A stretch of DNA of 64,000 nucleotides. Origin: a virus (taxonomy: Duplodnaviria; Caudoviricetes). The stretch is from positions 351-64,350 of the IMG/VR virus record IMGVR_UViG_3300042261_000033. The stretch is one strand, 5' to 3'. The notes under the pieces were generated by a model that was not told the DNA's origin, made no database searches, and saw only the letters and a program-made list of their open reading frames with translations. Positions 1-64,000 of the stretch are shown here, in pieces. How positions within the stretch are numbered: position 1 is the first letter of the stretch; each line of letters begins with the position of its first letter. Position numbers and translations under genes: made by a program.

Positions 1-14
1 GATTTCGTCTTGTG

Positions 15-311
15 TCATTTCAATAGATCCACTTGGTTGATGTGTACTGACAGTCTGCCACCGCCGTTCCATGTGACCATGTAGAACGGGTATTTATATT
101 CATAGCAGCCATCTGCGATCTTGTTGCCAGCTCTGTCTGTCGAGTAGACATAGAAGTTCTTGGGTATTTCTGCGCCAGACTTAACATAAACGCACTTGGA
201 ATAGGTGAAGAAGATCGTCCCACCAAGTTTGTTATTCATGTAAGCCATCTCGTTATCAGCGACTGCGTTGAGCGATGCTGCTGTAAGAGCTACTGCGATT
301 ATTCGTTTCAT
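15..311 (-). CDS. Hypothetical exported protein with signal peptide
   Basis: MKRIIAVALTAASLNAVA signal-peptide-like N-terminus; ATGA overlap with upstream stop. Confidence 0.75.
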   Translation of the reverse strand: MKRIIAVALTAASLNAVADNEMAYMNNKLGGTIFFTYSKCVYVKSGAEIPKNFYVYSTDRAGNKIADGCYEYKYPFYMVTWNGGGRLSVHINQVDLLK

Positions 312-781
312 TTGCAATGCCTCCAGTTTGATTTACTTGTTTCCCATCGGGCATCTGCCCTTATTCTTTTTAATGCTGAGTAAGCATCTGCGTCTTTCTT
401 TGCGCCAACTTCCTCTTTCTTCTCTGCCTGTTGTTTCTTTCCATCAATCGGGTTAAGCAGCGTCTGCATCTTGGTTGCTTTGAGAAGCTTAAGCAGTGCG
501 TCTATCTCAAGGTTGCCGTCCCACAATGCATTACTTAACATCGGCAGATAGCCTGCGATGAATCTTGTAACGCAGGTATGCCACTGGTGTTTTCTTCTTG
601 GTGTTCGCAGTAGTTCATTCATGACATCAAAAGAATCGATCTTGTTCATGTCCATGAAAGACTTAACGCATGTGCGAATAGATGCCTTCGGATATTCATA
701 CCAACCTTTCACAAGGTGTGCATCCCATGCATCCTGCAGGTACTCCATGTGAGCCTGCCGTAACTCTTCTGCAATGTCCAT
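308..781 (-). CDS. Hypothetical protein (start revised to MDIAEEL)
   Basis: GGAGGCTTA RBS at 785-793 directly before ATG at 781; the longer upstream frame runs through structured non-coding sequence. Confidence 0.75.
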   Translation of the reverse strand: MDIAEELRQAHMEYLQDAWDAHLVKGWYEYPKASIRTCVKSFMDMNKIDSFDVMNELLRTPRRKHQWHTCVTRFIAGYLPMLSNALWDGNLEIDALLKLLKATKMQTLLNPIDGKKQQAEKKEEVGAKKDADAYSALKRIRADARWETSKSNWRHCK

Positions 782-799
782 CTGTAAGCCTCCTGTACT

Positions 800-1045
800 G
801 TTATTTTTAATTCTTCCACCCATAGACCCCCCTACCCCATAGGGTAGAGAGGAGAAAGGTGTTCCACCCCCGATAAACGGGTTCGTCATGATAGCGTTAG
901 CCATCCCCTCGGCCTGACGATACGACCAGCCGCACGGATTATTCGGGAACTGCCCCCTAGCCTTTCGGCATACCGTGTAACCCTTTACTCCCACGCCATC
1001 AGGTTGAATGCTTACTATCGTGTGGGGTACGGACGGATTGAGGCA
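800..1045 (-). ncRNA. Candidate structured leader RNA
   Basis: Nested stems 832-837/842-847, 858-861/865-868, 869-872/878-881, 883-888/915-920, 933-937/973-977 and a GAAA-tetraloop hairpin at 960-969. Confidence 0.45.
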
Positions 1046-1047
1046 AA

Positions 1048-1176
1048 TAAAAAACCGCTTAAGTGGAAACCCTGTGTGAGAAGAGGGCGTTCAGATAAAT
1101 ATGCTTGCTGATACTTATCAAAACGTCCAACAGGATTCCCGCTTAAGCGGTCATTCGTTCGGTTCTCACTCCGACA
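1048..1176 (-). promoter_or_regulatory. Attenuator-like long hairpin with U-tract and loop-bulge complementarity
   Basis: Stem 1054-1074/1131-1151 followed by a T-run on the minus strand; bulge 1076-1082 complementary to 1163-1169. Confidence 0.65.
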
Positions 1177-1182
1177 AGAAGC

Positions 1183-1211
1183 AGTGTAGTTCTGCGTTTT
1201 GAGGAAGTCAA
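1183..1211 (-). promoter_or_regulatory. Sigma70-type promoter of the leftward operon
   Basis: TTGACT-17 bp-TACACT. Confidence 0.75.
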
Positions 1212-1220
1212 GAACTTTTT

Positions 1221-1507
1221 AGGGGTGGGCTGGCGTTGACAGTTTTCCCGACTGCAACCTTTTCTCCACAGAATTGATTGAAGCCAGCCCATTGAAGAGG
1301 GAGGGGGCTACCAAATCCATTCCGGTTAAGAATGAATACCCCCATTGGGTGGGGCAGCTAGTTCGCTCAAAAACTATAAACGAGTGTAGTCCCTTTCGGT
1401 TATACAACGTTGGCGCTGCCCCGTAGGTGGGTACTCGCTGCGTCTGGCCGATAGTGCCAACCGGAGTCCCCCAGTCAGCTTCTCAACACAGCATCCGCTT
1501 TCCCCGC
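1221..1507 (-). ncRNA. Array of four stem-closed small RNA cassettes
   Basis: Closing stems 1227-1234/1283-1290, 1303-1307/1339-1343, 1351-1358/1415-1422 and about 1429-1445/1489-1505, each followed by an ACC/UCC 3' tail; directly downstream of a consensus promoter. Confidence 0.6.
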
Positions 1508-1512
1508 TGATG

Positions 1513-1541
1513 ATTATACGAACGTTCCTACTTTAGTGCAA
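1513..1541 (-). promoter_or_regulatory. Sigma70-type promoter driving the small RNA array
   Basis: TTGCAC-17 bp-TATAAT; the spacer contains the palindrome GAACGTTC (1520-1527). Confidence 0.8.
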
Positions 1542-1576
1542 CCTTTAAATCAATGTCTATCAATGCCGGTAAATGG

Positions 1577-1585
1577 TGATACAAT
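1577..1585 (+). promoter_or_regulatory. Extended -10 promoter element for the sRNA
   Basis: TG-A-TACAAT about 6 nt upstream of the first hairpin. Confidence 0.6.
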
Positions 1586-1590
1586 CCGTT

Positions 1591-1665
1591 CGCACTCTCC
1601 GAATTAAGCCTCCGAAGTGTGTCCCCCTAGATAGGGCAGTTCAGTCGAGCTGCCCTATTTTTTTT
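1591..1665 (+). ncRNA. Predicted trans-acting anti-RBS small RNA
   Basis: Stem CGCACT/AGTGTG presents loop AATTAAGCCTCCGA (1602-1615), the reverse complement of the repeated RBS TCGGAGGCTTAATT; ends in an intrinsic terminator. Confidence 0.75.
1631..1665 (+). terminator. Rho-independent terminator
   Basis: ATAGGGCAGT...GCTGCCCTAT hairpin followed by a T8 run. Confidence 0.85.
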
Positions 1666-2018
1666 ACTTCGATTGTGCAACGCGGATTTTCCTTGTCCAG
1701 ATGCCAATAGCAATGGCGTTCTTTTACCTGCCTGTCGTTCATATAGGCCACACCCTGCAGCAGATCAAGGATCAATGACTCATCAAGATCAGGACGGCGA
1801 GACGCGTACCAGATATGCAGCGTTACACACACGTCATCCACGAATGGTTCGTGTCCAAGTTCTTTCGTTTGCTCAATGAATCCCTTGCTGTAGTCCAGTG
1901 CTTTCTTCGACTTGATGAACATGGAACGCCCACCGATACGCACTGCACGGCGACTGTTTGCCTTACTCGCAGGCTCGCCATAGACGGTCAATGAAATAGT
2001 TTGTGATTGTGCTTGCAT
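1641..2018 (-). CDS. rusA: RusA-like Holliday junction resolvase
   Basis: VYGEPASKANS N-terminus, RRPDLD...ILDLLQGVAYMNDRQV acidic motifs, DKENPR C-terminus. Confidence 0.8.
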   Translation of the reverse strand: MQAQSQTISLTVYGEPASKANSRRAVRIGGRSMFIKSKKALDYSKGFIEQTKELGHEPFVDDVCVTLHIWYASRRPDLDESLILDLLQGVAYMNDRQVKERHCYWHLDKENPRCTIEVKKIGQLD

Positions 2019-2041
2019 TGCGAATCCTATAGTGCTATAGT
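2013..2041 (+). promoter_or_regulatory. Sigma70-type promoter of the rightward recombination operon
   Basis: TTGCAT-17 bp-TATAGT with extended TG. Confidence 0.75.
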
Positions 2042-2066
2042 GGTTACTCCAATACGGAGGCTTAGT

Positions 2067-2975
2067 ATGAAAATCACCAACAAGTTCGGAGTTCCCGAGA
2101 CCATTGTTGCCCTTGCTAATCGCGACAGCTACAGCAAAGGCAAGTCTGATTTCTCGGTTACTGAAATCATTTCACCACCACGCATCCAGCTTCTGCGCCG
2201 TAAGCATTACGCTCAGATGGAGACCGATGTATCTGATCTTCTCTGGTCGATGATGGGTACTGCCCTGCACGTTGTAGCAGAACGTTCGCAGGTTGACAAC
2301 CATACGAACGAAGAACGTCTGTTTCTTGAGATCGATGGCGTCGTCCTGTCTGGTGCTATCGACCTGCAGTACGAGGAAGATGGCTGCGTACAGATCACCG
2401 ACTACAAGTTCACGTCTGCTTGGTCTGTCATGAATGACAAGCCTGAGTGGGAGATCCAGCAGAACATCTATGCTTGGATGGTCAGCAAGGTTAAGGGCAA
2501 GCATGTTAATAGCGTTCGCATCTGCGCGTTGATCCGTGATTGGAATCGCCGTGAAGCGCAGCGCAAACAGGACTACCCACAAGCCCCGATCCAGATCGTT
2601 AACCTGCGTCTGTGGACGCCTGAAGAGACTGAGGAATATGTTCGCAGTCGCCTTGAGCTGCACCGCGTTGCCAAGGTTCTTAGTGATTGGGGTGACGAGC
2701 TGCCTGAGTGTACCGAGGAAGACAAGTGGATTCGGGAAACCAAGTATGCAGTCAAGAAGGCAGGCCGTAAGACTGCCGTTCGGGTGTTCGACTCAGAGGC
2801 AGAGGCCAAAGAGTTTATGAACGGCATGATTGAGAAGGACAAAGGATTTATTGAAGTCCGCAAGGGCGAGCCAGTACGTTGTACCGGCAACTTCTGCGGC
2901 GTTAACCAGTGGTGCAGTCAGTACCAAACTTACCTTAAGGAGCAAGAAAATGTCGGTATACAAGAAGCTGAGTGA
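2067..2975 (+). CDS. PD-(D/E)XK (Cas4/RecB-like) exonuclease
   Basis: GTALH, LSGAIDL, ITDYK and QQNIY motifs, C-terminal Cys cluster; GGAGGCTTA RBS before ATG 2067. Confidence 0.85.
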   Translation: MKITNKFGVPETIVALANRDSYSKGKSDFSVTEIISPPRIQLLRRKHYAQMETDVSDLLWSMMGTALHVVAERSQVDNHTNEERLFLEIDGVVLSGAIDLQYEEDGCVQITDYKFTSAWSVMNDKPEWEIQQNIYAWMVSKVKGKHVNSVRICALIRDWNRREAQRKQDYPQAPIQIVNLRLWTPEETEEYVRSRLELHRVAKVLSDWGDELPECTEEDKWIRETKYAVKKAGRKTAVRVFDSEAEAKEFMNGMIEKDKGFIEVRKGEPVRCTGNFCGVNQWCSQYQTYLKEQENVGIQEAE

Positions 2976-3603
2976 AGCCCGTGTGGCATTCCTGAAAGCG
3001 CCAGTCAAGAAGTCTGGCAAGAACAAGTTCGCAGGCTACGAGTACTTTGAGCTTGGCGACTTCATCCCAACAGTTCTTGGCATCCTTGATGGCCACGGCC
3101 TGTGCGGCATCGTCCACTTCGACAAGGAGATGGGCTATCTGGATATCGTTGACAGCGAGAGCGGCGAGAAGGTTTCGTTCACCACGCCAATGGTGTTCGC
3201 ATCCAATCCAAAAGGTCAGGCTATTCAAGACCTCGGTTCGACACACACATACATTCGCCGTTATCTGTGGCTGATGGCTATGGAAATTGTCGAGCATGAC
3301 GCAGTTGATAACCAAGCCCCTAGTGAAACCCCTAAGCCTGCAGTTCCAGCCGCTCCTGCGCCCACGGCGCAAGCCGTAGAGCCATCTGTAGCTGAAGTTC
3401 TTCAGCCATCTTCAATGGAGCAGGAGTTCCTTGTTGAGAAGCTGACCGAACTAGCCACTGTCATGCAGACAGAGAAAGAACTTACCGACCTGTGGAAGGC
3501 TAACCAGAAGCAGATCGATGGTCTCAAGACTAGCAACACCAAGCTGTTCAGTACCCTCAAGGCAAACTTTGCCGAAATCAAGTCCAACATCAAAGGAGCA
3601 TAA
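2950..3603 (+). CDS. erf: ERF-family ssDNA annealing protein
   Basis: KSGKNKFAGYEYFELGD and GSTHTYIRRY motifs; paired with the exonuclease. Confidence 0.85.
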   Translation: MSVYKKLSEARVAFLKAPVKKSGKNKFAGYEYFELGDFIPTVLGILDGHGLCGIVHFDKEMGYLDIVDSESGEKVSFTTPMVFASNPKGQAIQDLGSTHTYIRRYLWLMAMEIVEHDAVDNQAPSETPKPAVPAAPAPTAQAVEPSVAEVLQPSSMEQEFLVEKLTELATVMQTEKELTDLWKANQKQIDGLKTSNTKLFSTLKANFAEIKSNIKGA

Positions 3604-3605
3604 GC

Positions 3606-3896
3606 ATGAACTACGACAAGCCATATCAACCACGTCCTAACTCTGGCTCACTGTTTGCCAAGAAGTCGAAGGCCAAGCCAACATCGCCAGATTACTTCGG
3701 TGACATCCTGATCAAGGTGTCTGACTATCAGATCATCAACGGAGAGATAAAGGTCAGCCTGTCTGGCTGGAAGAAGGTCTCTGCTACAGGCAAACAGTTC
3801 CTGTCGCTGGCAGCGTCAGCTCCTCGCGATGAGCAGATTCCGCAGAACAACTACAACCAGCCGTCGCCGGTTGATGACGATTCGTGTCCGTTCTAA
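3606..3896 (+). CDS. ssDNA-binding-like protein (DUF736-like)
   Basis: SGSLF...PDYFG...SGWKK core and acidic DDDSCPF tail. Confidence 0.7.
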   Translation: MNYDKPYQPRPNSGSLFAKKSKAKPTSPDYFGDILIKVSDYQIINGEIKVSLSGWKKVSATGKQFLSLAASAPRDEQIPQNNYNQPSPVDDDSCPF

Positions 3897-3898
3897 TC

Positions 3899-4093
3899 AT
3901 GATCGACAGAGACAAACTTGAGTACTTCACGATGGCCGCGTGGTTGCGCGGCTACGCTGAAGGGAACGACCAGAACGACATGGTTTCACCAGCTATCACC
4001 AAGAAGATTAAACGGGCTGCTGAAATGCTGGATTTTGTTTTTAACAATGAAGTAAATCACGGAGGTTCAGATGACACTCAGCAAGAATGGTAA
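3899..4093 (+). CDS. Hypothetical protein
   Basis: ORF in a tightly packed operon. Confidence 0.6.
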   Translation: MIDRDKLEYFTMAAWLRGYAEGNDQNDMVSPAITKKIKRAAEMLDFVFNNEVNHGGSDDTQQEW

Positions 4094-4394
4094 GCGCATG
4101 GGACGCCCAGCGGGTTCTAAAAACAAACCCAAAGGCGTTGTGAATGACCGCATTAACAATCAAAGCAAGTTGATCGCAGAACTGAATCGTCAACTGCAGG
4201 CCAAGTCGCAGGAATGTTCTATGCAGAACATGTCTGCTGAAATTCTTGCAGAAAAGCTTGATGAGGTTCGGGATTCGAATGATGACCTGCGTCGTCAATT
4301 GGCTGAAGCGCAGATCGCTGTTCTGGATGGCGTGGCTGTAATCCGTTATCTGGAAAAGAAGGTCTATGACCTAGTCAAGGCTGAAGCAAAATGA
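4071..4394 (+). CDS. AT-hook-like / coiled-coil protein
   Basis: GRPAGSKNKPK motif followed by a heptad-rich segment; GGAGG RBS. Confidence 0.7.
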   Translation: MTLSKNGKRMGRPAGSKNKPKGVVNDRINNQSKLIAELNRQLQAKSQECSMQNMSAEILAEKLDEVRDSNDDLRRQLAEAQIAVLDGVAVIRYLEKKVYDLVKAEAK

Positions 4395-4783
4395 ATGCCC
4401 TTCAGTTCGAAGCCGTTAAGGTTGCGCTTAAGCAAGACAAGACAGGCTTTGTGCTGACGCTGAATATCCACCCTGACGAAATCCCAGAAGAGCTTCTGCG
4501 TGATTTTGTTGGGGCGAGATATGGCGTTGCAATGGTTCGTATCCTTGAAGACGAGTCTGTTGTCGATTACAAGAACCGCGTTAAGCAGGCTGGCATCTTG
4601 TGCAAGACAAAGGACTTTCAGGATTGGCTGTTTGTTGACAGCGAAGCTGCTGCAATCAAGAAGCTATACGAGCGTTGCAACATCAGCTCACGCACTGAGC
4701 TAAATGGCAACAAAGAAGCAATTGAAAAATACGAGGTAATGATCAATGAATACGAGAGCTGGAAAGAGGCAGGCTCGTTCTAA
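4391..4783 (+). CDS. Hypothetical phage protein
   Basis: ATGA overlap with upstream gene; CNISSRTEL motif. Confidence 0.7.
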   Translation: MNALQFEAVKVALKQDKTGFVLTLNIHPDEIPEELLRDFVGARYGVAMVRILEDESVVDYKNRVKQAGILCKTKDFQDWLFVDSEAAAIKKLYERCNISSRTELNGNKEAIEKYEVMINEYESWKEAGSF

Positions 4784-5105
4784 GGAGAAGCTTCAGGGCG
4801 TGATGGTCTACATTCCCGTGGATCTGAATGTTCGCCTGTCGAAGTACTCCGAGGAATGGCGTGTATCGAAGTCAAGCATTGTGCGTGACGGCATTGAGAG
4901 TCGCATCTCTCACGGCGTTGAAGACCCGTACATCAAAGGGTTCAACAGCGGTCTGGAAGAAGCTGTTCGCATCTGTAAGGAAATTGCTCTGATGAAGATG
5001 ATGTATCCATCTGGCACGCCAGTCTGGAAAAACTTTGAAGAGCAGGTAATGGCTGTAAAGAAAGATGTACTGAAGGTTAAGGTTGAGTCTCCTTGGGAGG
5101 AATGA
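4746..5105 (+). CDS. Ribbon-helix-helix-like DNA-binding protein
   Basis: VMVYIPVDLNVRLSKYSEEWRVSKSSIVRDGI fits the RHH pattern. Confidence 0.6.
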   Translation: MNTRAGKRQARSKEKLQGVMVYIPVDLNVRLSKYSEEWRVSKSSIVRDGIESRISHGVEDPYIKGFNSGLEEAVRICKEIALMKMMYPSGTPVWKNFEEQVMAVKKDVLKVKVESPWEE

Positions 5106-5281
5106 TGGAAGACAAAGACCTTAGAGACTTCTTTGCCGCTATGGCCATGATTGGTTTGATCATGCGCAATGGCGTGCTGGAGGAGATTGGCGACCTGTCG
5201 TACGAACAGGCTGACAAGTTAATGGCAACAAGAAATGGTTTAAACGAAGGTGGCATTGTCGCCATCAAACGCAAGAAGTAA
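5102..5281 (+). CDS. Small hypothetical phage protein
   Basis: LRDFFAAMAMIGLI motif; GGAGG RBS. Confidence 0.7.
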   Translation: MMEDKDLRDFFAAMAMIGLIMRNGVLEEIGDLSYEQADKLMATRNGLNEGGIVAIKRKK

Positions 5282-5300
5282 ACACAACTGGAGGCTTATC

Positions 5301-5450
5301 ATGAAGGCAATTATTTTTACGATGCTCACAATCATCGCCACTGCAGCTTACGCAAACTGCACCACACAAACGTTCACCGGCCCGAATGGCATGCAGGTCT
5401 GCACGACTTGCTGCTACGCAGGCGCTGGCTGCACAACCACTTGTATGTAA
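5301..5450 (+). CDS. Small secreted cysteine-rich protein
   Basis: Signal peptide followed by a ~32-aa mature region with 6 Cys; GGAGGCTTA RBS. Confidence 0.7.
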   Translation: MKAIIFTMLTIIATAAYANCTTQTFTGPNGMQVCTTCCYAGAGCTTTCM

Positions 5451-5460
5451 GGAGATAGTC

Positions 5461-5655
5461 ATGACTATGGTTGACGTCATTATGGATCTATTCCGCAAGG
5501 CAGAGACGCCAAGCGTTGAACTACTGGCTCAGATGGATGGCATGGCTGAGCGTAACGCTGCACGAATTCAAGCTATCAAAGATGAGATGGGTGAGAAATG
5601 GATCTTGCACCCAACCCATAAGAAGTCCCGTTTACAAGATCCGCGACCCGTTTAA
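5461..5655 (+). CDS. Hypothetical protein
   Basis: AAGGAG RBS before ATG 5461. Confidence 0.65.
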   Translation: MTMVDVIMDLFRKAETPSVELLAQMDGMAERNAARIQAIKDEMGEKWILHPTHKKSRLQDPRPV

Positions 5656-5667
5656 TTGGAGGCTTAT

Positions 5668-6018
5668 ATGTCAGTAGATACTTTGGCAGTAAAGAAAGCA
5701 ATTGCATTGCTTGACGCAGCAAAGGCTCAGTACAAAATCATTATTGAAGATGGTACTGAATTTGGAGAACTGGAGGTGTCCGCAAAAAAGCCGAAGAAGG
5801 AGCGCCTGTATCCGTACGGGGCGCTGACAGCTCACTTCGCTCCGTATATAAAAGACTTGCCGATTGGTGGAAAAGCGCAAATTCCGGTCGGGGACTTTGA
5901 CCTTAAGTCTATTCGCACTGCGCTAACAGGCTATTGCTCGAAGGAATGGGGTAACGAAACTTATCTCTCTTCGATCAACAGAGAGACCAACACGGTAGAT
6001 ATAATTCGATTTTTCTAA
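5668..6018 (+). CDS. Hypothetical protein
   Basis: GGAGGCTTA RBS before ATG 5668. Confidence 0.7.
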   Translation: MSVDTLAVKKAIALLDAAKAQYKIIIEDGTEFGELEVSAKKPKKERLYPYGALTAHFAPYIKDLPIGGKAQIPVGDFDLKSIRTALTGYCSKEWGNETYLSSINRETNTVDIIRFF

Positions 6019-6028
6019 TAGGAACGAT

Positions 6029-6802
6029 ATGACAGAAGAAAAACGCAACAGTGTATTCATTGCCACGCCAATGTATGGTGGCCTGTGCAATGGCCTGTAC
6101 ACAATGGGCATGATGCAAGCATCTCAGGTGTTCGCAACCAACAACACCCTGATGTACTTTGCATTCACGCAGAACGAGTCTTTGATCACCCGTGGTCGCA
6201 ACTCTCTTGCCAATGATTTTCTTGGCACTGACTGCACCCACCTGATGTTCATCGATGCTGACATTGGCTTCAATCCGAACGATATCATTCACATGATTGC
6301 TGCAGACAAAGATATTATCTGCGGCATTTATCCAAAGAAAGAGATCGATTGGTGCCGCGTTAAGGAAGCTGTTGAACATGGCGTTGAAGCTAACGAGCTG
6401 CATGATCACACCGGTTCTTTTGTGGTTAACTTTGCCGGCGGCGCTAAGTCGGTAGATGTAAAGCTCAACACCCCGTTTGAGATTGAGAACGGCGGCACAG
6501 GCTTCATGCTGATCAAGCGTAGCGTGTTTGAAGGTCTGGCTGACAAGGTGCCAGAGTACAAGAGCGATATGTTCACGGCAGTGCAAGCTGAAGATCCAAA
6601 CTTCAAGCCGCCAATGATCAAGGAGTTCTTTGCCACCAGCATCTGCGAAGAGTCAGGCAATCGTCTGCTGTCTGAGGATTACCATTTCTGCAAGATCGCC
6701 CGTAAGAATGGCATTCAGATATGGGCTGCGCCTTGGGTTCAGCTGACCCACTGCGGCACATACAATTTCTCTGGTCAGCTGGCTAGAGCGGCAGTAAAAT
6801 AA
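6029..6802 (+). CDS. GT-A fold glycosyltransferase-like protein
   Basis: VFIATPMYGG, ESLITRGRN, FIDADI (DxD), GTGFMLIKR and SEDYHFC motifs. Confidence 0.85.
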   Translation: MTEEKRNSVFIATPMYGGLCNGLYTMGMMQASQVFATNNTLMYFAFTQNESLITRGRNSLANDFLGTDCTHLMFIDADIGFNPNDIIHMIAADKDIICGIYPKKEIDWCRVKEAVEHGVEANELHDHTGSFVVNFAGGAKSVDVKLNTPFEIENGGTGFMLIKRSVFEGLADKVPEYKSDMFTAVQAEDPNFKPPMIKEFFATSICEESGNRLLSEDYHFCKIARKNGIQIWAAPWVQLTHCGTYNFSGQLARAAVK

Positions 6803-6806
6803 ATTT

Positions 6807-6945
6807 GGGGGTGATTCATAAAGTGCGTGTTAGTAGCCCTGTAGATGCAAACGCATGCATTCTCCAATCAGCACCCCCTTAGTTGATAGCGCTGATTGGT
6901 TCCGGTAGCCAGACGAGGGGCTGGCAATCTACATATCCCCTCAAC
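6807..6945 (+). ncRNA. Candidate structured intergenic RNA
   Basis: Stems 6807-6813/6872-6878, 6864-6872/6891-6899, 6908-6912/6921-6925 and pseudoknot 6915-6920/6937-6942. Confidence 0.4.
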
Positions 6946-6963
6946 CCACCCACAGGAGGCTAA

Positions 6964-7341
6964 ATGATTAGACGCAAAACGCACGCAATCATCGCTCAGA
7001 GCGTTGATTTACTCAATTCCTTACTTGGGTATTCCCAACATATTCCAGACGCTCCTGTGACGCGTATACATCGTTTAAATGACAAGCCTGCGCCAAAGTC
7101 TTCACCGTCCCAGAAAGCCGAGTACCCGAACTACAAGAATGCAGTGCTTGATTTCATACTGCGAAATCCTCGCTGCGGTGCAAAAGAAATTTCTGCTGGC
7201 TTAAGTATTCCGCACGCATCGGTTCAGACTATCCTTACGAAAGCAGCCATCAGTAAAGATGTGTTGCGTCAGGCGCTACATGAGAAGCGCGGATGCCGAC
7301 CAATTTATGTGTACTGGATAGATGATGAAAGACCTAAGTGA
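6964..7341 (+). CDS. Winged-HTH-like DNA-binding protein
   Basis: VLDFILRNPRCGAKEISAGLSIPHASVQTIL resembles an HTH; GGAGGCT RBS. Confidence 0.6.
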   Translation: MIRRKTHAIIAQSVDLLNSLLGYSQHIPDAPVTRIHRLNDKPAPKSSPSQKAEYPNYKNAVLDFILRNPRCGAKEISAGLSIPHASVQTILTKAAISKDVLRQALHEKRGCRPIYVYWIDDERPK

Positions 7342-7416
7342 CGAGAAAATCGCAGAGATTTGGCACCAGTCTGGTGGCCATCTTTATAAGTTCGCTAAGT
7401 TACTAAGAGATTACCT

Positions 7417-7689
7417 ATGCCAGTAGAAGACCACGAAGTACATGACAAGGTTCGTATCCAGTCGGATACACCTTATGGATGTCACAGCAGAAAAGAATTT
7501 ACCAGCGGCTATTACGCGCCGGACAGGATATACCGACCGAACGGGACGTACTACACAGTATTGGCGTTCGTTGAACACACAACATCAAAATCATGCAGAA
7601 GCTTTTACCTGTGGGACACAGACCCACGATGCAAGGGTTGCACTGCAGCAAAAGACATTGATTACCAGCTCAGGATGACATCGCTATGA
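7417..7689 (+). CDS. Hypothetical Cys-containing protein
   Basis: YGCH...CRS...DPRCKGC pattern. Confidence 0.65.
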   Translation: MPVEDHEVHDKVRIQSDTPYGCHSRKEFTSGYYAPDRIYRPNGTYYTVLAFVEHTTSKSCRSFYLWDTDPRCKGCTAAKDIDYQLRMTSL

Positions 7690-7922
7690 CCAGTGGGCTG
7701 AGTGTTTACCTTGAGAAATTTACTGTACAATCCGCGCCTCAAAAGGAGGTGCCAGTGAAGAACTTAAAACAAATAGCACAGGCTGCAGTACGCGCACACA
7801 AAGAAGGCGACAAGGAATTTCTTAATGAAACTCTGTGTGCAATGGACATCGAACTACAACGACTGAAAGACCGTGAATGCGCAGAACGCATGGAGCGGGA
7901 GCAGACGCGCAGTGAAGATTGA
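7686..7922 (+). CDS. Hypothetical protein (start uncertain)
   Basis: ORF in operon; internal AGGAGG before GTG 7755 may mark the true start. Confidence 0.5.
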   Translation: MTSGLSVYLEKFTVQSAPQKEVPVKNLKQIAQAAVRAHKEGDKEFLNETLCAMDIELQRLKDRECAERMEREQTRSED

Positions 7923-8226
7923 ACAGTGGTATCGCATACTGCAGGAGCATGGCTGCATCATCTGCGTGATTGAAGGCCGGGGTAAAAGCCCTAGCGATAT
8001 GCACCACATACTGAAAGCCGGAAGAAGGGTGGATGATTTTCATACCATCCCCCTTTGCTTCCATCATCATCGGTCAGGAATCAATACGCCTGACGTTGTG
8101 AGCCGACATCCTTGGCGCAGGGAATTCGAGAAGCGCTACGGATCCGAATGGGATCTATTCGAGCGCCTCAAGGAATCACTGGTTGAGACCCAGCTTCTCA
8201 GCGACCTCGACTCCCTTCCGAGCTAA
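7873..8226 (+). CDS. Ref-like (HNH-type) recombination enhancement nuclease
   Basis: GCIIC...MHHI...TIPLCFHHHR...FEKRYGSE pattern; start may be GTG 7912. Confidence 0.75.
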   Translation: MNAQNAWSGSRRAVKIEQWYRILQEHGCIICVIEGRGKSPSDMHHILKAGRRVDDFHTIPLCFHHHRSGINTPDVVSRHPWRREFEKRYGSEWDLFERLKESLVETQLLSDLDSLPS

Positions 8227-11200
8227 GTTCGCCTTGATGGCCTTGTACTTGTTAATCAGATCACGCTTCTGGTCTGCGGTGATGTTAGTCGCATCCTGAA
8301 TACGCTTGATCTCATTGTTAAGCTTGGTCATCTCATCGGATATCTTGGCCAGAGGAGCGCGAGCGATCATTGCTTTCTTCTTCTCTGGATCTGCCAAGAA
8401 GTCATGGATCTCCTGCGCATTGCCAGTCTTCTTCAGATCATTGAACTCGGTGTAAGCCTGAGTTGCATTGCTCTGCAGATCATAGAAGGTTGCGACAGAC
8501 CGGTTAACCGTTGGATCAGTCATGAACGAACGGATGAACGGCATGTCTTCCAGATTGCGGGTTGGCTTCTCTTTGCCTGTCACGCCGTTGATCACAGCGT
8601 CACCCAGTTCAAACGAGAACGATCCAAGCTGGGCAAAGTAACCGCTCATCAGGTGATCGATCTTCGCAGGCGATAGACCTATTCCATCCAGACCAATGTT
8701 GCTCAGCATCTTGGCTGTCTCTGAAGCGCGAGCGCCACGCATTGCCACGGGCTTGCCTTGATCGCCCATGCCTTCGATAGGACGACCAGTGAAGAACGAG
8801 TGGTTCGTGATAGTTTCGATGATTGGGTTGAATGCCTGCGGGATTGGATTGCCGCTGGCTGGCAGGTTGTGGATTAGGCCGGTCTTGTACGAGGCCAGTA
8901 GTTCTTTACCCGTTGAATCATTATTTAGGTAACGGATGAAAGCTTCAGGCATCGTCTTGAACAGGAAGCCCAATTCGAATGGCACAGGAACAGTGATGAA
9001 CGACTTCTTGGTTGGATCAGTCGAAGACGGAACAGGGATCAGCCAGTTGCCATCCTTCTCATAATCAGGAACTTCGTCGTAGTCCTTATCGCCTGAGTAC
9101 ATCATTGCGTAAGCAATCGTGCAGGCCGTCATCATCATTGCGCGTGAGGCAAATATACGGCGAGCTGCAGCAGCTTCTTCAGGGTTCAGGCCATGACCAG
9201 TCATAGCGCGATACACGGTATCCAAGCTGGTGATCTGCGCAGACAGGAATGGAATCATCTGACGCAGGTTAGCCATCACTGGCGAGTTACCTTGTACTGC
9301 GAAGTTGATTGACTCGCGAGCCTTGAACACAGCGGTGTCACGCGCACGTTCGTGCGACATGCCGTCAGCAATAGCCTTCTTGTAAGCGGCCTTGTAGATG
9401 GCAACACGGGTTGCGGCATCAGACGCTTCATGGATATGCATTGCCTTGTTAATGGCTTTGTCAATGAAGCTTGGCTTACGGTTGCTTTCTTTGCCGACCG
9501 AATCCAGATACTCATGGATGTTCATGGTGTTGCCGTACTCACCGATAACGCCATGTGCCGACAGGATGTTAACCACTTCGCGGTCGCGGCCAAGGGTCAG
9601 GTTCACGAACTCTTTGGCTGCATGCAACGGGGTAACCATTACGTCAGTAACCATAGAGGCGTGGATCGGGTCACGAATAAGCTGCTTGACCCAGAACATT
9701 GGGTTAAGCAATGCACCCCAGCGCAGAGCCTTAGTCGTTGCGCCAAAGGCCTTCATGATCGGACCCATCTGGTAGCTCATCGACTGGAATGCAGCAACAG
9801 ACAGTTCGTCTTCTGCGTATACAGTAATCTCTTTGCCGTCGCGACGATAGCGCAGGTTAGCGCGTGGGTCAGTCTTATTGACTTCAAAGGCTGCACCGAC
9901 AGAAGCCAGTTGTTCAGCAGCTGCTGCACGGGTCTGGTTCTCAAACGCCAGAGCAGTCATCTTTGCGTACTGCTTGTTAACGTTTTCCCAAATGTTAACG
10001 ATATGCTCGCCGCCTTCCAGACGCTTCATCTTAGGTGTGGACTTAGCGCCTACACCGCCACGGAAGCCGAATACAGCGTTCTCATCCAAGTCTTCAGCCG
10101 ACTTGAACAGAGGGACGTAGTGATCCTTAGCTAGATATTCAGCTGCAGTCTTTTCATTCAGCAGGCCGACGTCTTTCCACAGGCGAACCAGACCGTGGTT
10201 CACTTCCTTCCAGATGTTCAGAACTTCACGGACTTGAGGGATGGTGTTGTACAAGTGTTCTGCGTAAGCAATCTGCTCAGGAGTGACAACCTTCTCACGG
10301 TTGATCTTCTGTTGCGCACGGCCTTCGCTTGCCTGCAGACGAGCTTCCTTCTCAAGCTTCTTGGCCTTGGCCATCAGCTTAAAGGACTTGGCCGTCTTGC
10401 CTTCTTTGGAAAGCTTTGTGGCCTCTTCCTTCATCTGGGCTGCTCGTTCCATATCCACCGCTGCGGCAGCAACCATGCGACGACCTTCCTCGCGGATGGC
10501 TTCGTCTTCCTGCATGATGTCCTTACCACGTAAAGCACGGGCAACTTCGCCAACCAGCAGTCTGCCGTTCATGCCTTGCTCTACGCAGATTGGATGCGTA
10601 TCAAGCTGGTCTGCGATGATCTGGCCACGAGCCAGATTGTTTTCGCTTTGCTGAATAATGACTGTGCCATCAGTATTCAGGACTGGAATGCCAGACTGCA
10701 TGCCGTTACGAATCAGGTTAATGTTCTGGTCTTTGGCATGGTTCAGGTAGTCAACACGCAGCTTGCCATCGGCATCCATCTTGGCCAGCTTGTTAAGCTT
10801 GGCGGTAAGGCCAGCAGACTTGTCGATGTACTTAACACGTTGCTCAGTACGCCAATCAGAACTCTTGATGGCGCCATACATGTTGTTGACAGTCTGGATA
10901 ACGGCTTTGCCGCCAGTGGCCTCATCAGTCAGCTTGGTGTTGTTTAGCTTGCGCTTGCTGTAGCGGATGTCGCCTGTCTCGTTGTACGTGCCAACATTGC
11001 CAACAGCAGACTTGATCTGGTTGGGGCTGTAAACTGCCAAGTTCTTACGGCCAGCTTCATTGATATAGAAACTGTCAAAGCCTGCGTTACGAATTGCTTC
11101 TTGTACGGCCTCCGTCTCGATGACTTCCCAGCTGCCAGCGCCTGCTTTATTGGCAAACAGCTTTGCTGACGTCATCGTGTCGATGTCGTTGCCGCGCTCT

Positions 11201-14200
11201 TGAGAGTCTAGCGCCATCTGAATACCAACCCGTTGCAGATGCTTTGGATTGTCGTAGTCGAATGGATTCTCTGCCCGTACATATACAGGCATGATGTTCG
11301 CATTGCTGGCAATGTTGTCGCGGATCATCGGTTCAATGATCATGCGCAGAGGGCGGTACGCACCGCTGATGTCGTCCTTGTATTTCTCAATCAGGTCCTT
11401 ACCGGCCTGTTTGGTGATCGACTCATCTTTCACCAAACTGCGAACAGCTTCATTAACCAGCTTGCGCTTCTCAGCTTCTGACAGGCTGTCGTAGTACTCG
11501 GCAACCATATAGTCAGAAGACAGCTCAGAGAAGTCTTCTGCGAACTTAGGGTCATCGGTAACGAAGATGGCGCCAGCTTGTTTAGGCTTGAACTCAGTGA
11601 TGTCACGAGCCGTGCCGTGGTACATGATCTTTGGCTTGCCGCTATCGTCGACAATCTTCGAGTTGCCGAACCAACGCTTGAAGTTGGTGTTGCGCTGAAC
11701 GGCAGGGGCTAACTCCTCTGCTTTGCGCAGGCTGTAACGGATGTCCGATTCGTACTTGCTCGGACGTTGATTAAACGCTGACTTGATCTGCTGATTGTAA
11801 AGTGCTGCATATGTGTCGTAGCCACGTTCTTTAGCAAAGATGCCGTCGTAGCCAAGCTCACGAAGCTTGCTTGCAAACAGCCCGTCATTAACGATTCTGT
11901 AGACTGGATCGCTCCAATTAAGATCGGTAAGGCCAAAGTCTTCCATTCGAAGGCCAAGCTTAGACATGACGCGAGTGAACCCGCTTTGGCCAATGGTCTT
12001 GTCCAAGTCCTGTTCAATTATCAATGGATTCTTGATGGAAAGGAACGCTGGGTAAATAGCGGTCTCTTTAGCATAAGCCTCTGCCAGTGCTGGATCTTTT
12101 GCAAACCAGATTGGCTTGTCTTCATTGAATACTGCGATTCCACCAACCTCTGACACATCAGAATCTTCTTGATCTGTGCCGTGGTAAACCTGCATTGGCT
12201 TACCATCTTCGGTTGTCACTTGACTTCCTTCAAACCATTCTTTGAACTCAGGAGTCTGCGGTGCGCGTAGGCTGAACTTGGCAATAGGAATAACCTTCTT
12301 GCCTTCGCCAAACTTGCTTTGATCCTGAATGACAACGGTGTCGCCATCACGCTTAGGATCGTAGTCAACAAAGAAGCCATTGTACTTAGCAGCAGCTTCT
12401 TCTGGCTTGGTTGTTCTGTCCTTGTTGGTCAGGCCAACAATCATGCCAACGCCGTCTTCACGCTTCGGATCAAGGAAGCGAGCATCGTAGTTGTCACCGT
12501 CCCAGACTTGGAAACGCTGGCCGGTCTTCTCATCAACCACGAACTTCGGCATGCTGTTACGGTCAGTGAACGCCATAGCAACGTTGAAGCCGTTGTTCAT
12601 GCGCTTGACCATGTTGTCCCAGTTGCTGTGCTGGTTGTACACAGACTTGCCGTTAACCGTCTGCGACACACCGGTCGAGCTGTATGTCAGGTGATGGTTA
12701 GGTGCAATCGAATTGGTTGGCAGCTTGGTGTAGTCATAGAACATGATGTCAGGGAATGAATTGATGATTCCCTTAAACACGTTAGGCGGGAAGTCGCTTG
12801 TTACGTTCAAGCGGACTGCGCCCTTGTAATCGTTCTTATCTGCCCAGTTTTGCAGCGACTGAATCTCTGAATGCAGGATGATGGCAAAGGCTTCTGGATT
12901 CTGTACGAACGCTTCAGTCTTCAGGTACTGCGACAGGCGTGGGCCTTGACGGAATTGACCCTTGCCGCCATACAGTTCGTTCTGACCAGACGTCTCGCCA
13001 AGGCACAGACCTTCGCAGATAGCCGACTTAGGACAGGTGGACAGATTCTTCTCGTTGATCTTCTGCGCAGAGGCCAAGCCAAGACCCATCGATGCAACGC
13101 TCTTGCCTTCATAGGTCAAGCCATAGTCGCCAACACGGGTCTTCTCAAGCTTGCCATTCTCAGACAGCAGGGTCGTGATGTTGTGCATCTGCTTCAGAAC
13201 TAGCTTGGCTTCTTTCTTCAGAGCCTTCTTGTCTTTGGAGCTGGCGCTTGCGTACAGGTCTGTTGCCTCCTGAACCCTGCGCTCAAGGTCTGTGAACTTT
13301 GTGTCTTGCGACAAAGCTCTTGCACGAGGAGCGTCCAGCGTGAACAGCTTGGTCATCTTCATCTTATTGAAGAACGACTGACCTTCTGCCAATGGAATAA
13401 AGAAGTCTTTACGACCGTCTTCAAACTCCTGATCCAGTTGCAGCATGGCGGGATCAACATGAACCATTACGTTCGCGCCTTCCATAGGCGTGTCGATATT
13501 GCCCGGCTTGGCCATGACATTCTGGCCTGCGGATTCGTTCGTCAGGTAGATGCGGGTTGCTTCTGGCGTTGCTCCAACCAGCTTCTTGTCGCGCAGGATC
13601 TGGCGAGCGAGAGCGTTCGTGGTTGGAACGTACAGGGTAACCGTGCCGTTCTTGTTTACTGGAATACCAAGGATCGGGTGATTGCCTTGTGCGTCTGTGC
13701 CAAAAGCTTCGCCTGCGTACTTGCCAGTCTTCTTGATGGCGTACTTCGGCATATCGGTTGGAACATCAACGCGGCCTTCAGAAAGGTACGGGTTCTCACC
13801 GGTCTTTTCTTCGTACTTCTCTGCCATCTTCTTGGCAAAAGGAGTGGCCTTCCAGTTGTTTGTCTTGGCTGCGTTAGCTGGGTATTCCTTGGCTTCTTCC
13901 TTCAGGCTGTACTTCTCGCCTTCTTGGCGTTGACGCATGATCTTAACTGCAGCGGGTCGTATCTCATTGAGGTACGTCATCATCGCATCTTTGTCGCCAG
14001 CAGCCTTAAGTCTATCGGTAATTCCTTCAACGACTTTATCAATAGCGTTCCAAGCTCTCTGAGATAGAACGTTACCATTGTAATCGGCATTGTTCTTCAC
14101 AAGAGAATTTGCAACACGCCCAATGCCATCGGCAATAATTCCTTCACGGGTTGCCAGATCGCGCTTGGCAAACTTAGCCTGATACGCAGGAGCTACATCT

Positions 14201-16764
14201 GCGCCGCCATACATAGGAGCAAACTCGCCGCGTTCCACGCCAGCAAATATCTTGTCGGTGGTATCAAAGCCGCCTTGCTTAAACGTTCCTGCCAGCTTGG
14301 CAAAGAACTCTTTCAGCTTACGGAAGATAGCACCGATACGGCCAGCTGGTGGTTTAGTCTCAGCGAAATGCTTGAACGCTTCAGCAATAGCTTCTTCTTC
14401 CATGTACTCTTGGAAGCCAGCTTCGTTGCCGTTGTTATCAGCCATGTACTGCTGGAAGTAAGCCTGCTGCATCTCTGGTGAGAAGTGCTGATTGATCCAC
14501 TGCTCACGGGCTTTCTTAGACAGCACGTTCCATTCATCTGCAGTGAAAGCACCGGTCTTCTTCAGGGCGTGAATAACCTCATGGCGCAGGGTGGCCATTG
14601 GGTTCTCAGAGTCTAATGCGATCTGGATGATGTTGCGGAAGTACGCTCCATCGGCAGCGCCATTATTAATGCTGTCAACGAGCTTAAGAGCGACGTTGCT
14701 AAGGCCAAAGCGACGCATAGCAGGAGCAAGCTGAGACTTGACTTGATCTGCGTAAGCTTGAGCTTCTGGCGTGTACGCTGCGCCCATCTGATTAAGGCTG
14801 TATTTCGCATCTGGATTGCCTGCGTTAGCTTGATCAACGGCAGCATCGATATTGCCTTGAGCCTTGGTTGATAGACCTTGAACAGTGATCTTCTGCTCGG
14901 CAGAACGCATAAACGGTGGCGTACGCAGAGCCTCCATCTGTTCAGGTGAATAGACCTTGCTTGCTGCGCTGAGCGTCAGCTTCTGGTCTGATGTGCGTTG
15001 GAAAGCTGGTGTGTTAAGAGCGTCAGCAATAGCTTCAGGGGCTGGAGGAGCAGGCTGTTCAACTGGAGCTTCAGTCGGCATAGCTGCTGCGGCTTGCTCA
15101 CGGTCAGCTGCCAGCTTATCCCAAGCCTCTTGGCTTTCATCTGGCTGGCCATAGCGAACGGTCTCACGAGGAGCGCGAACAGTTTCAATGGCTGGAGCTT
15201 CGGCAGCAGGTGCGCCTTCGACTCGGTCATACATCTTCTGATCTGGGAAGAACTGATCTAGCAACTGGGCTTGAGCCACGGTAGCCACGCCATTGTTTTC
15301 TTCAACAGAACGCAGGGCATTGTCCACGGCAGCATGAATTTCTTCTGGCGCAGCCTGAACTTGGGTTGCGGCCTGAGCAGCGGCCTGACGGCGCTGCCCT
15401 TCAGCAGCAGCCTGTTCCAAAGAAGAAACAGGAACCTGACCAGTTCCCTGTAAAGAAGCGGCTTGCAAACGTTGCGCAACCTCCTCCGGTGGGGTTGTCT
15501 CAGCTTTGCGTGCTGCGCGTTCAGCCATAGCTGCGTCAACACGTTCTTGCTCAGCTTGAGCCATACGCTCCTGACGGCGAGCCATTAGCTCTTCGATAGG
15601 GGTTGGTGCGTACTGAGGCGCTTCAGGCGCAGCAGGGGCTGTTCCCGTGGCTTCTGGAGGCATTCCGGCCGGAGGAGGAACGAAGCCTTCTGGAACTTTA
15701 AGCTCAGGAGCTGGTGCTTGCGCTCTCTGCGAACGAAGACCGCCGACCGTACCCGGAACGACCGACATGCCGAACGAAGCGGCTGCGGTGTTGATGTACT
15801 CATCGATAGCATTACGATCTGCCAAAGGCAGGCTTGAGCCGTATCGTTCTGCTGCGCTCTGCAGTAATTCAGGCGGGACTTCTTTTGCGCCAGTGAACAG
15901 AACGCTTTTGCCGACGTTCATCAGCATGTTCTTGGTTGGCTTCGACAGTCCGTCTAAAGCACCCAGACCAATCTTCTCTGACACGAAGTCAGCGGCTGCG
16001 TGTACAGCTGCAGCAGGGAAGATTTCAGACATGTTCAGTTCATGAATGTCTTTGCCCTGAGCCTGCGCTTCTTCAATAGCACGACTGCCAACTTCACCAA
16101 AACCATGATAACCAGCCTGAGTTATCAGGCCAAGGTTTAAACCAAGTTGTTTCTTTGCTTCCTTAGCGATATAGGCTTCAGCTGCGTCTTCGCCCTTCTC
16201 TTTGAGGATCTTCTCAGCGGCTTCTTTAACACCCCTCTTAACCAAGCTCTTGCCAAGAATACCGCTCAATGCACCACCGGCTGTACCGGCAACAGGAACG
16301 GCAGAGCCAACTGCAGCGCCGCCTAGGGCTACAGCACCGGTTTCAAGGATGTTTGCTGCGCCTTGACCAATCTGGTATGGAAGCCAGTCTGTCAGGACGG
16401 ATCCAATGCCTTTTTCCCATGCATTGGTGAATGTGTCTGTTTCTTTGGCTAGTGGACGCTGTTTCTCTTGGCCAGCCTTAATGTTCTCAAGGCCATGCTC
16501 CGTCAGATACTTGGCTATGCTGCTATCTTTGCCGAGCAGTCTTTCTGCGCCAAGTCCGAGTACGGCCTGTGCGCCACCAAACGTTTCTTGCGTTTGAGGC
16601 ATGTATGCCTTGAAGCCACGGGTGACATCCCACGATTGATCTGCCTTTGGCAGAGACTTCATCTGCTCCAAGACGGCGGCGTAAGCCTGCTCGTCCGAAA
16701 GTTCTGTAGGAGAATCAACTTTAAAAGTCCCCTCTCCGGGGACATCAATGTTGTAACTCGGCAT
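8176..16764 (-). CDS. Giant polyvalent ejection protein (metallopeptidase-like, Gp88-like, two ART-PolyVal-like and LPD38-like domains)
   Basis: HEVIH at 14569-14583; CPKSAICEGLC/RLNVTSD/FYDYTK/DGDNYDARFLD; two FKxWF..S....GKP...YHGT...QIKSA units; C-terminal VPVPFELG...NHSFFTGRPI; last gene of the virion block. Confidence 0.85.
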   Translation of the reverse strand: MPSYNIDVPGEGTFKVDSPTELSDEQAYAAVLEQMKSLPKADQSWDVTRGFKAYMPQTQETFGGAQAVLGLGAERLLGKDSSIAKYLTEHGLENIKAGQEKQRPLAKETDTFTNAWEKGIGSVLTDWLPYQIGQGAANILETGAVALGGAAVGSAVPVAGTAGGALSGILGKSLVKRGVKEAAEKILKEKGEDAAEAYIAKEAKKQLGLNLGLITQAGYHGFGEVGSRAIEEAQAQGKDIHELNMSEIFPAAAVHAAADFVSEKIGLGALDGLSKPTKNMLMNVGKSVLFTGAKEVPPELLQSAAERYGSSLPLADRNAIDEYINTAAASFGMSVVPGTVGGLRSQRAQAPAPELKVPEGFVPPPAGMPPEATGTAPAAPEAPQYAPTPIEELMARRQERMAQAEQERVDAAMAERAARKAETTPPEEVAQRLQAASLQGTGQVPVSSLEQAAAEGQRRQAAAQAATQVQAAPEEIHAAVDNALRSVEENNGVATVAQAQLLDQFFPDQKMYDRVEGAPAAEAPAIETVRAPRETVRYGQPDESQEAWDKLAADREQAAAAMPTEAPVEQPAPPAPEAIADALNTPAFQRTSDQKLTLSAASKVYSPEQMEALRTPPFMRSAEQKITVQGLSTKAQGNIDAAVDQANAGNPDAKYSLNQMGAAYTPEAQAYADQVKSQLAPAMRRFGLSNVALKLVDSINNGAADGAYFRNIIQIALDSENPMATLRHEVIHALKKTGAFTADEWNVLSKKAREQWINQHFSPEMQQAYFQQYMADNNGNEAGFQEYMEEEAIAEAFKHFAETKPPAGRIGAIFRKLKEFFAKLAGTFKQGGFDTTDKIFAGVERGEFAPMYGGADVAPAYQAKFAKRDLATREGIIADGIGRVANSLVKNNADYNGNVLSQRAWNAIDKVVEGITDRLKAAGDKDAMMTYLNEIRPAAVKIMRQRQEGEKYSLKEEAKEYPANAAKTNNWKATPFAKKMAEKYEEKTGENPYLSEGRVDVPTDMPKYAIKKTGKYAGEAFGTDAQGNHPILGIPVNKNGTVTLYVPTTNALARQILRDKKLVGATPEATRIYLTNESAGQNVMAKPGNIDTPMEGANVMVHVDPAMLQLDQEFEDGRKDFFIPLAEGQSFFNKMKMTKLFTLDAPRARALSQDTKFTDLERRVQEATDLYASASSKDKKALKKEAKLVLKQMHNITTLLSENGKLEKTRVGDYGLTYEGKSVASMGLGLASAQKINEKNLSTCPKSAICEGLCLGETSGQNELYGGKGQFRQGPRLSQYLKTEAFVQNPEAFAIILHSEIQSLQNWADKNDYKGAVRLNVTSDFPPNVFKGIINSFPDIMFYDYTKLPTNSIAPNHHLTYSSTGVSQTVNGKSVYNQHSNWDNMVKRMNNGFNVAMAFTDRNSMPKFVVDEKTGQRFQVWDGDNYDARFLDPKREDGVGMIVGLTNKDRTTKPEEAAAKYNGFFVDYDPKRDGDTVVIQDQSKFGEGKKVIPIAKFSLRAPQTPEFKEWFEGSQVTTEDGKPMQVYHGTDQEDSDVSEVGGIAVFNEDKPIWFAKDPALAEAYAKETAIYPAFLSIKNPLIIEQDLDKTIGQSGFTRVMSKLGLRMEDFGLTDLNWSDPVYRIVNDGLFASKLRELGYDGIFAKERGYDTYAALYNQQIKSAFNQRPSKYESDIRYSLRKAEELAPAVQRNTNFKRWFGNSKIVDDSGKPKIMYHGTARDITEFKPKQAGAIFVTDDPKFAEDFSELSSDYMVAEYYDSLSEAEKRKLVNEAVRSLVKDESITKQAGKDLIEKYKDDISGAYRPLRMIIEPMIRDNIASNANIMPVYVRAENPFDYDNPKHLQRVGIQMALDSQERGNDIDTMTSAKLFANKAGAGSWEVIETEAVQEAIRNAGFDSFYINEAGRKNLAVYSPNQIKSAVGNVGTYNETGDIRYSKRKLNNTKLTDEATGGKAVIQTVNNMYGAIKSSDWRTEQRVKYIDKSAGLTAKLNKLAKMDADGKLRVDYLNHAKDQNINLIRNGMQSGIPVLNTDGTVIIQQSENNLARGQIIADQLDTHPICVEQGMNGRLLVGEVARALRGKDIMQEDEAIREEGRRMVAAAAVDMERAAQMKEEATKLSKEGKTAKSFKLMAKAKKLEKEARLQASEGRAQQKINREKVVTPEQIAYAEHLYNTIPQVREVLNIWKEVNHGLVRLWKDVGLLNEKTAAEYLAKDHYVPLFKSAEDLDENAVFGFRGGVGAKSTPKMKRLEGGEHIVNIWENVNKQYAKMTALAFENQTRAAAAEQLASVGAAFEVNKTDPRANLRYRRDGKEITVYAEDELSVAAFQSMSYQMGPIMKAFGATTKALRWGALLNPMFWVKQLIRDPIHASMVTDVMVTPLHAAKEFVNLTLGRDREVVNILSAHGVIGEYGNTMNIHEYLDSVGKESNRKPSFIDKAINKAMHIHEASDAATRVAIYKAAYKKAIADGMSHERARDTAVFKARESINFAVQGNSPVMANLRQMIPFLSAQITSLDTVYRAMTGHGLNPEEAAAARRIFASRAMMMTACTIAYAMMYSGDKDYDEVPDYEKDGNWLIPVPSSTDPTKKSFITVPVPFELGFLFKTMPEAFIRYLNNDSTGKELLASYKTGLIHNLPASGNPIPQAFNPIIETITNHSFFTGRPIEGMGDQGKPVAMRGARASETAKMLSNIGLDGIGLSPAKIDHLMSGYFAQLGSFSFELGDAVINGVTGKEKPTRNLEDMPFIRSFMTDPTVNRSVATFYDLQSNATQAYTEFNDLKKTGNAQEIHDFLADPEKKKAMIARAPLAKISDEMTKLNNEIKRIQDATNITADQKRDLINKYKAIKANLARKGVEVAEKLGLNQ

Positions 16765-16781
16765 AACTGCCCCTAATTAGA

Positions 16782-18734
16782 TTAACTTGTTCTCGATACT
16801 TTAACACCCGACGGCACGGCTACACCAGTGCTAGATGGGAACATCTTGTTAACATCCTCACCCGGGAACGCTCTTTCGTAGAGCATCTTGAACTGAGGGT
16901 TCGCATACATATCGCGAGTAGCCTTGGCCATGTAAGCTTCTTTCTCAGTTGGATCAAGAATTGTGGCTGCAGTTGCCTTGGCATTTGCAAGCCAGTTGGT
17001 TTCGAAGCGTTGTAACGAACCTTCACGCTGCGCCTGAACCTTGTCGACTTGAGATTGACCGGTAAGGCCACGCTGAAGATCCATCTTCTCACGAGCAATG
17101 TCTTCAGCTTGCTTGTAATGCTCTGCGGTAAGCATCGATTTAAGGTCGGCAGCTTCTTCAGCAGCACGCTGTTTCTTGAGGCTTTGATAGAAAGCCAGAC
17201 CCTGACCTGCGCCTTGACCGATGCCAACATTCGCATACGGGGATTGAGAACCAAGCATTCCAAGACCTGCGGCCATCAGACCCATCCATTTGTCGCTATC
17301 AGCGTCTGCTGCACGCGCTTCGTCGCGAGCCATGACTCGAGCCAAGTATTTGTCACGAGCAGATTCAGTTGGTGGAGCAACTTCTGTCTTGGGCGTTTCC
17401 GTCTGAGTTAAGGCCGTTGGGGCTACAGGAGCGGTTGGCGCAGCTGGAGCAGCAGCAGGAGCTGGCTTAGCGGCTGGAGCAGGAGCCGCAGGAGCCGCAG
17501 GAGCCGCAGGAGCGGCTTGGGTTTCTGGCTTGGCATACTTCTTGGCTTGATCAGACAAAGGTTTCTCGCCAGACCAGCCATACTTCATGCGTTCGCCAAT
17601 AGTCCATTCTTCTTTAGGCTTGTACATGTCATATGGGGCTTCTGCGCGAAGATCAACGCTTGCCCTAGGAATGATGTCGCCTTCAACAAGCTGTTCGTTG
17701 TCCTGAGTAGCATAGCGCTTTACTTCACCGCCATTGGCCAAAGCCATGATGCCTTCGCCGCCCTTCTTGGTGAGCATTGCTTCGACTTCGCCAACGGTCT
17801 TGCCGCGCAGATGCGGGTTAGAAGCCATGATCTGTTTGACGCGAGCAGGCGACTCAAACGCAGATAGTCCTGCCTCAATTGGTTCTCTTGGATCTGCCTT
17901 GGCAAGCATCTTTGAGACACCCGGACCAAAGTGGTGGGCAGCGTAGACTTCGCCGTACGTCGGGTTGCGACCAAGGCTCTTCTTAAGGGATTCTGCGTTT
18001 TGACGGATAAGCTTAACGCCAAGGTCAGCATTTGTTTCTGGGTCAGCGCGATTTTCAGGCGTGCCTCCCAAGCCTTTCCATGTTGAATCCAACATGCCAA
18101 ACAAGCCCTTAGCAGAGCTTCTTGGGTCGCCCTTCATGTTCAATGTGCCGCCGCTTTCTGCGGTTGCAATGTTCTTGGCCAATGCAGCTGGAACGCCATG
18201 CTTCTCTGCGGCAGATGCAATAAGACTGTTAACGCCGCCTTCAGCTGGCTGCATGGTTCCACGCGCTGCTTTAGGCGCTTGGCCTTGAACCTGTGCATAA
18301 CCCATGCCTGTGGCTGGAGTTGCATTGATATCGAGACGATCAAGCATACGGCTCATGATCTCGTCATCGCGCTCAAGCTCTTGAGCATCAATATAATCCT
18401 GATATGTCTCTGCATTTGGATCGTCTACGTCGCCGCCCGGAGCGAACGCAACGATACCACCCAAGGCAAACCCTTGTTCTGGCATGTTCGTTGGAAGCTG
18501 ATCAACGCCTGACTCCGCTTGGGCAGCTTGTTGCATTACCTGTTCTGCAATAGGTGGTTGCTTAGGCTGCATCATGGACTGAGCCGTCTGAGCCTGCTTT
18601 TGTTGTTTGACCTTTTCCTGAAGAAGAGGAACGCCGATATAGGCCGGAACAGCACCGTCTTTAATGGCCTGTTGAAGCTGAGGAATGGATAGCTTCTCGG
18701 CAGAAGCCATCTTGCTTAGTGCGCTGCCAATCAT
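16782..18734 (-). CDS. Internal virion protein with lytic transglycosylase (SLT) domain
   Basis: AAEKHGVPAALAKNIATAESG...SAKGLFG...AAHHFGPG. Confidence 0.8.
   Translation of the reverse strand: MIGSALSKMASAEKLSIPQLQQAIKDGAVPAYIGVPLLQEKVKQQKQAQTAQSMMQPKQPPIAEQVMQQAAQAESGVDQLPTNMPEQGFALGGIVAFAPGGDVDDPNAETYQDYIDAQELERDDEIMSRMLDRLDINATPATGMGYAQVQGQAPKAARGTMQPAEGGVNSLIASAAEKHGVPAALAKNIATAESGGTLNMKGDPRSSAKGLFGMLDSTWKGLGGTPENRADPETNADLGVKLIRQNAESLKKSLGRNPTYGEVYAAHHFGPGVSKMLAKADPREPIEAGLSAFESPARVKQIMASNPHLRGKTVGEVEAMLTKKGGEGIMALANGGEVKRYATQDNEQLVEGDIIPRASVDLRAEAPYDMYKPKEEWTIGERMKYGWSGEKPLSDQAKKYAKPETQAAPAAPAAPAAPAPAAKPAPAAAPAAPTAPVAPTALTQTETPKTEVAPPTESARDKYLARVMARDEARAADADSDKWMGLMAAGLGMLGSQSPYANVGIGQGAGQGLAFYQSLKKQRAAEEAADLKSMLTAEHYKQAEDIAREKMDLQRGLTGQSQVDKVQAQREGSLQRFETNWLANAKATAATILDPTEKEAYMAKATRDMYANPQFKMLYERAFPGEDVNKMFPSSTGVAVPSGVKVSRTS
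17479..17513. repeat. 9-bp tandem repeat (GCAGGAGCC x ~4) encoding an Ala/Pro linker
   Basis: Directly visible; encodes APAAPAAPAAPA. Confidence 0.85.
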
Positions 18735-19873
18735 TATGCATTTCCCTTCATTGCATTGTATATACCGAGCGTATCCAGACCGTCTCTGCGTTCTTTAATT
18801 CTGCCGCCAGCCTTCTTCATTGCGCCATAGGCGCCTAGACCAAGAGCGCCAATACCAAGCATCTGCGATGTGGTACTTGGGGCTGCTTGATAGCCTGCGG
18901 TTTGAGTTGCTTGCAAAGGCAATCCATGCAGAAGCGAACTCATAAAGCCAAGCTGAGTCTGCGGATATTGTTGAGCCATTGCATAGTTCTGAATGGCCTG
19001 ATTAATGATGTTTTGTTGCTGTTGCTGTTGCAGCTGACCTTGTTGAGCCTGCGTGCCAATAACACCCTGCTGAGCAGCAAGTTGAGCAGAACCAAGTTGA
19101 CCGAATTGGCCGCCCATTGTTCCTAGCTGGCCGTAACCGGTTTGAGCTTGCTGAAGACCTGTTAAACCAGCTCCAAGAGCGTATTGCTGACCAGCCTGAC
19201 CCTTGTCAAAGGCTGTTGCATAGCCCTCACCAATTGCCTTGTTCATGGCAATGTTCTTGTTTCGCTCGTTCTCGGCCTGCATCAATGCTTGACGAGTACC
19301 GCCATAAGCGCCCATGCCAGCGGCTTTACCGCGTTCCTGAGCGCCTGTGATGTCGTACTGGCGGCGCATTTCATCTAATGTCGGGGTAAGCGCATTAGAC
19401 AGATACGGGTTCATGTACTGGGCTTGCACGCGAGGATCGGTCATCTGACGCTGCGCATACGAACCATAACCACCAAGCTGTCCAGCTGTGCCAGCAACGC
19501 CTGATGCGCCAGCGCCTAGAACGCCAGTGCCTGTTGCAAATTGACCCGGTGTCGTTAAGGCGCCAGCACCAGTGAATGCTTGCCCCTGCAATGGACTAAA
19601 TGGAGCTACATATTTAGTTGGGTCTTCGCTATATGGGGTATATGGCTTGATGCCTGTTACGGTGCCTGTATCGTCGTAGTTATAAACTTGCTGCTGAGCG
19701 GTACCCAGCATGGTCTCAACATACGGCTGCGCATAAGCAGGAATTGCCTGAGTGTATGTGGTAGATGTCGTTGGCTGTGGAGTCCCGCCGCCTCCGCCGC
19801 CCTCTAGAGTAATTCGACCACCCACCTTCATAAAGGCGCGGTCTGGCAGCATGTCAAAATGGTTATATCTCAT
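18734..19873 (-). CDS. Internal virion / DNA ejection protein
   Basis: Gln/Gly/Ala-rich, QYMNPY and GAYGGTRQ motifs; position among ejection genes. Confidence 0.7.
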   Translation of the reverse strand: MRYNHFDMLPDRAFMKVGGRITLEGGGGGGTPQPTTSTTYTQAIPAYAQPYVETMLGTAQQQVYNYDDTGTVTGIKPYTPYSEDPTKYVAPFSPLQGQAFTGAGALTTPGQFATGTGVLGAGASGVAGTAGQLGGYGSYAQRQMTDPRVQAQYMNPYLSNALTPTLDEMRRQYDITGAQERGKAAGMGAYGGTRQALMQAENERNKNIAMNKAIGEGYATAFDKGQAGQQYALGAGLTGLQQAQTGYGQLGTMGGQFGQLGSAQLAAQQGVIGTQAQQGQLQQQQQQNIINQAIQNYAMAQQYPQTQLGFMSSLLHGLPLQATQTAGYQAAPSTTSQMLGIGALGLGAYGAMKKAGGRIKERRDGLDTLGIYNAMKGNA

Positions 19874-20283
19874 AGCTTTGCTTCCACCAAAGTAGTACGC
19901 TCTTCAAATCCGTACCGTGACCATAAACGTGCGATTGCAGGTCTAGCCATGCCTTGAATCTTGGTGGCGCCATGCACTTTAAGAATATCGCACATCTGTT
20001 TAAACGTGTCTTTATTGGATATTAGCTTACCACCAATAAAGGTGATAAACGCAATCCGATCATTAGGGTAATTAAGGAAATTAACTGTGGCAGCGCCTTT
20101 GACTTGAAAGTCTTCGCCTGTCGCTACCAACAGCATCCATTGCCCTGTGTTTACCAATAGCTTTGCTTGTTCCAGCGTGTAATCGCCGCCGCCATGTTCA
20201 ATGGCTTCTGCAATATGAGGCTCAGCCAGCGGCCATGACTGCGCCGCATGGTTCTGATGCACATACTGGATAGATAGCGTCAT
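19870..20283 (-). CDS. GNAT-like acetyltransferase of the virion morphogenesis module
   Basis: FITFIGG...GATKIQGMARPAIARLWSRYGF resembles a GNAT C-terminus. Confidence 0.6.
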   Translation of the reverse strand: MTLSIQYVHQNHAAQSWPLAEPHIAEAIEHGGGDYTLEQAKLLVNTGQWMLLVATGEDFQVKGAATVNFLNYPNDRIAFITFIGGKLISNKDTFKQMCDILKVHGATKIQGMARPAIARLWSRYGFEERTTLVEAKL

Positions 20284-21887
20284 ACAGGCATCATCTTTTT
20301 AGGAGTGGATTGATATGCCAGTCCTTTGCCCTTTTTGCGCTTGTTCTGGATGCGATCTAGCATGGCATACAGCTGCTTTGCGCCTGCGTCGGTTGAGCCA
20401 TTTCCAAGCTCACTTACAGCACGGGCAGGAACAACAAACTCGCCATCCGCCAAGCGAGCAGGCTGTTTGTTGCCAATAGACGCAGGGATCGAATCACTTA
20501 CGCCATCACCCGGACCGCGCAGCAATTGACCGCCATCCGAGTAGCCACCAAGCGACGAGATGCCGCCTGTTGCAAAGCTTGACTGCGCCTCGCCTTCGCG
20601 CTTGCGACGTAGGTACTCTTCGCGACCCGGAACAGACGCGTCAAGCACTGTACCCACGGTACCGCCGGGTACGATCTGCTCTTGGAGATCGCCCATAAAA
20701 CCACCCGGATGGGCGGTTGCATAGACCTTATTCGCATAATCACCGCCTGCGCCGCCCGGCTGCATGCCACGAATCGAGTCAGCGATGTTGCCGCCAAGGC
20801 CGAATCTAGCAATGCCACCAGCGGCCATGCCAATAGGCAGCTCTTGGCTTGTCATTGGATTTGTGCGCGTATCATAATCTGCATTCATTGCAGACATCAT
20901 GCTATTCGGATATTGAGAAGATGTTGCAAAGTTGGTGTGTTCTTGTTGGCTCTGCGGATAAATGGAGTTCTGCATTGGATTCATGCCGCCATCTGCCAGC
21001 ATGGCGATGCCGCCCTCTGCATAACGAGCCGAATAAACATTTGGAGTCGCAGCTGTTGGGGTGTATTTAGACGGGTCGTACTTAAGCTTGGTTAATGGAC
21101 CAGAGTACTCATCCTGCTCAGGAACGCCATATTTGTTGCTGTCTTGCTGCATGGCATAGCCCAGACCTGCTGTGCCAGCGCCCATAATAGCCGCTTGCTC
21201 ACCTGCGCCAAGGCTTTTCCACCAGCCAGACAGGCCGCCTTGTGTGGCAGCGTCTTTTGCAGCACTTTGGCCTGCAGTTTTTGCCACCTCGCCGGTCGCT
21301 TGCGGAGCAAGCCCACCAACTTCACCAACAGTGGCGCCGCCTGTACCGCTGAATGCGCCGCTTGGAACTCCACTGGCAGCGCCAAACGCCTGTGGCGTTC
21401 CCGTCATAGTGGATGACATTGCCGCTGGTGATACGCCGTACGTTGAACCCAATGATGACGTAGCGCCACCAAATCCCTGCGTGCCAACAAGGCTTGAAGA
21501 TGGAGCGGCACTGCCGAATGCTGATGAACCGGCCGTGCCACCGGCTAATTGACCGGAAGACAGAATGCCGGTTCCTGCGCCAGCCTCGCCAATCGCTCCA
21601 GCTCCGCCAAGCTCTGCGCCGCCAATGCCCATCGCGCCACCGGTTTCCAATCCTGCGCCGCCAAGAGCCAAACCTGAGCCGCCTTCTAATGCGCCAGCAC
21701 CGATGCCGCCTTCAGCTGCAGCACCGGCACCGCCAAACGCAGCGCTACCAGCCCCGCCACCAGCCGCTCCAAGAGCGCCACCGATTAAAGCGCCTTTCCA
21801 GACGTCATCGCCGCCTTTTTTACTGCCAATGGCTGCGCCACTAGCCGCGCCAACTGCTGCACCAATACCGACTGCGATCCAAGACAT
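20280..21887 (-). CDS. Gly/Ala-rich internal virion protein
   Basis: Glycine-zipper hydrophobic N-terminus; C-terminal GPGDGVSDSIPA...LADGEFVVPA domain. Confidence 0.7.
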   Translation of the reverse strand: MSWIAVGIGAAVGAASGAAIGSKKGGDDVWKGALIGGALGAAGGGAGSAAFGGAGAAAEGGIGAGALEGGSGLALGGAGLETGGAMGIGGAELGGAGAIGEAGAGTGILSSGQLAGGTAGSSAFGSAAPSSSLVGTQGFGGATSSLGSTYGVSPAAMSSTMTGTPQAFGAASGVPSGAFSGTGGATVGEVGGLAPQATGEVAKTAGQSAAKDAATQGGLSGWWKSLGAGEQAAIMGAGTAGLGYAMQQDSNKYGVPEQDEYSGPLTKLKYDPSKYTPTAATPNVYSARYAEGGIAMLADGGMNPMQNSIYPQSQQEHTNFATSSQYPNSMMSAMNADYDTRTNPMTSQELPIGMAAGGIARFGLGGNIADSIRGMQPGGAGGDYANKVYATAHPGGFMGDLQEQIVPGGTVGTVLDASVPGREEYLRRKREGEAQSSFATGGISSLGGYSDGGQLLRGPGDGVSDSIPASIGNKQPARLADGEFVVPARAVSELGNGSTDAGAKQLYAMLDRIQNKRKKGKGLAYQSTPKKMMPV

Positions 21888-21889
21888 GA

Positions 21890-22384
21890 TTAGGTTCCTT
21901 TACATTCCAACGCTTTCATGGCGTCAAATTCTTCGTAAGACTTGGCAATTACCTCGTCTTCGACTTCTTCCAGTTTATCTTCCCCAAGGTGTTCGGTCAT
22001 GTGAATTGACACCCAAATCGTGTCTTCTTCTGCGTAACCGACCCGTTTATCACCCGGTTTGCACGGAAGAATGCACGGAGCCTCGAAGTAATGCTTGCCT
22101 TTCTCGGATGCTACCGAGATTTTGCCTTTTAATACAATGTTTAAATGTGGGCGCTTGTGTATTTTGCCGACAATTAATGCGCCTTTTGGTACAAATAGCT
22201 CTCTGGCATAGATTCCGCAACCGTATTTGTCGTCTTTATCAGTGAAATAATGCGTGAGAAGCAGCTTATCTTCGATGGAGGTAGCATCGCCAGTGGCAAT
22301 CAACTCGCCCATCTTGTTCTGAAGACCAAGAATGGCATCGCGAGAATGCGCATTTCCAATCTTTTCAAGAAGCTCTGTACTCAT
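21890..22384 (-). CDS. Cupin-fold protein
   Basis: GIYARELFVPKGALIVGKIHKRPHLNIVLKG double-His cupin-like motif. Confidence 0.7.
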   Translation of the reverse strand: MSTELLEKIGNAHSRDAILGLQNKMGELIATGDATSIEDKLLLTHYFTDKDDKYGCGIYARELFVPKGALIVGKIHKRPHLNIVLKGKISVASEKGKHYFEAPCILPCKPGDKRVGYAEEDTIWVSIHMTEHLGEDKLEEVEDEVIAKSYEEFDAMKALECKGT

Positions 22385-22417
22385 GTCTGTCTCAAGATAA
22401 ATGGTTCTTACAGTTTA

Positions 22418-23521
22418 TCATTGGGGAAGTTCCGATACAAACGAAACAGTGGCTATAGCAGAAGGCGTCTGCGGACGAACCGGAACGGTTGCCGCAGGAA
22501 TCGTTTCGATGAAGACAGTTGAGTCTGATGTGTGCCAAACGATCTCTATTACATCTCCAGCTTGAATCTCAACAAACAGGTTAAGCGCTGCAATAAGCTG
22601 GCCATTATGCCCTGCGTGAGCGCCCGGAATAGAAAACTGACTGTTTGAATCTGGTATGTCGACATCATTCTTTCGGAACCAAACATCGACCTCATGGTCT
22701 TTATTTAGGTCCGTATTGGTGAACTGCAGGCTAAATTGAATGTTATAAATACCAGAGTACTCAAACGTGATTAAGGATTTGAGCTGTCCGGTAATGGTTG
22801 TGCTTGCCGTGGTCTGTGACGGAGATACGGAGTACGTGCCTTGATATCCCCACGGACGGAATACGTAAGTGCCAGCGGCTTGTATGGTAAACGCCGCGCT
22901 AAGCGTCACTGTCGTGTTGCCGGTTCCTGAGTCATATACGGCTTCGGTCACTCGGGTGTTGGCTGGGACGCCAGTGCCAGACACGAACTGCCTAGCTTCA
23001 ATTAACCCTGCTCCGCCAGATACAACGAAGGTTGTTGCAGCGGGAGCGCCGCCAGAAACAAATGTCTGCGTTCCTGCGATTGGGGTGGCTGTAGAGCTAA
23101 GCTGCAAATAGACGTATGTACCAGCAGTAACGCTAGTGCCTGACAGAAGCATCGACGGAAACAAGCGGCCAGATGTAACCGCAGTAATTGTCATTGTTGT
23201 ACTTGCGGGACCGATAGACCCTGTGCCAACAAAGTCTCTGGATGTTATAGATACACCATTAGAGATAGCGGTGTCGCTAAACCGCACAGCATAGGGGATT
23301 GAGGTAGAGCCGTCGTATTGGTCTGATGTATCGTAGAAAGACCCACTCGGAAAGCTTATAAACCGCCCTCCGCTATTCTCCATAAGAGTCTGTGTGAAGT
23401 TATCCAGCTCTCTAAAGTATAGACGCAGGACGTTTAGCACCTGATCTTGATATCGTTGGTCATAGTCAACCGGCCCAATAGGCAGGTTGGGTGCGGCCGA
23501 AGGGCGTAGAGTCTTTGACAT
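22418..23521 (-). CDS. Tail-associated structural protein
   Basis: Follows the tail tubular gene; Thr/Ser/Gly-rich beta repeats and a GIYNIQFSLQ C-terminal domain. Confidence 0.65.
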   Translation of the reverse strand: MSKTLRPSAAPNLPIGPVDYDQRYQDQVLNVLRLYFRELDNFTQTLMENSGGRFISFPSGSFYDTSDQYDGSTSIPYAVRFSDTAISNGVSITSRDFVGTGSIGPASTTMTITAVTSGRLFPSMLLSGTSVTAGTYVYLQLSSTATPIAGTQTFVSGGAPAATTFVVSGGAGLIEARQFVSGTGVPANTRVTEAVYDSGTGNTTVTLSAAFTIQAAGTYVFRPWGYQGTYSVSPSQTTASTTITGQLKSLITFEYSGIYNIQFSLQFTNTDLNKDHEVDVWFRKNDVDIPDSNSQFSIPGAHAGHNGQLIAALNLFVEIQAGDVIEIVWHTSDSTVFIETIPAATVPVRPQTPSAIATVSFVSELPQ

Positions 23522-25755
23522 TAGCGACGACCGTCATTTCGGATGTCAATGCGAGGTGTGCCAAGCTGCCATGACACTCCCAAGCTATCTGACTCAATAC
23601 GGAACGCAAGCTGGCGCCCACGCAGGCGCGTATAGACCTGACCATCAAACTGCTGAATATTGTATACACCAGCGCGACTGTAGTTGTCTTGGCTCTGCAC
23701 TTCTGGATTATCAGAAGAGCCATAGGGTGTACCAGAGTTCTGGCGAGGCTTAATTGTCATCGTGACGTACGGCTGATTGACGTTTGATCCATTGAAGTTA
23801 ACATCAGGAAGGATGCGCCACACGAAACCAAAGTTATGGCCATCGCCAATATCAAAGTCAGACGACTGCACATAAGCATTGATAGCAACAGGAGTAAGCC
23901 CAGAGACATCATCCACAGCAGATTCGTGATATAGGATGCGATTTTCATAGTTCGCTGCCATAGGATAAGGACGAATGCCGGAGTCCAGCCAAGCGGTGCG
24001 TGCCATTGAGCCGTAGTACCAGACTCGGTCTAGGTAGTTGTAGATGACGTATTTGTCTACGGTGTTGTCCGTGCTTTCCGCACTAACATAGAACCACCAG
24101 ACTTCGTTGTAACCTTCGTTCGATCCGGCAAAAATCTGATATGCCTGATCCTTGTTGATATTGTTGAAGATGTACTGACGCAAAGAGCATGGCAGCGTTT
24201 CCACGCGACCAGAGTACATGTAGAACTTATCTGCGCCCATCCAATAGGTCACGTTGTTAATTGTGACCGCTGCGTTCGGCGAGATGATGGAGATGTTGTC
24301 CATCAGAATGTTGAAGCCCCATACGTACGGAGGTCCAAGATACTGCATGGAATATAAGCACGCATCAGTCCAGACTAGGATTTCTTGGCGGGTATTCTTG
24401 TATGTAACGATGAACGATCCATTGGACAGGCGGAACTCGCCGGACTGATTTGTTACTTCAGGCACCCATTCATACGGGTTTTCTTGATCAGACCAACGCA
24501 CCAGCATCGGATCAAATTCAGTTGCTGAATCCGTTGGGTCGTATGGGTTTGCCCCCATAGCGATCAGGAAACGCTGGATAGATGAAGCCGAAATAGCGTT
24601 CGTAGTGTGGGGAACAAACGCCCCAGAGAAGCCTTCAGCTGTAGACAAAGCGCTTAATGACTGCGCACGAACAGCAACGCCAGTGGAGTCTTTCCAGTAA
24701 TAAATCGCGCCACCGCGAGGAGCAATTACAAGGTCTTGGCCATAGTTGTCATTTGACCACAGACGAAGTTGTTGGCCGATGCCGCCACCAGTGAACGCAG
24801 TACCCCAGCCTCTTGTACCAGAGCCAATGGTAACGGTTACAGCAGATCCGCCGCCGGTAGTTGTAGATGTGGCAACAGAACCGGAAGGCAGCGTGATGTC
24901 GTACGTATTTGCGGTGATATTCGATATGGTGTACGTGGAGTTCAGCATAGAAGCTGCTACACCACCAACTGCAGTTGCACCAGAGAATACAACATAAGTT
25001 CCAGATGAAAGACCATGAGCCGTCTGAGTGACTGTCACAACACCTGAAGTTGCTGTAGTGGCAAATGGGTTTGCGCCTAAAGCAGCAACCGCAGGAGCAG
25101 CTACACCACCCCAAGGACCTGCACCCCAGCCCGTACCGACAACAAACACATCCAAGCCAATAGGGACTTGGTAATAGGCAGTAATGGCACCGCCGCCATG
25201 CCCCGTATCTGATGCGTTTGCAAGAACAGGAAGCCCCGTTGTAGAGCTTTTTGCCGCTATGGTGTATGAGGTGGTCAGTGAATCAACCGACAGGATTTCA
25301 TATTCTTGGTTAAGAACAGCAGCGGTTATGTTGCCACCTAAAGACACGGCGCCCGTGAATGTAACCCAGTCGCCAACATTCGGCGTATAGCCTGCATCAA
25401 CAACGGTTAGCGTTGCCGATCCTGTTGTAGCAGTAAATGGGCCAGACGGAGCGCCAAGCGTTGTCGACGTATGGTAGATCGGCGTTACGTCGTTGTATTC
25501 GCCGCCACGCTCAATGTAATACTTTTCGTTCGTGCCTACGCCAAGATAGTTCGTGCCATCTAGATCAATCCAGTTCCACATGGAACGAGCTGTGCCTATG
25601 TATTGATTGTTTGATAGCCGGGTCCAGCCGCCAATCTTTTCTGGAAAGCCAGAACGAAAACGGATTTTGTCGCCGTCATACCAACCGCCCTCATTGGCGT
25701 AATCGGTACCTTCACGGTTTAATCCGGGGCGAAACTGGAGTTTTTGTAACGGCAT
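23521..25755 (-). CDS. Tail tubular B / DNA stabilisation (nozzle) protein
   Basis: 744 aa, beta-propeller-like VRWSDQE and NEVWWFY motifs; podovirus gene order. Confidence 0.75.
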   Translation of the reverse strand: MPLQKLQFRPGLNREGTDYANEGGWYDGDKIRFRSGFPEKIGGWTRLSNNQYIGTARSMWNWIDLDGTNYLGVGTNEKYYIERGGEYNDVTPIYHTSTTLGAPSGPFTATTGSATLTVVDAGYTPNVGDWVTFTGAVSLGGNITAAVLNQEYEILSVDSLTTSYTIAAKSSTTGLPVLANASDTGHGGGAITAYYQVPIGLDVFVVGTGWGAGPWGGVAAPAVAALGANPFATTATSGVVTVTQTAHGLSSGTYVVFSGATAVGGVAASMLNSTYTISNITANTYDITLPSGSVATSTTTGGGSAVTVTIGSGTRGWGTAFTGGGIGQQLRLWSNDNYGQDLVIAPRGGAIYYWKDSTGVAVRAQSLSALSTAEGFSGAFVPHTTNAISASSIQRFLIAMGANPYDPTDSATEFDPMLVRWSDQENPYEWVPEVTNQSGEFRLSNGSFIVTYKNTRQEILVWTDACLYSMQYLGPPYVWGFNILMDNISIISPNAAVTINNVTYWMGADKFYMYSGRVETLPCSLRQYIFNNINKDQAYQIFAGSNEGYNEVWWFYVSAESTDNTVDKYVIYNYLDRVWYYGSMARTAWLDSGIRPYPMAANYENRILYHESAVDDVSGLTPVAINAYVQSSDFDIGDGHNFGFVWRILPDVNFNGSNVNQPYVTMTIKPRQNSGTPYGSSDNPEVQSQDNYSRAGVYNIQQFDGQVYTRLRGRQLAFRIESDSLGVSWQLGTPRIDIRNDGRR

Positions 25756-25758
25756 AAT

Positions 25759-26268
25759 TTACACCATAGATAGGGCTGCTTCTTTGACCTCATTACCACG
25801 ACGAGTCCAACCCTTACCAAACGTAGCGAACGTCGTCAGTCCTTGCCAGAATTGTAGCCGTTTATCTGCATATTTGTTAATTAGTTCTGTTGAGTCAATA
25901 GCTTTTACTGCCGCCAAAGTAACAGGACCAATGCCACCATCAGGCTTAACACCAGCAATTTCTTGAAGAAACTTTGCCGCTCTGCCGGGGCCAGAATTGA
26001 CTGCACAATCAAATACGCAGTAATCAACGCCGCTAGGTAAATCATCTCCACGTATGGCATCCCAGAATTTCCTCTTGTATAGCGGAGCAACCTTTTCAGG
26101 GGTCAGCTCACGCATTTCCTTTTCCGAAGGCTTGTGACCAACCCAGTCTTCCCAAGTACGCGCAGTTACGCCAAGGTTAGTCATGCCGCCCGGGTCTTGG
26201 CTGTGATTTACGAAGCCACCTTCGGACTTAAGAACATGTTGCAGCGCAAGGCGAAAGTTGCTTTCCAT
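25759..26268 (-). CDS. Endolysin, glycoside hydrolase family 108 with peptidoglycan-binding domain
   Basis: EGGFVNHSQDPGGMTNLGVT, FDCAVNSG, FGKGWTRR. Confidence 0.93.
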   Translation of the reverse strand: MESNFRLALQHVLKSEGGFVNHSQDPGGMTNLGVTARTWEDWVGHKPSEKEMRELTPEKVAPLYKRKFWDAIRGDDLPSGVDYCVFDCAVNSGPGRAAKFLQEIAGVKPDGGIGPVTLAAVKAIDSTELINKYADKRLQFWQGLTTFATFGKGWTRRGNEVKEAALSMV

Positions 26269-26687
26269 TATTCATCTGCCTTAGTTTTGGAGTTGTTCTT
26301 CATTTCCATAATCTTCTCAAGGCTGCGGCCACCGAAATAGGCCGTCATCACCAGCATGCCCCACTGACCAAGAAGCTCTACGTAAGCAGACTTTGTTTCA
26401 TAGTCGAACATCGACATAAAGGCAAAGAACGAATAGGCGCACAGGATGAAGATCAGCGTCATTGGACGGATGTTCTTAGCCAGCCAGCTATCTGTGCCGG
26501 CATCTGCCTGCCAGCGCTTGCTGATCTCTTGAGCTTCTACGTTGTCAGCCTGCAGATTGGCGATCAGCATATCCTTCTTGTTGTTCTCCAGCTCCTGCGC
26601 CATCTTGGCCTTTAACTCTGGATCAGGAATGAACTTGTCGATAATCTTTAAACCCGCTGCGATTGCATCATCAATACCGAATGCCAT
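26268..26687 (-). CDS. Holin (GTA 3TM-like)
   Basis: IIDKFIPD, SWLAKNIRP, YFGGRSLEK; two TM helices; adjacent to endolysin. Confidence 0.85.
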   Translation of the reverse strand: MAFGIDDAIAAGLKIIDKFIPDPELKAKMAQELENNKKDMLIANLQADNVEAQEISKRWQADAGTDSWLAKNIRPMTLIFILCAYSFFAFMSMFDYETKSAYVELLGQWGMLVMTAYFGGRSLEKIMEMKNNSKTKADE

Positions 26688-26689
26688 GA

Positions 26690-27040
26690 TTAACCTTTCA
26701 TTGTGGTTACGTCGTCGCCCTTGGTCACGGTGACGCGACCATCCTCTACGTCTACACGCATAGGAACTTCGCCTCTGTCCAGACGCTCGATCAGATCGTG
26801 CATTATCTTGAACTCAGGCTTCTCTTCCTTGGCATTAGCTCCTGCAACGCCGTTCATCATTGATATCAGAGCGGTCAATGATGCGCCCAATAGACCCATG
26901 ACAGCGGCCATCTTCTCTGTGTCTAGGAACAAAGAAGCGCCAACGCCCATGGCAACAATGACCGTGATGTATGCCAGTCCCTGTTTGCCGATTGTCTTAC
27001 CGGCAACTTCCTTGGCTGTTTCTACGGGTGGGTTTTCCAT
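26690..27040 (-). CDS. Membrane protein of the lysis region
   Basis: Two hydrophobic helices; start revised to MENPP. Confidence 0.65.
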   Translation of the reverse strand: MENPPVETAKEVAGKTIGKQGLAYITVIVAMGVGASLFLDTEKMAAVMGLLGASLTALISMMNGVAGANAKEEKPEFKIMHDLIERLDRGEVPMRVDVEDGRVTVTKGDDVTTMKG

Positions 27041-27600
27041 GTCGAGATCCTTGGAGAGAATGCGAATGTGGCTGTGTAACGATTGCGTGGATCGTTGATC
27101 AGCCCCTTGATGTTCCAGCCAAGGTTGCAGTAGATGCACTTACTGGCGCCTACGCGCTTAACCCAGACTAGCTGGAAGAGTCCGCCTGCGTGAACCAAGC
27201 AGTATCCCTCAACGCCGGGGCTATCATTGACTGCGGGATTGCCTGTGTAAGTCGCCACGACAGGAATAGCGGAGTCAAAACGTACCACTCCAAAGCCATA
27301 GCCGGGATTACGCCACAGCCAGCCAAGCTGGCCAACATAGGTGCATAGACGGGCAGGAAGCTTGAATCGCCACTGCCAGTGTTCAGTTTGCCATCCATAG
27401 TCGCCATCCAGTGAGTTGTCGGGGGTTTGAAACCAGCTTAGCCACTTGGGCAGGCGTGGGCCAAGGCCGTAAGCGTTGCCATTATTAAGTGGACCTTCTT
27501 GCTCGGCTGCAAAGAATGGAAGCACAAAAGCCAGTGGGAAAGTCAGCACTGTGACGACAAGCATCACGGGAACCATTACGAGCCATTTGAGATAGATCAT
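27022..27600 (-). CDS. Phage membrane-anchored hypothetical protein
   Basis: Hydrophobic N-terminus; LPKWLSWFQTPDNSLDGD and WLWRNPGYGF motifs. Confidence 0.7.
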   Translation of the reverse strand: MIYLKWLVMVPVMLVVTVLTFPLAFVLPFFAAEQEGPLNNGNAYGLGPRLPKWLSWFQTPDNSLDGDYGWQTEHWQWRFKLPARLCTYVGQLGWLWRNPGYGFGVVRFDSAIPVVATYTGNPAVNDSPGVEGYCLVHAGGLFQLVWVKRVGASKCIYCNLGWNIKGLINDPRNRYTATFAFSPRISTWKTHP

Positions 27601-27602
27601 GA

Positions 27603-28331
27603 TTACCACTCAAAGACTACAACGCCACTTGCGCCCGTGCCGCCAGCACTGCCGCCGAAAGAAGCCGATGGGCCACCTGCACCGCCGCCACCGTAGTTGC
27701 CGCCATTTTGCTGGGATCCAGTAACAGTGCTATCGCCGCCCACGCCAGCACCGCCCCAGTATGAGCTGCCACCAACGCCGCCTGAGCGCATTGCAGAGTC
27801 ACTGGTGACTCCATTTAGACCTTGACCGCCGCCGCCTTTGATATTTAGATCGCCGGAGGATCCGATGCCGCCCTCGCCACCAGCGGTACTCACACCATTA
27901 GATCCGCCCGTTGCAGATACGGTAGTGATCGTCTGTGTACCAGAGGCAACAGACGACGCGTTTCCAGCAGCGCCAACAGTAACTGTTAGTGTATTGCCGG
28001 GTGTAAGACCGGATAACCATTTAATCGCCGTACCGCCTGCACCGCCGCCAGCGGTTCTCGTGCCGTTGCCGCCGCCACCAGTAACAATAATCTTTACCTT
28101 GGTGATGCCTGTTGGGATGGTAAATGTGCCGCTAGAAGTAAACACTTGACCGCCGGGGCCTGCGTATGCGGACATAGTATTGGTAACGGTTACTGCGCCT
28201 ACTGCGCCAGAAACAGAGATGCCTGTGCCAGCAACAATAGATGTAACCGTGTTGGACGAAGTGCGAGCAGTAGCTTGAGTGGTTGCGTCCGGGAAAGTTA
28301 CACCAGAACTATTGATTGTCGTTGTTGCCAT
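27603..28331 (-). CDS. Glycine-rich tail fibre protein
   Basis: FTSSGTFTIPTG...GGGG...GVVVFEW glycine-rich domain. Confidence 0.75.
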   Translation of the reverse strand: MATTTINSSGVTFPDATTQATARTSSNTVTSIVAGTGISVSGAVGAVTVTNTMSAYAGPGGQVFTSSGTFTIPTGITKVKIIVTGGGGNGTRTAGGGAGGTAIKWLSGLTPGNTLTVTVGAAGNASSVASGTQTITTVSATGGSNGVSTAGGEGGIGSSGDLNIKGGGGQGLNGVTSDSAMRSGGVGGSSYWGGAGVGGDSTVTGSQQNGGNYGGGGAGGPSASFGGSAGGTGASGVVVFEW

Positions 28332-28343
28332 TGCTGTCTCCTA

Positions 28344-28967
28344 TTAAGAACCTGCCGTTACAACGGCGGCCGTCACTGTTCCGGTAGCGGTTATATTGGC
28401 GCTTGTAGAAATATTGCCTGTAGCGGCTAATGTACCGGTTGTGGACAAGCTTCCGTTTGAGGCAATAGTCATGATCGTAGCGCCGTTGTACTGAAACAAC
28501 AGATTAGAACCTGACTGAGAAACGGTGAAGTTTGTTGTCTTAAGAGAGGTGGACGAGCCGCTGACGTAAGTAACGCCATTGTAGAAATTCGCACCGTCGC
28601 AGTAGACAAGCATCGTAAAGCCGTTTGGAACCGTTACTGCTGTACCTGTGGCTCCGCCGATAGTGATGTCATAGCCGCCGGTTGTGTTGTTTACCACTGT
28701 GTAGAGCTTGTTCACAAGAGGCGCGATAACCTGTCGTGCAGCGCTGTTTGTACCTGTAACCACCAGAACTGCGTTTCTGGACTCGTCTGACACGCCGTTG
28801 AGGCTAGTCATCGTGTAGTTGGAGTCGGTCATTACAATCGACTGAACACCTGTGATCGCCTGTTCTAGCAGGGTGCCAAGGTTCTTATTGGTAGTCTGGC
28901 CCCAAGTGCCTGACTGCTGGCCATCGCCAATCAGCTCAAGCTTTAGAGCAGTGGAGAACGTAGTCAT
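28344..28967 (-). CDS. Tail fibre-associated protein
   Basis: LKLELIGDGQQSGTWGQTTN N-terminus; Thr-rich. Confidence 0.7.
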   Translation of the reverse strand: MTTFSTALKLELIGDGQQSGTWGQTTNKNLGTLLEQAITGVQSIVMTDSNYTMTSLNGVSDESRNAVLVVTGTNSAARQVIAPLVNKLYTVVNNTTGGYDITIGGATGTAVTVPNGFTMLVYCDGANFYNGVTYVSGSSTSLKTTNFTVSQSGSNLLFQYNGATIMTIASNGSLSTTGTLAATGNISTSANITATGTVTAAVVTAGS

Positions 28968-29881
28968 TATGATCCTCTACAAGTTTGTGTGTTATCAATA
29001 GGGGTCCAGCTTGTACTTGAGCCGTCGTCTATTTGAACCCAAGCGGCACTATTAGTGTTGTCAATCATAACCCAAGCGGCGGCTTGTGTATCGTCTATGG
29101 ATGTCCAACCCAGCGTACACAGGGCGGCAATCAACTCCACATCTTCTGAAATAACGGCCACATAAGCTGCACGGACGGTGGCTGAAGCTTCTGCGGTAAG
29201 GTTTTCCTGTATGGACAGGTAGTAACCCTGCGATGCCGTGTTGGTGTCAGCGACAGTAATCGACTCTACGATGCTATCGACATAGACCGATATGATGGTG
29301 GCAAAGTCTTCTGCGGTGATATCTTCTGCTTTGCTTGCAGAGAAGTTAGCAACGATGCTGCGGCCATCTTCAACTGTGATGTTTTCGCTATCAACCAGCG
29401 GGAAGTGGGCTGTAATGGCCAGCACATCCTCAACGGTGATGTTTTCCGTATCAGTTACGTGGAAGTTGCTCTGAGTGCTGGTGGCGTCAGCTACAGCTAT
29501 ATCCTCAACGATACCGAAGAAGAACACATGCACAGGGCTGTTAACGTCGCCAACCGTGATGTTCTCCGTGATCGACTGCAGGAAAGCCCATGTCTGGCTG
29601 TTGGTGTCAGCCAAGTCCACATTCTCTGTCAAGTACGCACTGAACGCAGCCGCAACAGACCGCAGGTCGTCAACAACAATATCTTCGGTCACAGAACCGG
29701 CAAAGCCAGCAATGATGCTGCGGACGTCATCAACCGTGACGCCCTCTGTAATGCTCAATGGAAAGCTACCAGATGCCGACTCAACAGACAGAAGTGCGAT
29801 GTCTTCTATGATGCTCAGCGCATAAGAAGCCCCGCCGAGAGAGGCGTACGGGCTTTGGCAGAAGGTAGCGTAGCCGAACAT
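28967..29881 (-). CDS. Structural protein with ~19-aa ENITVxD repeats
   Basis: Periodic TEGVTVDD/TENITVGD/SENITVED units. Confidence 0.7.
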   Translation of the reverse strand: MFGYATFCQSPYASLGGASYALSIIEDIALLSVESASGSFPLSITEGVTVDDVRSIIAGFAGSVTEDIVVDDLRSVAAAFSAYLTENVDLADTNSQTWAFLQSITENITVGDVNSPVHVFFFGIVEDIAVADATSTQSNFHVTDTENITVEDVLAITAHFPLVDSENITVEDGRSIVANFSASKAEDITAEDFATIISVYVDSIVESITVADTNTASQGYYLSIQENLTAEASATVRAAYVAVISEDVELIAALCTLGWTSIDDTQAAAWVMIDNTNSAAWVQIDDGSSTSWTPIDNTQTCRGS

Positions 29882-30294
29882 TACTGGCAGTTCAGGGCGC
29901 GAAGCTCAGCGGTTGTGGTGCATGTATCAGCCAGATTGGTGATGTCACGCAGACGGTTCTTCTCGGCCACGATGCCAGCAGTGTCTGCGCCATCTTCCAG
30001 CGCCCGTTGGAAAGCTACGTCCTGAGCTGCCAGCAACGGAGCGCGTTCAGCACGAAGGCGGTTTTTGGTGATCTCTTTGGCTTTATCTAGGTTAACAGTA
30101 ACCGACTTGGCATCCATTTCCCAAGCGTCAAAGAAGTCATTGTCTGCCTCTGGAAGGTCTGCGCCGTCAACAATGCGGGCGTCGCGGCCAGTCGGCACAT
30201 CTTTGCCCAGAACGGCTTCAATAGGAAGTTCACCAGTTGGAATACAAACAGCAACGCCACCGTTGTCATTCTTGAAAATAATTACTTTAGACAT
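29881..30294 (-). CDS. Tail fibre assembly chaperone-like protein
   Basis: LRAERAPLLAAQD...LRDIT motif. Confidence 0.7.
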   Translation of the reverse strand: MSKVIIFKNDNGGVAVCIPTGELPIEAVLGKDVPTGRDARIVDGADLPEADNDFFDAWEMDAKSVTVNLDKAKEITKNRLRAERAPLLAAQDVAFQRALEDGADTAGIVAEKNRLRDITNLADTCTTTAELRALNCQ

Positions 30295-30308
30295 TTATAA
30301 CTCCTAAA

Positions 30309-30842
30309 TTACTCGTAAAGAATGTTGATTGAACCAGCGTCAAACGTGTCCGTTCCGTTTGATGTAATTCTTACAATAGAAAGCGCTCCTGAAATAGATT
30401 TAGAGCCACCAACAATCAATGATCTTGCCGCATCTGACTGACCAAGAACTCCAGATGCAGTCCATAGGTTTGTCGTGGAGTTAAGCAATGTTAATGTAAT
30501 TGCTCCGTGAACTACCGTTGACGCGGAGTTGTTTATGTTTAGCGGAAAACCCGTTGTTCCGTTGACAGAAGAAACACCAGTAGCAAATGCTGCGCCGCCG
30601 CTTAAATAACCAGTGTTTTCAATACCGCTAGAGGGGCCAATTTGTATATACCAAGGATAAGCAACTCCATTTGTGCTTACCCCGCTAAACATCACTGTAA
30701 CGCGCTTTACCCACGAAGGAATACTGGTGAAATCAATGCTTGTGCCTGATGTAGAAGCAACAGCAGTACCAGCCTGAATACCGTTATAAACGGCACCGCT
30801 ATTCGTGGTTACACCAGCCGAGCCGTTAATTGTGACTGACAT
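30309..30842 (-). CDS. Tail fibre / receptor-binding module
   Basis: ASTSGTSIDFTSIPSWVKR...FDAGSINILYE. Confidence 0.65.
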   Translation of the reverse strand: MSVTINGSAGVTTNSGAVYNGIQAGTAVASTSGTSIDFTSIPSWVKRVTVMFSGVSTNGVAYPWYIQIGPSSGIENTGYLSGGAAFATGVSSVNGTTGFPLNINNSASTVVHGAITLTLLNSTTNLWTASGVLGQSDAARSLIVGGSKSISGALSIVRITSNGTDTFDAGSINILYE

Positions 30843-30857
30843 GATTATTCCTTTCGA

Positions 30858-31253
30858 TTAGCGGAAGATGGCTGCGCAATAATAAGTTTCATCAGACAGG
30901 CCTGATGTATATGCCGATGTGACTCTAAGCGTCGTAGTTGTAGGGGCTGTATTTCCGCTAAATGTGCCGACAATGTTTGCAAACTTACCGTAAACAGAGC
31001 CTGACGTATACGCAGATGTGGTTACAACAGCGGCATAGTTTGCATCAGACATTGCGTTCGTAAAATTCAATGTGTAATCCCCAGTTCCGTTTTTTGTAAC
31101 AGAACCTACGTTATACGACGCTCGAATGGTAGATGGAGACACCGTTGTCCCATTGAAATTAACCCATGCCTTTGCGCTGCCCTGAATACAGTTCGTGCTG
31201 GAAGTGCTGTTAGACCCGTCGGACAAAGTAGCGATTGTTAGTGTGCCTGCCAT
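30858..31253 (-). CDS. Tail fibre tip module
   Basis: AKAWVNFNG...SYNVGSVTKNGTGDYTLNFTNAMSDANY. Confidence 0.7.
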   Translation of the reverse strand: MAGTLTIATLSDGSNSTSSTNCIQGSAKAWVNFNGTTVSPSTIRASYNVGSVTKNGTGDYTLNFTNAMSDANYAAVVTTSAYTSGSVYGKFANIVGTFSGNTAPTTTTLRVTSAYTSGLSDETYYCAAIFR

Positions 31254-31262
31254 GATTTGTCC

Positions 31263-31652
31263 TTAGTTGCTTACAATAGCCACGTACGCTGCTGGCCTAT
31301 CTACGTTTGTATTTGCACCCATATCTTTCATGGCGCACCGACAAGCGGTTGTGCTTGGCGGATATAGCGCTGCACCAGCTGCCGTGTATCCAAGCTGAAC
31401 GACGCCCTCATTGTTGTTTACACCGCCAGTCCCTACAACGCAATAATTGGCATCGGCCATTGCTGTAGTGAAGTTAAGCGTAAAGTCACCCGTTCCGTTC
31501 TTGGTGACACTACTGACATTGTAAGAACCACGAATAGCAGAGCCGGTAAGGTTGTAAGCAACCCAAGCCTTACATATGCCGGTCATGCCGTTCTGCGTTG
31601 CCAACGGGCCTGTAGATGCCTTTAGGGTGTCGATAGTTAATGTGCCTGCCAT
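31263..31652 (-). CDS. Tail fibre tip module, paralog of 30858-31253
   Basis: CKAWVAYN...SYNVSSVTKNGTGDFTLNFTTAMADANY. Confidence 0.7.
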   Translation of the reverse strand: MAGTLTIDTLKASTGPLATQNGMTGICKAWVAYNLTGSAIRGSYNVSSVTKNGTGDFTLNFTTAMADANYCVVGTGGVNNNEGVVQLGYTAAGAALYPPSTTACRCAMKDMGANTNVDRPAAYVAIVSN

Positions 31653-31661
31653 GATAACCCC

Positions 31662-31913
31662 TTAGACAATAATCCAGTTGGAACCGGTTGGAACGGTTAC
31701 GGTGACGCCCGTATTGATTGTAATAGGACCCGCAGACATAGCGTTAGACCCAGTAGTGATTGTGTAGTCGGAAGTTACAGTCGTGCTGTTTTCATAGAAT
31801 ACACCGCCAGTTGCACCGGTCACAGCCCAAGAGCCATCGCCGCGCAAATAGTTTGCAGACGACGGTGTTCCTGTAGCGTCGATTGTGTTGATGTTTACTT
31901 TTGTTAAGGCCAT
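31662..31913 (-). CDS. Small tail fibre adaptor protein
   Basis: YLRGDGSW and NAMSAGPITINTGVTVTVPTGSNW motifs. Confidence 0.7.
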   Translation of the reverse strand: MALTKVNINTIDATGTPSSANYLRGDGSWAVTGATGGVFYENSTTVTSDYTITTGSNAMSAGPITINTGVTVTVPTGSNWIIV

Positions 31914-31922
31914 TATCGTTCC

Positions 31923-32885
31923 TTAAGCTGTGAAGGTGCCAGAGGTTGTGAACGTGTGATACGTGTATCCGCCTGAGCTTGTGACTGTTCCGCCAGATCC
32001 GCGCTGAGATCCGAAATAACGAATAATCACAACACCGTATCCACCATTGCCACCGCCTGTTGATGCGCCGCCTGCGCCGCCACCGCCGCCGCCAGTATTA
32101 GCCGTTCCTGCCACACCAACCGCTGTACCAGCTCCGCCTGCGCCGCCACCGCCAGTACCTCCGGTTCCGGGCTGATCGCCACCACCATTGTATGCGCCAC
32201 CGCCACCGCCGCCTGCATAATATGTGCCGTTTGACCATGCAAGTCCAGCACCGCCAGCGCCTGATGGGCCGGGGTCGTTTGATCCAGAGTTTCCACCAAT
32301 AGCGCCCGCGCCACCACCGCCACCAACGCCTGCACCAGTAGAGAAGTTAATGCCATAACCACCTGCATTCCCTTGCCCAGAAGTCCCTGCGCCGCCAGTT
32401 GATGTTGACGCCCAACCGCCACCACCGCCCGACCCGCCAGACAGACCGTTTGATGCAGGAGCTGTGCCGCCATAACCACCACCGCCACCACCAAGAACTG
32501 TTGCAGAAGACAGCGTTGCCAAGGTTGAGTTGTTTCCGTTTGTTCCTTTGGCTGCATTACCGCCTCCGGCGCCACCGGAGCCAACTGTTACGGCATATGT
32601 AGAACCAGCAGTAACTGCATTTGATCCAGATACGTATCCTCCACCGCCGCCGCCAGCGCCGGGAGAGTTGCTAGAATATCCACCACCGCCACCGCCGCCG
32701 GCAACAATAAGGTAGTCAACCGCATACGTGGCGCCAATTATAGATGCCCATTGGCCGCCAACATAAGCCTCAACATTTTGTAAGGTGCTGTTATAACCAA
32801 TCTGCCCAGCAACAGGAGACGCAGGGCGATTTGCTGTAGTCCAAGATGCTAGGCCGCCCTGAGCAATACTTACTGCGCGTGTCAT
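31923..32885 (-). CDS. Glycine-rich tail fibre protein
   Basis: VDYLIVAGGGGG...GVVIIRY...HTFTTSGTFTA. Confidence 0.75.
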   Translation of the reverse strand: MTRAVSIAQGGLASWTTANRPASPVAGQIGYNSTLQNVEAYVGGQWASIIGATYAVDYLIVAGGGGGGGYSSNSPGAGGGGGGYVSGSNAVTAGSTYAVTVGSGGAGGGNAAKGTNGNNSTLATLSSATVLGGGGGGYGGTAPASNGLSGGSGGGGGWASTSTGGAGTSGQGNAGGYGINFSTGAGVGGGGGAGAIGGNSGSNDPGPSGAGGAGLAWSNGTYYAGGGGGGAYNGGGDQPGTGGTGGGGAGGAGTAVGVAGTANTGGGGGGAGGASTGGGNGGYGVVIIRYFGSQRGSGGTVTSSGGYTYHTFTTSGTFTA

Positions 32886-33871
32886 TATGCTGCCCTCGCT
32901 AAGAAGCCAGAGAAATAGTTTGTATTTACGTTTGCCGCACCAAGCGTTGGTGAGGTAGCCGTTATATTGGCGTACACTTCAACATAATCGGTTGAGCCAT
33001 TTAGATAAACCAATGTACTTACTGCGCATATCATGACCCCCAAATTTGCATTGTAATAAATTGGTATCCCAGCGCTTGCGCCGTTTTTATACCAATACAC
33101 TACGTACTGCGTCGGTGAGGTACCATTGAAACGAATTGTTGTATTCAACTGATAATAGCCAGCCACATTAGGCGTAAAGCGGCTACTTGAAAAACAAGAT
33201 GCAGTATCAAACGATTCTGTATCAAAGGTAACTTTTGTGTCTGCTCCAGATGTAACTGTTTGAGCGGCGCTTGCATATGCGCTAAACGCCGGTCCGTTAC
33301 CAGCTACACCAGTGCCAAGCTTAGCTTGTGTGACAGCAGCATCGGTAATATACATCGAGTTAACAGCGCCAGCTGTTGCAGGAATTGCATTCAGAACAGA
33401 GCTTACATAGAAGCTCTCTGTGACAACCAAGTCGCCTACTGTGGCGCCAACAGCCAGCACGACAGTCGTTCCAGTTGTAGCGGTGTAGTCAGCCGTGCCA
33501 AGTAATGCACCGTTGCGGTATACGTTGATATAGCCAACCGTGTAAGAAGGCACAGAGAAGCTAGTCTGCCCTGCAGTAGCGGTGAACTCTGTAACGGTAC
33601 GGTAAGCAGTCGTTGTGACGCCAGAAGCTGGGATGCCAAGATAACGGACGCTGATGTTTGCCGTGCCACTAGGAGGGGCTGCAGAGAACGTCAGTGTTGT
33701 GCCAGATACAGAGTATGTGCTTGGGTCTTGTAGGACGCCTGTAACGGCAACCAGAATAGACGACGTTGTGGCTGGAGCCACCGACATTGTGAATGCGACG
33801 GTAGACCCATTGCCATTGAATGTATCAGTGACAAACGCCGTAGTTGTTGGTTGGTTGCCGATGTACGACAT
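32885..33871 (-). CDS. Tail fibre protein with C1q/TNF-like C-terminus
   Basis: MSYIGNQP N-terminus; PAFSAY...FTPNVAGYY...YFSGFL. Confidence 0.7.
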   Translation of the reverse strand: MSYIGNQPTTTAFVTDTFNGNGSTVAFTMSVAPATTSSILVAVTGVLQDPSTYSVSGTTLTFSAAPPSGTANISVRYLGIPASGVTTTAYRTVTEFTATAGQTSFSVPSYTVGYINVYRNGALLGTADYTATTGTTVVLAVGATVGDLVVTESFYVSSVLNAIPATAGAVNSMYITDAAVTQAKLGTGVAGNGPAFSAYASAAQTVTSGADTKVTFDTESFDTASCFSSSRFTPNVAGYYQLNTTIRFNGTSPTQYVVYWYKNGASAGIPIYYNANLGVMICAVSTLVYLNGSTDYVEVYANITATSPTLGAANVNTNYFSGFLARAA

Positions 33872-33874
33872 GGC

Positions 33875-34249
33875 TTATGCCCCTAGAGTTAACTCGTTCC
33901 AGCTACCGTTTGCTTCATCCCATACATAGACTTTGCCGTCAGTTGGATACGGAACAGGAGCCTGCCATAAGCAAGTATCGCCATCTAGAACCCAAGATGA
34001 AAACGGCTGCGGAGGGATGAATGCGTCTAGCTGTTTGTCGTAGCTATAACCAATACCTGCGTAATTCTTGCGCAGCGCAACGCCGCCGTCTGGCTGGCCG
34101 TCTTGGCCGTAGTGAACGCCACCACGGGTGTTGTACGAAGTTTGGATCCACTCGCCCGGCGAGCTGTCCACAAATGTGTCAAAGAATTCTGGTTCAGCAA
34201 CAATGACTTGCGTCACTTTACCGTCAGTAACTTTAGCAAAATGTCCCAT
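33875..34249 (-). CDS. Tail fibre-associated protein
   Basis: WIQTSYN...RKNYAGIGYSYD...FIPPQPF..W...WQAPVPYP. Confidence 0.7.
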   Translation of the reverse strand: MGHFAKVTDGKVTQVIVAEPEFFDTFVDSSPGEWIQTSYNTRGGVHYGQDGQPDGGVALRKNYAGIGYSYDKQLDAFIPPQPFSSWVLDGDTCLWQAPVPYPTDGKVYVWDEANGSWNELTLGA

Positions 34250-34258
34250 TATTTGTCC

Positions 34259-35248
34259 TTAAGCTGTGAATGTGCCAGAGGTTGTGAATGTATGAATTGT
34301 ATACCCGCCAGAGCTGGTAACGGTACCGCCTGTTGCACGTTGTGCGCCAGAGTAGCGGATGATTACAACTCCAGAACCACCTGCGCCACCGGTTCCTCCG
34401 TAAGAGCCGCCACCGCCACCACCGCCTTTATTTGCTGTGCCAGCCGTTCCGGGAGTTCCTGAAGATGGAGCTGCTGCTCCACCCCCGTCTGTTGCTGTAC
34501 CAAGGTTTGGAGATGCGCCATCACGTATACCACCGCCACCGCCACCGGCTCTACCGACAGCTGACCCGGAAATAGATGATGTGACACCCGCTCCGCCGGG
34601 GCCGCCGTTGTAAGCATTTAATGTGCCTTGACCACCAGCTGCGCCTGCTCCGCCGCCGCCAGAACCTGACCCGTTATTACCTGTACCGCCAGCATAACCT
34701 TGACCTGATGTGCCAGAACCGCCAGCTGCTGAGTTATTTGATGCGCCACCGCCAGAACCGCCTGATGAAGCAGGGTTGCTATTGTACGAGCCACCGCCGC
34801 CACCAACGCATGAAATTGACGCAAATGAAGATGTGCTTCCAGAAACGCCAACAACGCTAGAAGTGCTTGTGCCTGCGCCACCAGAACCAACAACTACCGC
34901 ATAGGCCGTTCCAGAGACAACGGACAAAGGAGATTCGGCACTAGCGCCACCACCAGAAGACTCGCCCGTAACAGAAGAACGGTATCCACCAGCTCCGCCA
35001 CCACCCCATGATGCGCCTCCGCCGCCAGCAATGACAACATACTCAACGGTGTACGCTACGGAGAAAGCACCCCAAGAACCATATTGATATATCTCTGTGG
35101 CTCCAGTTGTGCTGTTGTAACGAATCTGACCGGCCGCTGGGGTTGCAGGGCGTTGCGCCGTAGTTCCAGATGGAAGCTGTGCTGCACCTGTGCCAGTTGC
35201 GCTTGCCGAGTCTAGGGCTGCTGCTGAGCCGATTGTGCTAATAGCCAT
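34259..35248 (-). CDS. Glycine-rich tail fibre protein, paralog of 31923-32885
   Basis: VEYVVIAGGG...GVVIIRY...HTFTTSGTFTA. Confidence 0.75.
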   Translation of the reverse strand: MAISTIGSAAALDSASATGTGAAQLPSGTTAQRPATPAAGQIRYNSTTGATEIYQYGSWGAFSVAYTVEYVVIAGGGGASWGGGGAGGYRSSVTGESSGGGASAESPLSVVSGTAYAVVVGSGGAGTSTSSVVGVSGSTSSFASISCVGGGGGSYNSNPASSGGSGGGASNNSAAGGSGTSGQGYAGGTGNNGSGSGGGGAGAAGGQGTLNAYNGGPGGAGVTSSISGSAVGRAGGGGGGIRDGASPNLGTATDGGGAAAPSSGTPGTAGTANKGGGGGGGSYGGTGGAGGSGVVIIRYSGAQRATGGTVTSSGGYTIHTFTTSGTFTA

Positions 35249-35505
35249 TATTCACCTCTTGGCTGATTTGCTACCATCTGCGCTTCATATGCGGCGATCA
35301 CTTCTGGCGTCCAATCTGCTTCGGCAATAGCCTTTACGCGCTCAGAAACGCCGGTTAGATCTTGCCCCGGAGTCAAGCTTGTGCGGTGGTAGGTCTGTGT
35401 CAGCAGAGCGCCGTCCTCGATGATGCGAGTTGCTTCGCGGAATTGAATAACACCGTTTTCGGTTACGGTGATTTGATCTATTACGGTTTCTTTAGTGAGC
35501 GCCAT
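35248..35505 (-). CDS. Small tail fibre-associated protein
   Basis: IDQITVTENG..Q.R......G......YHR pattern. Confidence 0.65.
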   Translation of the reverse strand: MALTKETVIDQITVTENGVIQFREATRIIEDGALLTQTYHRTSLTPGQDLTGVSERVKAIAEADWTPEVIAAYEAQMVANQPRGE

Positions 35506-35549
35506 TTTTTGTTCCTTTGTGTCTGGTTATGCCAATCCGGCCTAACTAA

Positions 35550-36674
35550 TTAAACTTCATAAACCAAAAAACCGCTTAAAAAACTTGTGTTTTGAAAGAC
35601 TGTCTGATCTAAAGGGCTGCTTCCGTTGCCACCAATTTGTCGTAGAGTGCCAGACGATGCGCCGTTTTCTACGCTCCAGTAGATGCCATATCCAGCTGAT
35701 ATTCCTGTAAATGTGTCGTGGATAATATAACCGAAATTATAGGTTCCACCAGATGTAAAAGGAAGTCCGGCAACAGCCGCTGAGCCAGTGCTTGATCCTT
35801 TGTTTGACATATTTATCCGAAACTGAACATGAACAATTCTTCCTATTTTTGTATAGTTTCCAAGCTGTGCTGAATACGTAATCCCAGTTGAACCGCCGCC
35901 AAAAGTAACTGCTGGAGTCCAAGTGCCTTCCTCATAGTCATCCAGCGTGTTTGCGTCGCTAGAGGCTGATTGAGTTGCTGGGAAGGCGATGCCTGTTCCA
36001 GTGGCTGCTGTATTGCCGCCTGATAGGCAGAGGATTGGTGCGCCTGCGTTTACACGCATTTGTTCAGTGTTGCTGGTACCAAATACCAAAGGTTGAGCGC
36101 CGACTGTGCCGACAGACATAGAGCCAGTCTGGGCATACGCATAAACGCCGCCAGCCGTGCTAAACGGGCCTGAGCCGCTGTAACCAGAGCCGTTAATACC
36201 GAAGTCACCGTAGTTGGTGGAATCCGTGCCGCTGTTGTTAGACACGATCAGATCAGACGAAGCCGACGAGCCAGAGCTTGCATTTTGCAGGACTACTTGG
36301 TTGTAACCGTTGGTGTTAGATGCAAACGAAGCCAGCAGACCTGATGCTCCATAAGACAGCGAATTGCCGAATGTAGTCGTGCCGAGTATTGTAGGGCTTT
36401 GCGGCAGCGCTACTACCTGCGTATTCGGGCTTGTGTAGTAGACGTAGACGTTGTTCGTGCCAGACGGAGGGGCGCTGGTGAACGTAATTGTGTTGCCGCT
36501 GACGGTGTAGGCTGTACCGGGGTCTTGTGGCACATTGCTGATAACCGCTTGGATGGCGGCGACAGATGCAACAGGGCGGGACAGCGTGAATGCTGTCGTA
36601 GAGGCATTGCCGGAGAAGAAATCTACGGCCGGGACATAATTCTGATTAAGCTGGGTGTTCCCGATGTAGGCCAT
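35550..36674 (-). CDS. Tail fibre protein
   Basis: MAYIGN N-terminus; ANTLDDYEEGTWTP and YTKIGRIV motifs. Confidence 0.75.
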   Translation of the reverse strand: MAYIGNTQLNQNYVPAVDFFSGNASTTAFTLSRPVASVAAIQAVISNVPQDPGTAYTVSGNTITFTSAPPSGTNNVYVYYTSPNTQVVALPQSPTILGTTTFGNSLSYGASGLLASFASNTNGYNQVVLQNASSGSSASSDLIVSNNSGTDSTNYGDFGINGSGYSGSGPFSTAGGVYAYAQTGSMSVGTVGAQPLVFGTSNTEQMRVNAGAPILCLSGGNTAATGTGIAFPATQSASSDANTLDDYEEGTWTPAVTFGGGSTGITYSAQLGNYTKIGRIVHVQFRINMSNKGSSTGSAAVAGLPFTSGGTYNFGYIIHDTFTGISAGYGIYWSVENGASSGTLRQIGGNGSSPLDQTVFQNTSFLSGFLVYEV

Positions 36675-36675
36675 G

Positions 36676-36999
36676 TTACACCGCCGTCAGTGCAGATACC
36701 CAGCAGTCGGCAGAGCTATTCGCGCTTGCCACAGCCACCAGTACGTCTGAAGACTGAAGCACCACTCGGTTGCCCTGAATGACTTCCAGCGAACCGCCGA
36801 CCGGCACAGTCGCGCCCTTAACCAGATAGTAGTTAACAGCAGAGCGAGTGACGTACACATCGGAGGTGATCGGGGAAGCGGATGTATTGGCTACCACCAA
36901 GCTTGCTACGGCCAGCGTGCCAGAGGATACGGTGGTAACTGTAGACCCTGCCGTGGTAATGTTCTTCACGGCGTAGGAAGCGTTGGAGTAGGTAGTCAT
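36676..36999 (-). CDS. Small virion structural protein
   Basis: Beta-rich 107-aa ORF in the tail block. Confidence 0.65.
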   Translation of the reverse strand: MTTYSNASYAVKNITTAGSTVTTVSSGTLAVASLVVANTSASPITSDVYVTRSAVNYYLVKGATVPVGGSLEVIQGNRVVLQSSDVLVAVASANSSADCWVSALTAV

Positions 37000-37000
37000 A

Positions 37001-37441
37001 TTAACCCATCATAAAAGAGATGAAGTACGCTTGGTCTGCGGTAGCGCCGCTATTGGCCTGCCACGACGGAGCTGTACCAACGCCGTTGCCGGTGAGCAGA
37101 TACCCAACGGTTGGCGTGTTAGATGAGTACACAGAGTTTTCTGCGGGGTAAGTACAGAATACAGTTTGTGTACCAGTGCTGAAGTTAACCTTAGAGCCAC
37201 CGGCAGAAGATGCTATGACCGTGTCGCGGGAAAGCGTATCTGGAGAAGCGTCAGTAACAGTGCCGATGCCAACTTCCCAGTTAGCGCCGCCCTGATCCGC
37301 GATTGTGTAGTAGGTGCTGTTGCCGTTGCCAATGCCGGAGACAAAGGTCTGATAGCCGGTTACTGCCCCACCTAGATTGACGGTAGCAGTCCCCGGCGCG
37401 GCGGCCGTTTCTTGTACGCGATCTCCTACGACGAAGGCCAT
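37001..37441 (-). CDS. Tail fibre attachment-like protein
   Basis: DRVQET...WEVGIGT...LSRDTV...VFCTYPA. Confidence 0.7.
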   Translation of the reverse strand: MAFVVGDRVQETAAAPGTATVNLGGAVTGYQTFVSGIGNGNSTYYTIADQGGANWEVGIGTVTDASPDTLSRDTVIASSAGGSKVNFSTGTQTVFCTYPAENSVYSSNTPTVGYLLTGNGVGTAPSWQANSGATADQAYFISFMMG

Positions 37442-37451
37442 TTAAGGCTCC

Positions 37452-38054
37452 TTACGACGTAGCAGTTGCGCTGTAAGTGACGCTAACGGTGTCGCCTGCA
37501 GTGGTGGTCTTGGCTGTTGCAAAGTTGCCAGCGCTATACAGCGTACCAGCCGTACTGCCTTGCGTGTTAACGGCGCCAGTACCAGTAACCAAGAAGCAGC
37601 CACCAACCGTGCCGCCAGCACCAGTGATGGTGTATGTGATTGCACTAGCTACTGACGAGGTCACGTTAGCAGGGGTTGCACCAGTCGAGGTTGCCGAAGC
37701 GAACACAGCCGTGCCGCGAACAGCGGAGCCGCCCACCGTGTAGTTAACGAACTCAGTCCAGCCACCGTGCGATGCCATGGTGTCGGTTTCTGCGTAAGTA
37801 CCAGTGCCAGATACCAGACCAAGGAACGGACCAACCACGCTATACGAGCTACCCTTCAGCAGCGTGTCCAGAAGCAGTTCTTTACCGATTGCAACGACCA
37901 GATTAGGGAAGCTTTCTTCCCACTTCAGGTTGCCGTCTTTGTCGTGGCAAACAACATGGTAGTGGCCAGCGATCAATGCCGACTCGGCGCTAATGGCGTT
38001 AGCTTGCAGAGTTGCCACTGCGTTATCGCCAAAACTAGATAGTTCTTTTTGCAT
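37452..38054 (-). CDS. Virion structural protein
   Basis: DKDGNLKWEE...NLVV motif; TAGGAG RBS. Confidence 0.7.
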   Translation of the reverse strand: MQKELSSFGDNAVATLQANAISAESALIAGHYHVVCHDKDGNLKWEESFPNLVVAIGKELLLDTLLKGSSYSVVGPFLGLVSGTGTYAETDTMASHGGWTEFVNYTVGGSAVRGTAVFASATSTGATPANVTSSVASAITYTITGAGGTVGGCFLVTGTGAVNTQGSTAGTLYSAGNFATAKTTTAGDTVSVTYSATATS

Positions 38055-38062
38055 GTCAACTC

Positions 38063-38485
38063 CTATGCTATGCGAATGACAGCCGCCGTTGAGGTGTCTG
38101 CCGGGAATGTTACTGTGAATGTGCTGGTTGCTGTTTTATCAGAACCAAAGTCAAGAACGCATACTGCTGCGCCGGTTGTTCCATTGTAGATCAGTGCGCC
38201 GCGAGCGGTAAAGTTTGCTGGGTCCCAAGTGGCATTTTCAAACGAAATATAAGCCACCGTAGAGTTTCCTGTGGCAACCGGAAGAAGCGTTAGGTCTTTA
38301 CCTGTTGCTGTATAACCCGTGCCATCAACTTCACCGTCTGATGTATACGCAGTTGTCTCTGGGCCAAGGTTTGCATTTGCTGTGTACAAAGCGATCTTAT
38401 ATGTATACGGCGTACCGGTGGCAAAGTCTTCATTGCCGCTGGCAAGGTTTACCTTGAATATGGTGCATGCGCCTTGCTGGATCAT
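38063..38485 (-). CDS. Virion structural protein
   Basis: YKIALYT...ARGALIYN...VLDFGSDKT. Confidence 0.7.
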   Translation of the reverse strand: MIQQGACTIFKVNLASGNEDFATGTPYTYKIALYTANANLGPETTAYTSDGEVDGTGYTATGKDLTLLPVATGNSTVAYISFENATWDPANFTARGALIYNGTTGAAVCVLDFGSDKTATSTFTVTFPADTSTAAVIRIA

Positions 38486-39399
38486 GTTGTCACCCTAACT
38501 CTTGGAGTGCCGCTACGGTACATGTCGGACATTTCCATGCCATCGCCCAGACGAATCAGCTGTTGTATGGCTTCATCGTATTTAGCCTTGTAATACTGAA
38601 CCATGTCCTGCTCGCCCTTCTGGAAGATAACGGCTTCCAGCATAGAGCCATAGAGCAAAATCGGAGAATAATTGTCGCCAAGCCACGATGTGCCTGTCGA
38701 GTTTGATACAGATGCCACCGGAACAGAGAACCCTGAGCCTGTGCCGCCAATACTGGAAGCGGCCGCGCTTAATGTATCTCCAACGACATACAGAGACCCG
38801 CCGTTCTTGATCGTAACGGACGAAACCCCACCGGCAGACACAACAATGTCTGCAGTGGCATATGTGCCATTACCGCCGGTCAGGCTTACATCCAAGTAAG
38901 TGCCATTGGTGTACGAAGATCCTGCTGTGATAACGCCAAGGCCGTTGATAACGCCCTGAACAATCGTTGGTGGATAATAGAAGTAATGCAGCTCTACGCT
39001 GTAGCTTGCGTCAGGAGTTGGGCCAAGAATAAACGACAGCTCATTGCGGCTTGCGTACTGAGGGCCAAACAGGGCGTAGTACCGTGGAAGGCCTGTATCA
39101 GTTGGATTCGGATAAGCGGCACGAATGAAGTTAACGTCCTTGTTTAACAGGTACTCGTAGCTGCCATCATCTTGAATGACGGCCATAGAGAACGTCGACA
39201 GGTAATCATCAGGGCATGCAAGATATCTGTTGTTCAAAGTAGCCGCGCCAACAACATTCTTTCGCAGCGCAGGGATCTGAACGGTGTTATAAATCCGTTC
39301 TTCAGCCTGCTGCACAAACGTCGGAATGCTGGCAACAAACAGCTGTTCTGTCGTTTCCAGATAGTCCTGAATGTTCTGCGAAAGTTGTTGGTAGTTCAT
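38482..39399 (-). CDS. Head-tail adaptor / tail tubular A-like protein with inserted beta domain
   Basis: FVQQAEERIYN, GLPRYYA, LGPTPD and LLYGSMLEA motifs. Confidence 0.7.
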   Translation of the reverse strand: MNYQQLSQNIQDYLETTEQLFVASIPTFVQQAEERIYNTVQIPALRKNVVGAATLNNRYLACPDDYLSTFSMAVIQDDGSYEYLLNKDVNFIRAAYPNPTDTGLPRYYALFGPQYASRNELSFILGPTPDASYSVELHYFYYPPTIVQGVINGLGVITAGSSYTNGTYLDVSLTGGNGTYATADIVVSAGGVSSVTIKNGGSLYVVGDTLSAAASSIGGTGSGFSVPVASVSNSTGTSWLGDNYSPILLYGSMLEAVIFQKGEQDMVQYYKAKYDEAIQQLIRLGDGMEMSDMYRSGTPRVRVTT

Positions 39400-39401
39400 G
39401 G

Positions 39402-39662
39402 TTAGCCTTGCTTACCGCTGATCTTACGACCCTTAGTTGCAGCGCCATATCCCTTCATCTGCTTAACGCCGTACTGATCTTTGCCTGCATAGTTCTTGGT
39501 CTGATTGCCAAGGCTAATGCGTAAGTCATCAAGCGTCGAACCGGTGCGATATACGCCATCAGTCGAGTTGTTGTTTGGTTGTGGCTGCTTGTAAACGCCG
39601 ATGTCGTTACCGCCGCCAGCAGGGTAATGAATACCCGATAATTCGTCTGCTGTTTTACCCAT
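39402..39662 (-). CDS. Small protein with basic C-terminal motif
   Basis: MKGYGAATKGRKISG tail; start revised to MGKTA. Confidence 0.65.
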   Translation of the reverse strand: MGKTADELSGIHYPAGGGNDIGVYKQPQPNNNSTDGVYRTGSTLDDLRISLGNQTKNYAGKDQYGVKQMKGYGAATKGRKISGKQG

Positions 39663-39669
39663 GATTATC

Positions 39670-39855
39670 TCACTTCTGGTTAGCGGCACGAGCAAGGTTA
39701 CGACCAACCTTTTTCATGGCGATAGAAGTAACGGTCGAAGCGCCCTTCTTGCCTTTGCCGGTTTGAACGCCAACGGTTGGACCGCTGTCGCCAAGGTTCT
39801 TGCCCTTGGTTTTACCTGTCTTAGTTACGCCATCTGCGGCACGTTTGTAAGCCAT
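39670..39855 (-). CDS. Small basic protein
   Basis: ADGVTKTGKTKG motif; AAGGAG RBS. Confidence 0.7.
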   Translation of the reverse strand: MAYKRAADGVTKTGKTKGKNLGDSGPTVGVQTGKGKKGASTVTSIAMKKVGRNLARAANQK

Positions 39856-39911
39856 TTTGAACTCCTTTAGAGGTTACTGCATTAAACCACGACTATTAAA
39901 CAAATTCCACA

Positions 39912-40619
39912 TTAGGAATATGTAAACGTTCCCGACCAAGTGCCGGTTCCATAAGCATTTGTTGCTGACACAGAAACCGTACCCGGTGCATGCGCTGGCG
40001 TTACCACCGTAGCTGTTGCATCGCTCAGTACAGTAATAGAAGTACCGGCCGCCCCGCCAAAGTCAACGGCAGTCAATCCAGTCATTCCTGTTCCGCTTAC
40101 GTATACGGTTGCACCACCAGCTGACGATGAGAACGGTGGCCCAACAGAGATAATGTCTGGAGCGCCCGGAGTTGGACCCGGAGCTGGCGCATCAACAGCA
40201 ACAGTAACAGTTCCGATTTCTACGTTTAACAACAAATCATTCGGAGTTAATCCGGCATCATCTTGGCGAGATCCGCCAACAGGCGCCCAACCCCATTGAA
40301 ACACTCTGCTACCGCCGCTTGGATATCCAAACCCATCTACGGTTGTATTGCCTGTTAAATCGATCTGTAGACCCGTTGTGCCGCCAACCAAATAGCTTGG
40401 GCTATCAGGGCGTGGCTCACGCACAGCCTGCGGATCATTGACTGGATACATGCCCAGCTGAAGTTGCGGCTGGTCTGGATCCCAACATGAGCGACACACC
40501 TTAATCCGGTATGGCTTTGTCTTAAGCACCTGAATGCTCAATTCCTTCAACATGTACCGCTCATTACAGCGATCACACTGAGCAATTGCGTATTTGCCGG
40601 ATGCGTACTTAGTTGGCAT
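39912..40619 (-). CDS. CxxC-containing virion protein with C-terminal IPT/TIG (Ig-like) domain
   Basis: CDRC...CRSCWDPDQPQ; C-terminal GGATVYVSGTG...VDFGG...TPAHAPGTVSVSATN. Confidence 0.7.
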   Translation of the reverse strand: MPTKYASGKYAIAQCDRCNERYMLKELSIQVLKTKPYRIKVCRSCWDPDQPQLQLGMYPVNDPQAVREPRPDSPSYLVGGTTGLQIDLTGNTTVDGFGYPSGGSRVFQWGWAPVGGSRQDDAGLTPNDLLLNVEIGTVTVAVDAPAPGPTPGAPDIISVGPPFSSSAGGATVYVSGTGMTGLTAVDFGGAAGTSITVLSDATATVVTPAHAPGTVSVSATNAYGTGTWSGTFTYS

Positions 40620-41554
40620 TATCGATAATAGAACATATTGCGTGGAACAAAGCGAACAGAAGCCTTTTCTCGGTCTTCTTGCTCAGCAAGGGTCCACTGC
40701 TGTTCGTAGTCCGCTTTCAGCATCGGGATTCGATTTGGATCTACATCTGGAAGCTTCTGAGACAGATAAAATGCCAGACCGGCAACAAGACATGGGATAA
40801 AGCGGAATGGAATATCGCCGATATTTGTACCGCTGCCAGCATCCTGAACGCGACGCATACGCCAGTAAACGAAGGTGTACTGATCTCCCGGCGGGTTAGG
40901 TGTTGGCCACACATTGATACATGGCAGGTTATTCACAGTGACACTTGCCGCGTCTGCGTGAGATGCTGCTGTTGTACCGTTCTGACCGCGCCATGCATTT
41001 ACTATCTGGTTCCCGACAATGTTCTGGTATGCGATGGTTTCAGATCCAATGTTGATGAAACCCACCAAGGGTAAGCTAGACGCATTATCGACAGTAATAG
41101 TAGTATCAGTAGCAGAAATGCTTCCATCAAGGGCCGTGCTGGCCGTAGCCGGTATAAGACCCGTTTGACGGTTGATCCACACTTGGATAGGACGGCCATT
41201 GGTATTCTTGTTCGGAATGGTTGAATAAGTGGACTCAGAGATCCGATTGATGTTGATGTCAATCTGATTGGTCTGAGAGCCATTGTCTGTACGAATAACC
41301 TGATCCAGAAGATCGATTGTGTCCACGGGAAGTGCATAAACAGACTGATAGCTATTAAGCAGGATTTGACCCTGTTCAATAGTCCACAGGTTGATGCCGC
41401 GATTTGCCCATTCAATGGTCAGCAGATTCATACTGCGCTTAGCGGTTCTGAAGTCATAGCCTGACCGCAGCTCTTTGCCACAGCGCTCAAAGGCCTCTTC
41501 GATCAGGTCGTTGAGGTCTAAGTTAAATAAAGATGTACCCGAAGTGGTGGCCAT
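40619..41554 (-). CDS. Head completion / adaptor protein
   Basis: IEEAFERCG, EWANRGINLWT, GRPIQ, VWPTP and FIPCLVAGLA motifs. Confidence 0.7.
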   Translation of the reverse strand: MATTSGTSLFNLDLNDLIEEAFERCGKELRSGYDFRTAKRSMNLLTIEWANRGINLWTIEQGQILLNSYQSVYALPVDTIDLLDQVIRTDNGSQTNQIDININRISESTYSTIPNKNTNGRPIQVWINRQTGLIPATASTALDGSISATDTTITVDNASSLPLVGFINIGSETIAYQNIVGNQIVNAWRGQNGTTAASHADAASVTVNNLPCINVWPTPNPPGDQYTFVYWRMRRVQDAGSGTNIGDIPFRFIPCLVAGLAFYLSQKLPDVDPNRIPMLKADYEQQWTLAEQEDREKASVRFVPRNMFYYR

Positions 41555-41826
41555 TATTTACAGTTCCATCGCTTAAGAGAAGCTGCTTTGCGAGTTGGTC
41601 TGCCCTTCTCGTCCTTCATCGGACCGGGCATTCCCGACATTCTGGCACAGAACGACTTGCGTCGAGCTGCGTCCTTCTCTGTTTTTGGGTTTGGGGCTGG
41701 AGCCTTTAAATTGGATCCTGTTTCCCTGTTGTATTTGGCGCGGCCTTTGGCAGTCAAACCCGCCCCTTTCGAGACAGGCAGCTTCTCGCCACGACCGACT
41801 GCAAGGGTTGGGTTCTTCTTTGCCAT
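41554..41826 (-). CDS. Small basic protein (DUF6321-like)
   Basis: GLTAKGRAKYN...RRKSFCARM...SLKRWNC. Confidence 0.7.
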   Translation of the reverse strand: MAKKNPTLAVGRGEKLPVSKGAGLTAKGRAKYNRETGSNLKAPAPNPKTEKDAARRKSFCARMSGMPGPMKDEKGRPTRKAASLKRWNCK

Positions 41827-42098
41827 TACTTCATCTTCTTCAGGGTTTCAGCCAAACGAGCGCGTTGACCGAGCTTGCCCGGCGCTTTAGCTGCTTTAGA
41901 CAGCTTCTTCGCTGGGATCTTCTCGCCTGCCTTAACGCCAAGAGCCTTGCGCAGAGCGCCCGGCTTCTTGATTGCGCCAGCGATCCAACCGCCTTTTGCA
42001 TACTCATCAACGACATCGGGATTGTCTTTACGAACAATCTTCTTTGCCTTTGGCATTTTAGAGGGCATGATATCGCCCATTCCGCGAGAAGCTCTCAT
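41826..42098 (-). CDS. Small basic protein
   Basis: WIAGAIKKPGALRKALG...ARLAETLKK. Confidence 0.7.
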   Translation of the reverse strand: MRASRGMGDIMPSKMPKAKKIVRKDNPDVVDEYAKGGWIAGAIKKPGALRKALGVKAGEKIPAKKLSKAAKAPGKLGQRARLAETLKKMK

Positions 42099-42100
42099 GA

Positions 42101-42394
42101 TTACACCACACGTCCGCGTGTTTTACCACGTACAGCACAACCATCGGCGCGACGAGAGGCCGAACCAATTGAGCCGCCTTTAGCTTTTTTAACAACATCA
42201 ACTTTCGGGTTGTTAACTTGTTGCATAGTTTTAGCGCGACCAAGTTCACGTTGAAGTTCGCTGGCATAGCCTTCTGGGGCATTCTCCAAAACCTTCTTAC
42301 CGCCGTACATAACGTCGTTTTCAGACCAGCCGCCGTCTTCTCCTCCGGCAATGTAGTCTTTTTGCGTGTAACGCGATTCTTTCTTATCGGCCAT
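42101..42394 (-). CDS. Small protein with SASRRADG...GKTRG tail
   Basis: C-terminus shared with the next ORF. Confidence 0.7.
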   Translation of the reverse strand: MADKKESRYTQKDYIAGGEDGGWSENDVMYGGKKVLENAPEGYASELQRELGRAKTMQQVNNPKVDVVKKAKGGSIGSASRRADGCAVRGKTRGRVV

Positions 42395-42396
42395 GA

Positions 42397-42675
42397 TTAC
42401 ACCATGCGTCCGCGAGTCTTGCCCTTAACGGCAATGCCATCTGCACGTTTAGATGCTGATCCAACGCTGCCGCCCTTCTTGAACAAGCTGCCCATTTCAG
42501 ACTTGGTCGTTGGAGCGGCTTCTTCTTTCTTGCGAGTGGCTGCATCAGCAGCGGCTTGTTGCGATTCCTTAGAAGGAGCCTTTTCTTTCACTGGCTCAGT
42601 CTTTGGCGTTGTAACCTTTGCAGATTGCTCACCAGCTTTCATCGCATTAAACAGCTCTTCGTATCGGCTAGTCAT
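42397..42675 (-). CDS. Small protein with SASKRADG...GKTRG tail
   Basis: C-terminus shared with the previous ORF. Confidence 0.7.
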   Translation of the reverse strand: MTSRYEELFNAMKAGEQSAKVTTPKTEPVKEKAPSKESQQAAADAATRKKEEAAPTTKSEMGSLFKKGGSVGSASKRADGIAVKGKTRGRMV

Positions 42676-42676
42676 G

Positions 42677-43093
42677 TTAGCACTTCCCGCCTTTTTTCAT
42701 TGTCACTGCGCGAGCTTTGGTTTTGCCTTTAGTGGCAATGCCATCTGCGCTCTTATGGCCAGCAGCCAAACCGCCGCCTGCCATCTTCTTGGTCTTGCCA
42801 CCGCCGCACATCTTGGTGCAGCCGCCCTTCTTTAGAGCTGCGAGATCAGTCTTCTTGCCGCCATGCAGTTGTTTATCATGCATGCCAACAGCTTTCTTGA
42901 TCATCTTCTTGTCTTCGACGATGTCGTCATGTTTCATCTTTGCCATAGTTCCACCTTTAGCGAATGTCTTGCCTTTGTCGGCTGCGGTAAATTCTTTACC
43001 AACAGACTGTTTGATGCCAACCTTCTTGGCAAACTGTGGGTTGTGAGCCACAGCAGCCATCAGATTGTGCTGCTTTTTGCTAACGCTGGGCAT
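42677..43093 (-). CDS. Small basic protein with repeated xxGG motifs
   Basis: Start revised to MPSVSKKQ (AAGGAG RBS); ADGIATKGKTK near the C-terminus. Confidence 0.7.
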   Translation of the reverse strand: MPSVSKKQHNLMAAVAHNPQFAKKVGIKQSVGKEFTAADKGKTFAKGGTMAKMKHDDIVEDKKMIKKAVGMHDKQLHGGKKTDLAALKKGGCTKMCGGGKTKKMAGGGLAAGHKSADGIATKGKTKARAVTMKKGGKC

Positions 43094-43355
43094 GCTGAAG
43101 CTCCTTAATGAAGACATCAATCTTTTGATCCAGCCTTTCAAGCCTGTCGATGACTCGACCGATGTCGGCGTGGACTTCGGCTTTGGTGACGTACTCCTTG
43201 GCGATCTCTTCACGGGTGCGGTTGAGGAGGATCGAGAGACGTTGGATTTCTGTCTTGGCGTCGTCAAATTCCTTCTCCTTGATCTTCGCAGCCCAGCTAA
43301 TCACACCAAGAAATACGGTTATTGCCGCATTCCACATGATGCCCCATTCGGTCAT
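43080..43355 (-). CDS. Small membrane / coiled-coil protein
   Basis: N-terminal TM helix followed by LNRTREEIAKEYVTK coiled coil. Confidence 0.7.
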   Translation of the reverse strand: MTEWGIMWNAAITVFLGVISWAAKIKEKEFDDAKTEIQRLSILLNRTREEIAKEYVTKAEVHADIGRVIDRLERLDQKIDVFIKELQHAQR

Positions 43356-43367
43356 AGAGTCGCTCCA

Positions 43368-43652
43368 TTAACCGTAGAACACCGTAACGGCGGACACGTT
43401 AGCGTCTGCGAATGTAGCGTAGATGCTCGTATCGAACTTCACGCCTTCGCCCGGAATGTAAATATTCTGGATGCTTGCAGCTGCTGGAGTGGTGATTGTC
43501 ATAATGGTTGTGCCGCTAGAGCCGCCGTCTTTAATTGCAACAGAGCTTGCAGTCGCGCCACAAGTAACAACAATACCCTTAACTCGTGCAGGGCCGCCAA
43601 ATACAGCGCCGCTTGCGGAAAGGGATTTAGCCTTTACGTCAGTTTGCATCAT
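43368..43652 (-). CDS. Small virion protein
   Basis: MQTDVK...IPGEGVKF...TVFYG; GAGGAG RBS. Confidence 0.7.
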   Translation of the reverse strand: MMQTDVKAKSLSASGAVFGGPARVKGIVVTCGATASSVAIKDGGSSGTTIMTITTPAAASIQNIYIPGEGVKFDTSIYATFADANVSAVTVFYG

Positions 43653-43697
43653 AATCTTCTCCTCAATGGACAACAGGGGGCTTCCGCCCCCTAGTCA

Positions 43698-44192
43698 TTA
43701 GACGTTCTGTTGACCGCTGAGAGGATCTTGCACGTAGTACGTGATGATGCCCGACAGGACGGTGCCGTTAGCAGGAGCATTAGCGCCAGTGCCAGCGGTG
43801 ATGTAAACCATCTGAGTCGACGACAGAACGTTGGCAATGCCGCCGCCGTTAGTGGTCGAGGCTACGTTCGTAACAGAAGCTACGTTAGCGTTGCCTTCGT
43901 TGATGATGCCGTTTGCATTGGTCGTGCCAGACGAGTACAGGGTGAAGCCCATGTCAAAGGTCTTGGTGGCAGCAGCGTTTGCAGTAACAGCGGTCACGTC
44001 AAGAATGACGGCGCCAGCTGGAAGGATTACATATGCGTTGCTCGACGACGAAACGACGCACTTGGTGGTCGAAGCGGCAGCCAGATTTGATGCGTAAAAG
44101 GTTGCGGTCATTACACCAGAACCACAGTATGCGGTGCGAGTTTGATCGCCGCCGCCCGAACGCCAGATGCTTTGGGTAGTAGAAACAGCCAT
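43698..44192 (-). CDS. Capsid decoration-like protein
   Basis: ILPAGAVILDV beta-rich protein directly after the capsid gene. Confidence 0.6.
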   Translation of the reverse strand: MAVSTTQSIWRSGGGDQTRTAYCGSGVMTATFYASNLAAASTTKCVVSSSSNAYVILPAGAVILDVTAVTANAAATKTFDMGFTLYSSGTTNANGIINEGNANVASVTNVASTTNGGGIANVLSSTQMVYITAGTGANAPANGTVLSGIITYYVQDPLSGQQNV

Positions 44193-44305
44193 GTTAATTC
44201 TCCATACAGTATAGGCCAGTCAGTCGGTATGGCGTCTGCCGGGGCAGTCTGAAAGGCCGGGAATCCCGGTTTATTTGATATTACTCTTGCTTTAAATCAT
44301 GTCAA
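44193..44305 (-). promoter_or_regulatory. Putative promoter and structured 5' leader
   Basis: TTGACA-16 bp-TAATAT; the leader has CCATAC complementary to GTATGG overlapping the SD. Confidence 0.5.
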
Positions 44306-44312
44306 CTACTTA

Positions 44313-44342
44313 TAAAGAAAAACCCCGCCGAAGCGGGGCTTT
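44313..44342 (-). terminator. Rho-independent terminator after the major capsid gene
   Basis: GCCCCGC-TTCG-GCGGGGT followed by TTTTCTTT. Confidence 0.9.
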
Positions 44343-44360
44343 CCTTGTTGCTTGGCGTTA

Positions 44361-45269
44361 TTAGGCGCCTTGCGAACCGTACATGCCGAGAGGATCCGAC
44401 CAGCCGAACGAGTAACGCTCACGAGCCTTGTAACGTACGTTACCAGTATCGAAGTCACCGTCCATGCTGTTTTGCAGCGGAGTACGCTCAAAGTGCTTCA
44501 TGCCGTTTGGAACATCGGTCGTCAGGAACCATGCGTTCGTGTCGGTCAACCAGTGGTTGATCGTGTAGCCTTCGGCTACCGAACCATTGTTCTTGATGGC
44601 GTTGATGTCGTTGTCGTTGGTGCCAACACGCAGCTCGGTTTCGAGCAGGCGGGTTGCAACGAACTGCAGCGAAGTTGGAACGATCAGCTTCTTAGGCTTA
44701 GCAGCGATCAGCAGACCACGTTCATCCGTCCACAGGCTGATTTGGATAACGGCAGCTTCAAGCGAAGTTTCGTTAAGGTCAGCAGCAGTTGATGGAATGT
44801 TCGAGTTCGTGCCACCAGATACCAGTGGGTGCGAAGCCGAGAACAGAGGTTGACCGTCACCACCGTTGTAGCCCGAGGTAAAGCCGTTGTTCAGAACAGC
44901 GGCAGCCTTGACTTGCTTGGTGTAAGCCATCGAACGAGCCAGAGCCTTCGTGTAACGAGCCGACAGCGAGTCGTACAGGTTATCTTCAATGGCTTCTTCA
45001 GTCAGGCTGAAGCCCATTGCGATGGTCTCGTGGTTGTATCGGCTGGTCCATGCTTCTTGACCGTTGTCATAAGCGATGGCCGAACCTTCAGGCTTAACCG
45101 GAGCAGCCGAGAAGCCCGACAGCTTGGTTTCTTCTTCGAAGCTACGTTCCGAAGATTCGGTTTCGTAGATCTCTTTATGCTCTTCGCCGTAACGAGCATA
45201 TTCCAGACCGAACAGGGCGTTCAGGCCGGGCAGCAGCTCTTTAAGCAGTTGTGCGCGTGAAATTGCCAT
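44361..45269 (-). CDS. Major capsid protein (Mu gpT-like, HK97 fold)
   Basis: MAISRAQLLKELLPGLNALFG...GDFDTGNVRYKARERYSFG; strong codon bias; followed by a terminator. Confidence 0.92.
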   Translation of the reverse strand: MAISRAQLLKELLPGLNALFGLEYARYGEEHKEIYETESSERSFEEETKLSGFSAAPVKPEGSAIAYDNGQEAWTSRYNHETIAMGFSLTEEAIEDNLYDSLSARYTKALARSMAYTKQVKAAAVLNNGFTSGYNGGDGQPLFSASHPLVSGGTNSNIPSTAADLNETSLEAAVIQISLWTDERGLLIAAKPKKLIVPTSLQFVATRLLETELRVGTNDNDINAIKNNGSVAEGYTINHWLTDTNAWFLTTDVPNGMKHFERTPLQNSMDGDFDTGNVRYKARERYSFGWSDPLGMYGSQGA

Positions 45270-45281
45270 GATTAACTCCTA

Positions 45282-45908
45282 TTAGGCTGCGTAATCCAGA
45301 CCCGTGGTACCAAGGATCTGCGGATTGTTGAGTTTGACAACTACTTCACAGTAGGTAGTCGACGAAGTGTTGGTGTCAGTTACGACGCCGATTACACGCA
45401 GTGGCAGAGCAGCAGCGTTGCCAGCGGCATTCGTAGCGTAAACCGAAACAGCCGAGTCACCAGTTACAGTCGAACCAGTACCTTGGCGAACAGGAACGTT
45501 CGTGCCAACGATGCTTTGGTTTACCGAAGTAACGGTAGTGTTGCCCGAGTAAGTCACAGCAACCTTGAAGGCAGCCATTGGATCGTCGATAACGTATGCA
45601 ACAGCGTTGCTTACGCCCGAGTTACCCGGATAGTACTGAGCCTCAACAGGCTGGCTCATCGAGTTGGTGTAAGCCACGCCAACAAACACGCCATAGGTGT
45701 TGTTTGCAGCAGCAGTTGTTGCGTCGTCCGTAACGGTCGATTTTACGATTGTGCCACCAGCGGCGATACGCACGATGTCGCCGTTGTAGATTGCGGTGTT
45801 ATATGTCGAGGCAATCGGCAGTTGCTTGATTGCGCCAGCATAAGGCAGGCCATCTACACGGTTGATCGGCTTGAGGCCGTAAGGGGCGCTAACGGTTGGG
45901 TATGCCAT
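45282..45908 (-). CDS. Capsid-associated (cement/minor head) protein
   Basis: APYGLKP...IYNGDIV...GVFVG; directly upstream of the capsid gene. Confidence 0.7.
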   Translation of the reverse strand: MAYPTVSAPYGLKPINRVDGLPYAGAIKQLPIASTYNTAIYNGDIVRIAAGGTIVKSTVTDDATTAAANNTYGVFVGVAYTNSMSQPVEAQYYPGNSGVSNAVAYVIDDPMAAFKVAVTYSGNTTVTSVNQSIVGTNVPVRQGTGSTVTGDSAVSVYATNAAGNAAALPLRVIGVVTDTNTSSTTYCEVVVKLNNPQILGTTGLDYAA

Positions 45909-45932
45909 AGTTAACTCCAAAGATTTAAAAGA

Positions 45933-46385
45933 TTAAGAACCACGGCCAAAGCTAGTTGAGGACTTCCGTTCATTGAACAGAGGCATCCGCGCATCGCTTT
46001 GACGCATAAGGTTATTGTCTACAGCTTCCGTCTGGGACTGCGTCTGGCGAGCGTAATGTGCATTACGTTGTTCGACGAATTCCTTCGGGGTTTTGCAGAG
46101 CAGCAACCCGCCAATCTCAATGTTGTCTTTAAAACGACTATTTGGATCGACTAGCAGTTGAAATTTTGGTTGCTCTTCAAGCTTAACCGGTTCCCATCCC
46201 TCACGAAGTTTGGCCGAGAGGTTGCGTGGGTCCGCAGTATTAAGCGTTGAAACGCGAATCCAACGATAAGCAAATCCAGCCTGTTTGTCTGGCTCTGGGA
46301 GAAGCTCTGCAGGCATCCACTGCTTTGGACGCTCCAAGAGTTCACGGGTTTGCATATCACGAGTAACTTTGTTGTTTTCAGCCAT
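45933..46385 (-). CDS. Conserved head-module protein
   Basis: YRWIRVS...REGWEPV...IGGLLLCK. Confidence 0.75.
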   Translation of the reverse strand: MAENNKVTRDMQTRELLERPKQWMPAELLPEPDKQAGFAYRWIRVSTLNTADPRNLSAKLREGWEPVKLEEQPKFQLLVDPNSRFKDNIEIGGLLLCKTPKEFVEQRNAHYARQTQSQTEAVDNNLMRQSDARMPLFNERKSSTSFGRGS

Positions 46386-46387
46386 TT

Positions 46388-47308
46388 TTACGACTCCAAT
46401 TTAAGAAATTCTTTAACGTATTGCTCGGGTGTAATGCCTAGCTTCTTAGCCAGCAGCACCTGCGATGTCTTCAGCGTGACCTTCTTCGAAGAAGTTGTTC
46501 GCTTGGCAGACGCAACTACATTCTGTGCTTTCTTTGGAGCTTCCTCCTGTTCGTCGTCAAAATAGTCAGAAAACGTCTTCCGAATTGTCTTGTCCAATTT
46601 GGAGTAATACATATCAGACCCAACTTCGACTCCAGAATCTCTTAAGTCCTCGTGGACGCCAAGAGCATATGCAGTCATTGCACGATTCTTTCCGAACCAG
46701 CTATTGCGCTTTTGCCACGCCATAACCTTTGGATCGGGCTGAACCTGTTGAACCTGATTCTGTTGTGATTGAACTTCAAAATTATCTTCCTGTAAAGGAG
46801 CTAATTTAAAGTTATTCACTCGGTCTAATTTAAGCTGTGTTTTGGTCAGCTGCTCCTGCGCATTAAGAATCTGATCTGGGTCTCCAGAATCATATGCTTC
46901 GCGGTAAGCTTTCTTGGCCATTTCCAGCTCAAGGTTGGCGGAGTTCTGCATTGCGCCAACATATTCTTTTTCGCCGTTTTGAATCATGGATTTGAACTTC
47001 TTGTTCTCTTCCAGAAGGCGACGCGTAGCCTCAATGGCTGCATCACGTTCGCGCTGCGCTTCATCTGCAGTGCGACGTTGGTCGTGATAAACCTTTTTCA
47101 GCTGTTTAAACTTGGTTTTAACATCGTCTGAATAAGATTCCAATTCATCTTTTTCAATTTCATCGACGATTTCTTTTGGCATTGGCTTACGGCCACGATC
47201 CTCTTCAGGGGTGTCGTCTTCAATTTCAATGTCAAAATCATTGCCAGAATCAATCTTTTCATCGACTTCATCTGGGAATTTAAATTCTTCCATTTCCATA
47301 GGTGGCAT
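46388..47308 (-). CDS. Scaffolding protein (putative)
   Basis: Acidic N-terminus, coiled coil, C-terminal AKKLGITPEQY. Confidence 0.7.
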   Translation of the reverse strand: MPPMEMEEFKFPDEVDEKIDSGNDFDIEIEDDTPEEDRGRKPMPKEIVDEIEKDELESYSDDVKTKFKQLKKVYHDQRRTADEAQRERDAAIEATRRLLEENKKFKSMIQNGEKEYVGAMQNSANLELEMAKKAYREAYDSGDPDQILNAQEQLTKTQLKLDRVNNFKLAPLQEDNFEVQSQQNQVQQVQPDPKVMAWQKRNSWFGKNRAMTAYALGVHEDLRDSGVEVGSDMYYSKLDKTIRKTFSDYFDDEQEEAPKKAQNVVASAKRTTSSKKVTLKTSQVLLAKKLGITPEQYVKEFLKLES

Positions 47309-47320
47309 TTTGTCTGCTCC

Positions 47321-47785
47321 TTATTTACGTTTAATACCGCGTGGGTCCAGAACGGTACCCTCTACGGTGTCATCATTGATCATGCGGAATTCCCGGCCAT
47401 GAATGACCAGACGCGAACCTGAATGCGGTCTTACAAGGATGAAATCACCCTTCTTGCACCAAGGGCCACTTGGGAACTTCACTGGATCTTTATATGCATC
47501 TGGACCTAGCTCTACCACGAACAGCACTGTGGTCAGCACTTCTTCGTGTTGAAGGGTCATGTCAGCCTTGATGATGCCGCTGTCATATTCCTTCTCAATC
47601 TCAGGAATTGCACAAAGGATGTGGTAACCAGACGGAGTCGGCAGTTGTGCGGCCTTCTCGTAATCGGTTGCATCCCCGACGATTTCTTTGATTTCTGCTT
47701 CTTCTCTTGCTTCCTGCTTCGCTTTTGCGACCATGTTTGATAGGTCAAGCGCGTCGGTGTTTGAGCCGACAAGGATTTCACTCAT
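47321..47785 (-). CDS. groES: GroES-like co-chaperonin
   Basis: PSGYHIL...SGII...VVELGPDAY...GDFILV...FRMINDDTV. Confidence 0.8.
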   Translation of the reverse strand: MSEILVGSNTDALDLSNMVAKAKQEAREEAEIKEIVGDATDYEKAAQLPTPSGYHILCAIPEIEKEYDSGIIKADMTLQHEEVLTTVLFVVELGPDAYKDPVKFPSGPWCKKGDFILVRPHSGSRLVIHGREFRMINDDTVEGTVLDPRGIKRK

Positions 47786-47966
47786 CAGAGATCTCCAGTT
47801 GATGTTGTAGGTCTTTTACGTATTGCTTCACGTAGAGGAGACCCTTAACCTCTCCGCAAAGTTGCTTGTATTCCTCATAGGTCGTGGCGCGACCAGAGGA
47901 CATATGGTCTTTAAGCTGGCTAACTTTGTCGTCCACCTCTTTGGCGATGGCTTCAAAAATGTCCAT
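47778..47966 (-). CDS. Small head-module protein
   Basis: YEEYKQLCGEVKGL motif; follows the portal gene. Confidence 0.7.
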   Translation of the reverse strand: MDIFEAIAKEVDDKVSQLKDHMSSGRATTYEEYKQLCGEVKGLLYVKQYVKDLQHQLEISDE

Positions 47967-50524
47967 TACTCATTTCCCTTTTGTTTACCGGATTTCATGA
48001 TGTCAGCCATGATCTTCTTATCGAGGAAGTCATGCTCGTTGATGTTATCCATGCGTTTACGAACCATTTCTCGCTTGAATTTGGTGGCTTCCATCTCTTT
48101 ATCAGCGTGGATATCGGCTGCGTTTTTGATGAAATCAAGCAGATTCGCGTTCTTTTCCTGCGCAAGCTTTGCTTCAGAAGCTTTGTTTGCTTGAGTTGCT
48201 TGGGCAGAAATACGCATGACTTCGATTTGTTGTTGCTTGGTCTTAGCCGCTGCGTCCATCATATCCTTCTGGACCTTACGCTGCAGGTCGCCCTGCTTGA
48301 TCTGAAGCTCTTGCTGTTGCATTTGAACCATTGGATCCTGAGCCTGCTGGGCAGCCTGTTGCTGTGCGGCTTGCTGTTGGTTCTGTTGTAGCAGCTGTTG
48401 AGAAGCCTGAGCCAACATCGGAGCAAGGATTGCTTCAACTTCTGGATCCATGTTTTTCTCTTCGCCGCTTGCGTCCGTCTGTGGAGGCAGGTTCATGCCA
48501 AGCTGTTTCTCAATCTCAACACGGTAAGCGAAGCCAACGTGTTCATTGATATGGGACTGCATAGCTGCCTGCAGCGTCTGAGCTTGTGGCGATTGGCCAA
48601 GCACCTTGAGGATCTTTGGATCCTGCATGGCGTTCATGTGAACCATGATATGAGCTTGGTGATCCTGATATGCGAACGCCTTAACAGGTTTGTTCATCAG
48701 GATGTTCTGGTTCTCAGTTACTGGATCCTGTGGCTTCTGATCTTCTGACATAGGGACCAGCTTCGCAGCATCTTTGATACCGAGTACGTCAAGCATCTGC
48801 CGGTGGAGCAATGGCATGTTGTACAGTTGTGGCGACTGTTGGGCAAGTTGAAGAACAGCCTGATATTGAACGATCTTCTGAGCCATCGTTGCGGCGTTCG
48901 GATCGGATACCGGAATAACATCAACGTTCTCATAGTCCGAGCGCTTCGCTTTGCGCGAACCAACTTCCGGCTCATAGTCATAATCCTCTGGCGCAGTAAA
49001 TGCAATCAGGTTCTTCAGGAGCTTCAGTTCCTGCTTGAACGAGTAGTGCATACGAGCTTGAACAGCAGACATCACCTTCAGGGTACGCTCTAAAAGGGCC
49101 AGCGTGGTGCCTACAGGCGCATTTGCCGACATGTCTGATACTTGGATGTCAGCAGTGTTTGCAAATCGACGTCCTTCGTCGATTATTTTGTCCATCAGTC
49201 CGGCAAGAACCTGACTTGGCTCCTTATATGGGAGTGGCATGATGTTATCACGCATGACTCCGGCGGGAACGTCCACATCCCGGAACTCTCCCGGAGCGAT
49301 AGGAGTATCATCCCCTTTAACGCGCAGCCCTCTTGTTTTGAAACCACCGGGTAGGTTAGAGAGTGTCCCTGCATCCACCAACTGGCGAATAATGCTTGTG
49401 CCAGACTTGGCGTAAGCGCCGATAAGGTGAATAAGGCCGAAGCAATAAAAGCCAAAGCCGGGTACATAACCATAGTGAACAAAGTGCTGACGCTTGAGTT
49501 TGTTTTTGTCATCCGGTTTCCAATTTCTGCGAATGGCAAGTACCTTACCCGTACCCTTTTCGATGGTGATGACATACGGCAGGGCAATCCCTGTTTCTTC
49601 TCCGTCTTCATCAGTGTCTTCATCGCCCGGCAGCACATAGTCTACGTGCATTTCCAGAAGCTTGAAGCGGTCATCGGTGCTTGCCCGGAACCCTAGCTTT
49701 TCTGCAATTCGCTTTTCAATCTCGTCCAGAACCATAACTGGCTCACCAAGATTGACATCACGATAAAAGCCAGATGCCTGTAACTTCTTAATGTCATTGC
49801 CGCTCTTGCGCATGACATGTGTTACGCGTTCTGCCGTTTCAATGTTGGCAGCACCATATGGTACCACAAGGTCTTCAGCGGGGATGTAGATCGACACCTG
49901 ACGGCCAAGCGCAGGGTCTTCATACACCTTCTTAAAGCCGTTACCAGACAGGCCGACGCCCCAGTAGTTGCGCTCTTGCTCAGGGCGGAACTCGGTCATG
50001 ACCTCGGTCAGCTCGAAGTTCATGTCTTCCTGAACGCGATTAGCGGCTTCCTTCTTCTCTTGGGTCTCTTTGCCAATGATCTTGGACTTCACTGGACCCT
50101 GAGCTGGGAAGGTGGACATGATGGCTTCAGACTGGAACTTAACCAGAGCTTCTGCCAGCAATGGATGGTAGATGCCACAGGCGCCTTCCCAAGGCTCTGC
50201 ACGTTCTTCGATCTTCAGGCCGAGCAGTTCGATACCGTCGACGTATGTCTGAACCCAGTCGCGACGCGAGTTAACGTCATCATCGAAGTTGCCAATCAGG
50301 TCAGAGGCGATCATTTCCAGAGCGCCTTCGTCCATTTCTTCGGCTAAGTTGTCATAAAAGCCTTCATACTCATCGGTTGGTTCGATTTCAATTTCGATAT
50401 CACCGATGCCGATACTTACCGACTCTGGATCTTCAATTTCAATTTCAATCGGTTCAATACCCTGTTGGAGAGCTTCTTCTTCAAGACCCAATGGGGCAGC
50501 ATAAAGACCTTTATCAATAGCCAT
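47966..50524 (-). CDS. Portal protein (P22-like, long C-terminal coiled coil)
   Basis: 852 aa directly after terL; HPLLAEA, GFYCFGLIH and AGTLSNLP motifs, Gln-rich barrel. Confidence 0.88.
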   Translation of the reverse strand: MAIDKGLYAAPLGLEEEALQQGIEPIEIEIEDPESVSIGIGDIEIEIEPTDEYEGFYDNLAEEMDEGALEMIASDLIGNFDDDVNSRRDWVQTYVDGIELLGLKIEERAEPWEGACGIYHPLLAEALVKFQSEAIMSTFPAQGPVKSKIIGKETQEKKEAANRVQEDMNFELTEVMTEFRPEQERNYWGVGLSGNGFKKVYEDPALGRQVSIYIPAEDLVVPYGAANIETAERVTHVMRKSGNDIKKLQASGFYRDVNLGEPVMVLDEIEKRIAEKLGFRASTDDRFKLLEMHVDYVLPGDEDTDEDGEETGIALPYVITIEKGTGKVLAIRRNWKPDDKNKLKRQHFVHYGYVPGFGFYCFGLIHLIGAYAKSGTSIIRQLVDAGTLSNLPGGFKTRGLRVKGDDTPIAPGEFRDVDVPAGVMRDNIMPLPYKEPSQVLAGLMDKIIDEGRRFANTADIQVSDMSANAPVGTTLALLERTLKVMSAVQARMHYSFKQELKLLKNLIAFTAPEDYDYEPEVGSRKAKRSDYENVDVIPVSDPNAATMAQKIVQYQAVLQLAQQSPQLYNMPLLHRQMLDVLGIKDAAKLVPMSEDQKPQDPVTENQNILMNKPVKAFAYQDHQAHIMVHMNAMQDPKILKVLGQSPQAQTLQAAMQSHINEHVGFAYRVEIEKQLGMNLPPQTDASGEEKNMDPEVEAILAPMLAQASQQLLQQNQQQAAQQQAAQQAQDPMVQMQQQELQIKQGDLQRKVQKDMMDAAAKTKQQQIEVMRISAQATQANKASEAKLAQEKNANLLDFIKNAADIHADKEMEATKFKREMVRKRMDNINEHDFLDKKIMADIMKSGKQKGNE

Positions 50525-50532
50525 AATTTATC

Positions 50533-52038
50533 TCAATAATAAGAAACCCGGCGTCTAATCACCGGTTCATCGGGTTCATCGGTTTCCATCCGAATAAACC
50601 CGCCTTGTCTAAAGCGCAAAAGGGCTTGGCTCGTGCTATCCACGATATCGTCATGCTCGCCGTTAGGAAATGAAGCGCATTCTTCCATGACTTCCTCAGC
50701 CCATCTTGTGTCAGGACACCATACATAACCTGATGCAAACAGGTCTGATATGGCGTTTACCCGGGCTATCTTATCAGAACCCTTATTCGGGGTATATTCA
50801 GATAAAGGTACGCCAATTGCACGCAATTCATAGATTAACGGGGCGCCTGCAGCTTTCTTTTCAATAATGAGCGTGTCTGGCTGAAACTCCTGATACAGCT
50901 CATATGCCTTGCGTTTTAGCTCAGGGAACTCCATCCGCGCCTTAAAACAGTCCAGCAGAATGACATTGGCTACAGGTTCGCCGTTCTCATTGTCCCGATA
51001 AAAGACGCCCCAAGTCGTACAAACTGAGAAGTCGGCACGGTTATTCTTTTCGAAAGCGGTATCCCAAGACTGGATGATGAACTCACAGGGAGGCGGTCTT
51101 TCGCCTTCCCATATCTTCCAGTACTCCCGCTTGATCATCGCCCCTTCTTCCGAAGTCGGGTTCTGTTGGTACTGGGCTTCCCACTTGCTGACCGGGATTT
51201 CTGCCTTGATTGCCTCTAGTTCCTTCTGGCTCCAGAATTCTGGCCACAGCGGCGCTCCAGATGGCATGAGGGCAGGGAACTCGATTACTTCCCATTCGTC
51301 GTCACTTCTCTTTGCTGCGTTATTTAAAATTTGTCCGGTCAGGTCTCGCTTAGACCACCGGGTCATAACCACCACAATGGCGCCACCCGGCTGCAGACGC
51401 TGACGAGGACCGGAGCTGTACCACTCATACACCCGGTCATAGACCTCTGGGTTTCCCAGCATGGCCTCTTGTTCTGAGTGCGGGTCATCGATGATCAGAA
51501 CGTCTGCGCCTTTACCGGTAACCGCGCCGCCGACACCGATAGCGAAGTAATCACCGCCCTTATCTGTGTTCCAGCGGCCTGCCGCCTTACTGTCAGACGA
51601 CAGCTTTGTTGGGAAAACCGCTTGAAAATCTGCAGAATTGACGAGGTTACGCACCTTACGACCAAAGCCAACGGCTAGTTCTGCGGTGTGGGCTGTCTGG
51701 ATGATCTTCTTTTGCGGATATTTGCCTAAAAACCATGCAGGAAACAGGTAAGAAGCAAACTCAGACTTGGTGTGACGCGGTGGCATATTGATAATCAGGC
51801 GCTTTAAGCTGCCATTTGCCACCCGTTCGAAGGCATCTGCCATGATTTTGTGGTGCCGACCCCCAATAAATGATGGCCACATATCCCCAACAAAGGACAT
51901 AAAGCTGTCTTTGCTGCGTTCGATCTTATCCAGCTTCAAAAGCTGATGGATCTTAGGGATTTTAGGGTCGTCAGGCGGCAAAAGCTCAAGAAGTTTTAGG
52001 TACTTCTGGGCTTCTTCCCGGGTCAGCAAGTTGCTCAC
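50533..52038 (-). CDS. terL: Terminase large subunit
   Basis: INMPPRHTKS Walker A, LIIDDP Walker B, QSWDTA, IEKKAAG and HDDIVD nuclease motifs. Confidence 0.97.
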   Translation of the reverse strand: MSNLLTREEAQKYLKLLELLPPDDPKIPKIHQLLKLDKIERSKDSFMSFVGDMWPSFIGGRHHKIMADAFERVANGSLKRLIINMPPRHTKSEFASYLFPAWFLGKYPQKKIIQTAHTAELAVGFGRKVRNLVNSADFQAVFPTKLSSDSKAAGRWNTDKGGDYFAIGVGGAVTGKGADVLIIDDPHSEQEAMLGNPEVYDRVYEWYSSGPRQRLQPGGAIVVVMTRWSKRDLTGQILNNAAKRSDDEWEVIEFPALMPSGAPLWPEFWSQKELEAIKAEIPVSKWEAQYQQNPTSEEGAMIKREYWKIWEGERPPPCEFIIQSWDTAFEKNNRADFSVCTTWGVFYRDNENGEPVANVILLDCFKARMEFPELKRKAYELYQEFQPDTLIIEKKAAGAPLIYELRAIGVPLSEYTPNKGSDKIARVNAISDLFASGYVWCPDTRWAEEVMEECASFPNGEHDDIVDSTSQALLRFRQGGFIRMETDEPDEPVIRRRVSYY

Positions 52039-52265
52039 AGGCTGGCAACCTCATCTAAAGTGCGTTCTTTTACAGTGATGCTGCGAAATAGATGGGGTTT
52101 TACATCTAAAAGACCCTGTTTACGCAGCTCATGCACGATTCTGTGGATGTTTGACTTACTTTTCAGGCTCAAACCGGTGGCAATGTTGGCATAAGAAGGG
52201 GCAAAACCCTTGATTTCCACATATGTCTTGATGAAATCAAGCACTAACTTCTGCTTTGGCGTCAT
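52035..52265 (-). CDS. Stand-alone LexA-type DNA-binding domain protein
   Basis: TPKQKLVLDFI.......GFAPSYANIA..L.LKSKSNIHRIVHEL...G; no peptidase domain. Confidence 0.85.
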   Translation of the reverse strand: MTPKQKLVLDFIKTYVEIKGFAPSYANIATGLSLKSKSNIHRIVHELRKQGLLDVKPHLFRSITVKERTLDEVASL

Positions 52266-52831
52266 TTTTTCTTTCCAAGTTGAAGGTTTAAGTCATCCAA
52301 ATTGAACAGGCTTAACACCGTGATTCCTTTTGGAAGGTAAATGTCCTGCTGATTCTTGCCGTTTCTCTTGCTTATAACGCTCATTGCCACAGAGGCAACT
52401 GGAATTCCTGCATTATTTAGGGAGTCAAAGCAATGTTTCATGCTTTTCCCGTGATTGCTCATCTCATCAACAATGACGGTCAGCTTATTGTCGACGCTGC
52501 CCTCAAATTGATTTAAGAGCGTGTAAGGCTCTATCTGGTCTTTACACAGGAATACGTTCACCCCTAGGTCTAAATAACGCGCTGTGAGCGATAGCGCAGG
52601 TCCTAGGGGGCTTCTCTCTGGTGAACATATCTGGAAATTCAGGTCTGGATCAAATCCTGCGAGTGTCTGAAGAATTGTCTTGGAGATCACAAAGCAGACA
52701 TCAGGATTCATCAAAGCCTTTCGCGGCTGGATGATCCAGTCATAAAAGACTTCAGGGTTTGGGCTTTCAAACTGCCCATGTTCCACGCAGTAATCCCGAA
52801 GGTACGAACGAACCATATCAAACTCGCTCAA
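52262..52831 (-). CDS. Phosphoribosyltransferase-fold protein
   Basis: TVIVDEMSNHGKSM resembles a PRPP-binding loop; VLSLFNLDDL resembles the PyrE C-terminus. Confidence 0.55.
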   Translation of the reverse strand: MSEFDMVRSYLRDYCVEHGQFESPNPEVFYDWIIQPRKALMNPDVCFVISKTILQTLAGFDPDLNFQICSPERSPLGPALSLTARYLDLGVNVFLCKDQIEPYTLLNQFEGSVDNKLTVIVDEMSNHGKSMKHCFDSLNNAGIPVASVAMSVISKRNGKNQQDIYLPKGITVLSLFNLDDLNLQLGKKK

Positions 52832-53064
52832 TCAATCTCTCCCTCAGTGGGCCAAACAATCACAGGGGTTGATGGCCCTGCGTATAAACCCTCAATGTTG
52901 TAGTCGATGAATTCCTGCGCTTCTTCATAGCTCATGTCATCTCGTTTCATCAGGACGTCGATGATCTTCTCGCCGGAGTAGATCAAACGTTCAACGCGCT
53001 CTCCATCGCCCCAGACAGATGCCTGCCCAATTAAAGCCTTTTCTAAGCCATCGAATTTAATCAC
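52828..53064 (-). CDS. Conserved small phage protein
   Basis: DGLEKALIG...EEAQEFIDYNIEGLYAGPSTP. Confidence 0.7.
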   Translation of the reverse strand: MIKFDGLEKALIGQASVWGDGERVERLIYSGEKIIDVLMKRDDMSYEEAQEFIDYNIEGLYAGPSTPVIVWPTEGEID

Positions 53065-53327
53065 CGTGATACCCCGTTAAGACGATCTGCGATTAATGAA
53101 GCATAGCCAGCAATGTCATGCCAGCTATCTGCGTAGTTTGGATCGCCATTCAAGATACGGGCAATCTTGTGAGCAATCATCTCCAGCGACTCACGCTGGT
53201 CTGGCGCAAGAAAGCACCAGTTGTAGTTGGCTTCCATTTCGCTTTTAAGCGCCTGCGACAGCTTGGCATGTGATTCAAACTTGCCATAGCGCTTGCCGCG
53301 CTCAGTCAGGGTGTCAGTGATGTTCAT
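53061..53327 (-). CDS. DUF6378-like protein
   Basis: ERGKRYG...MIAHKIARILNGDPNYADSWHDIAGYA. Confidence 0.75.
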   Translation of the reverse strand: MNITDTLTERGKRYGKFESHAKLSQALKSEMEANYNWCFLAPDQRESLEMIAHKIARILNGDPNYADSWHDIAGYASLIADRLNGVSR

Positions 53328-53509
53328 TGCTGCGCAATTTCCAAAGATTTTCCACAACATGGACACAGACCATTACAGGTGCTGACCTTGATATGGCAAT
53401 GATCACAATGGTAGACATGGAATACAGGATCAGGACTGTCATCCTTAATCAGGTCTGCGCCACCCATCGATTGGATGAGGTCACCAGTGATGTCGTTACG
53501 AGCGGTCAT
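53324..53509 (-). CDS. Small Zn-ribbon protein
   Basis: CDHC...CPCC. Confidence 0.55.
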   Translation of the reverse strand: MTARNDITGDLIQSMGGADLIKDDSPDPVFHVYHCDHCHIKVSTCNGLCPCCGKSLEIAQQ

Positions 53510-53836
53510 ATTTAAAAAATATATTGGGGGTGGGGTGTTCGTAGAAACGTTCCTATAGGGGGTCATTCTGCAGGAGAACGTTCTTATAAGCAACAGACAA
53601 TTTAAAGGGGGGTACCCCTATGGGCGACAGGCAGAACGTTCGTATGTAACAGGGGAATGGAAATGGGATGTGTGGATCATACTGTATAGCCCAGCCTGAC
53701 ATGACCGCCTAAAAAGCGGGGGTGGCGGTACCGTGGGTTGCATATATCCAAATCGGTTGACGGGATGGGGTCGAGATAATGCGTTGCCATTTAAATTTCA
53801 AATAGCTGATTGATTATCCCGAATCACATGGTGCAG

Positions 53837-54463
53837 TTAATGCTTAGTTACTGCTGAGTCTAATAGGCTGAGATGCTGTGACAGTTCATCCTTTAATTGC
53901 TCTGCGCTAATCTGTTCAACCTTGGTCTCAACCTTATCAGTAAACATCCCAACAGCCTTACCCATTAACTCCAGTGCTTTGAGTCTGGCTGATATCTGCA
54001 CCTCTTCATTACCAGAGTGCTTTAGTAATTCCTCCATGATGTGCAATCTGGTTCTCTGAGCGTCCATGATTATGTTTTTTTCCTGCTTATCCCAAAGGTG
54101 AGATAGCAGACGCTTCACCTTCGGACTATTCATCAATCGATTCGCAGACGCTCCGATAATCGCTTCGTTATCTGTGGTGTTTGAATAAGCTTTTCGATAT
54201 GCATCTCTTGGAGAGTTACCTTGTGTTACCAGAGAAACAAACATTCTTTGCTTTGGTGTTAACACTCCATCATTGTCTTGTTTTACTCCTGCTATCTTTC
54301 CTGTCTTGGTCTTATTCTCATGCATGGCTTGGACTGTTGCTCGCATTTGCTCGCTATTCATTGCGGGCGGTTCAATAATGAAAGCATGAGTATCAGGAAC
54401 GACACTATCGTTATTAAACGGCTTATTAACGTCAATATCTTTGAGCATTTGCTTATTTGTCAT
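53837..54463 (-). CDS. terS: Terminase small subunit
   Basis: LTPKQRMFV...AYRKAY...ANRLM..PKV HTH and LKALELMGKAVGMFTDKVE. Confidence 0.85.
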   Translation of the reverse strand: MTNKQMLKDIDVNKPFNNDSVVPDTHAFIIEPPAMNSEQMRATVQAMHENKTKTGKIAGVKQDNDGVLTPKQRMFVSLVTQGNSPRDAYRKAYSNTTDNEAIIGASANRLMNSPKVKRLLSHLWDKQEKNIIMDAQRTRLHIMEELLKHSGNEEVQISARLKALELMGKAVGMFTDKVETKVEQISAEQLKDELSQHLSLLDSAVTKH

Positions 54464-54497
54464 GGTTGCACCAGTTGCAGATGATTAAACTGCTGTC

Positions 54498-54526
54498 GTT
54501 ATATCTGTTGACCCATATTCAGTCAA
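54498..54526 (-). promoter_or_regulatory. Sigma70-type promoter upstream of terS
   Basis: TTGACT-17 bp-TATAAC, overlapping the inverted repeat TTGAC-N9-GTCAA. Confidence 0.55.
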
Positions 54527-54787
54527 ATATCGTTCTGATTAAGTTCGTTATTAAAACCATCCTGTGACCATCCTGTTGTCTGTTGTCTCTCTTACTGCGG
54601 GATCATCACTATTCGGCTTCGCCTGATTCATTCCGGCGCATCACCTTGGTTAACAGACCATCACCAGACCCTCTGAGACCATCACAATCAACGCAGGACG
54701 CATCAGAAAAAATTCTTTGGACTCTGGCCTCACCTTTCCGAAGTTCGTTCGTCTATAGCTGTGAACACCAACAACACTGAGGGTCTT

Positions 54788-54997
54788 ATGATCAAACAGA
54801 TCGCCAACACAGCAGTACAGAATCATCAGTACATCGATACCAAAAAAACCATCGAACAACACCACGCAGAAACCAAGGCATTGTTCGCATCATGGGAACG
54901 TGAAGAGCGGATCAACAACCGAATCATTGGCGCAATGATCGTCATCTCTCCGTTTGCAATAGTGGCTCTGCGCTACCTTATCGGGGCTACAGCATGA
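54788..54997 (+). CDS. Small protein with C-terminal TM helix
   Basis: GAGGG RBS before ATG 54788. Confidence 0.6.
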   Translation: MIKQIANTAVQNHQYIDTKKTIEQHHAETKALFASWEREERINNRIIGAMIVISPFAIVALRYLIGATA

Positions 54998-55209
54998 ATC
55001 AATACGCAGAACTAGCACAGGACATCTGGCCTCATGCAACACCTGAACAGATCGCAGTACTGTCTAATGCCTTACGGAAAGGATTTGCCCGTTCGGCTTC
55101 GCCTAGCACAACATCTCCGGCGCAGTCAAGCACGAACGTTCACCCCAGTAAACAAGCGGCTTCCAGCCATAGTGTTGCGTTTAAACAACAGAGTGATAGC
55201 ACAAAGTGA
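54994..55209 (+). CDS. Hypothetical protein
   Basis: ATGA overlap; the 3' half is low complexity and overlaps a repeat. Confidence 0.4.
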   Translation: MNQYAELAQDIWPHATPEQIAVLSNALRKGFARSASPSTTSPAQSSTNVHPSKQAASSHSVAFKQQSDSTK

Positions 55210-55260
55210 ATCAAGGGTATTGTGTTCCGTTTAAACGTCAGGCAGAGTAGAGCCTGTAGT

Positions 55261-55483
55261 GATTGATCTTTAGTAGTACGCAGTATGGGGCGGCGAACCC
55301 ATAACGGACTTGGGCAAGGATGAAAGAAACCCAGACCTCCGCAGATTCCTCAACCGATGCCGAGAAGCAGTCGCATGATCTAGGCCACCCGTGAGTGGCG
55401 AGTGCGGCAAGTCAAGAACGGCATCTGATCTTGGATCAATCTACATCACAGGACATCTTCGTTTGAGGGTGTCCGATGATGTA
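55261..55483 (+). ncRNA. Candidate pseudoknotted RNA plus long hairpin ahead of the early genes
   Basis: Closing stem 55261-55268/55434-55441, inner stems, crossing pair 55356-55362/55419-55425, hairpin 55442-55483. Confidence 0.55.
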
Positions 55484-55506
55484 CTCACAAACAAACGGAG
55501 GCTGTC

Positions 55507-55686
55507 ATGACCCACTACACAACCTACTATCGCAGCGCAAAGAAAATGCAACAAGAGCAGGACATGCGTGACCGGCTGAATCAATACTCAAATCACAACG
55601 GCTGTTTTACCGAGCAGGATCGCAAGGTTGCTGATGAATATCTGGCAAAAGAATTGCTCGCCAACTTCATTGCAACAGAACTTTAA
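55507..55686 (+). CDS. Early hypothetical protein (59 aa)
   Basis: Translated by hand; CGGAGGCT RBS. Confidence 0.7.
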   Translation: MTHYTTYYRSAKKMQQEQDMRDRLNQYSNHNGCFTEQDRKVADEYLAKELLANFIATEL

Positions 55687-55698
55687 TTTGGAGGCTAT

Positions 55699-55854
55699 AT
55701 GCGAGACCAATTAATTAAAACCTATCTTGATTGGGTAAATAATTACCTGACAGTTGAGACGTTCGCAGATCACTATGGTCTGCAATTGGCAGATGCAGAG
55801 GCTTTAATCAAGGTATGCCGTAACGTGTATTACAACCCACACCCAGAGGCTTAA
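55699..55854 (+). CDS. Early hypothetical protein (51 aa)
   Basis: YLDWVNNYLTVETFADHYG; GGAGGCT RBS. Confidence 0.75.
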   Translation: MRDQLIKTYLDWVNNYLTVETFADHYGLQLADAEALIKVCRNVYYNPHPEA

Positions 55855-55856
55855 TC

Positions 55857-56060
55857 ATGTACAACATCACGACAATTCACCCAAACCTGTTTGCCAAGCG
55901 CATTAAACCGATGGACTACGTCACCAATGGCGATGACGTTGGGCGTTACTTTGGCACAACCAAGCGTGGCACTCACGTTGTGGCATGGGGCGATAAGCGG
56001 GACGATTACGAAACCGCAGAGAAACTAATTGCTTATTTAAATAAATATCAAGGGGCTTAA
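55857..56060 (+). CDS. Early hypothetical protein
   Basis: GAGGCTTAAT RBS. Confidence 0.7.
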   Translation: MYNITTIHPNLFAKRIKPMDYVTNGDDVGRYFGTTKRGTHVVAWGDKRDDYETAEKLIAYLNKYQGA

Positions 56061-56062
56061 TC

Positions 56063-56278
56063 ATGGTTCATTTAGGACAACCGCAGTATTTGATTCGCAT
56101 TAATAGTTCGGTACGGGATGTGGCAAAGCGCAAGGAATTGAGAATCAAAATGGAGCGATTCCTGCGTGGCAAAACCCGTTATACCCGTGAAGCGGTAGCA
56201 CGTTCTGCTCTGGTTGATATGCCGGTCGGTCTGCGTGAGTACTGCGAAATGGTTGAAACTATTCCAATGCACTTTTAA
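56063..56278 (+). CDS. Early hypothetical protein
   Basis: GGGGCTTAAT RBS. Confidence 0.65.
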   Translation: MVHLGQPQYLIRINSSVRDVAKRKELRIKMERFLRGKTRYTREAVARSALVDMPVGLREYCEMVETIPMHF

Positions 56279-56292
56279 TCGGAGGCTTAATT

Positions 56293-56604
56293 ATGCAATA
56301 CGCAAATCACATTGGTTATTCTGACGTTAATCCATTTGAAATCGTTCGCATGGTCAGCGAAAAGACAGCCGACATCAGGGCGATGGATTCAGAGCGTGAC
56401 CCAGATTGGAAACCGGAGTTCGTTGCCGGTGGTTTCTCTGCTGTCTGTCTGAATAATTGCGAACAGCGTTGGATTATCACGCCAAATGCGAACGGAGAGG
56501 TAGTTCGTATTCGCAAACATTCAAGCGGCGTCTGGAAAGATAAACATGGACGGCGTTATTCATTAGCTGACACTCCGCAGAAGTTTTACGACTACAACTT
56601 TTAA
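56293..56604 (+). CDS. Early hypothetical protein
   Basis: TCGGAGGCTTAATT RBS; KFYDYNF C-terminus. Confidence 0.75.
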   Translation: MQYANHIGYSDVNPFEIVRMVSEKTADIRAMDSERDPDWKPEFVAGGFSAVCLNNCEQRWIITPNANGEVVRIRKHSSGVWKDKHGRRYSLADTPQKFYDYNF

Positions 56605-56617
56605 TCGGGGGTTAATC

Positions 56618-56914
56618 ATGGCTTGCTATTACGTCACGCTTTATATGACAGATCGTGCTTACGGCGGTGCTGAAGAGGGCGGTTGGTGGTACGACTGCGG
56701 TTATCCCGTGGTTGATTCGATGAACCGCTGTTTTAATTCTGAAGACGAAGCTTATGCCTATCGTGATTCTGAAGAGGTTCAATCTATTCTGGCTCAATTG
56801 AATGACGGCAAACCGGATATTAATAGCGTTAACTGCGAGGGTGTTTATAAGGTTTTCATTGATGAGAATCAATTCCCTGCTGAATATCCAACTGAACGTC
56901 CTTATTACTGCTAA
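56618..56914 (+). CDS. Early acidic hypothetical protein
   Basis: DRAYGGAEEGGWWYD motif. Confidence 0.75.
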   Translation: MACYYVTLYMTDRAYGGAEEGGWWYDCGYPVVDSMNRCFNSEDEAYAYRDSEEVQSILAQLNDGKPDINSVNCEGVYKVFIDENQFPAEYPTERPYYC

Positions 56915-56926
56915 TCGGAGGCTTAT

Positions 56927-57211
56927 ATGTCACTCACACTCACAACCAAATATTTAGAAGCCACTAATACCCGTGGCGCACGAATCAAAGTTAAATGTTT
57001 TTATGGCGAATCAATTACTGTGCCATATAACCATGCATTTAGTGGAGTGGAGATGCATACATTCGCAGTCCTAGAATGGTTGCGTAAATACAAGCTAGAT
57101 AACAAGGGTTTTAAATTCGCCATTGGCGATTCAGATCGTGGTTATGTTTTCTCGCATATTAGTGAAGTCGCAACATTCGACAACGAAACATTTCAAATTA
57201 AATGGCAATGA
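56927..57211 (+). CDS. Early hypothetical protein
   Basis: TKYLEATNTRGARIK motif; TCGGAGGCTTA RBS. Confidence 0.75.
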   Translation: MSLTLTTKYLEATNTRGARIKVKCFYGESITVPYNHAFSGVEMHTFAVLEWLRKYKLDNKGFKFAIGDSDRGYVFSHISEVATFDNETFQIKWQ

Positions 57212-57223
57212 GGGTAATTAATC

Positions 57224-57592
57224 ATGAAATCAAACTACAGCATTTACATGGAAGCAATTGACGCAGGTCACGCCGCTCTTAATGCGGCAACACCAACCCC
57301 GATGGTAGTGGTGGAGGCTGACATCTGGGGCAACCCAGTTGCCGGTGCTACCCGCCATTATGTGGATGAGGGTGCGTGTGGCTTTGCTTGGATTCAGATC
57401 AAGGGCAACACCGGCTTTGGTCGGGAGATGAAGAAACTGAACCTGTTCAGCAAAGCATATCCAACTGGTCTGCAGTACTGGGTCGGCGAGGGCGGTCAAT
57501 CAGTCGAGCGTAAGGAAGCATTCGCCCGTGCATTCGCCAAGGTTTTAAATAAATACGGCATTCAAGCTTATGCCGGTTCACGTTTAGATTAA
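57224..57592 (+). CDS. Early conserved phage protein
   Basis: GACGFAW...QSVERKEAFARAFAKVL...SRLD. Confidence 0.8.
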   Translation: MKSNYSIYMEAIDAGHAALNAATPTPMVVVEADIWGNPVAGATRHYVDEGACGFAWIQIKGNTGFGREMKKLNLFSKAYPTGLQYWVGEGGQSVERKEAFARAFAKVLNKYGIQAYAGSRLD

Positions 57593-57604
57593 TTAGAGGG
57601 AATT

Positions 57605-57736
57605 ATGCTAGAGACAATCATTGCAAATATTAAACAAGCAATTCGGAATCGTGAGAGCGTGACAATTGGAGGCGGTGTATTTACACCACAGGAATTGCAA
57701 ACGCTAATCGATCTGTATAACGAACATAATAAATAG
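57605..57736 (+). CDS. Early small protein (43 aa)
   Basis: Translated by hand; GAGGG RBS. Confidence 0.6.
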   Translation: MLETIIANIKQAIRNRESVTIGGGVFTPQELQTLIDLYNEHNK

Positions 57737-57744
57737 GGGGTTAT

Positions 57745-57957
57745 ATGGAATACATCATCATCGATGATTTAAATAACAAGACTGTATATACAACGGATGA
57801 CAAATATAAGGCCAAGGCAATGCAGGAAATCCTGATTGATAAATACGGCAGAGCATTCTTTGTTTGCGGTTCTAATTTAAATCCATCAACTGCCCTACAA
57901 CAAGAGGCAGGTCAATTACAAATCAAATCAGACGTTGCTGTACCTGATCGTTCTTAA
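57745..57957 (+). CDS. Early hypothetical protein
   Basis: AGGGGG RBS. Confidence 0.6.
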   Translation: MEYIIIDDLNNKTVYTTDDKYKAKAMQEILIDKYGRAFFVCGSNLNPSTALQQEAGQLQIKSDVAVPDRS

Positions 57958-57974
57958 TACTCGGAGGCTTAATC

Positions 57975-58394
57975 ATGGGAAATCGCGCTGTTATTACTGC
58001 ATCAACCAAACGAACCGGTGCTGTTGGTATTTACCTGCATTGGAATGGTGGCATTGAATCTGTTCTGGCTTTCTGCCATGCCGCACGGGATCGGGGCTAT
58101 CGTGATCCGTCTGCCGATGATTCATACGCAATGGCTCGCCTCTGCGGTTTGATTCACGAATTCTTTGGCGTGTACGAATCAACCAGTCTGGGCATCGGCT
58201 GCATCGAACACCTCGACACCGACAATTACGACAACGGCACGTTCGTTATTGGTAAGGATTGGAATATCACCGACCGATGGGGTAAGGGTTCAACTGATGT
58301 AATGACATTGGATCAATTCACGCCACAGCAATTGAATCATTACACCGCCATTATTGATTTTCTAAAACAAACACCACAGCAACAAGCGGCTTAA
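57975..58394 (+). CDS. Early conserved phage protein
   Basis: MGNRAVI...GIYLHWNGG...DNG; TCGGAGGCTTAAT RBS. Confidence 0.8.
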   Translation: MGNRAVITASTKRTGAVGIYLHWNGGIESVLAFCHAARDRGYRDPSADDSYAMARLCGLIHEFFGVYESTSLGIGCIEHLDTDNYDNGTFVIGKDWNITDRWGKGSTDVMTLDQFTPQQLNHYTAIIDFLKQTPQQQAA

Positions 58395-58414
58395 TTAATA
58401 CCGGAGGCTTAATC

Positions 58415-58720
58415 ATGTTTGATCAACACGACATTTGCGTAATGGAAGATGGCGATTACGAAGCATCGCAGGAAGAATATTTTATCTCGGTGCAGAAAGC
58501 CATTAACGATGGACTCTGGTCGCTACAGGGTAGCTATGGCAGGGCAATGATGGACGCCATTGAAGACGGCTATTGCGTACTAGGCCGCACCGGTTTCCGT
58601 GACTACTACGGCAATTACATTCCGTCCCGTGACGAAGTGGAAGACGGCACCAAGGGTTCTGTTGGTTATGTATTCCGTGCCAATGGCGAATACTGGACTG
58701 CAATGATCTCGGAGGTTTAA
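58415..58720 (+). CDS. Early acidic protein
   Basis: WSLQGSYGR...DYYGN motif; CGGAGGCTTAAT RBS. Confidence 0.8.
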   Translation: MFDQHDICVMEDGDYEASQEEYFISVQKAINDGLWSLQGSYGRAMMDAIEDGYCVLGRTGFRDYYGNYIPSRDEVEDGTKGSVGYVFRANGEYWTAMISEV

Positions 58721-58722
58721 TT

Positions 58723-58902
58723 ATGACAGAAGCCGAATTCGATGAATACATTCAAACAGCCGATGGCGAGTCTCATTATTATGAGTGGTTATATGATGAA
58801 GACCCGTCACTCGGTAAACATTCAATTATTAAAGCAATGGAAGACGGCTATTTAATTGAAGATTTTATGGAACATTTAGGAGTTAATCGTGAACAAATAT
58901 AA
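58723..58902 (+). CDS. Early acidic small protein (59 aa)
   Basis: Translated by hand; TCGGAGGTTTAATT RBS. Confidence 0.7.
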   Translation: MTEAEFDEYIQTADGESHYYEWLYDEDPSLGKHSIIKAMEDGYLIEDFMEHLGVNREQI

Positions 58903-59206
58903 AGCATTAGAATATATCAGTGATCTAATTAGCAATTCAAACGTGGACATCGATAGCGATTTATATCGCAACGCAGTCAAAGCAATGGACTTTATTAACG
59001 GCTGTGATCTGGTTGATACTAAAACGCAGATGGCAATCATCTGGTCTATTGAAGACGTTCAAGAGGTTCGCCCTGATTTAAATGATGAACAGGCGGGTGA
59101 GGTATTAAGCAGGGTGGAAGACATCCACGACTGCAATTGTGGCATTACATGGGATACCTTGAGTATTGTGGCTGACGATATGTTCCCAGAGGCTGACGAT
59201 GAATAA
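58889..59206 (+). CDS. Early acidic protein
   Basis: WSIEDVQEVRPDL...HD...GITWDT motif. Confidence 0.75.
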   Translation: MNKYKALEYISDLISNSNVDIDSDLYRNAVKAMDFINGCDLVDTKTQMAIIWSIEDVQEVRPDLNDEQAGEVLSRVEDIHDCNCGITWDTLSIVADDMFPEADDE

Positions 59207-59339
59207 ACCTCTGGTCACTCGAATGCTTAAAGCGTTCTGCTCCCAATGCGGGTACACGATCCGGCTCAGTCGCAAGTGGGCTGAAGCCGGATTGCCAACT
59301 TGCCCTTGTTGCAATATTAAATTGGAGATGGATAAATGA
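59199..59339 (+). CDS. Small Zn-ribbon protein (46 aa)
   Basis: TRMLKAFCSQCGYTIRLSRKW...GLPTCPC. Confidence 0.7.
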   Translation: MNKPLVTRMLKAFCSQCGYTIRLSRKWAEAGLPTCPCCNIKLEMDK

Positions 59340-59545
59340 TTCTGTGGCACATAAAACAAGACCGGCAATTAAAGACTGGCGATATCGTTGAAACAAAAGA
59401 TGGTAACCGGTGGTATTTATTCGGTCGGCAAGAGCCAAAGCCTGATGATCCAGAGGGTGAGGTGCAATTGCATTCTCTTTGTGAGAAGCATTTATTTAAA
59501 CGATTCTTTCCCCGTGCAATCGGGGCTGAATGGAGGGAATCATGA
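59336..59545 (+). CDS. Hypothetical protein
   Basis: ATGA overlap. Confidence 0.65.
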   Translation: MILWHIKQDRQLKTGDIVETKDGNRWYLFGRQEPKPDDPEGEVQLHSLCEKHLFKRFFPRAIGAEWRES

Positions 59546-59757
59546 CTGATTGTCCAAACAATGCATTACTGCAGGAATTGTACGAACTGATTCAAGATCA
59601 GGATTCAGACGAAGTGATCCCCATGCTAATCAGCGTGGCCTGTGGCTGTGCCGCTCAGGACGGCATTAACCGGAAGTTTATAACCAAGTACATGATGGAG
59701 TGTCTGGAAGACGCTTACGCCATGTTCACCCGTGATGAGAATGAGGCTGTGCATTAA
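59542..59757 (+). CDS. Hypothetical protein
   Basis: GGAGGG RBS. Confidence 0.65.
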   Translation: MTDCPNNALLQELYELIQDQDSDEVIPMLISVACGCAAQDGINRKFITKYMMECLEDAYAMFTRDENEAVH

Positions 59758-59948
59758 TGGAATCAAGAGTCCTGAAGCGAACCAGACTGCTAACCCGTGG
59801 GCATTATGTGTACGCCCTTGGCTATTACGATGGTCGACAAGGTAACCCGTACGACCAACACTTTAAAGACGAATGCCTCAAAGAACTTTATATGCTTGGC
59901 TTTAATTCCGGCTGCGTAGATCGCAGAGAAAGAGACAACAATGCGTAA
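59757..59948 (+). CDS. Hypothetical protein
   Basis: TAATG overlap; YALGYYDG motif. Confidence 0.6.
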   Translation: MESRVLKRTRLLTRGHYVYALGYYDGRQGNPYDQHFKDECLKELYMLGFNSGCVDRRERDNNA

Positions 59949-60099
59949 TGATGTACCCCATGCAGTAATCGATACCGCAGAGATTATTATCGTTCTGCTT
60001 CTTGTACTGGCCTACTTCAAGTTCGTTGTATAACAAGGGAACTGGTCAGGCTTTCCCCGCACCCACTCCCCGCACCGAGGGAATTCCCTTGGTCGGGGT

Positions 60100-60564
60100 T
60101 TAAAACTTCCGCAGTTGATCCTGCGTTAAGGCATAGCCCACGCCATGCCCCAGATCGGTCTTGTTGGCATCCTGAAACAACATATCCTTAGATGCCCAAC
60201 CGACAACATCCCCACCAAAATCATCCACAATCACCAGAACGTAGACATCGCACGGGTCTTGCGCTTTCTTGAGCGTAGCCAATAACCTGCCGTTCTTATG
60301 CCGTGTCGATTTAACGTCAACTGTTAAACCCTTGTGCGTTATCAGATCCGCACCGCCATTACGCACCGAAACTGTAAGGTCTGGGCATAGATTCAATTCC
60401 TTGGCGGCGCAGTACTCTGCCACCATTCCATCAATATCAATCGCCCATGTATCGTTCTTGCCGACCTGCTGATCGACAACCTTATCCATTGCCTCTGACC
60501 GGCGCATCACTCCCAACATCCGGCAGATATGCATCTCAGCATCCGTTAACCTAATTAAGCCCAT
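60100..60564 (-). CDS. PD-(D/E)XK-like nuclease-fold protein
   Basis: GMVAEY...GGADL...TVDVKST. Confidence 0.6.
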   Translation of the reverse strand: MGLIRLTDAEMHICRMLGVMRRSEAMDKVVDQQVGKNDTWAIDIDGMVAEYCAAKELNLCPDLTVSVRNGGADLITHKGLTVDVKSTRHKNGRLLATLKKAQDPCDVYVLVIVDDFGGDVVGWASKDMLFQDANKTDLGHGVGYALTQDQLRKF

Positions 60565-60639
60565 TTTTATGCCCCTGTGAAGCACAGGAACGCTCTAGGA
60601 GCGATTTTCCTGTGCAGTTGATACCCTTACCTACCCAAC

Positions 60640-60906
60640 CTATTTCCAATCGCCCGTATCGCCTCGATTGCCTTTCTTAAACTGCTCTCTGGCGGCTTCT
60701 CGAAGTCGAGCGGCGGCGTGTTGTCCTCTTTTTTGCTCGACCAGAGCGACATAAACTTCGAGACGCTTTCTACCGCCTTTTGTAAACTTTCGTAGAACGT
60801 CACGCACTTCGCATCGAAAGCGATGATCTTCCTGCGTATCCAGAACAGTTGATCCCGTTTCATCTTCAGATATTCCATCATCATCAAAAATCGCTAACTG
60901 GCTCAA
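60640..60906 (-). CDS. Conserved small phage protein (start uncertain, possibly TTG)
   Basis: HRFRCEVR...KRG..AA..L...GNRG..GDWK pattern. Confidence 0.55.
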   Translation of the reverse strand: MSQLAIFDDDGISEDETGSTVLDTQEDHRFRCEVRDVLRKFTKGGRKRLEVYVALVEQKRGQHAAARLREAAREQFKKGNRGDTGDWK

Positions 60907-62572
60907 AATAAGACCCCGTGACCTTGTCGTAACCCAATGTGGTTTCACCCTGCGTACCGATCCACCGGTAACGGCATTTCCAGATGGCTATCTGCACAGA
61001 ATTCTCTGGTGTTCGATGTACTGTCACGCCACAATCTGCCTTTGCCCACCATGCCATTGAGCCGGAGATCGACATCCCGTCAGGACGGGGCAAATCCGTA
61101 CCGGTTCGGCTGACTTTTGCAGGGTGAGCGATAAACCAGACATGAACCCCGTAAGACTTAGCGAATGCCTGTACCTTGGTCAGAATCTGGCTGATGAAGT
61201 CCGTCTCAGATCCGTTGTGCTTATTGTCGATGTAGTTGTACGGGTCGATGACCAGACCCCGAATACCCATCTGCGCCACAGCGGCTTTAGCCCGATCCAG
61301 AACCGAGTCGATGGTGGCTGACTCAATGGTCTCGGAATCCATGATGATGAAGTGATCATTGACCCATTCGAATGCTTCGTCCCGCTCCTGCTCCGTCATG
61401 CGGTGCGTGCCATCTAAGAATCGTTTGTTCTGGTACAGCTCCATGAACCGGCTGATGTGCGTGGGTGGTTGGTTTTCGAATGAGCAGACTGCGAACTTCC
61501 AATCACTGCGCTTTGCCAGATTGACCATCAACTGGTCGATAAAGTTTGATTTACCGCAGGACGGGTAACCCGTGACGATTGAAAGCTGACCCTCTGCGAT
61601 GGTGTAAATCTCATCGATGTTTGAATAACCTGTCGACTCACCTTTACCCGTGCCGTTTTCCCACAGGTCGTAAAGCTTTTCTTTGAACTTGCTCACGCTC
61701 GACAGGCCGACAACAGGGAACGGCTCTGCCTTTTCAATCATCTTTTCAACGGCCTCTTTGCCCTCGGCAAGGAACAGTTCGTTGATGTCTTTGTAATTCG
61801 ACTTGGCAATGCGGCAACGCTCTTTGCCAATGCGGCGGGATAACTCTTCAGCCAAGGCGTGGCCTGCAGGATCGTTGTCCGTGGCGATAACGATATAGGG
61901 TGACTTTTGCAGGACATCATTCGCATCCCAGACAAAGGCAAACTTCCGGTCTTCGGATGCATCAATCTTGCCATCCTTAACCGACATCGGCGCACCACTG
62001 GGTACAGAGACCACGTTCTCAATGCCGCATTCCATTGCGGTCAGGGCATCCATCTCGCCTTCGACAATGATGATTGGCTTGGTCGGATCAACCTTATCGA
62101 TACCGAAGAACGTCTGCGCCCCGCCGGTATCCTGCGTGAAGTCTTTGCTTTCAATGCTGCGGTATTTGGCAGCGGTCATCTTGCCGTCTTTGTAATACGG
62201 GAAGCCAATGGCTTCGCCCTTCTTGTTCAGCTTCTGAAACCATCTCTCTGCGGCAAACAGCTTCATGCTGTCGGCTGTCTCCTGCGATATGCCACGGGTC
62301 TTGAGGAATGCGTAATGCTCTGGCTGCAGGGCATGGAAGTCTACTGGTTTTACTTGGACAGCCGATGGAAAATTAATCACTTTGAACTCCGTATTGTTCT
62401 TATCTTTGATAAAGCCTTCTGCGTTGCAGTGATGGCAGTAATACCGCCACCCATCATTAGTTCGGGTGACAGTCATGTCTTTCTGGTTGTGTTTGCGCCT
62501 GTCTTCCGAGCATTCTGGACAGACAATGCGTCTTGTCGTATCGATATACGACACAGCCTCTGCTGTTAACAC
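60884..62572 (-). CDS. Primase-helicase (T7 gp4/Twinkle-like)
   Basis: CPEC...CHHC zinc finger, TOPRIM IVEGEMD and ATDND, Walker A GYPSCGKS, LVIDPYN, AHPAK. Confidence 0.95.
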   Translation of the reverse strand: MLTAEAVSYIDTTRRIVCPECSEDRRKHNQKDMTVTRTNDGWRYYCHHCNAEGFIKDKNNTEFKVINFPSAVQVKPVDFHALQPEHYAFLKTRGISQETADSMKLFAAERWFQKLNKKGEAIGFPYYKDGKMTAAKYRSIESKDFTQDTGGAQTFFGIDKVDPTKPIIIVEGEMDALTAMECGIENVVSVPSGAPMSVKDGKIDASEDRKFAFVWDANDVLQKSPYIVIATDNDPAGHALAEELSRRIGKERCRIAKSNYKDINELFLAEGKEAVEKMIEKAEPFPVVGLSSVSKFKEKLYDLWENGTGKGESTGYSNIDEIYTIAEGQLSIVTGYPSCGKSNFIDQLMVNLAKRSDWKFAVCSFENQPPTHISRFMELYQNKRFLDGTHRMTEQERDEAFEWVNDHFIIMDSETIESATIDSVLDRAKAAVAQMGIRGLVIDPYNYIDNKHNGSETDFISQILTKVQAFAKSYGVHVWFIAHPAKVSRTGTDLPRPDGMSISGSMAWWAKADCGVTVHRTPENSVQIAIWKCRYRWIGTQGETTLGYDKVTGSYFEPVSDF

Positions 62573-62586
62573 GGTTAAGCCTCCGG

Positions 62587-62865
62587 TTATTTAGATTTTG
62601 GTTTGTTTGTTTTTACTGTGTGATCCGCGTTGCGCGAGAACGACCGATTCGCGCTTGGCTTCTTAAGCTTTAGATTCTTTGCTGCATTAGTCCCGCCTTT
62701 TGATAGCGGCTTAACGTGATCAATGTCTTTTCCTGTCCGGTCAACCCCCTTCTTGTCCATGTCATACCTTGCTCGTTCACGCGCCGCTCGGGCAGGCTTT
62801 TCATTGCGCTCCTGCTGTTGCTTCCATTCTTTTTTGTATGGCCGTGGCTTGTTAACGAAAGGCAT
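62587..62865 (-). CDS. HNH endonuclease-like protein
   Basis: KDIDHVKPLSKGGTN...NL...SANRS. Confidence 0.8.
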   Translation of the reverse strand: MPFVNKPRPYKKEWKQQQERNEKPARAARERARYDMDKKGVDRTGKDIDHVKPLSKGGTNAAKNLKLKKPSANRSFSRNADHTVKTNKPKSK

Positions 62866-62959
62866 GTTTATCTCCTGATCAAGGCTTAAATTTACGCCTG
62901 ATAAGATCCTGTGGCAATGTGTTCGCAGGAAATTTTGAGTGTCCCCTGCGAACGTTCTT

Positions 62960-63535
62960 TTATAACCTCTTGATGGCTATCTGATGACCGATGACAGCGA
63001 TGTTGCATCGTTCGCTAAAGATGTTTACGAACGTATCTATCGACACCTTCGGGCGGTGCAGGATATGCGGCATGTCGATCCACAGGTAGTCATCAAACAG
63101 CATGATGCCACCCTGTTTAAGCATGCCGAATGCCATACAGGCATCGGTCAGAACGTCCGGTGCTGAGTGACTGCCATCGATGTAGATGAAGTCGAACTGC
63201 CGGTATGATGCAGCCAGCACAGCCAGACCTCGATACGATGTATCTTGAATGGCTCGGACAAGCTGACCTTGTTTCTTTGCTTCCTGCGTGTTGTCTTCGA
63301 ATCGTCTGCGAACAGGAACGAAATCAACCCCGTGCTTCTCATGCTCTTCGCCACCTTCGAATGTGTCGATACATGTAATACGCCCGTCTTCTGCCAGACC
63401 ATTCTGTAGCAGCCAACAGGTTGACTTACCTTCGAAGCTGCCGACTTCAAGGAATTCCTTGTTGTCTGGTATCAGCGTCATGCAATGTTCAAAGGTGGGA
63501 ATGTTGTGACTGAACCAGTCTTGTGTGAAGTTCAC
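62960..63535 (-). CDS. Class I SAM-dependent methyltransferase (Methyltransf_24-like)
   Basis: LEVGSFEGKS, CIDTF, FDFIYIDGSH, GGIMLFDDY; GTG start with GAGGAG RBS. Confidence 0.88.
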   Translation of the reverse strand: MNFTQDWFSHNIPTFEHCMTLIPDNKEFLEVGSFEGKSTCWLLQNGLAEDGRITCIDTFEGGEEHEKHGVDFVPVRRRFEDNTQEAKKQGQLVRAIQDTSYRGLAVLAASYRQFDFIYIDGSHSAPDVLTDACMAFGMLKQGGIMLFDDYLWIDMPHILHRPKVSIDTFVNIFSERCNIAVIGHQIAIKRL

Positions 63536-63616
63536 TTCATTCTCCTCTTGCCCAAACATATCCGCACACGGCGCCATAAGTGACGCCAAACAAAACCATG
63601 TCTAACAAATCTGGTA

Positions 63617-64000
63617 TCACTTCATGCTCCTTATGGCTGCGGCGCATTGCTCGTTTGCACCCTTTGCGTCCCATATCAAGTGCAGTTCCTCGCATACCTT
63701 CGCTGCCTTCTCTTTCGTTGCCTCTATTGCGGCTTCAACGGATGGTGGGGTGTTCTTTGACTTGAACTTGGCGATGATTGCATCTGCAAATACAGAGTCG
63801 TTTACAACATTTGACGCTGCTAACTCGCACATAACTTCCATTAGTTCATCATCCGTCAAATCAACCCACTTACCTTGCGGCTGCGCTAATGCGGAACGTA
63901 GGGCAGTGGCGGCTTTCTCACATTCTTTTGTCATTGATGGCGACCATACTGTGCTTGCTGTGTATGTCGTAGCTTCTTCCAAAGCCTCCAACGCCATCTG
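63617..64000 (-). CDS. Hypothetical phage protein (5' end probably outside the window)
   Basis: ALEALE...ALAQP...WVDLTDDE...CAAAIR mosaic motifs. Confidence 0.65.
   Translation of the reverse strand, partial: QMALEALEEATTYTASTVWSPSMTKECEKAATALRSALAQPQGKWVDLTDDELMEVMCELAASNVVNDSVFADAIIAKFKSKNTPPSVEAAIEATKEKAAKVCEELHLIWDAKGANEQCAAAIRSMK

Follow-up and report, generated by a model that had tools for sequence, protein, structure and literature searches.

The window, by which we mean the whole 64,000-nucleotide stretch of DNA analysed here, covers nearly the whole of an IMG/VR virus record that is 64,350 bp long and has direct terminal repeats. The phage encodes a terminase, a portal protein, SU10-type adaptors, an Erf/exonuclease/RusA recombination module, a primase-helicase and a 2862-aa polyvalent protein. 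It is a freshwater phage. Beyond rusA (minus strand, 2018-1641) come about 860 nt that contain no credible gene, up to an ATG at 781 on the same strand, and a blastn query covering positions 780-1700 found no match among GenBank phages. The first third of this gene-free stretch, 3′ of rusA, is occupied by an array of four small structured units, which are the subject of this report. Small ORFs overlap the units of the window, and none of them belongs to a Pfam or PHROG family.

The array is preceded by a promoter-like site. A first-pass annotation of the sequence had claimed a TTGCAC-17-TATAAT promoter firing leftwards, and this element is indeed present on the minus strand ahead of all four units (1513..1541; read from the sequence as TTGCAC 1541-1536, a 17-nt spacer and TATAAT 1518-1513). 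The -10 element is perfect and the -35 element has three of six consensus matches, which is why a consensus promoter scan omits the site. Transcription would be expected to start at about position 1506, which is 0-2 nt ahead of the first paired G of unit 1 and abuts its closing helix. The palindrome GAACGTTC lies inside the promoter spacer (1520-1527). It occurs seven times in the window against 0.88 expected, a number reached by none of 100 shuffles, and this excess, together with the position in the spacer, suggests that the array promoter is regulated. A neighbouring module lies outside the array on the same strand (1046..1211, fold z -6.77). It comprises a second promoter, TTGACT-17-TACACT (1211-1183), which is listed by the promoter scan, and after it a hairpin of 136 nt whose end is an intrinsic terminator. 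The same promoter-terminator module is also found in relatives, and its terminator is the first on the path of the predicted array transcript.

Between promoter and module, four units closed by G/C-rich stems stand back to back on the minus strand, just as had been described. All four closing helices (hereafter called clamps) start with G and pair a G-rich with a C-rich strand (1505-1222), and each leads into a tail that resembles the acceptor end of a tRNA, a second feature of the earlier description that proved accurate. Unit 1 (1426..1505, minus strand) has a GGG/CCC clamp, a GAA/AGUA internal loop, a 10-bp apical hairpin and an ACC tail at 1428-1426. Within it, sequence and model together define a bulged-G motif (GAA 1502-1500 opposite AGUA 1435-1432), an irregular helix formed by the invariant strands AGCGGAUG/ACGCAGCG, and a covarying helix. 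Unit 2 (1347..1422, minus strand) has an 8-bp clamp (GGGGCAGC/GCUGCCCC), a long hairpin with the CC-GAAA-GG tip that had been noticed at first pass, a second hairpin of 5-6 bp that abuts the clamp, and an ACCC tail. Unit 3 (1299..1343, minus strand) combines a clamp of 5-6 bp with a 9-bp hairpin that includes two G-U pairs, and its tail is UCCC. Unit 4 (1222..1290, minus strand) has a clamp of 8-9 bp (GGGCUGGC/GCCAGCCC), two hairpins, one small and the other of 8 bp with a 7-nt loop, and an ACCCC tail. The 8-bp hairpin had been likened to a T arm. It is stacked directly, without a linker, on the 3′ clamp strand, as that likeness would have it, but its loop (CGGGAAA) is not a T-loop. The spacers between successive units are 3, 3 and 8 nt long.

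The array folds better than chance as a whole and unevenly in its parts. The 473-nt stretch has a fold z of -4.5, and 0 of 100 shuffles fold as well. Folded alone, units 2 and 4 also stand out (z -3.59 with 1 of 200 shuffles as good, and z -3.54 with 0 of 200), whereas units 1 (z -1.1) and 3 (z -1.30, 20 of 200) do not fold beyond their shuffles. The corresponding plus-strand values are z +0.4, -1.8, +1.79 and -4.61 for units 1 to 4. Fold energies and G-U pairs favour the minus strand for units 1-3, while unit 4 folds equally well on both strands. We also scored the units by a simple clamp rule: a perfect stem of at least 5 bp that starts with GGG and spans 25-95 nt, followed by A, C or U and then CC. 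Four sites obey this rule on the two strands of the 64 kb, and three of them are units 2-4. The genome-wide count of four is no enrichment (shuffled mean 7.3); at least three sites within this 290-nt region are seen in just 0.05% of 2000 shuffles. Each C-rich 3′ strand is also able to pair with the G-rich 5′ strand of the next unit. When the units were examined as intrinsic terminators or attenuators, none had a U run after it, and the sole structure to pass a loose scan as terminator-like was the hairpin at the junction of units 2 and 3 (1356-1337).

Unit 1 is a member of a well-supported and apparently undescribed RNA family, which we call R1. Relatives gathered through RusA showed no blastn DNA similarity to the array; on reading, they have the same frame around a different middle. 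A scan of viral contigs with a degenerate pattern returned at least 117 stretches, most of them chance matches, from which members were chosen by bases that the collecting pattern had left free. The resulting collection holds 61 distinct copies, the window's own included, with 10 loci from genome contigs and the RusA-derived loci L003 and L008.

The R1 fold is a rod of about 24 pair-equivalents. It begins with a clamp of 3-6 bp, mostly GGGG/CCCC and 3 bp in unit 1 of the window. Inside the clamp, 5′-GAA-3′ lies opposite 5′-AGUA-3′ to form a bulged-G, or loop E, motif; these bases are identical in 50 of 50 sequences of alignment A1, a figure to be read in the knowledge that the collecting pattern itself demanded them. 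Next comes the invariant strand AGCGGAUG opposite (AC or U)GCAGCG, which can be read as G-C pairs interleaved with purine-purine pairs. Beyond this irregular helix are a covarying helix, P2, and an apex of 25-60 nt, which is hypervariable and of several classes. ACC follows the clamp on its 3′ side, and about 22 non-helical bases are invariant. Unit 1 has every one of these parts: clamp, GAA/AGUA, the AGCGGAUG...(AC|U)GCAGCG helix, the covarying P2 and the ACC tail. The loop-E-like internal loop that the first-pass annotation had pointed out is thus the hallmark of a covarying family.

Covariation supports this fold in three samples. In the training set (n=30), 87.9% of cells are paired and double changes occur in 11 of 14 pairs; none of 500 shuffles reaches any of the covariation measures, and slid controls are 29-46% paired. 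The covariance model finds 65 matches (63 distinct) at E≤0.01 in 64 sources, with 87.5% of cells paired and 127 double-change cells. The third sample is independent of the RNA, consisting of 80 loci picked by homology to a neighbouring winged-helix protein. R1 is present in 31 of the 80, always on the gene's strand, with 90.3% of cells paired, double changes in 13 of 14 pairs and 0 of 500 shuffles as good. The window's unit 1 matches the R1 model at 1422-1510 (57.1 bits, E 1e-12), though this copy belonged to the training set. It is the one R1 copy of the window. Units 2-4 have no match to the model at E≤10 and are therefore not R1 members. The combination of covariation and invariant bases across at least 60 copies implies selection on the present structure of R1.

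R1 is absent from Rfam 15, as judged from the window at gathering threshold, from positions 700-2100 at E≤10, from 10 RusA loci, and from 14 R1 loci at E≤1. Seven further loci searched at E≤5 gave no family for any unit, apart from a sub-threshold tRNA match inside the R1 copy of L123. None of the Rfam searches of the window and its relatives brought up a known family that unites a loop-E motif with an ACC tail. A literature search found no description of R1, and in the Burkholderiales-1 and Polynucleobacter-1 alignments contained in supplement file 5 of Weinberg 2010 the sequences differ from it. Phage small RNAs with tRNA-like ends are already known as a kind; it is the R1 family itself that appears to be new. 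The clamp and the AUG of GGAUG might be taken for a Shine-Dalgarno-like sequence and start codon of a small ORF within R1; we rejected this candidate, as the G of the AUG varies and the peptides are unrelated.

Besides phage contigs, prophages of Cupriavidus and other Betaproteobacteria carry R1 copies. A strict pattern retrieved 10 contigs from bacterial genomes, six of them from Betaproteobacteria and including three Cupriavidus isolates, and the five bacterial genomes that we searched carry one or two copies each. When one R1 copy was used as a blastn query against GenBank, a single relevant record was returned, phage MW202879.1, in which an unannotated R1 separates two CDS, with 3 nt between the first of them and R1 and 10 nt between R1 and the second. 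This tight placement is typical. By simple ORF calling, in which some calls may be wrong, R1 starts 0-11 nt past the stop of a same-strand ORF at 43 of 62 loci, and at 35 of the 62 an ORF on the same strand begins no more than 26 nt from R1. The neighbouring genes are diverse, and the upstream gene often has an SSB-type tail. As to the promoter-driven layout that had been claimed, a promoter-like site precedes the array in the window, but most R1 members are not promoter-driven and are placed between two operon genes instead.

One gene junction has been particularly informative. Across 76 related phage loci, the junction between ssb and the winged-helix gene holds R1 in 30, another GAA/AGUA clamp element in 14, some other element in 7 (six of them clamp-type by row reading), a bare mini-hairpin of 5 bp in 10 and nothing in 15. 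The 15 junctions without any element show that the cassette is dispensable. Among the non-R1 elements, 19 of 21 end in ACC by row count. The same slot can therefore hold R1, a different clamp element, a hairpin or nothing, which is what the proposed comparison of unit content across relatives brought out, and it bears out the idea of a constant end joined to unrelated interiors: these are clamp-plus-ACC modules with differing bodies. Tandem copies or mixed arrays occur in relatives as well (L021, L032, L043, L052, L083 and L107). Given these arrays and the shared junction slots, the window array is, on comparative grounds, an extreme case of a recurrent habit and not a one-off. The junction elements were also considered as integron attC-like sites, and this candidate was rejected on row reading because the GTT-type 3′ core is absent.

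Unit 2 has a single homologue, located in another phage (L155). The homologue keeps the unit 2 clamp through a compensatory A-U to G-C change, and it contains a 5-nt insertion, which rules out coding. This insertion and the lack of a Pfam or PHROG family among the overlapping ORFs are our grounds for treating the units as non-coding. In L155 the order is the unit 2 homologue, 5 nt, a different clamp-ACCC unit, 0 nt, and a tRNA-Thr(TGT) that scores 71.7 bits with the Rfam tRNA model. A second unit 2 word, used to scan viral contigs, led to the L155 contig again, and the 38 stretches retrieved by a metagenome scan with a unit 2 17-mer were all chance matches. In freshwater metagenomes, unit 2 is found on separate short contigs ending at the borders of the unit, at 1347/1348 and 1413-1424. 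Unit 2 is, by this comparison, a conserved cassette with one homologue.

For unit 3, an 18-mer scan of viral contigs found no homologue; for unit 4, the single 18-mer match in viral contigs is a chance one within a coding region. The evidence for these two units is thermodynamic, and weak in the case of unit 3, and the folding models make both of them plausible, if orphan, RNA cassettes. The stem covariation in homologues on which the first-pass annotation had staked its reading is consequently strong for unit 1 and consists of one compensatory pair for the clamp of unit 2, while units 3 and 4 are without homologues.

How do such cassettes relate to tRNAs? The R1 copy of L123 encloses a match to the Rfam tRNA model of 27.7 bits against a cut-off of 29. 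The alignment comprises a D arm, a T arm and, as the acceptor stem, the GAUGCUG/CAGUG-C of the scaffold. Because the scaffold aligns in this way, the R1 inner helix looks like a degenerate acceptor stem, extended by a duplex of leader and trailer (loop E plus clamp) that ends in ACC once more. In L118, R1 lies about 75 nt before a tRNA-Asn. Such proximity is rare, however, tRNAs being near R1 at only one of the 63 loci scanned. The possibility that the units are degenerate tRNA pseudogenes, raised at first pass, is not borne out in the window: no unit scores as a tRNA, ARAGORN calling 0 genes and Rfam RF00005 giving no match at E≤10 in 700-2100.

The ends of the cassettes point to RNase P. Bacterial RNase P reads a terminal helix, and the GGU of its loop L15 pairs with R73-C74-C75 of the substrate, as set out in PMC4919922. 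The non-tRNA substrates named there include pre-4.5S RNA, mRNAs and the phage C4 RNA. The end recognized on tRNA precursors, as on pre-4.5S and C4 RNA, also includes G+1. The four window units present the corresponding sequence determinants, each starting with G and running from the clamp into ACC, ACCC, UCCC or ACCCC, with the exception that unit 3 has U where R is expected (UCCC). Among 60 R1 copies, ACC follows the clamp in 33 by a greedy rule and in 12 more on row reading if a terminal U-A pair is left uncounted, giving 45 of 60. In those 33 copies ACC is followed by U 19 times, by C 9 times and by A 5 times, a variability that argues for selection on R-C-C pairing with L15 and not on an aminoacylation end. 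Two features depart from a canonical substrate. Of 60 R1 copies, 37 have C immediately before the clamp, 10 have A, 7 have U and 6 have G, which departs from the U preferred at N(-1) in E. coli and B. subtilis according to PMC4919922. Moreover, the R1 clamp of 3-6 bp gives way to non-Watson-Crick pairs, and R1 therefore lacks the classic 12-bp stack of acceptor and T stems.

We regard it as about an even call that the four units are RNA cassettes of a modular class found in Betaproteobacteria phages, which share an RNase P-type end and would be excised in the manner of tRNAs. The starting points of this reading are directly seen: the structures, the covariation (of unit 1 and of one unit 2 pair), the conserved ACC and, in one relative, units standing head to tail with a true tRNA gene. 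In the proposed pathway, the array would be transcribed as one precursor, from the TTGCAC-17-TATAAT promoter, by read-through from rusA, or both. RNase P would then cut the precursor at the 5′ side of each clamp, and trimming of the 3′ ends back to ACC would yield four stable small RNAs. It is from the conservation of G+1 and R-C-C, but not of the A that would come next, that we infer release by RNase P with 3′ trimming; that the array is transcribed, that RNase P cleaves the transcript and that its products are stable are likewise inferred from the DNA. A search for RNA runs that contain the stretch returned none. No partner for these steps was recognized in the phage itself, since Pfam searches of 94 ORFs gave no RNase P protein, CCA-adding enzyme, RNA ligase or Ro-type protein. 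The R1 scaffold is conserved to a degree that RNase P recognition would by no means demand, and this suggests that the loop-E scaffold of unit 1 is bound by a conserved host factor.

A more far-reaching version of the same idea is that the cassettes form an undescribed plug-in system for small RNAs in Betaproteobacteria phages, in which bodies of any kind could be inserted between genes or piled up in arrays. The G-clamp and ACC end, often together with a loop-E scaffold derived from an extended tRNA acceptor stem, would release any body by way of the host tRNA-processing machinery, and the RNAs so freed would target the host, perhaps as decoys or sponges for factors that read acceptor ends or loop-E platforms, including defence toxins that modify tRNA 3′ ends. 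We offer this as speculation and rather doubt it.

Of the readings that dispense with excision by RNase P, the one that survives best takes the cassettes as intercistronic rods for RNA processing, stability or insulation. RNase III or RNase E would cut them, or they would block exonucleases, so as to set the levels of the flanking genes differently, and the bodies would have no function in trans. The tight packing of R1 between ORFs is in keeping with such rods, and so is the frequent SSB-type tail of the gene 5′ of R1; the slot is sometimes filled by a bare 5-bp hairpin or by nothing, the apex is hypervariable, and a rod of about 24 pair-equivalents has the size of RNase III substrates such as the T7 intergenic sites. 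Yet rods of this kind leave unexplained why ACC is conserved after clamps of different sequence, why the first clamp position is G, why a unit stands in tandem with a tRNA at zero spacing in L155, and why about 22 non-helical bases of R1 are invariant. The window units, furthermore, form an array after a promoter-like site and do not lie between genes. We think this reading possible but not probable.

The irregular helix and bulged-G motif of R1, invariant as they are, would be typical of a protein platform, and unit 1 could accordingly be a cis-acting site, its scaffold serving as an operator or as a put- or nut-like antitermination site. Transcripts from the upstream promoter would then pass the strong terminator at about 1046, and those from the second promoter would stop there. 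The arrangement in the window and in L003/L008 suits this proposal, with R1 just after a -10-like element and upstream of the conserved promoter-plus-terminator module, as does L028, where a hairpin resembling an intrinsic terminator directly follows R1 on its 3′ side. Most copies, however, are far from promoters and have no downstream terminator in the loci that we read, the 94 phage ORFs include no candidate RNA-binding protein, and units 2-4 and the ACC tails would go unexplained. A cis-acting role of this sort is unlikely.

The CI RNA of phage P4 is an antisense RNA of the same type as C4, and to our knowledge C4 RNA carries no loop-E scaffold such as that of unit 1. The first-pass annotation had suggested that the units belong with C4 and CI, carrying payloads whose loops pair with phage or host messages and confer immunity. 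The general layout does fit, a phage RNA cut from a longer transcript with a terminal helix and an RCC tail being what the available portion of PMC4919922 describes for C4 of P1/P7, and some apex classes keep a single-stranded box (for example UCAAGGAUAG in L044, L050, L082 and L128). Neither membership nor payload found support, however. The Rfam C4-type models (RF01695 and related c4 motifs) match nothing in the window at gathering threshold, in 700-2100 at E≤10, or in 14 R1 loci at E≤1. No convincing site complementary to the units exists within the 64-kb phage: the longest complement, of 15 nt, falls on the strand of erf that does not code, so that it reads in the sense of the erf mRNA, and one as long turns up in 1 of 100 shuffles. 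Apex regions show no excess pairing to their own 150-nt flanks, the duplex energy being equal to that with foreign flanks (median rank 28 of 55, 55 loci). The window also differs from C4 in being an array of unrelated bodies, in which no antisense boxes with targets were found. We judge antisense immunity RNAs to be quite improbable here.

That the units are tRNA genes in decay, or hairpins arisen by chance where the spacer is rich in G+C, is very improbable, and largely refuted for unit 1: although one R1 copy (L123) encloses a degenerate tRNA core and about 10% of shuffles fold as well as units 1 and 3, the tRNA searches of the window were negative, selection acts on the present R1 structure, and the clustering of clamp-plus-NCC units is matched in so few region shuffles.

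RNase P-released cassettes, the reading that we prefer, would have several known counterparts. The paired 5′ and 3′ ends of 4.5S RNA form a G-rich/C-rich helix that is followed by an ACC-type tail. Its precursor, pre-4.5S (SRP) RNA, is a long irregular hairpin and, according to PMC4919922, an RNase P substrate, and it provides the best structural analogy for the rod-like R1. The two differ in sequence and function, and R1 has neither SRP domain IV motifs nor an Rfam SRP match. In T4, species 1 and 2 RNAs are stable RNAs that are not tRNAs, encoded within the phage tRNA gene array. Such arrays resemble ours in that non-decoding RNAs are laid out like tRNA genes and share an end with them, and L155 has exactly this layout. 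By contrast, the window has no tRNA, and its cassettes are 45-85 nt long with complex bodies, have ACC without a conserved A, and usually lie between protein genes.

The loop-E part of R1 has its own precedent. The GAA and AGUA strands of R1 adjoin a G-C pair placed as the general definition of the sarcin-ricin/loop E motif has it. In R1, however, the motif is next to an open RNA end and not next to a GAGA loop. Looser parallels exist in the intercistronic RNase III sites of T7, which direct cleavage of polycistronic RNA and have neither an ACC tail nor a G+1 rule, and in organelle tRNA punctuation: like the cassettes, these are structured and tightly packed between cistrons, and they direct cleavage, as the cassettes would. 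The t-elements, tRNA-like structures, count according to PMC4919922 among the few alternative substrates identified for PRORP, the protein-only RNase P. They are organellar, however, and neither they nor the T7 sites share sequence with R1.

If RNase P does excise the cassettes, they would constitute a new class of natural non-tRNA substrates, with more than 60 R1 copies and at least 20 other clamp elements, and phages would be using the tRNA-processing machinery both to release small RNAs and to punctuate operons. R1 is of interest as a fold in its own right, being compact and highly conserved and combining a bulged-G motif, a purine-purine run and an acceptor-like end. As R1 occurs in cultivable Cupriavidus lysogens, these proposals are directly testable. 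The series of junction states, from nothing through a mini-hairpin, a minimal loop-E element and full R1 to a tRNA-bearing R1, affords a rare view of how an RNA family may grow. The R1 copy of L076 and the array of L155 both occupy the slot before homologous polymerase-like genes.

Immediately downstream of the clamp-closed RNA array lie two further non-coding features. In the one nearer the array (window 1046-1211, minus strand), a second promoter, TTGACT-17-TACACT, lies upstream of a 136-nt hairpin with an intrinsic terminator at its end (fold z -6.8). This module is kept in relatives, directly after a cro-like gene in three of them, and its layout resembles that of the lambda late promoter with its short RNA and terminator.

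The other (window 812-1035, minus strand) is a structured RNA that is conserved and roughly 220 nt long. It is located immediately 3' of the terminator at about position 1046, and about 30 nt upstream of the ribosome-binding site of a gene that starts at 781. Ten distinct relatives were found. An RNAalifold alignment of eight sequences gives 45 pairs, eight of them with compensatory changes, together with a long-range closing helix. In two of the ten relatives an insertion of about 150 nt is placed exactly within the loop of one hairpin. The RNA has no match in Rfam. It is overlapped by a long open reading frame (308-994), which is probably spurious for the part upstream of the ATG at 781.

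In relatives, further structured elements recur in addition to R1, the RNA family with a loop-E motif and ACC tail. One is a frame observed at loci L003 (4205-4310), L043, L057, L073, L101, L107 and L137, frequently immediately 3' of R1. Outermost in the frame is the helix CCNACACG/CGUGUUGG; together with a CAU/AGY internal loop and a further helix that covaries, it surrounds a body that is hypervariable and 30-90 nt long. The frame too has no match in Rfam. Another element, downstream of R1 at L016, L043, L052, L107, L129, L082 and L128, carries a GUGGCGAGUAAC-like sequence within a hairpin loop, and its second helix terminates in CCCUGC-ACC. Small genes also adjoin R1 (L052, L057, L111, L078 and L126; upstream of it in L050 and L128). 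They encode peptides of about 49 residues whose N-terminus is signal-like and whose C-terminus is rich in Cys (...CTTCCYGGNCNTTCN); the peptides may be secreted.

Upstream of the array, a hairpin that resembles a strong terminator and has a T run (window 1629-1668, plus strand) is directed against rusA, whose 3' end it enters on the other strand. Its orientation is the same in relatives L002 and L005, and it hints at either an antisense transcript over the non-coding region or a terminator that works in both directions. Within the array, 15 bases at the apex of unit 1 (1474-1488, minus strand) recur unchanged on the sense strand of the recombination gene erf (3432-3446, plus strand), forming an inverted DNA repeat with copies 1.9 kb apart. 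This match is probably due to chance because 1 of 100 shuffles reached the same length.

The palindrome GAACGTTC occurs seven times in the window (1520, 2280, 45494, 53576, 53634, 55134 and 62950) against 0.88 expected, and the majority of copies read GAACGTTCG. Two of the seven abut a -10-like hexamer, which suggests that the palindrome is the operator of a phage regulator.

Elsewhere in the window, a polyvalent protein of 2862 residues (8176-16764, minus strand), with ADP-ribosyltransferase (ART-PolyVal), LPD38 and GP88 domains, is probably an ejected virion protein. Beside a RusA-bearing relative, a tmRNA gene fragment (L009 831-910, minus strand; 58.7 bits) is consistent with a prophage integrated at ssrA.

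What the first reader, a model, noticed from the sequence alone, without database searches (positions are those of the whole stretch)
1577..1665. Phage sRNA whose loop is antisense to a shared extended RBS of at least 12 early, middle and replication genes
Seen: an extended -10 (TGATACAAT, 1577-1585), a 6-bp stem presenting the loop CTCCGAATTAAGCCTCCGA, and an intrinsic terminator (1631-1665) define a ~75-nt RNA. Bases 1602-1615 (AATTAAGCCTCCGA) are the exact 14-nt reverse complement of TCGGAGGCTTAATT directly before ATG 56293. They match 13 nt before 57975, 12 nt before 58415, 11 nt before 56927 and before the primase-helicase GTG (62575-62585, minus), and 14 nt with one G:U before 58723. GGAGGCT(TA) cores also precede 781(-), 2067, 5301, 5668, 6964, 55507 and 55699. 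The pairing extends beyond the generic SD into the spacer. Structural-gene starts that I checked (45269, 44192, 38054, 39855, 47308) use GGAGTT/GGAGAA/GGAGCA instead. Inference: one trans-acting RNA represses translation of a whole temporal class, acting as an RNA-based repressor, early-to-late switch or superinfection-immunity factor. I do not know whether this family has been described.
Basis: partly seen in the sequence, partly recalled or inferred. Interest (0 to 1): 0.92.

Follow-up and report, generated by a model that had tools for sequence, protein, structure and literature searches.

The report
Phage small RNA targeting own ribosome-sites
A family of uncultured lake phages carries a roughly 75-base RNA gene whose hairpin loop mirrors a private ribosome-binding tag on the phage's own replication and early genes; loop and tag change together across relatives, so the RNA very probably controls their translation, although no transcript has been seen.

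Summary
At 1577-1668 (+) lie an extended -10, a 6-bp stem with a 19-nt loop, and a strong intrinsic terminator. The loop is the exact reverse complement of TCGGAGGCTTAATT before ATG 56293, and matches 9-13 nt before 11 further starts. GGAGGCTTA occurs 10 times against 0.35 expected. GGAGGCT sits at 13 of 45 non-late starts and 0 of 61 late starts (my own heuristic gene list).

The element is a real, conserved RNA gene. It has 38 homologues in 80 related IMG/VR loci, always next to the 3' end of a RusA-like gene, one copy per genome. The promoter keeps its position, both hairpin stems covary, and the loop core AGCC(U/C)CC never changes.

The base after GGAGGCT (T, C or A) is the same in the loop complement and in the primase-helicase RBS in 33 of 34 lineages, and in an AAA-ATPase RBS in 16 of 16. 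Relatives without the RNA lack the tag. No Rfam family matches, C4 included.

Best reading: a trans-acting anti-RBS sRNA of a virulent phage that represses a subset of early and replication genes. Repression and timing are inferred, and no transcript data exist. This scan has already reported similar anti-RBS hairpins in other phage genomes, but not this family.

The parts
1520..1527 (.). GAACGTTC palindrome about 50 nt upstream of the -10. It may be an operator for a phage DNA-binding protein that controls the sRNA promoter.
   Evidence: The palindrome occurs 7 times in the window against 0.88 expected. A copy or half-site lies beside or inside the sRNA promoter in many relatives. The function is inferred.
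1577..1585 (+). Extended -10 promoter element TGnTACAAT, with a weak -35 (CTATCA) 17 nt upstream.
   Evidence: A sigma-70-like promoter sits at the same place in relatives: score >=10 in 20 of 29 distinct homologues against 1.4% of random pieces. The -10 ends 17-24 nt before the AGCC core in 25 of 29.
1591..1621 (+). Stem-loop 1 (SL1) of the sRNA. The 6-bp stem is 1591-1596/1616-1621 and includes one G:U pair. The 19-nt loop is 1597-1615. The inferred 5' end is about 1591.
   Evidence: Fold. The central loop bases AUUAAGCC are unpaired with probability about 1.0. All 5 SL1 model pairs show double compensatory changes among 29 homologues.
1602..1615 (+). Anti-RBS seed AAUUAAGCCUCCGA. The core AGCC(U/C)CC is invariant in the family.
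   Evidence: Invariant columns. Exact 14-nt reverse complement of 56279-56292.
1629..1668 (+). Intrinsic terminator: a 14-bp hairpin followed by a U-tract. It overlaps the stop codon (1641-1643) of the convergent RusA-like gene.
   Evidence: The terminator helix covaries. RusA assignment from Pfam PF05866, E = 8e-8.
56279..56292 (+). Target RBS of the 103-aa early gene (ATG 56293): 14-nt perfect complement.
   Evidence: Cofold ddG -18.5 kcal/mol.
57961..57973 (+). Target RBS of the 139-aa gene (ATG 57975): 13 nt.
58402..58413 (+). Target RBS of the 101-aa gene (ATG 58415): 12 nt.
58709..58722 (+). Target RBS of the 59-aa gene (ATG 58723): 14 nt with one G:U.
56915..56925 (+). Target RBS of the 94-aa gene (ATG 56927): 11 nt.
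62575..62585 (-). Target RBS of the primase-helicase gene (GTG 62572): 11 nt. This is the target that co-varies with the loop across relatives.
   Evidence: phrog_239 DNA primase/helicase, E = 2.6e-93.
2055..2064 (+). Target RBS of the PD-(D/E)XK exonuclease gene (ATG 2067): 10 nt.
785..793 (-). Target RBS of the 157-aa gene (ATG 781): 9 nt.
5290..5298 (+). Target RBS of the 49-aa gene (ATG 5301): 9 nt.
5658..5666 (+). Target RBS of the 116-aa gene (ATG 5668): 9 nt.
6955..6961 (+). Core-only tag GGAGGCT before ATG 6964 (125 aa, weak MarR-like PHROG hit).
55496..55503 (+). Core tag CGGAGGCT before ATG 55507.
55690..55696 (+). Core tag GGAGGCT before ATG 55699.
55846..55855 (+). Tag variant GAGGCTTAAT before ATG 55857: 10 nt.

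Best explanation
Positions 1591 to about 1668 (+) encode a trans-acting, base-pairing small RNA of about 75 nt in a virulent, host-RNAP-dependent lake phage.

How it is built (shown): a sigma-70-type promoter drives it. Its first hairpin presents an open loop whose invariant core AGCC(U/C)CC, plus 2-7 lineage-specific neighbouring bases, is complementary to a private extension of the Shine-Dalgarno region, GGAGGCU followed by spacer bases.

What carries that tag (shown): the primase-helicase gene, the recombination exonuclease gene, many small presumed-early genes and, in relatives, an AAA ATPase gene.

What pairing does (inferred): the duplex covers the SD and spacer up to the start codon, so it should block 30S binding and lower translation of this gene subset. 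Late genes use other SD types and would escape.

Speculative: the promoter looks constitutive and the gene is replicated along with the genome, so RNA dose may rise with genome copy number. That would give a delayed negative feedback on replication and early functions.

Status of the steps: gene architecture, conservation, structure covariation, complementarity, loop-RBS covariation and class bias are shown. Transcription, direct pairing in vivo, the sign of regulation and the timing are inferred.
For: 1. The anatomy is real: fold z = -5.9, terminator, extended -10.

2. It is a conserved gene.
- Covariance model R1 hits the window and 38 of 80 related loci. There is exactly one hit in each of 5 whole relative contigs, and none in six sRNA-less loci even with filters off.
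- All hits sit beside the 3' end of the RusA-like gene.
- The promoter keeps its position in 25 of 29 distinct homologues.
- The T-run always follows the hairpin on the + strand.

3. It is a structured RNA. 14 of 18 model pairs show double changes, 88% of cells are paired against 76% in shuffles (0 of 500 shuffles as high), and slid controls give 30-51%. All five SL1 pairs covary while the loop core is invariant.

4. It is not an RBS for a minus-strand gene. 11 of 29 homologues have no start codon behind the reverse-complement loop. In the other 18 the ORFs are 3-77 aa and are not conserved.

5. The loop co-varies with its targets.
- Primase-helicase RBS: the base after GG(R)GGCT equals the loop-complement base in 29 of 34 lineages by script. 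Four of the five misses are window cut-offs that read concordant. L020 is the one real exception.
- On the exonuclease tree, 26 of 26 rows are concordant, with 5 parsimony changes in each trait.
- AAA-ATPase RBS: 16 of 16 contigs that carry the sRNA are concordant, including the TTT variant of L020.
- Phages with a CCCCC loop use G-rich GGGGCUUAA tags.
- L187 matches 12 nt including its private CATTT extension.

6. Own loop against foreign loops. Across 37 relatives' loci, 62 TIRs match the phage's own loop by at least 9 nt, against 9.6 expected from loops of other classes. Own exceeds cross in 33 loci, never the reverse, with 4 ties.

7. Loss goes with loss. In sRNA-less relatives, 0 of 18 exonuclease RBSs contain GGAGGCT. 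L029 is the sister of sRNA-bearing L020 and lacks the tag at the primase, AAA and exonuclease genes. At the syntenic site it has only a plain minus-strand terminator.

8. Class bias in the window.
- GGAGGCT lies at 13 of 45 non-late TIRs and 0 of 61 late TIRs, Fisher p = 4.6e-6.
- 7 of the 9 strongest non-self duplex sites in a whole-genome scan are RBSs of early, recombination or replication genes.
- Cofold ddG is -5.6 to -21.7 kcal/mol for 12 of 13 tagged TIRs and 0 to -6.1 for 7 late TIRs.
Against: - Only a minority of non-late genes (13 of 45) carry the core, and my gene list and temporal labels are heuristic.
- Late genes also pair more weakly with the 16S anti-SD in general (Mann-Whitney p = 8e-6). 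Part of the class contrast is therefore generic SD strength.
- The exonuclease RBS tracks the loop at the +1 base in only 26 of 36 lineages: 8 are discordant and 2 lack the core.
- In whole contig G002 (C-type loop), T-type 9-mers outnumber C-type 3 to 1.
- Independent co-changes are few. Only 2 independent pairs lie on well-supported branches (4 on all branches), so the sign test cannot reach significance.
- In most relatives the sRNA and the primase RBS are less than 1 kb apart, so they could be inherited together as one recombination module.
- The window's own copy is divergent: it lacks SL2, scores 42 bits and has a weak -35.
- G:U against A:C counts favour the + strand only modestly, 23 to 14.
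- The sign of regulation, the host and any chaperone dependence are unknown.
Confidence: 0.68

Rival explanations
1. The RNA and the pairing are the same, but the outcome is positive or protective. Binding at the RBS would stabilise the tagged mRNAs, shield the GGAG site from a nuclease, or delay translation rather than shut it off.
For: Nothing in the sequence fixes the sign of regulation. The comparative evidence shows only that pairing is selected.
Against: The duplex covers the SD and spacer up to the start codon. In known systems that geometry blocks initiation (recalled general knowledge). No alternative inhibitory mRNA structure that pairing would open was looked for or seen.
Confidence: 0.12
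2. The RNA mainly acts between phages. It would be a specificity (hetero-immunity or exclusion) determinant that shuts down the replication and early genes of co-infecting relatives carrying the same tag, as the c4 RNAs of P1 and P7 do.
For: Discrete loop classes (T, C, A, CCCCC) are matched by the tags of the same genome. The c4 RNA of P1/P7 works through loop-to-RBS pairing, with immunity specificity set by matching changes (review PMC12197685, passages read).
Against: The complete DTR genome has no tyrosine or serine integrase, so no lysogenic state in which immunity would matter is evident. The classes differ by only 1-3 bases around a shared 7-nt core, so cross-reaction is likely.
Confidence: 0.1
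3. The functional strand is the minus strand. The element would be the structured 3' UTR or intergenic part of the rusA operon transcript, displaying an SD-like sequence in a loop (a ribosome standby or decoy site, or a relic RBS). The plus-strand 'sRNA' would be an illusion.
For: The flanking genes are on the minus strand. The reverse-complement loop is a perfect RBS-like sequence 26 nt beyond the rusA stop. In the L021 lineage a 52-aa ORF starts right behind it. Helices fold on either strand.
Against: - The sigma-70-like promoter is conserved on the + strand at a fixed distance.
- The U-tract lies on the + strand side of the terminator in all 29 homologues.
- G:U pairs outnumber A:C pairs 23 to 14.
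- 11 of 29 homologues have no start codon behind the motif and no ORF is conserved.
- A decoy would not need to co-vary with the primase and AAA RBSs.
Confidence: 0.06
4. The shared motif is a DNA-level site, for example for a phage DNA-binding or replication protein. Alternatively it is simply a recombination-spread RBS cassette, and the inverted copy in the hairpin has no RNA-pairing role.
For: The early block shows a stereotyped junction TAATCGGAGGCTTAATCATG, which duplication or recombination could spread. A 14-nt inverted match in 64 kb is not rare by itself (my estimate: several expected by chance).
Against: - 9 of 10 GGAGGCTTA copies sit in sense orientation, 4-7 nt before a start codon.
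- The single inverted copy lies in the loop of a hairpin whose stems covary.
- Orthologous RBSs of unrelated genes track the loop across lineages, and the tag disappears where the RNA is absent.
Confidence: 0.04

Closest known systems
c4 antisense RNA of phages P1 and P7 (Rfam C4, RF01695)
   Same: A phage-encoded RNA of similar size. Hairpin loops pair with target sites that include an RBS and block translation. Specificity is set by a few loop bases matched by compensating target bases (review PMC12197685, passages read).
   Different: There is no match to the C4 covariance model. That c4 is cut from the same transcript as its single target operon and serves lysogenic immunity is recalled, not read. 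The RNA here has its own promoter, is convergent with rusA, faces many unlinked targets, and sits in a genome without an integrase.
Cuckoo / CcsR (RSs0680, alpha-r14) sRNAs of Alphaproteobacteria
   Same: [quoted passage not shown]
   Different: Cuckoo RNAs are host-encoded. They have 2-4 hairpins that each carry CCUCCUCCC, and no private target tag is known. Here there is one loop with AGCC(U/C)CC plus lineage-specific bases matched by the phage's own RBS extension. Rfam gives no match.
C-rich-loop anti-SD sRNAs of Firmicutes (RNAIII hairpins, RsaE/RoxS); recalled, no paper read
   Same: C-rich hairpin loops pair with the SD regions of several mRNAs and repress initiation.
   Different: They are chromosomal, their seeds are generic, and targets and seed are not known to co-evolve as a private code. 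No sequence relation was found.
T4 RegB and RegA proteins (review PMC3014915, seen only as search listing and start of abstract; details recalled)
   Same: The functional analogy is post-transcriptional shut-off of early phage messages by recognising their ribosome-binding regions (the GGAG motif).
   Different: Those agents are proteins: a nuclease and a translational repressor. Here the proposed agent is an RNA.
Plasmid copy-number antisense RNAs (CopA of R1, Inc RNAs); recalled
   Same: A constitutively made small RNA with a loop seed limits translation of the replication initiator, so its dose follows gene copy number.
   Different: Those RNAs are cis-encoded opposite their single target leader. 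Here the RNA is trans-encoded and the primase-helicase is only one of several targets.

Membership tests
Rfam C4 antisense RNA (RF01695) | Match to the family covariance model at or above the gathering score (45 bits) | tested here: not met
   No hit in the whole-window gathering scan. None among the hits with E <= 10 in 700-2100. The direct RF01695 search of the genome scored 4 candidates and none reached E <= 0.001 (the control genomes do not contain the family).
Rfam C4 antisense RNA (RF01695) | Loops complementary to an RBS-containing target site | tested here: met
   Searches give 9-14 nt of complementarity at 12 TIRs.
Rfam C4 antisense RNA (RF01695) | Temperate-phage immunity context, with the RNA processed from the target operon's own transcript (recalled definition) | tested here: not met
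   No integrase or resolvase in the complete genome. The RNA has its own promoter and is convergent with rusA.
Cis-encoded antisense RNA (P22 sar or lambda OOP type) | Transcribed opposite to, and overlapping, the regulated part of its target gene | tested here: not met
   No conserved ORF or start codon lies opposite the loop: 11 of 29 have none and the rest give ORFs of 3-77 aa. Only the terminator overlaps the last codons of rusA.
Trans-encoded base-pairing sRNA (generic class) | Own promoter and intrinsic terminator delimiting a short non-coding transcript | tested here: met
   at sequence level only. No conserved + strand ORF.
Trans-encoded base-pairing sRNA (generic class) | Conserved accessible seed complementary to several unlinked mRNAs | tested here: met
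   Invariant loop core, unpaired probability about 1, targets 0.4-10 kb away on both strands.
Trans-encoded base-pairing sRNA (generic class) | Detectable transcript, and regulation lost with seed mutations | not testable with these tools
   No RNA run on record holds the stretch.
Cuckoo / CcsR RNA family | 2-4 adjacent hairpins, each with loop motif CCUCCUCCC (PMC4615179) | tested here: not met
   There is a single anti-SD loop with AGCC(U/C)CC. SL2 and the terminator carry no such motif. Rfam gives no hit.
Any Rfam 15 family | Gathering-score match | tested here: not met
   0 matches in 64 kb. The best sub-threshold hit is suhB at 19 bits against a gathering score of 41, driven by the terminator.

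The most novel reading that the evidence does not exclude
The phage runs an RNA-addressed regulon. A private sequence tag written into the ribosome-binding sites of its replication, recombination and early genes is read by one small RNA, and that RNA's dose follows genome copy number. The pair would then act as a protein-free timer that closes the early and replication programme as DNA accumulates. Because tag and reader co-evolve in discrete classes, the pair would also define which co-infecting relatives can cross-regulate each other.
Probability: 0.3. Interest if true: 0.9.

Novelty: new variant of a known kind. Interest (0 to 1): 0.8.

Why it matters
Temporal control in virulent phages is usually explained by proteins such as sigma factors, anti-sigma factors, RNA polymerases, and nucleases or repressors like T4 RegB and RegA. 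Here a single small RNA appears to address a set of the phage's own genes through a private extension of their ribosome-binding sites, and comparative evidence shows that tag and reader evolve together.

If confirmed, it would add an RNA-based layer to phage developmental timing. It would also give a natural, orthogonal sRNA/RBS pair set (T, C, A and CCCCC classes) for synthetic translational control.

Earlier cases noted by this scan in other phage genomes suggest that such anti-RBS RNAs are widespread in uncultured phages. The two literature searches and the 2025 review of phage sRNAs (passages read) did not turn up such a multi-target, own-gene sRNA in a lytic phage.

Tried and rejected
Searches and tests that gave nothing:
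- Rfam: no family matches.
- tRNA and tmRNA: none in the window.
- DNA similarity to 50,697 deposited phage records: none for 1000-2100. The nearest deposited primase-helicase is 32.8% identical.
- An exact 21-nt loop pattern in IMG/VR: 0 hits.
- Expression: no RNA holder is listed for window 500-4500. Two metatranscriptome runs of the same study laid no contig on 1000-2400, and two DNA runs cover it without variation in 1564-1704. This says nothing about expression either way.
- Host: the GTDB-genome pattern scan gave 4 hits. Only one is a true family member by the model, a 2.9-kb contig in a MAG bin. The other three do not match the model, and about 9 chance hits were expected by my estimate. 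No host could be named.
- Phage-encoded Hfq, ProQ, T7-type RNA polymerase and sigma-70 region 2: none found. The RNA polymerase control rang nowhere, so that blank is weak.

Readings considered and rejected:
- A cis-antisense reading was rejected.
- A small protein on the + strand was rejected: ORFs over the core range from 0 to 120 aa and are not conserved.

Technical limits:
- RNAalifold on the MAFFT alignment found only the terminator, because SL1 registers differ between sequences. I therefore supplied the structure for the model by hand. Pair counts on the model-fitted alignment lean towards that structure.
- A YUNR (U-turn) motif directly 5' of the core is present in 24 of 29 homologues by fixed windows. 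The link to fast antisense pairing is recalled and was not tested.
- My first gene caller mis-set several starts. Three were corrected by hand before the class test, ORFs under 40 aa and one ORF in the non-coding gap were dropped, and ORFs nested in the exonuclease gene were removed.
- My notebook says 41 loci. The correct count is 38 of 80.
- Supplementary files of papers were not consulted.
Full report
WHAT IS THERE

The window is 64,000 of the 64,350 bases of a complete phage genome with direct terminal repeats. It comes from a lake or freshwater metagenome. It has no close deposited relative: blastn of 1000-2100 found nothing, and the best deposited primase-helicase is 32.8% identical.

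- TGATACAAT lies at 1577-1585.
- The stem is 1591-1596/1616-1621 and carries the 19-nt loop CTCCGAATTAAGCCTCCGA. MFE is -29.4 kcal/mol, z = -5.9, and 0 of 200 shuffles fold as well.
- A 14-bp terminator with a T-run lies at 1629-1668.
- The terminator overlaps the stop codon of a convergent minus-strand gene, 1641-2018, which is RusA-like (PF05866).

Neighbouring genes are a PD-(D/E)XK exonuclease (2067-2975) and an ERF recombinase. The element therefore sits inside the recombination and replication module.

COMPLEMENTARITY IN THE WINDOW

- The reverse complement of 1602-1615 recurs exactly at 56279-56292, directly before ATG 56293.
- GGAGGCTTA occurs 10 times against 0.35 expected. Nine copies are in sense orientation 4-7 nt before the start of an ORF. 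The tenth is the loop itself.
- GGAGGCT occupies an RBS position at 12 starts that I accept: 781-, 2067, 5301, 5668, 6964, 55507, 55699, 56293, 56927, 57975, 58415 and 62572-. Close variants lie at 55857, 56063, 56618, 57745, 58723 and 4071.
- In my heuristic gene list the core is at 13 of 45 non-late TIRs and 0 of 61 late TIRs, Fisher p = 4.6e-6. One of the 13 has a doubtful TTG start.
- A duplex scan of both strands puts 7 RBSs of early, recombination or replication genes among the 9 best non-self sites. The other two are chance G-rich sites at 36855+ and 35024-.
- Loops that keep CCUCC but have a shuffled flank reach the observed 10 strong non-late targets in 5 of 200 trials. The extension beyond the generic SD therefore matters.

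Caveats:
- Late genes also pair less well with the 16S anti-SD in general.
- The loose 14-mer search with 3 mismatches is not significant alone.
- The temporal labels are inferred from gene order and content.

IT IS A CONSERVED RNA GENE

I used the exonuclease protein as an anchor and fetched 80 related IMG/VR loci at 45-69% identity. Just beyond the RusA stop, many of them carry the same plus-strand arrangement:
- a sigma-70-like promoter;
- a hairpin whose loop contains ..TTAAGCCTCC.. or a variant;
- usually a second small hairpin, GACCAGTAGGTC;
- a terminator.

There are 29 distinct sequences including the window. A covariance model built from them behaves as follows.
- It hits the window (42 bits) and 38 of the 80 loci.
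- It gives exactly one hit in each of five whole relative contigs.
- It gives none in six sRNA-less loci even with filters off.
- A pattern for the SL2 subfamily finds 33 IMG/VR contigs, 11 of them new.

Evidence for structure:
- 14 of 18 pairs show changes on both sides.
- 88% of cells are paired, against 76% in shuffles (0 of 500 as high) and 30-51% when partners are slid.
- All five SL1 pairs covary, while A-G-C-C-(U/C)-C-C in the loop is invariant.
- This alignment was fitted to a structure I supplied, which favours that structure.

Evidence for the plus strand:
- Promoter score is at least 10 in 20 of 29 homologues against 1.4% of random pieces, and the -10 ends 17-24 nt before the core in 25 of 29.
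- The T-run follows the terminator on the + strand in all 29.
- G:U pairs outnumber A:C pairs 23 to 14.

The reverse-complement loop is not the RBS of a conserved minus-strand gene. 11 of 29 homologues have no start codon within 3-14 nt. The other 18 give ORFs of 3-77 aa, and only the L021 lineage (52 aa) and L007 (77 aa) exceed 32 aa. No + strand ORF is conserved either.

LOOP AND TARGETS CHANGE TOGETHER

The loop complement reads GG(A/G)GGCT followed by T, C or A.

Primase-helicase RBS:
- The RBS shows the same base after the core in 29 of 34 lineages by script.
- Four of the five misses (L021, L025, L033, L044) are window cut-offs. In one search they read GGAGGCTTA, or GGAGGCTAA for the last three, and are concordant.
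- L020 (GGAGGATCT) is the one real exception.
- Contiguous matches are 8-12 nt. L187 matches 12 nt including its private CATTT.
- On an exonuclease-protein tree, 26 of 26 rows are concordant, with 5 parsimony changes in each trait. C-type and A-type loops are scattered over the tree.
- The independent-pairs test finds only 2 pairs on well-supported branches (4 on all branches), which is too few for significance.

AAA ATPase gene (about 480 aa, absent from the window's genome):
- This is a second orthologous target. It is concordant in 16 of 16 sRNA-bearing contigs, including GGAGGCTTT in L020.

CCCCC-loop phages:
- These use GGGGCTTAA-type tags. In whole contig G001, 5 sites match the phage's own loop by at least 9 nt, and none match any foreign loop.

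Own loop against foreign loops:
- Over 37 relatives' loci, 62 TIRs match the own loop by at least 9 nt against 9.6 for loops of other classes. Own exceeds cross in 33 loci, never the reverse, with 4 ties.

Loss goes with loss:
- 0 of 18 sRNA-less loci have GGAGGCT at the exonuclease RBS.
- L029, the sister of L020, lacks the tag at all three genes. At the syntenic site it has only a plain minus-strand terminator.

Results against a simple picture:
- The exonuclease RBS follows the loop at +1 in only 26 of 36 lineages; 8 are discordant and 2 lack the core.
- In G002 (C-type), T-type 9-mers outnumber C-type 3 to 1.
- The sRNA and the primase RBS lie less than 1 kb apart in most relatives, so they could travel as one module. 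That would reduce the number of truly independent events.

HOW IT MOST LIKELY WORKS

Shown:
- a stand-alone, conserved, structured small RNA gene;
- an open loop, with AUUAAGCC unpaired at probability about 1;
- 9-14 nt of complementarity covering SD and spacer up to the start codon of several unlinked genes;
- co-evolution of loop and tags;
- absence of the tag from late genes.

Inferred:
- Host RNA polymerase makes the RNA. No phage RNA polymerase or sigma factor was found, although the RNA polymerase blank is weak.
- The loop seeds on GGAGGCU and the duplex blocks 30S binding, lowering translation of the primase-helicase, recombination and small early genes.
- Cofold ddG is -5.6 to -21.7 kcal/mol for 12 of 13 tagged TIRs (55507: -1.8) and 0 to -6.1 for 7 late TIRs.
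- The primase-helicase gene uses GTG or TTG starts in most lineages, which fits a tightly limited gene.

Speculative:
- RNA dose follows genome copy number and times the shut-down.
- A GAACGTTC palindrome next to the promoter may add protein control. It occurs 7 times in the window against 0.88 expected and is also found beside the promoter in relatives.

The genome has no integrase or resolvase, so a lysogenic-immunity role like that of c4 is less likely than a role within the lytic cycle.

COMPARISON WITH WHAT IS KNOWN

- There is no Rfam match, C4 included.
- The closest known system in how it works is the c4 RNA of P1/P7: loops pair with an RBS, and specificity is set by matched changes (review PMC12197685, passages). 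c4 is tied to one operon and to immunity (recalled).
- Cuckoo/CcsR RNAs share anti-SD-like loops on variable stems, but they are chromosomal and multi-hairpin with CCUCCUCCC (PMC4615179, passages).
- Two full-text searches and the 2025 review did not show a phage sRNA that addresses many of the phage's own early or replication genes through a private RBS tag.
- Within this scan, at least 8 followed-up notes describe similar anti-RBS hairpins in other, unrelated phage genomes. None concerns this family. Those are unchecked AI notes and are not independent evidence.
- The present case stands out for four reasons: a separate gene with its own conserved promoter and terminator, dozens of homologues, covariation in two orthologous targets, and the correlation of tag loss with sRNA loss.

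VERDICT

Pairing with a subset of early and replication TIRs is very likely. Repression and the switch role are inferred.
- Novelty: a new variant of a known kind.
- Interest: 0.8.

Noticed in passing
window 782-1577: An ORF-free stretch of about 800 nt lies between the sRNA and the next minus-strand gene. Part of it (819-1057) is 72-75% identical to DNA in sRNA-less relatives L037, L038, L041, L042 and L046. Short pieces (1044-1089, 1348-1424) are shared with other contigs of the same metagenomes. Rfam gives no hit. It may hold further structured RNAs or the origin of replication.
   Followed up: partly
window 1139-1150 and 1055-1066: A perfect 12-nt palindrome CCGCTTAAGCGG and a near copy CCGCTTAAGTGG lie about 85 nt apart in the non-coding gap. 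Read by eye.
   Followed up: no
window 1520-1527, 2280-2287, 45494-45501, 53576-53583, 53634-53641, 55134-55141, 62950-62957: The GAACGTTC palindrome occurs 7 times against 0.88 expected. Copies or half-sites lie beside or inside the sRNA promoter in many relatives. It is a candidate operator of a phage regulator.
   Followed up: partly
window 55490-58730: The early-gene block has a stereotyped junction TAATC-GGAGGCTTAATC-ATG, in which the upstream TAA often serves as the stop codon of the preceding gene.
   Followed up: partly
L095:5035-6507 (-) and orthologues in G001, G002 and G004: An AAA ATPase of about 480 aa (Walker A motif GERGTGKS, read by eye) is a conserved tagged target in relatives, but it has no homologue in the window's genome.
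   Followed up: partly
L021, L023 and L024 near 5516 (-): In this lineage a 52-aa minus-strand ORF (43 aa in L026) starts with ATG 7 nt behind the reverse-complement loop. Here the sRNA could also act as a cis-antisense RNA.
   Followed up: no
L029, L030 and L032, syntenic site beyond the RusA stop: Relatives without the sRNA carry only a plain minus-strand intrinsic terminator there. The model finds nothing even with filters off.
   Followed up: yes
window 60884-62572 (-) and orthologues: The primase-helicase gene starts with GTG or TTG in most lineages, placed directly after the tag.
   Followed up: no
L208 (a 2.9-kb contig in a MAG bin labelled as an uncultured archaeon): It carries a full-scoring copy of the sRNA at 71 bits. 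It is probably a phage contig binned by mistake.
   Followed up: no
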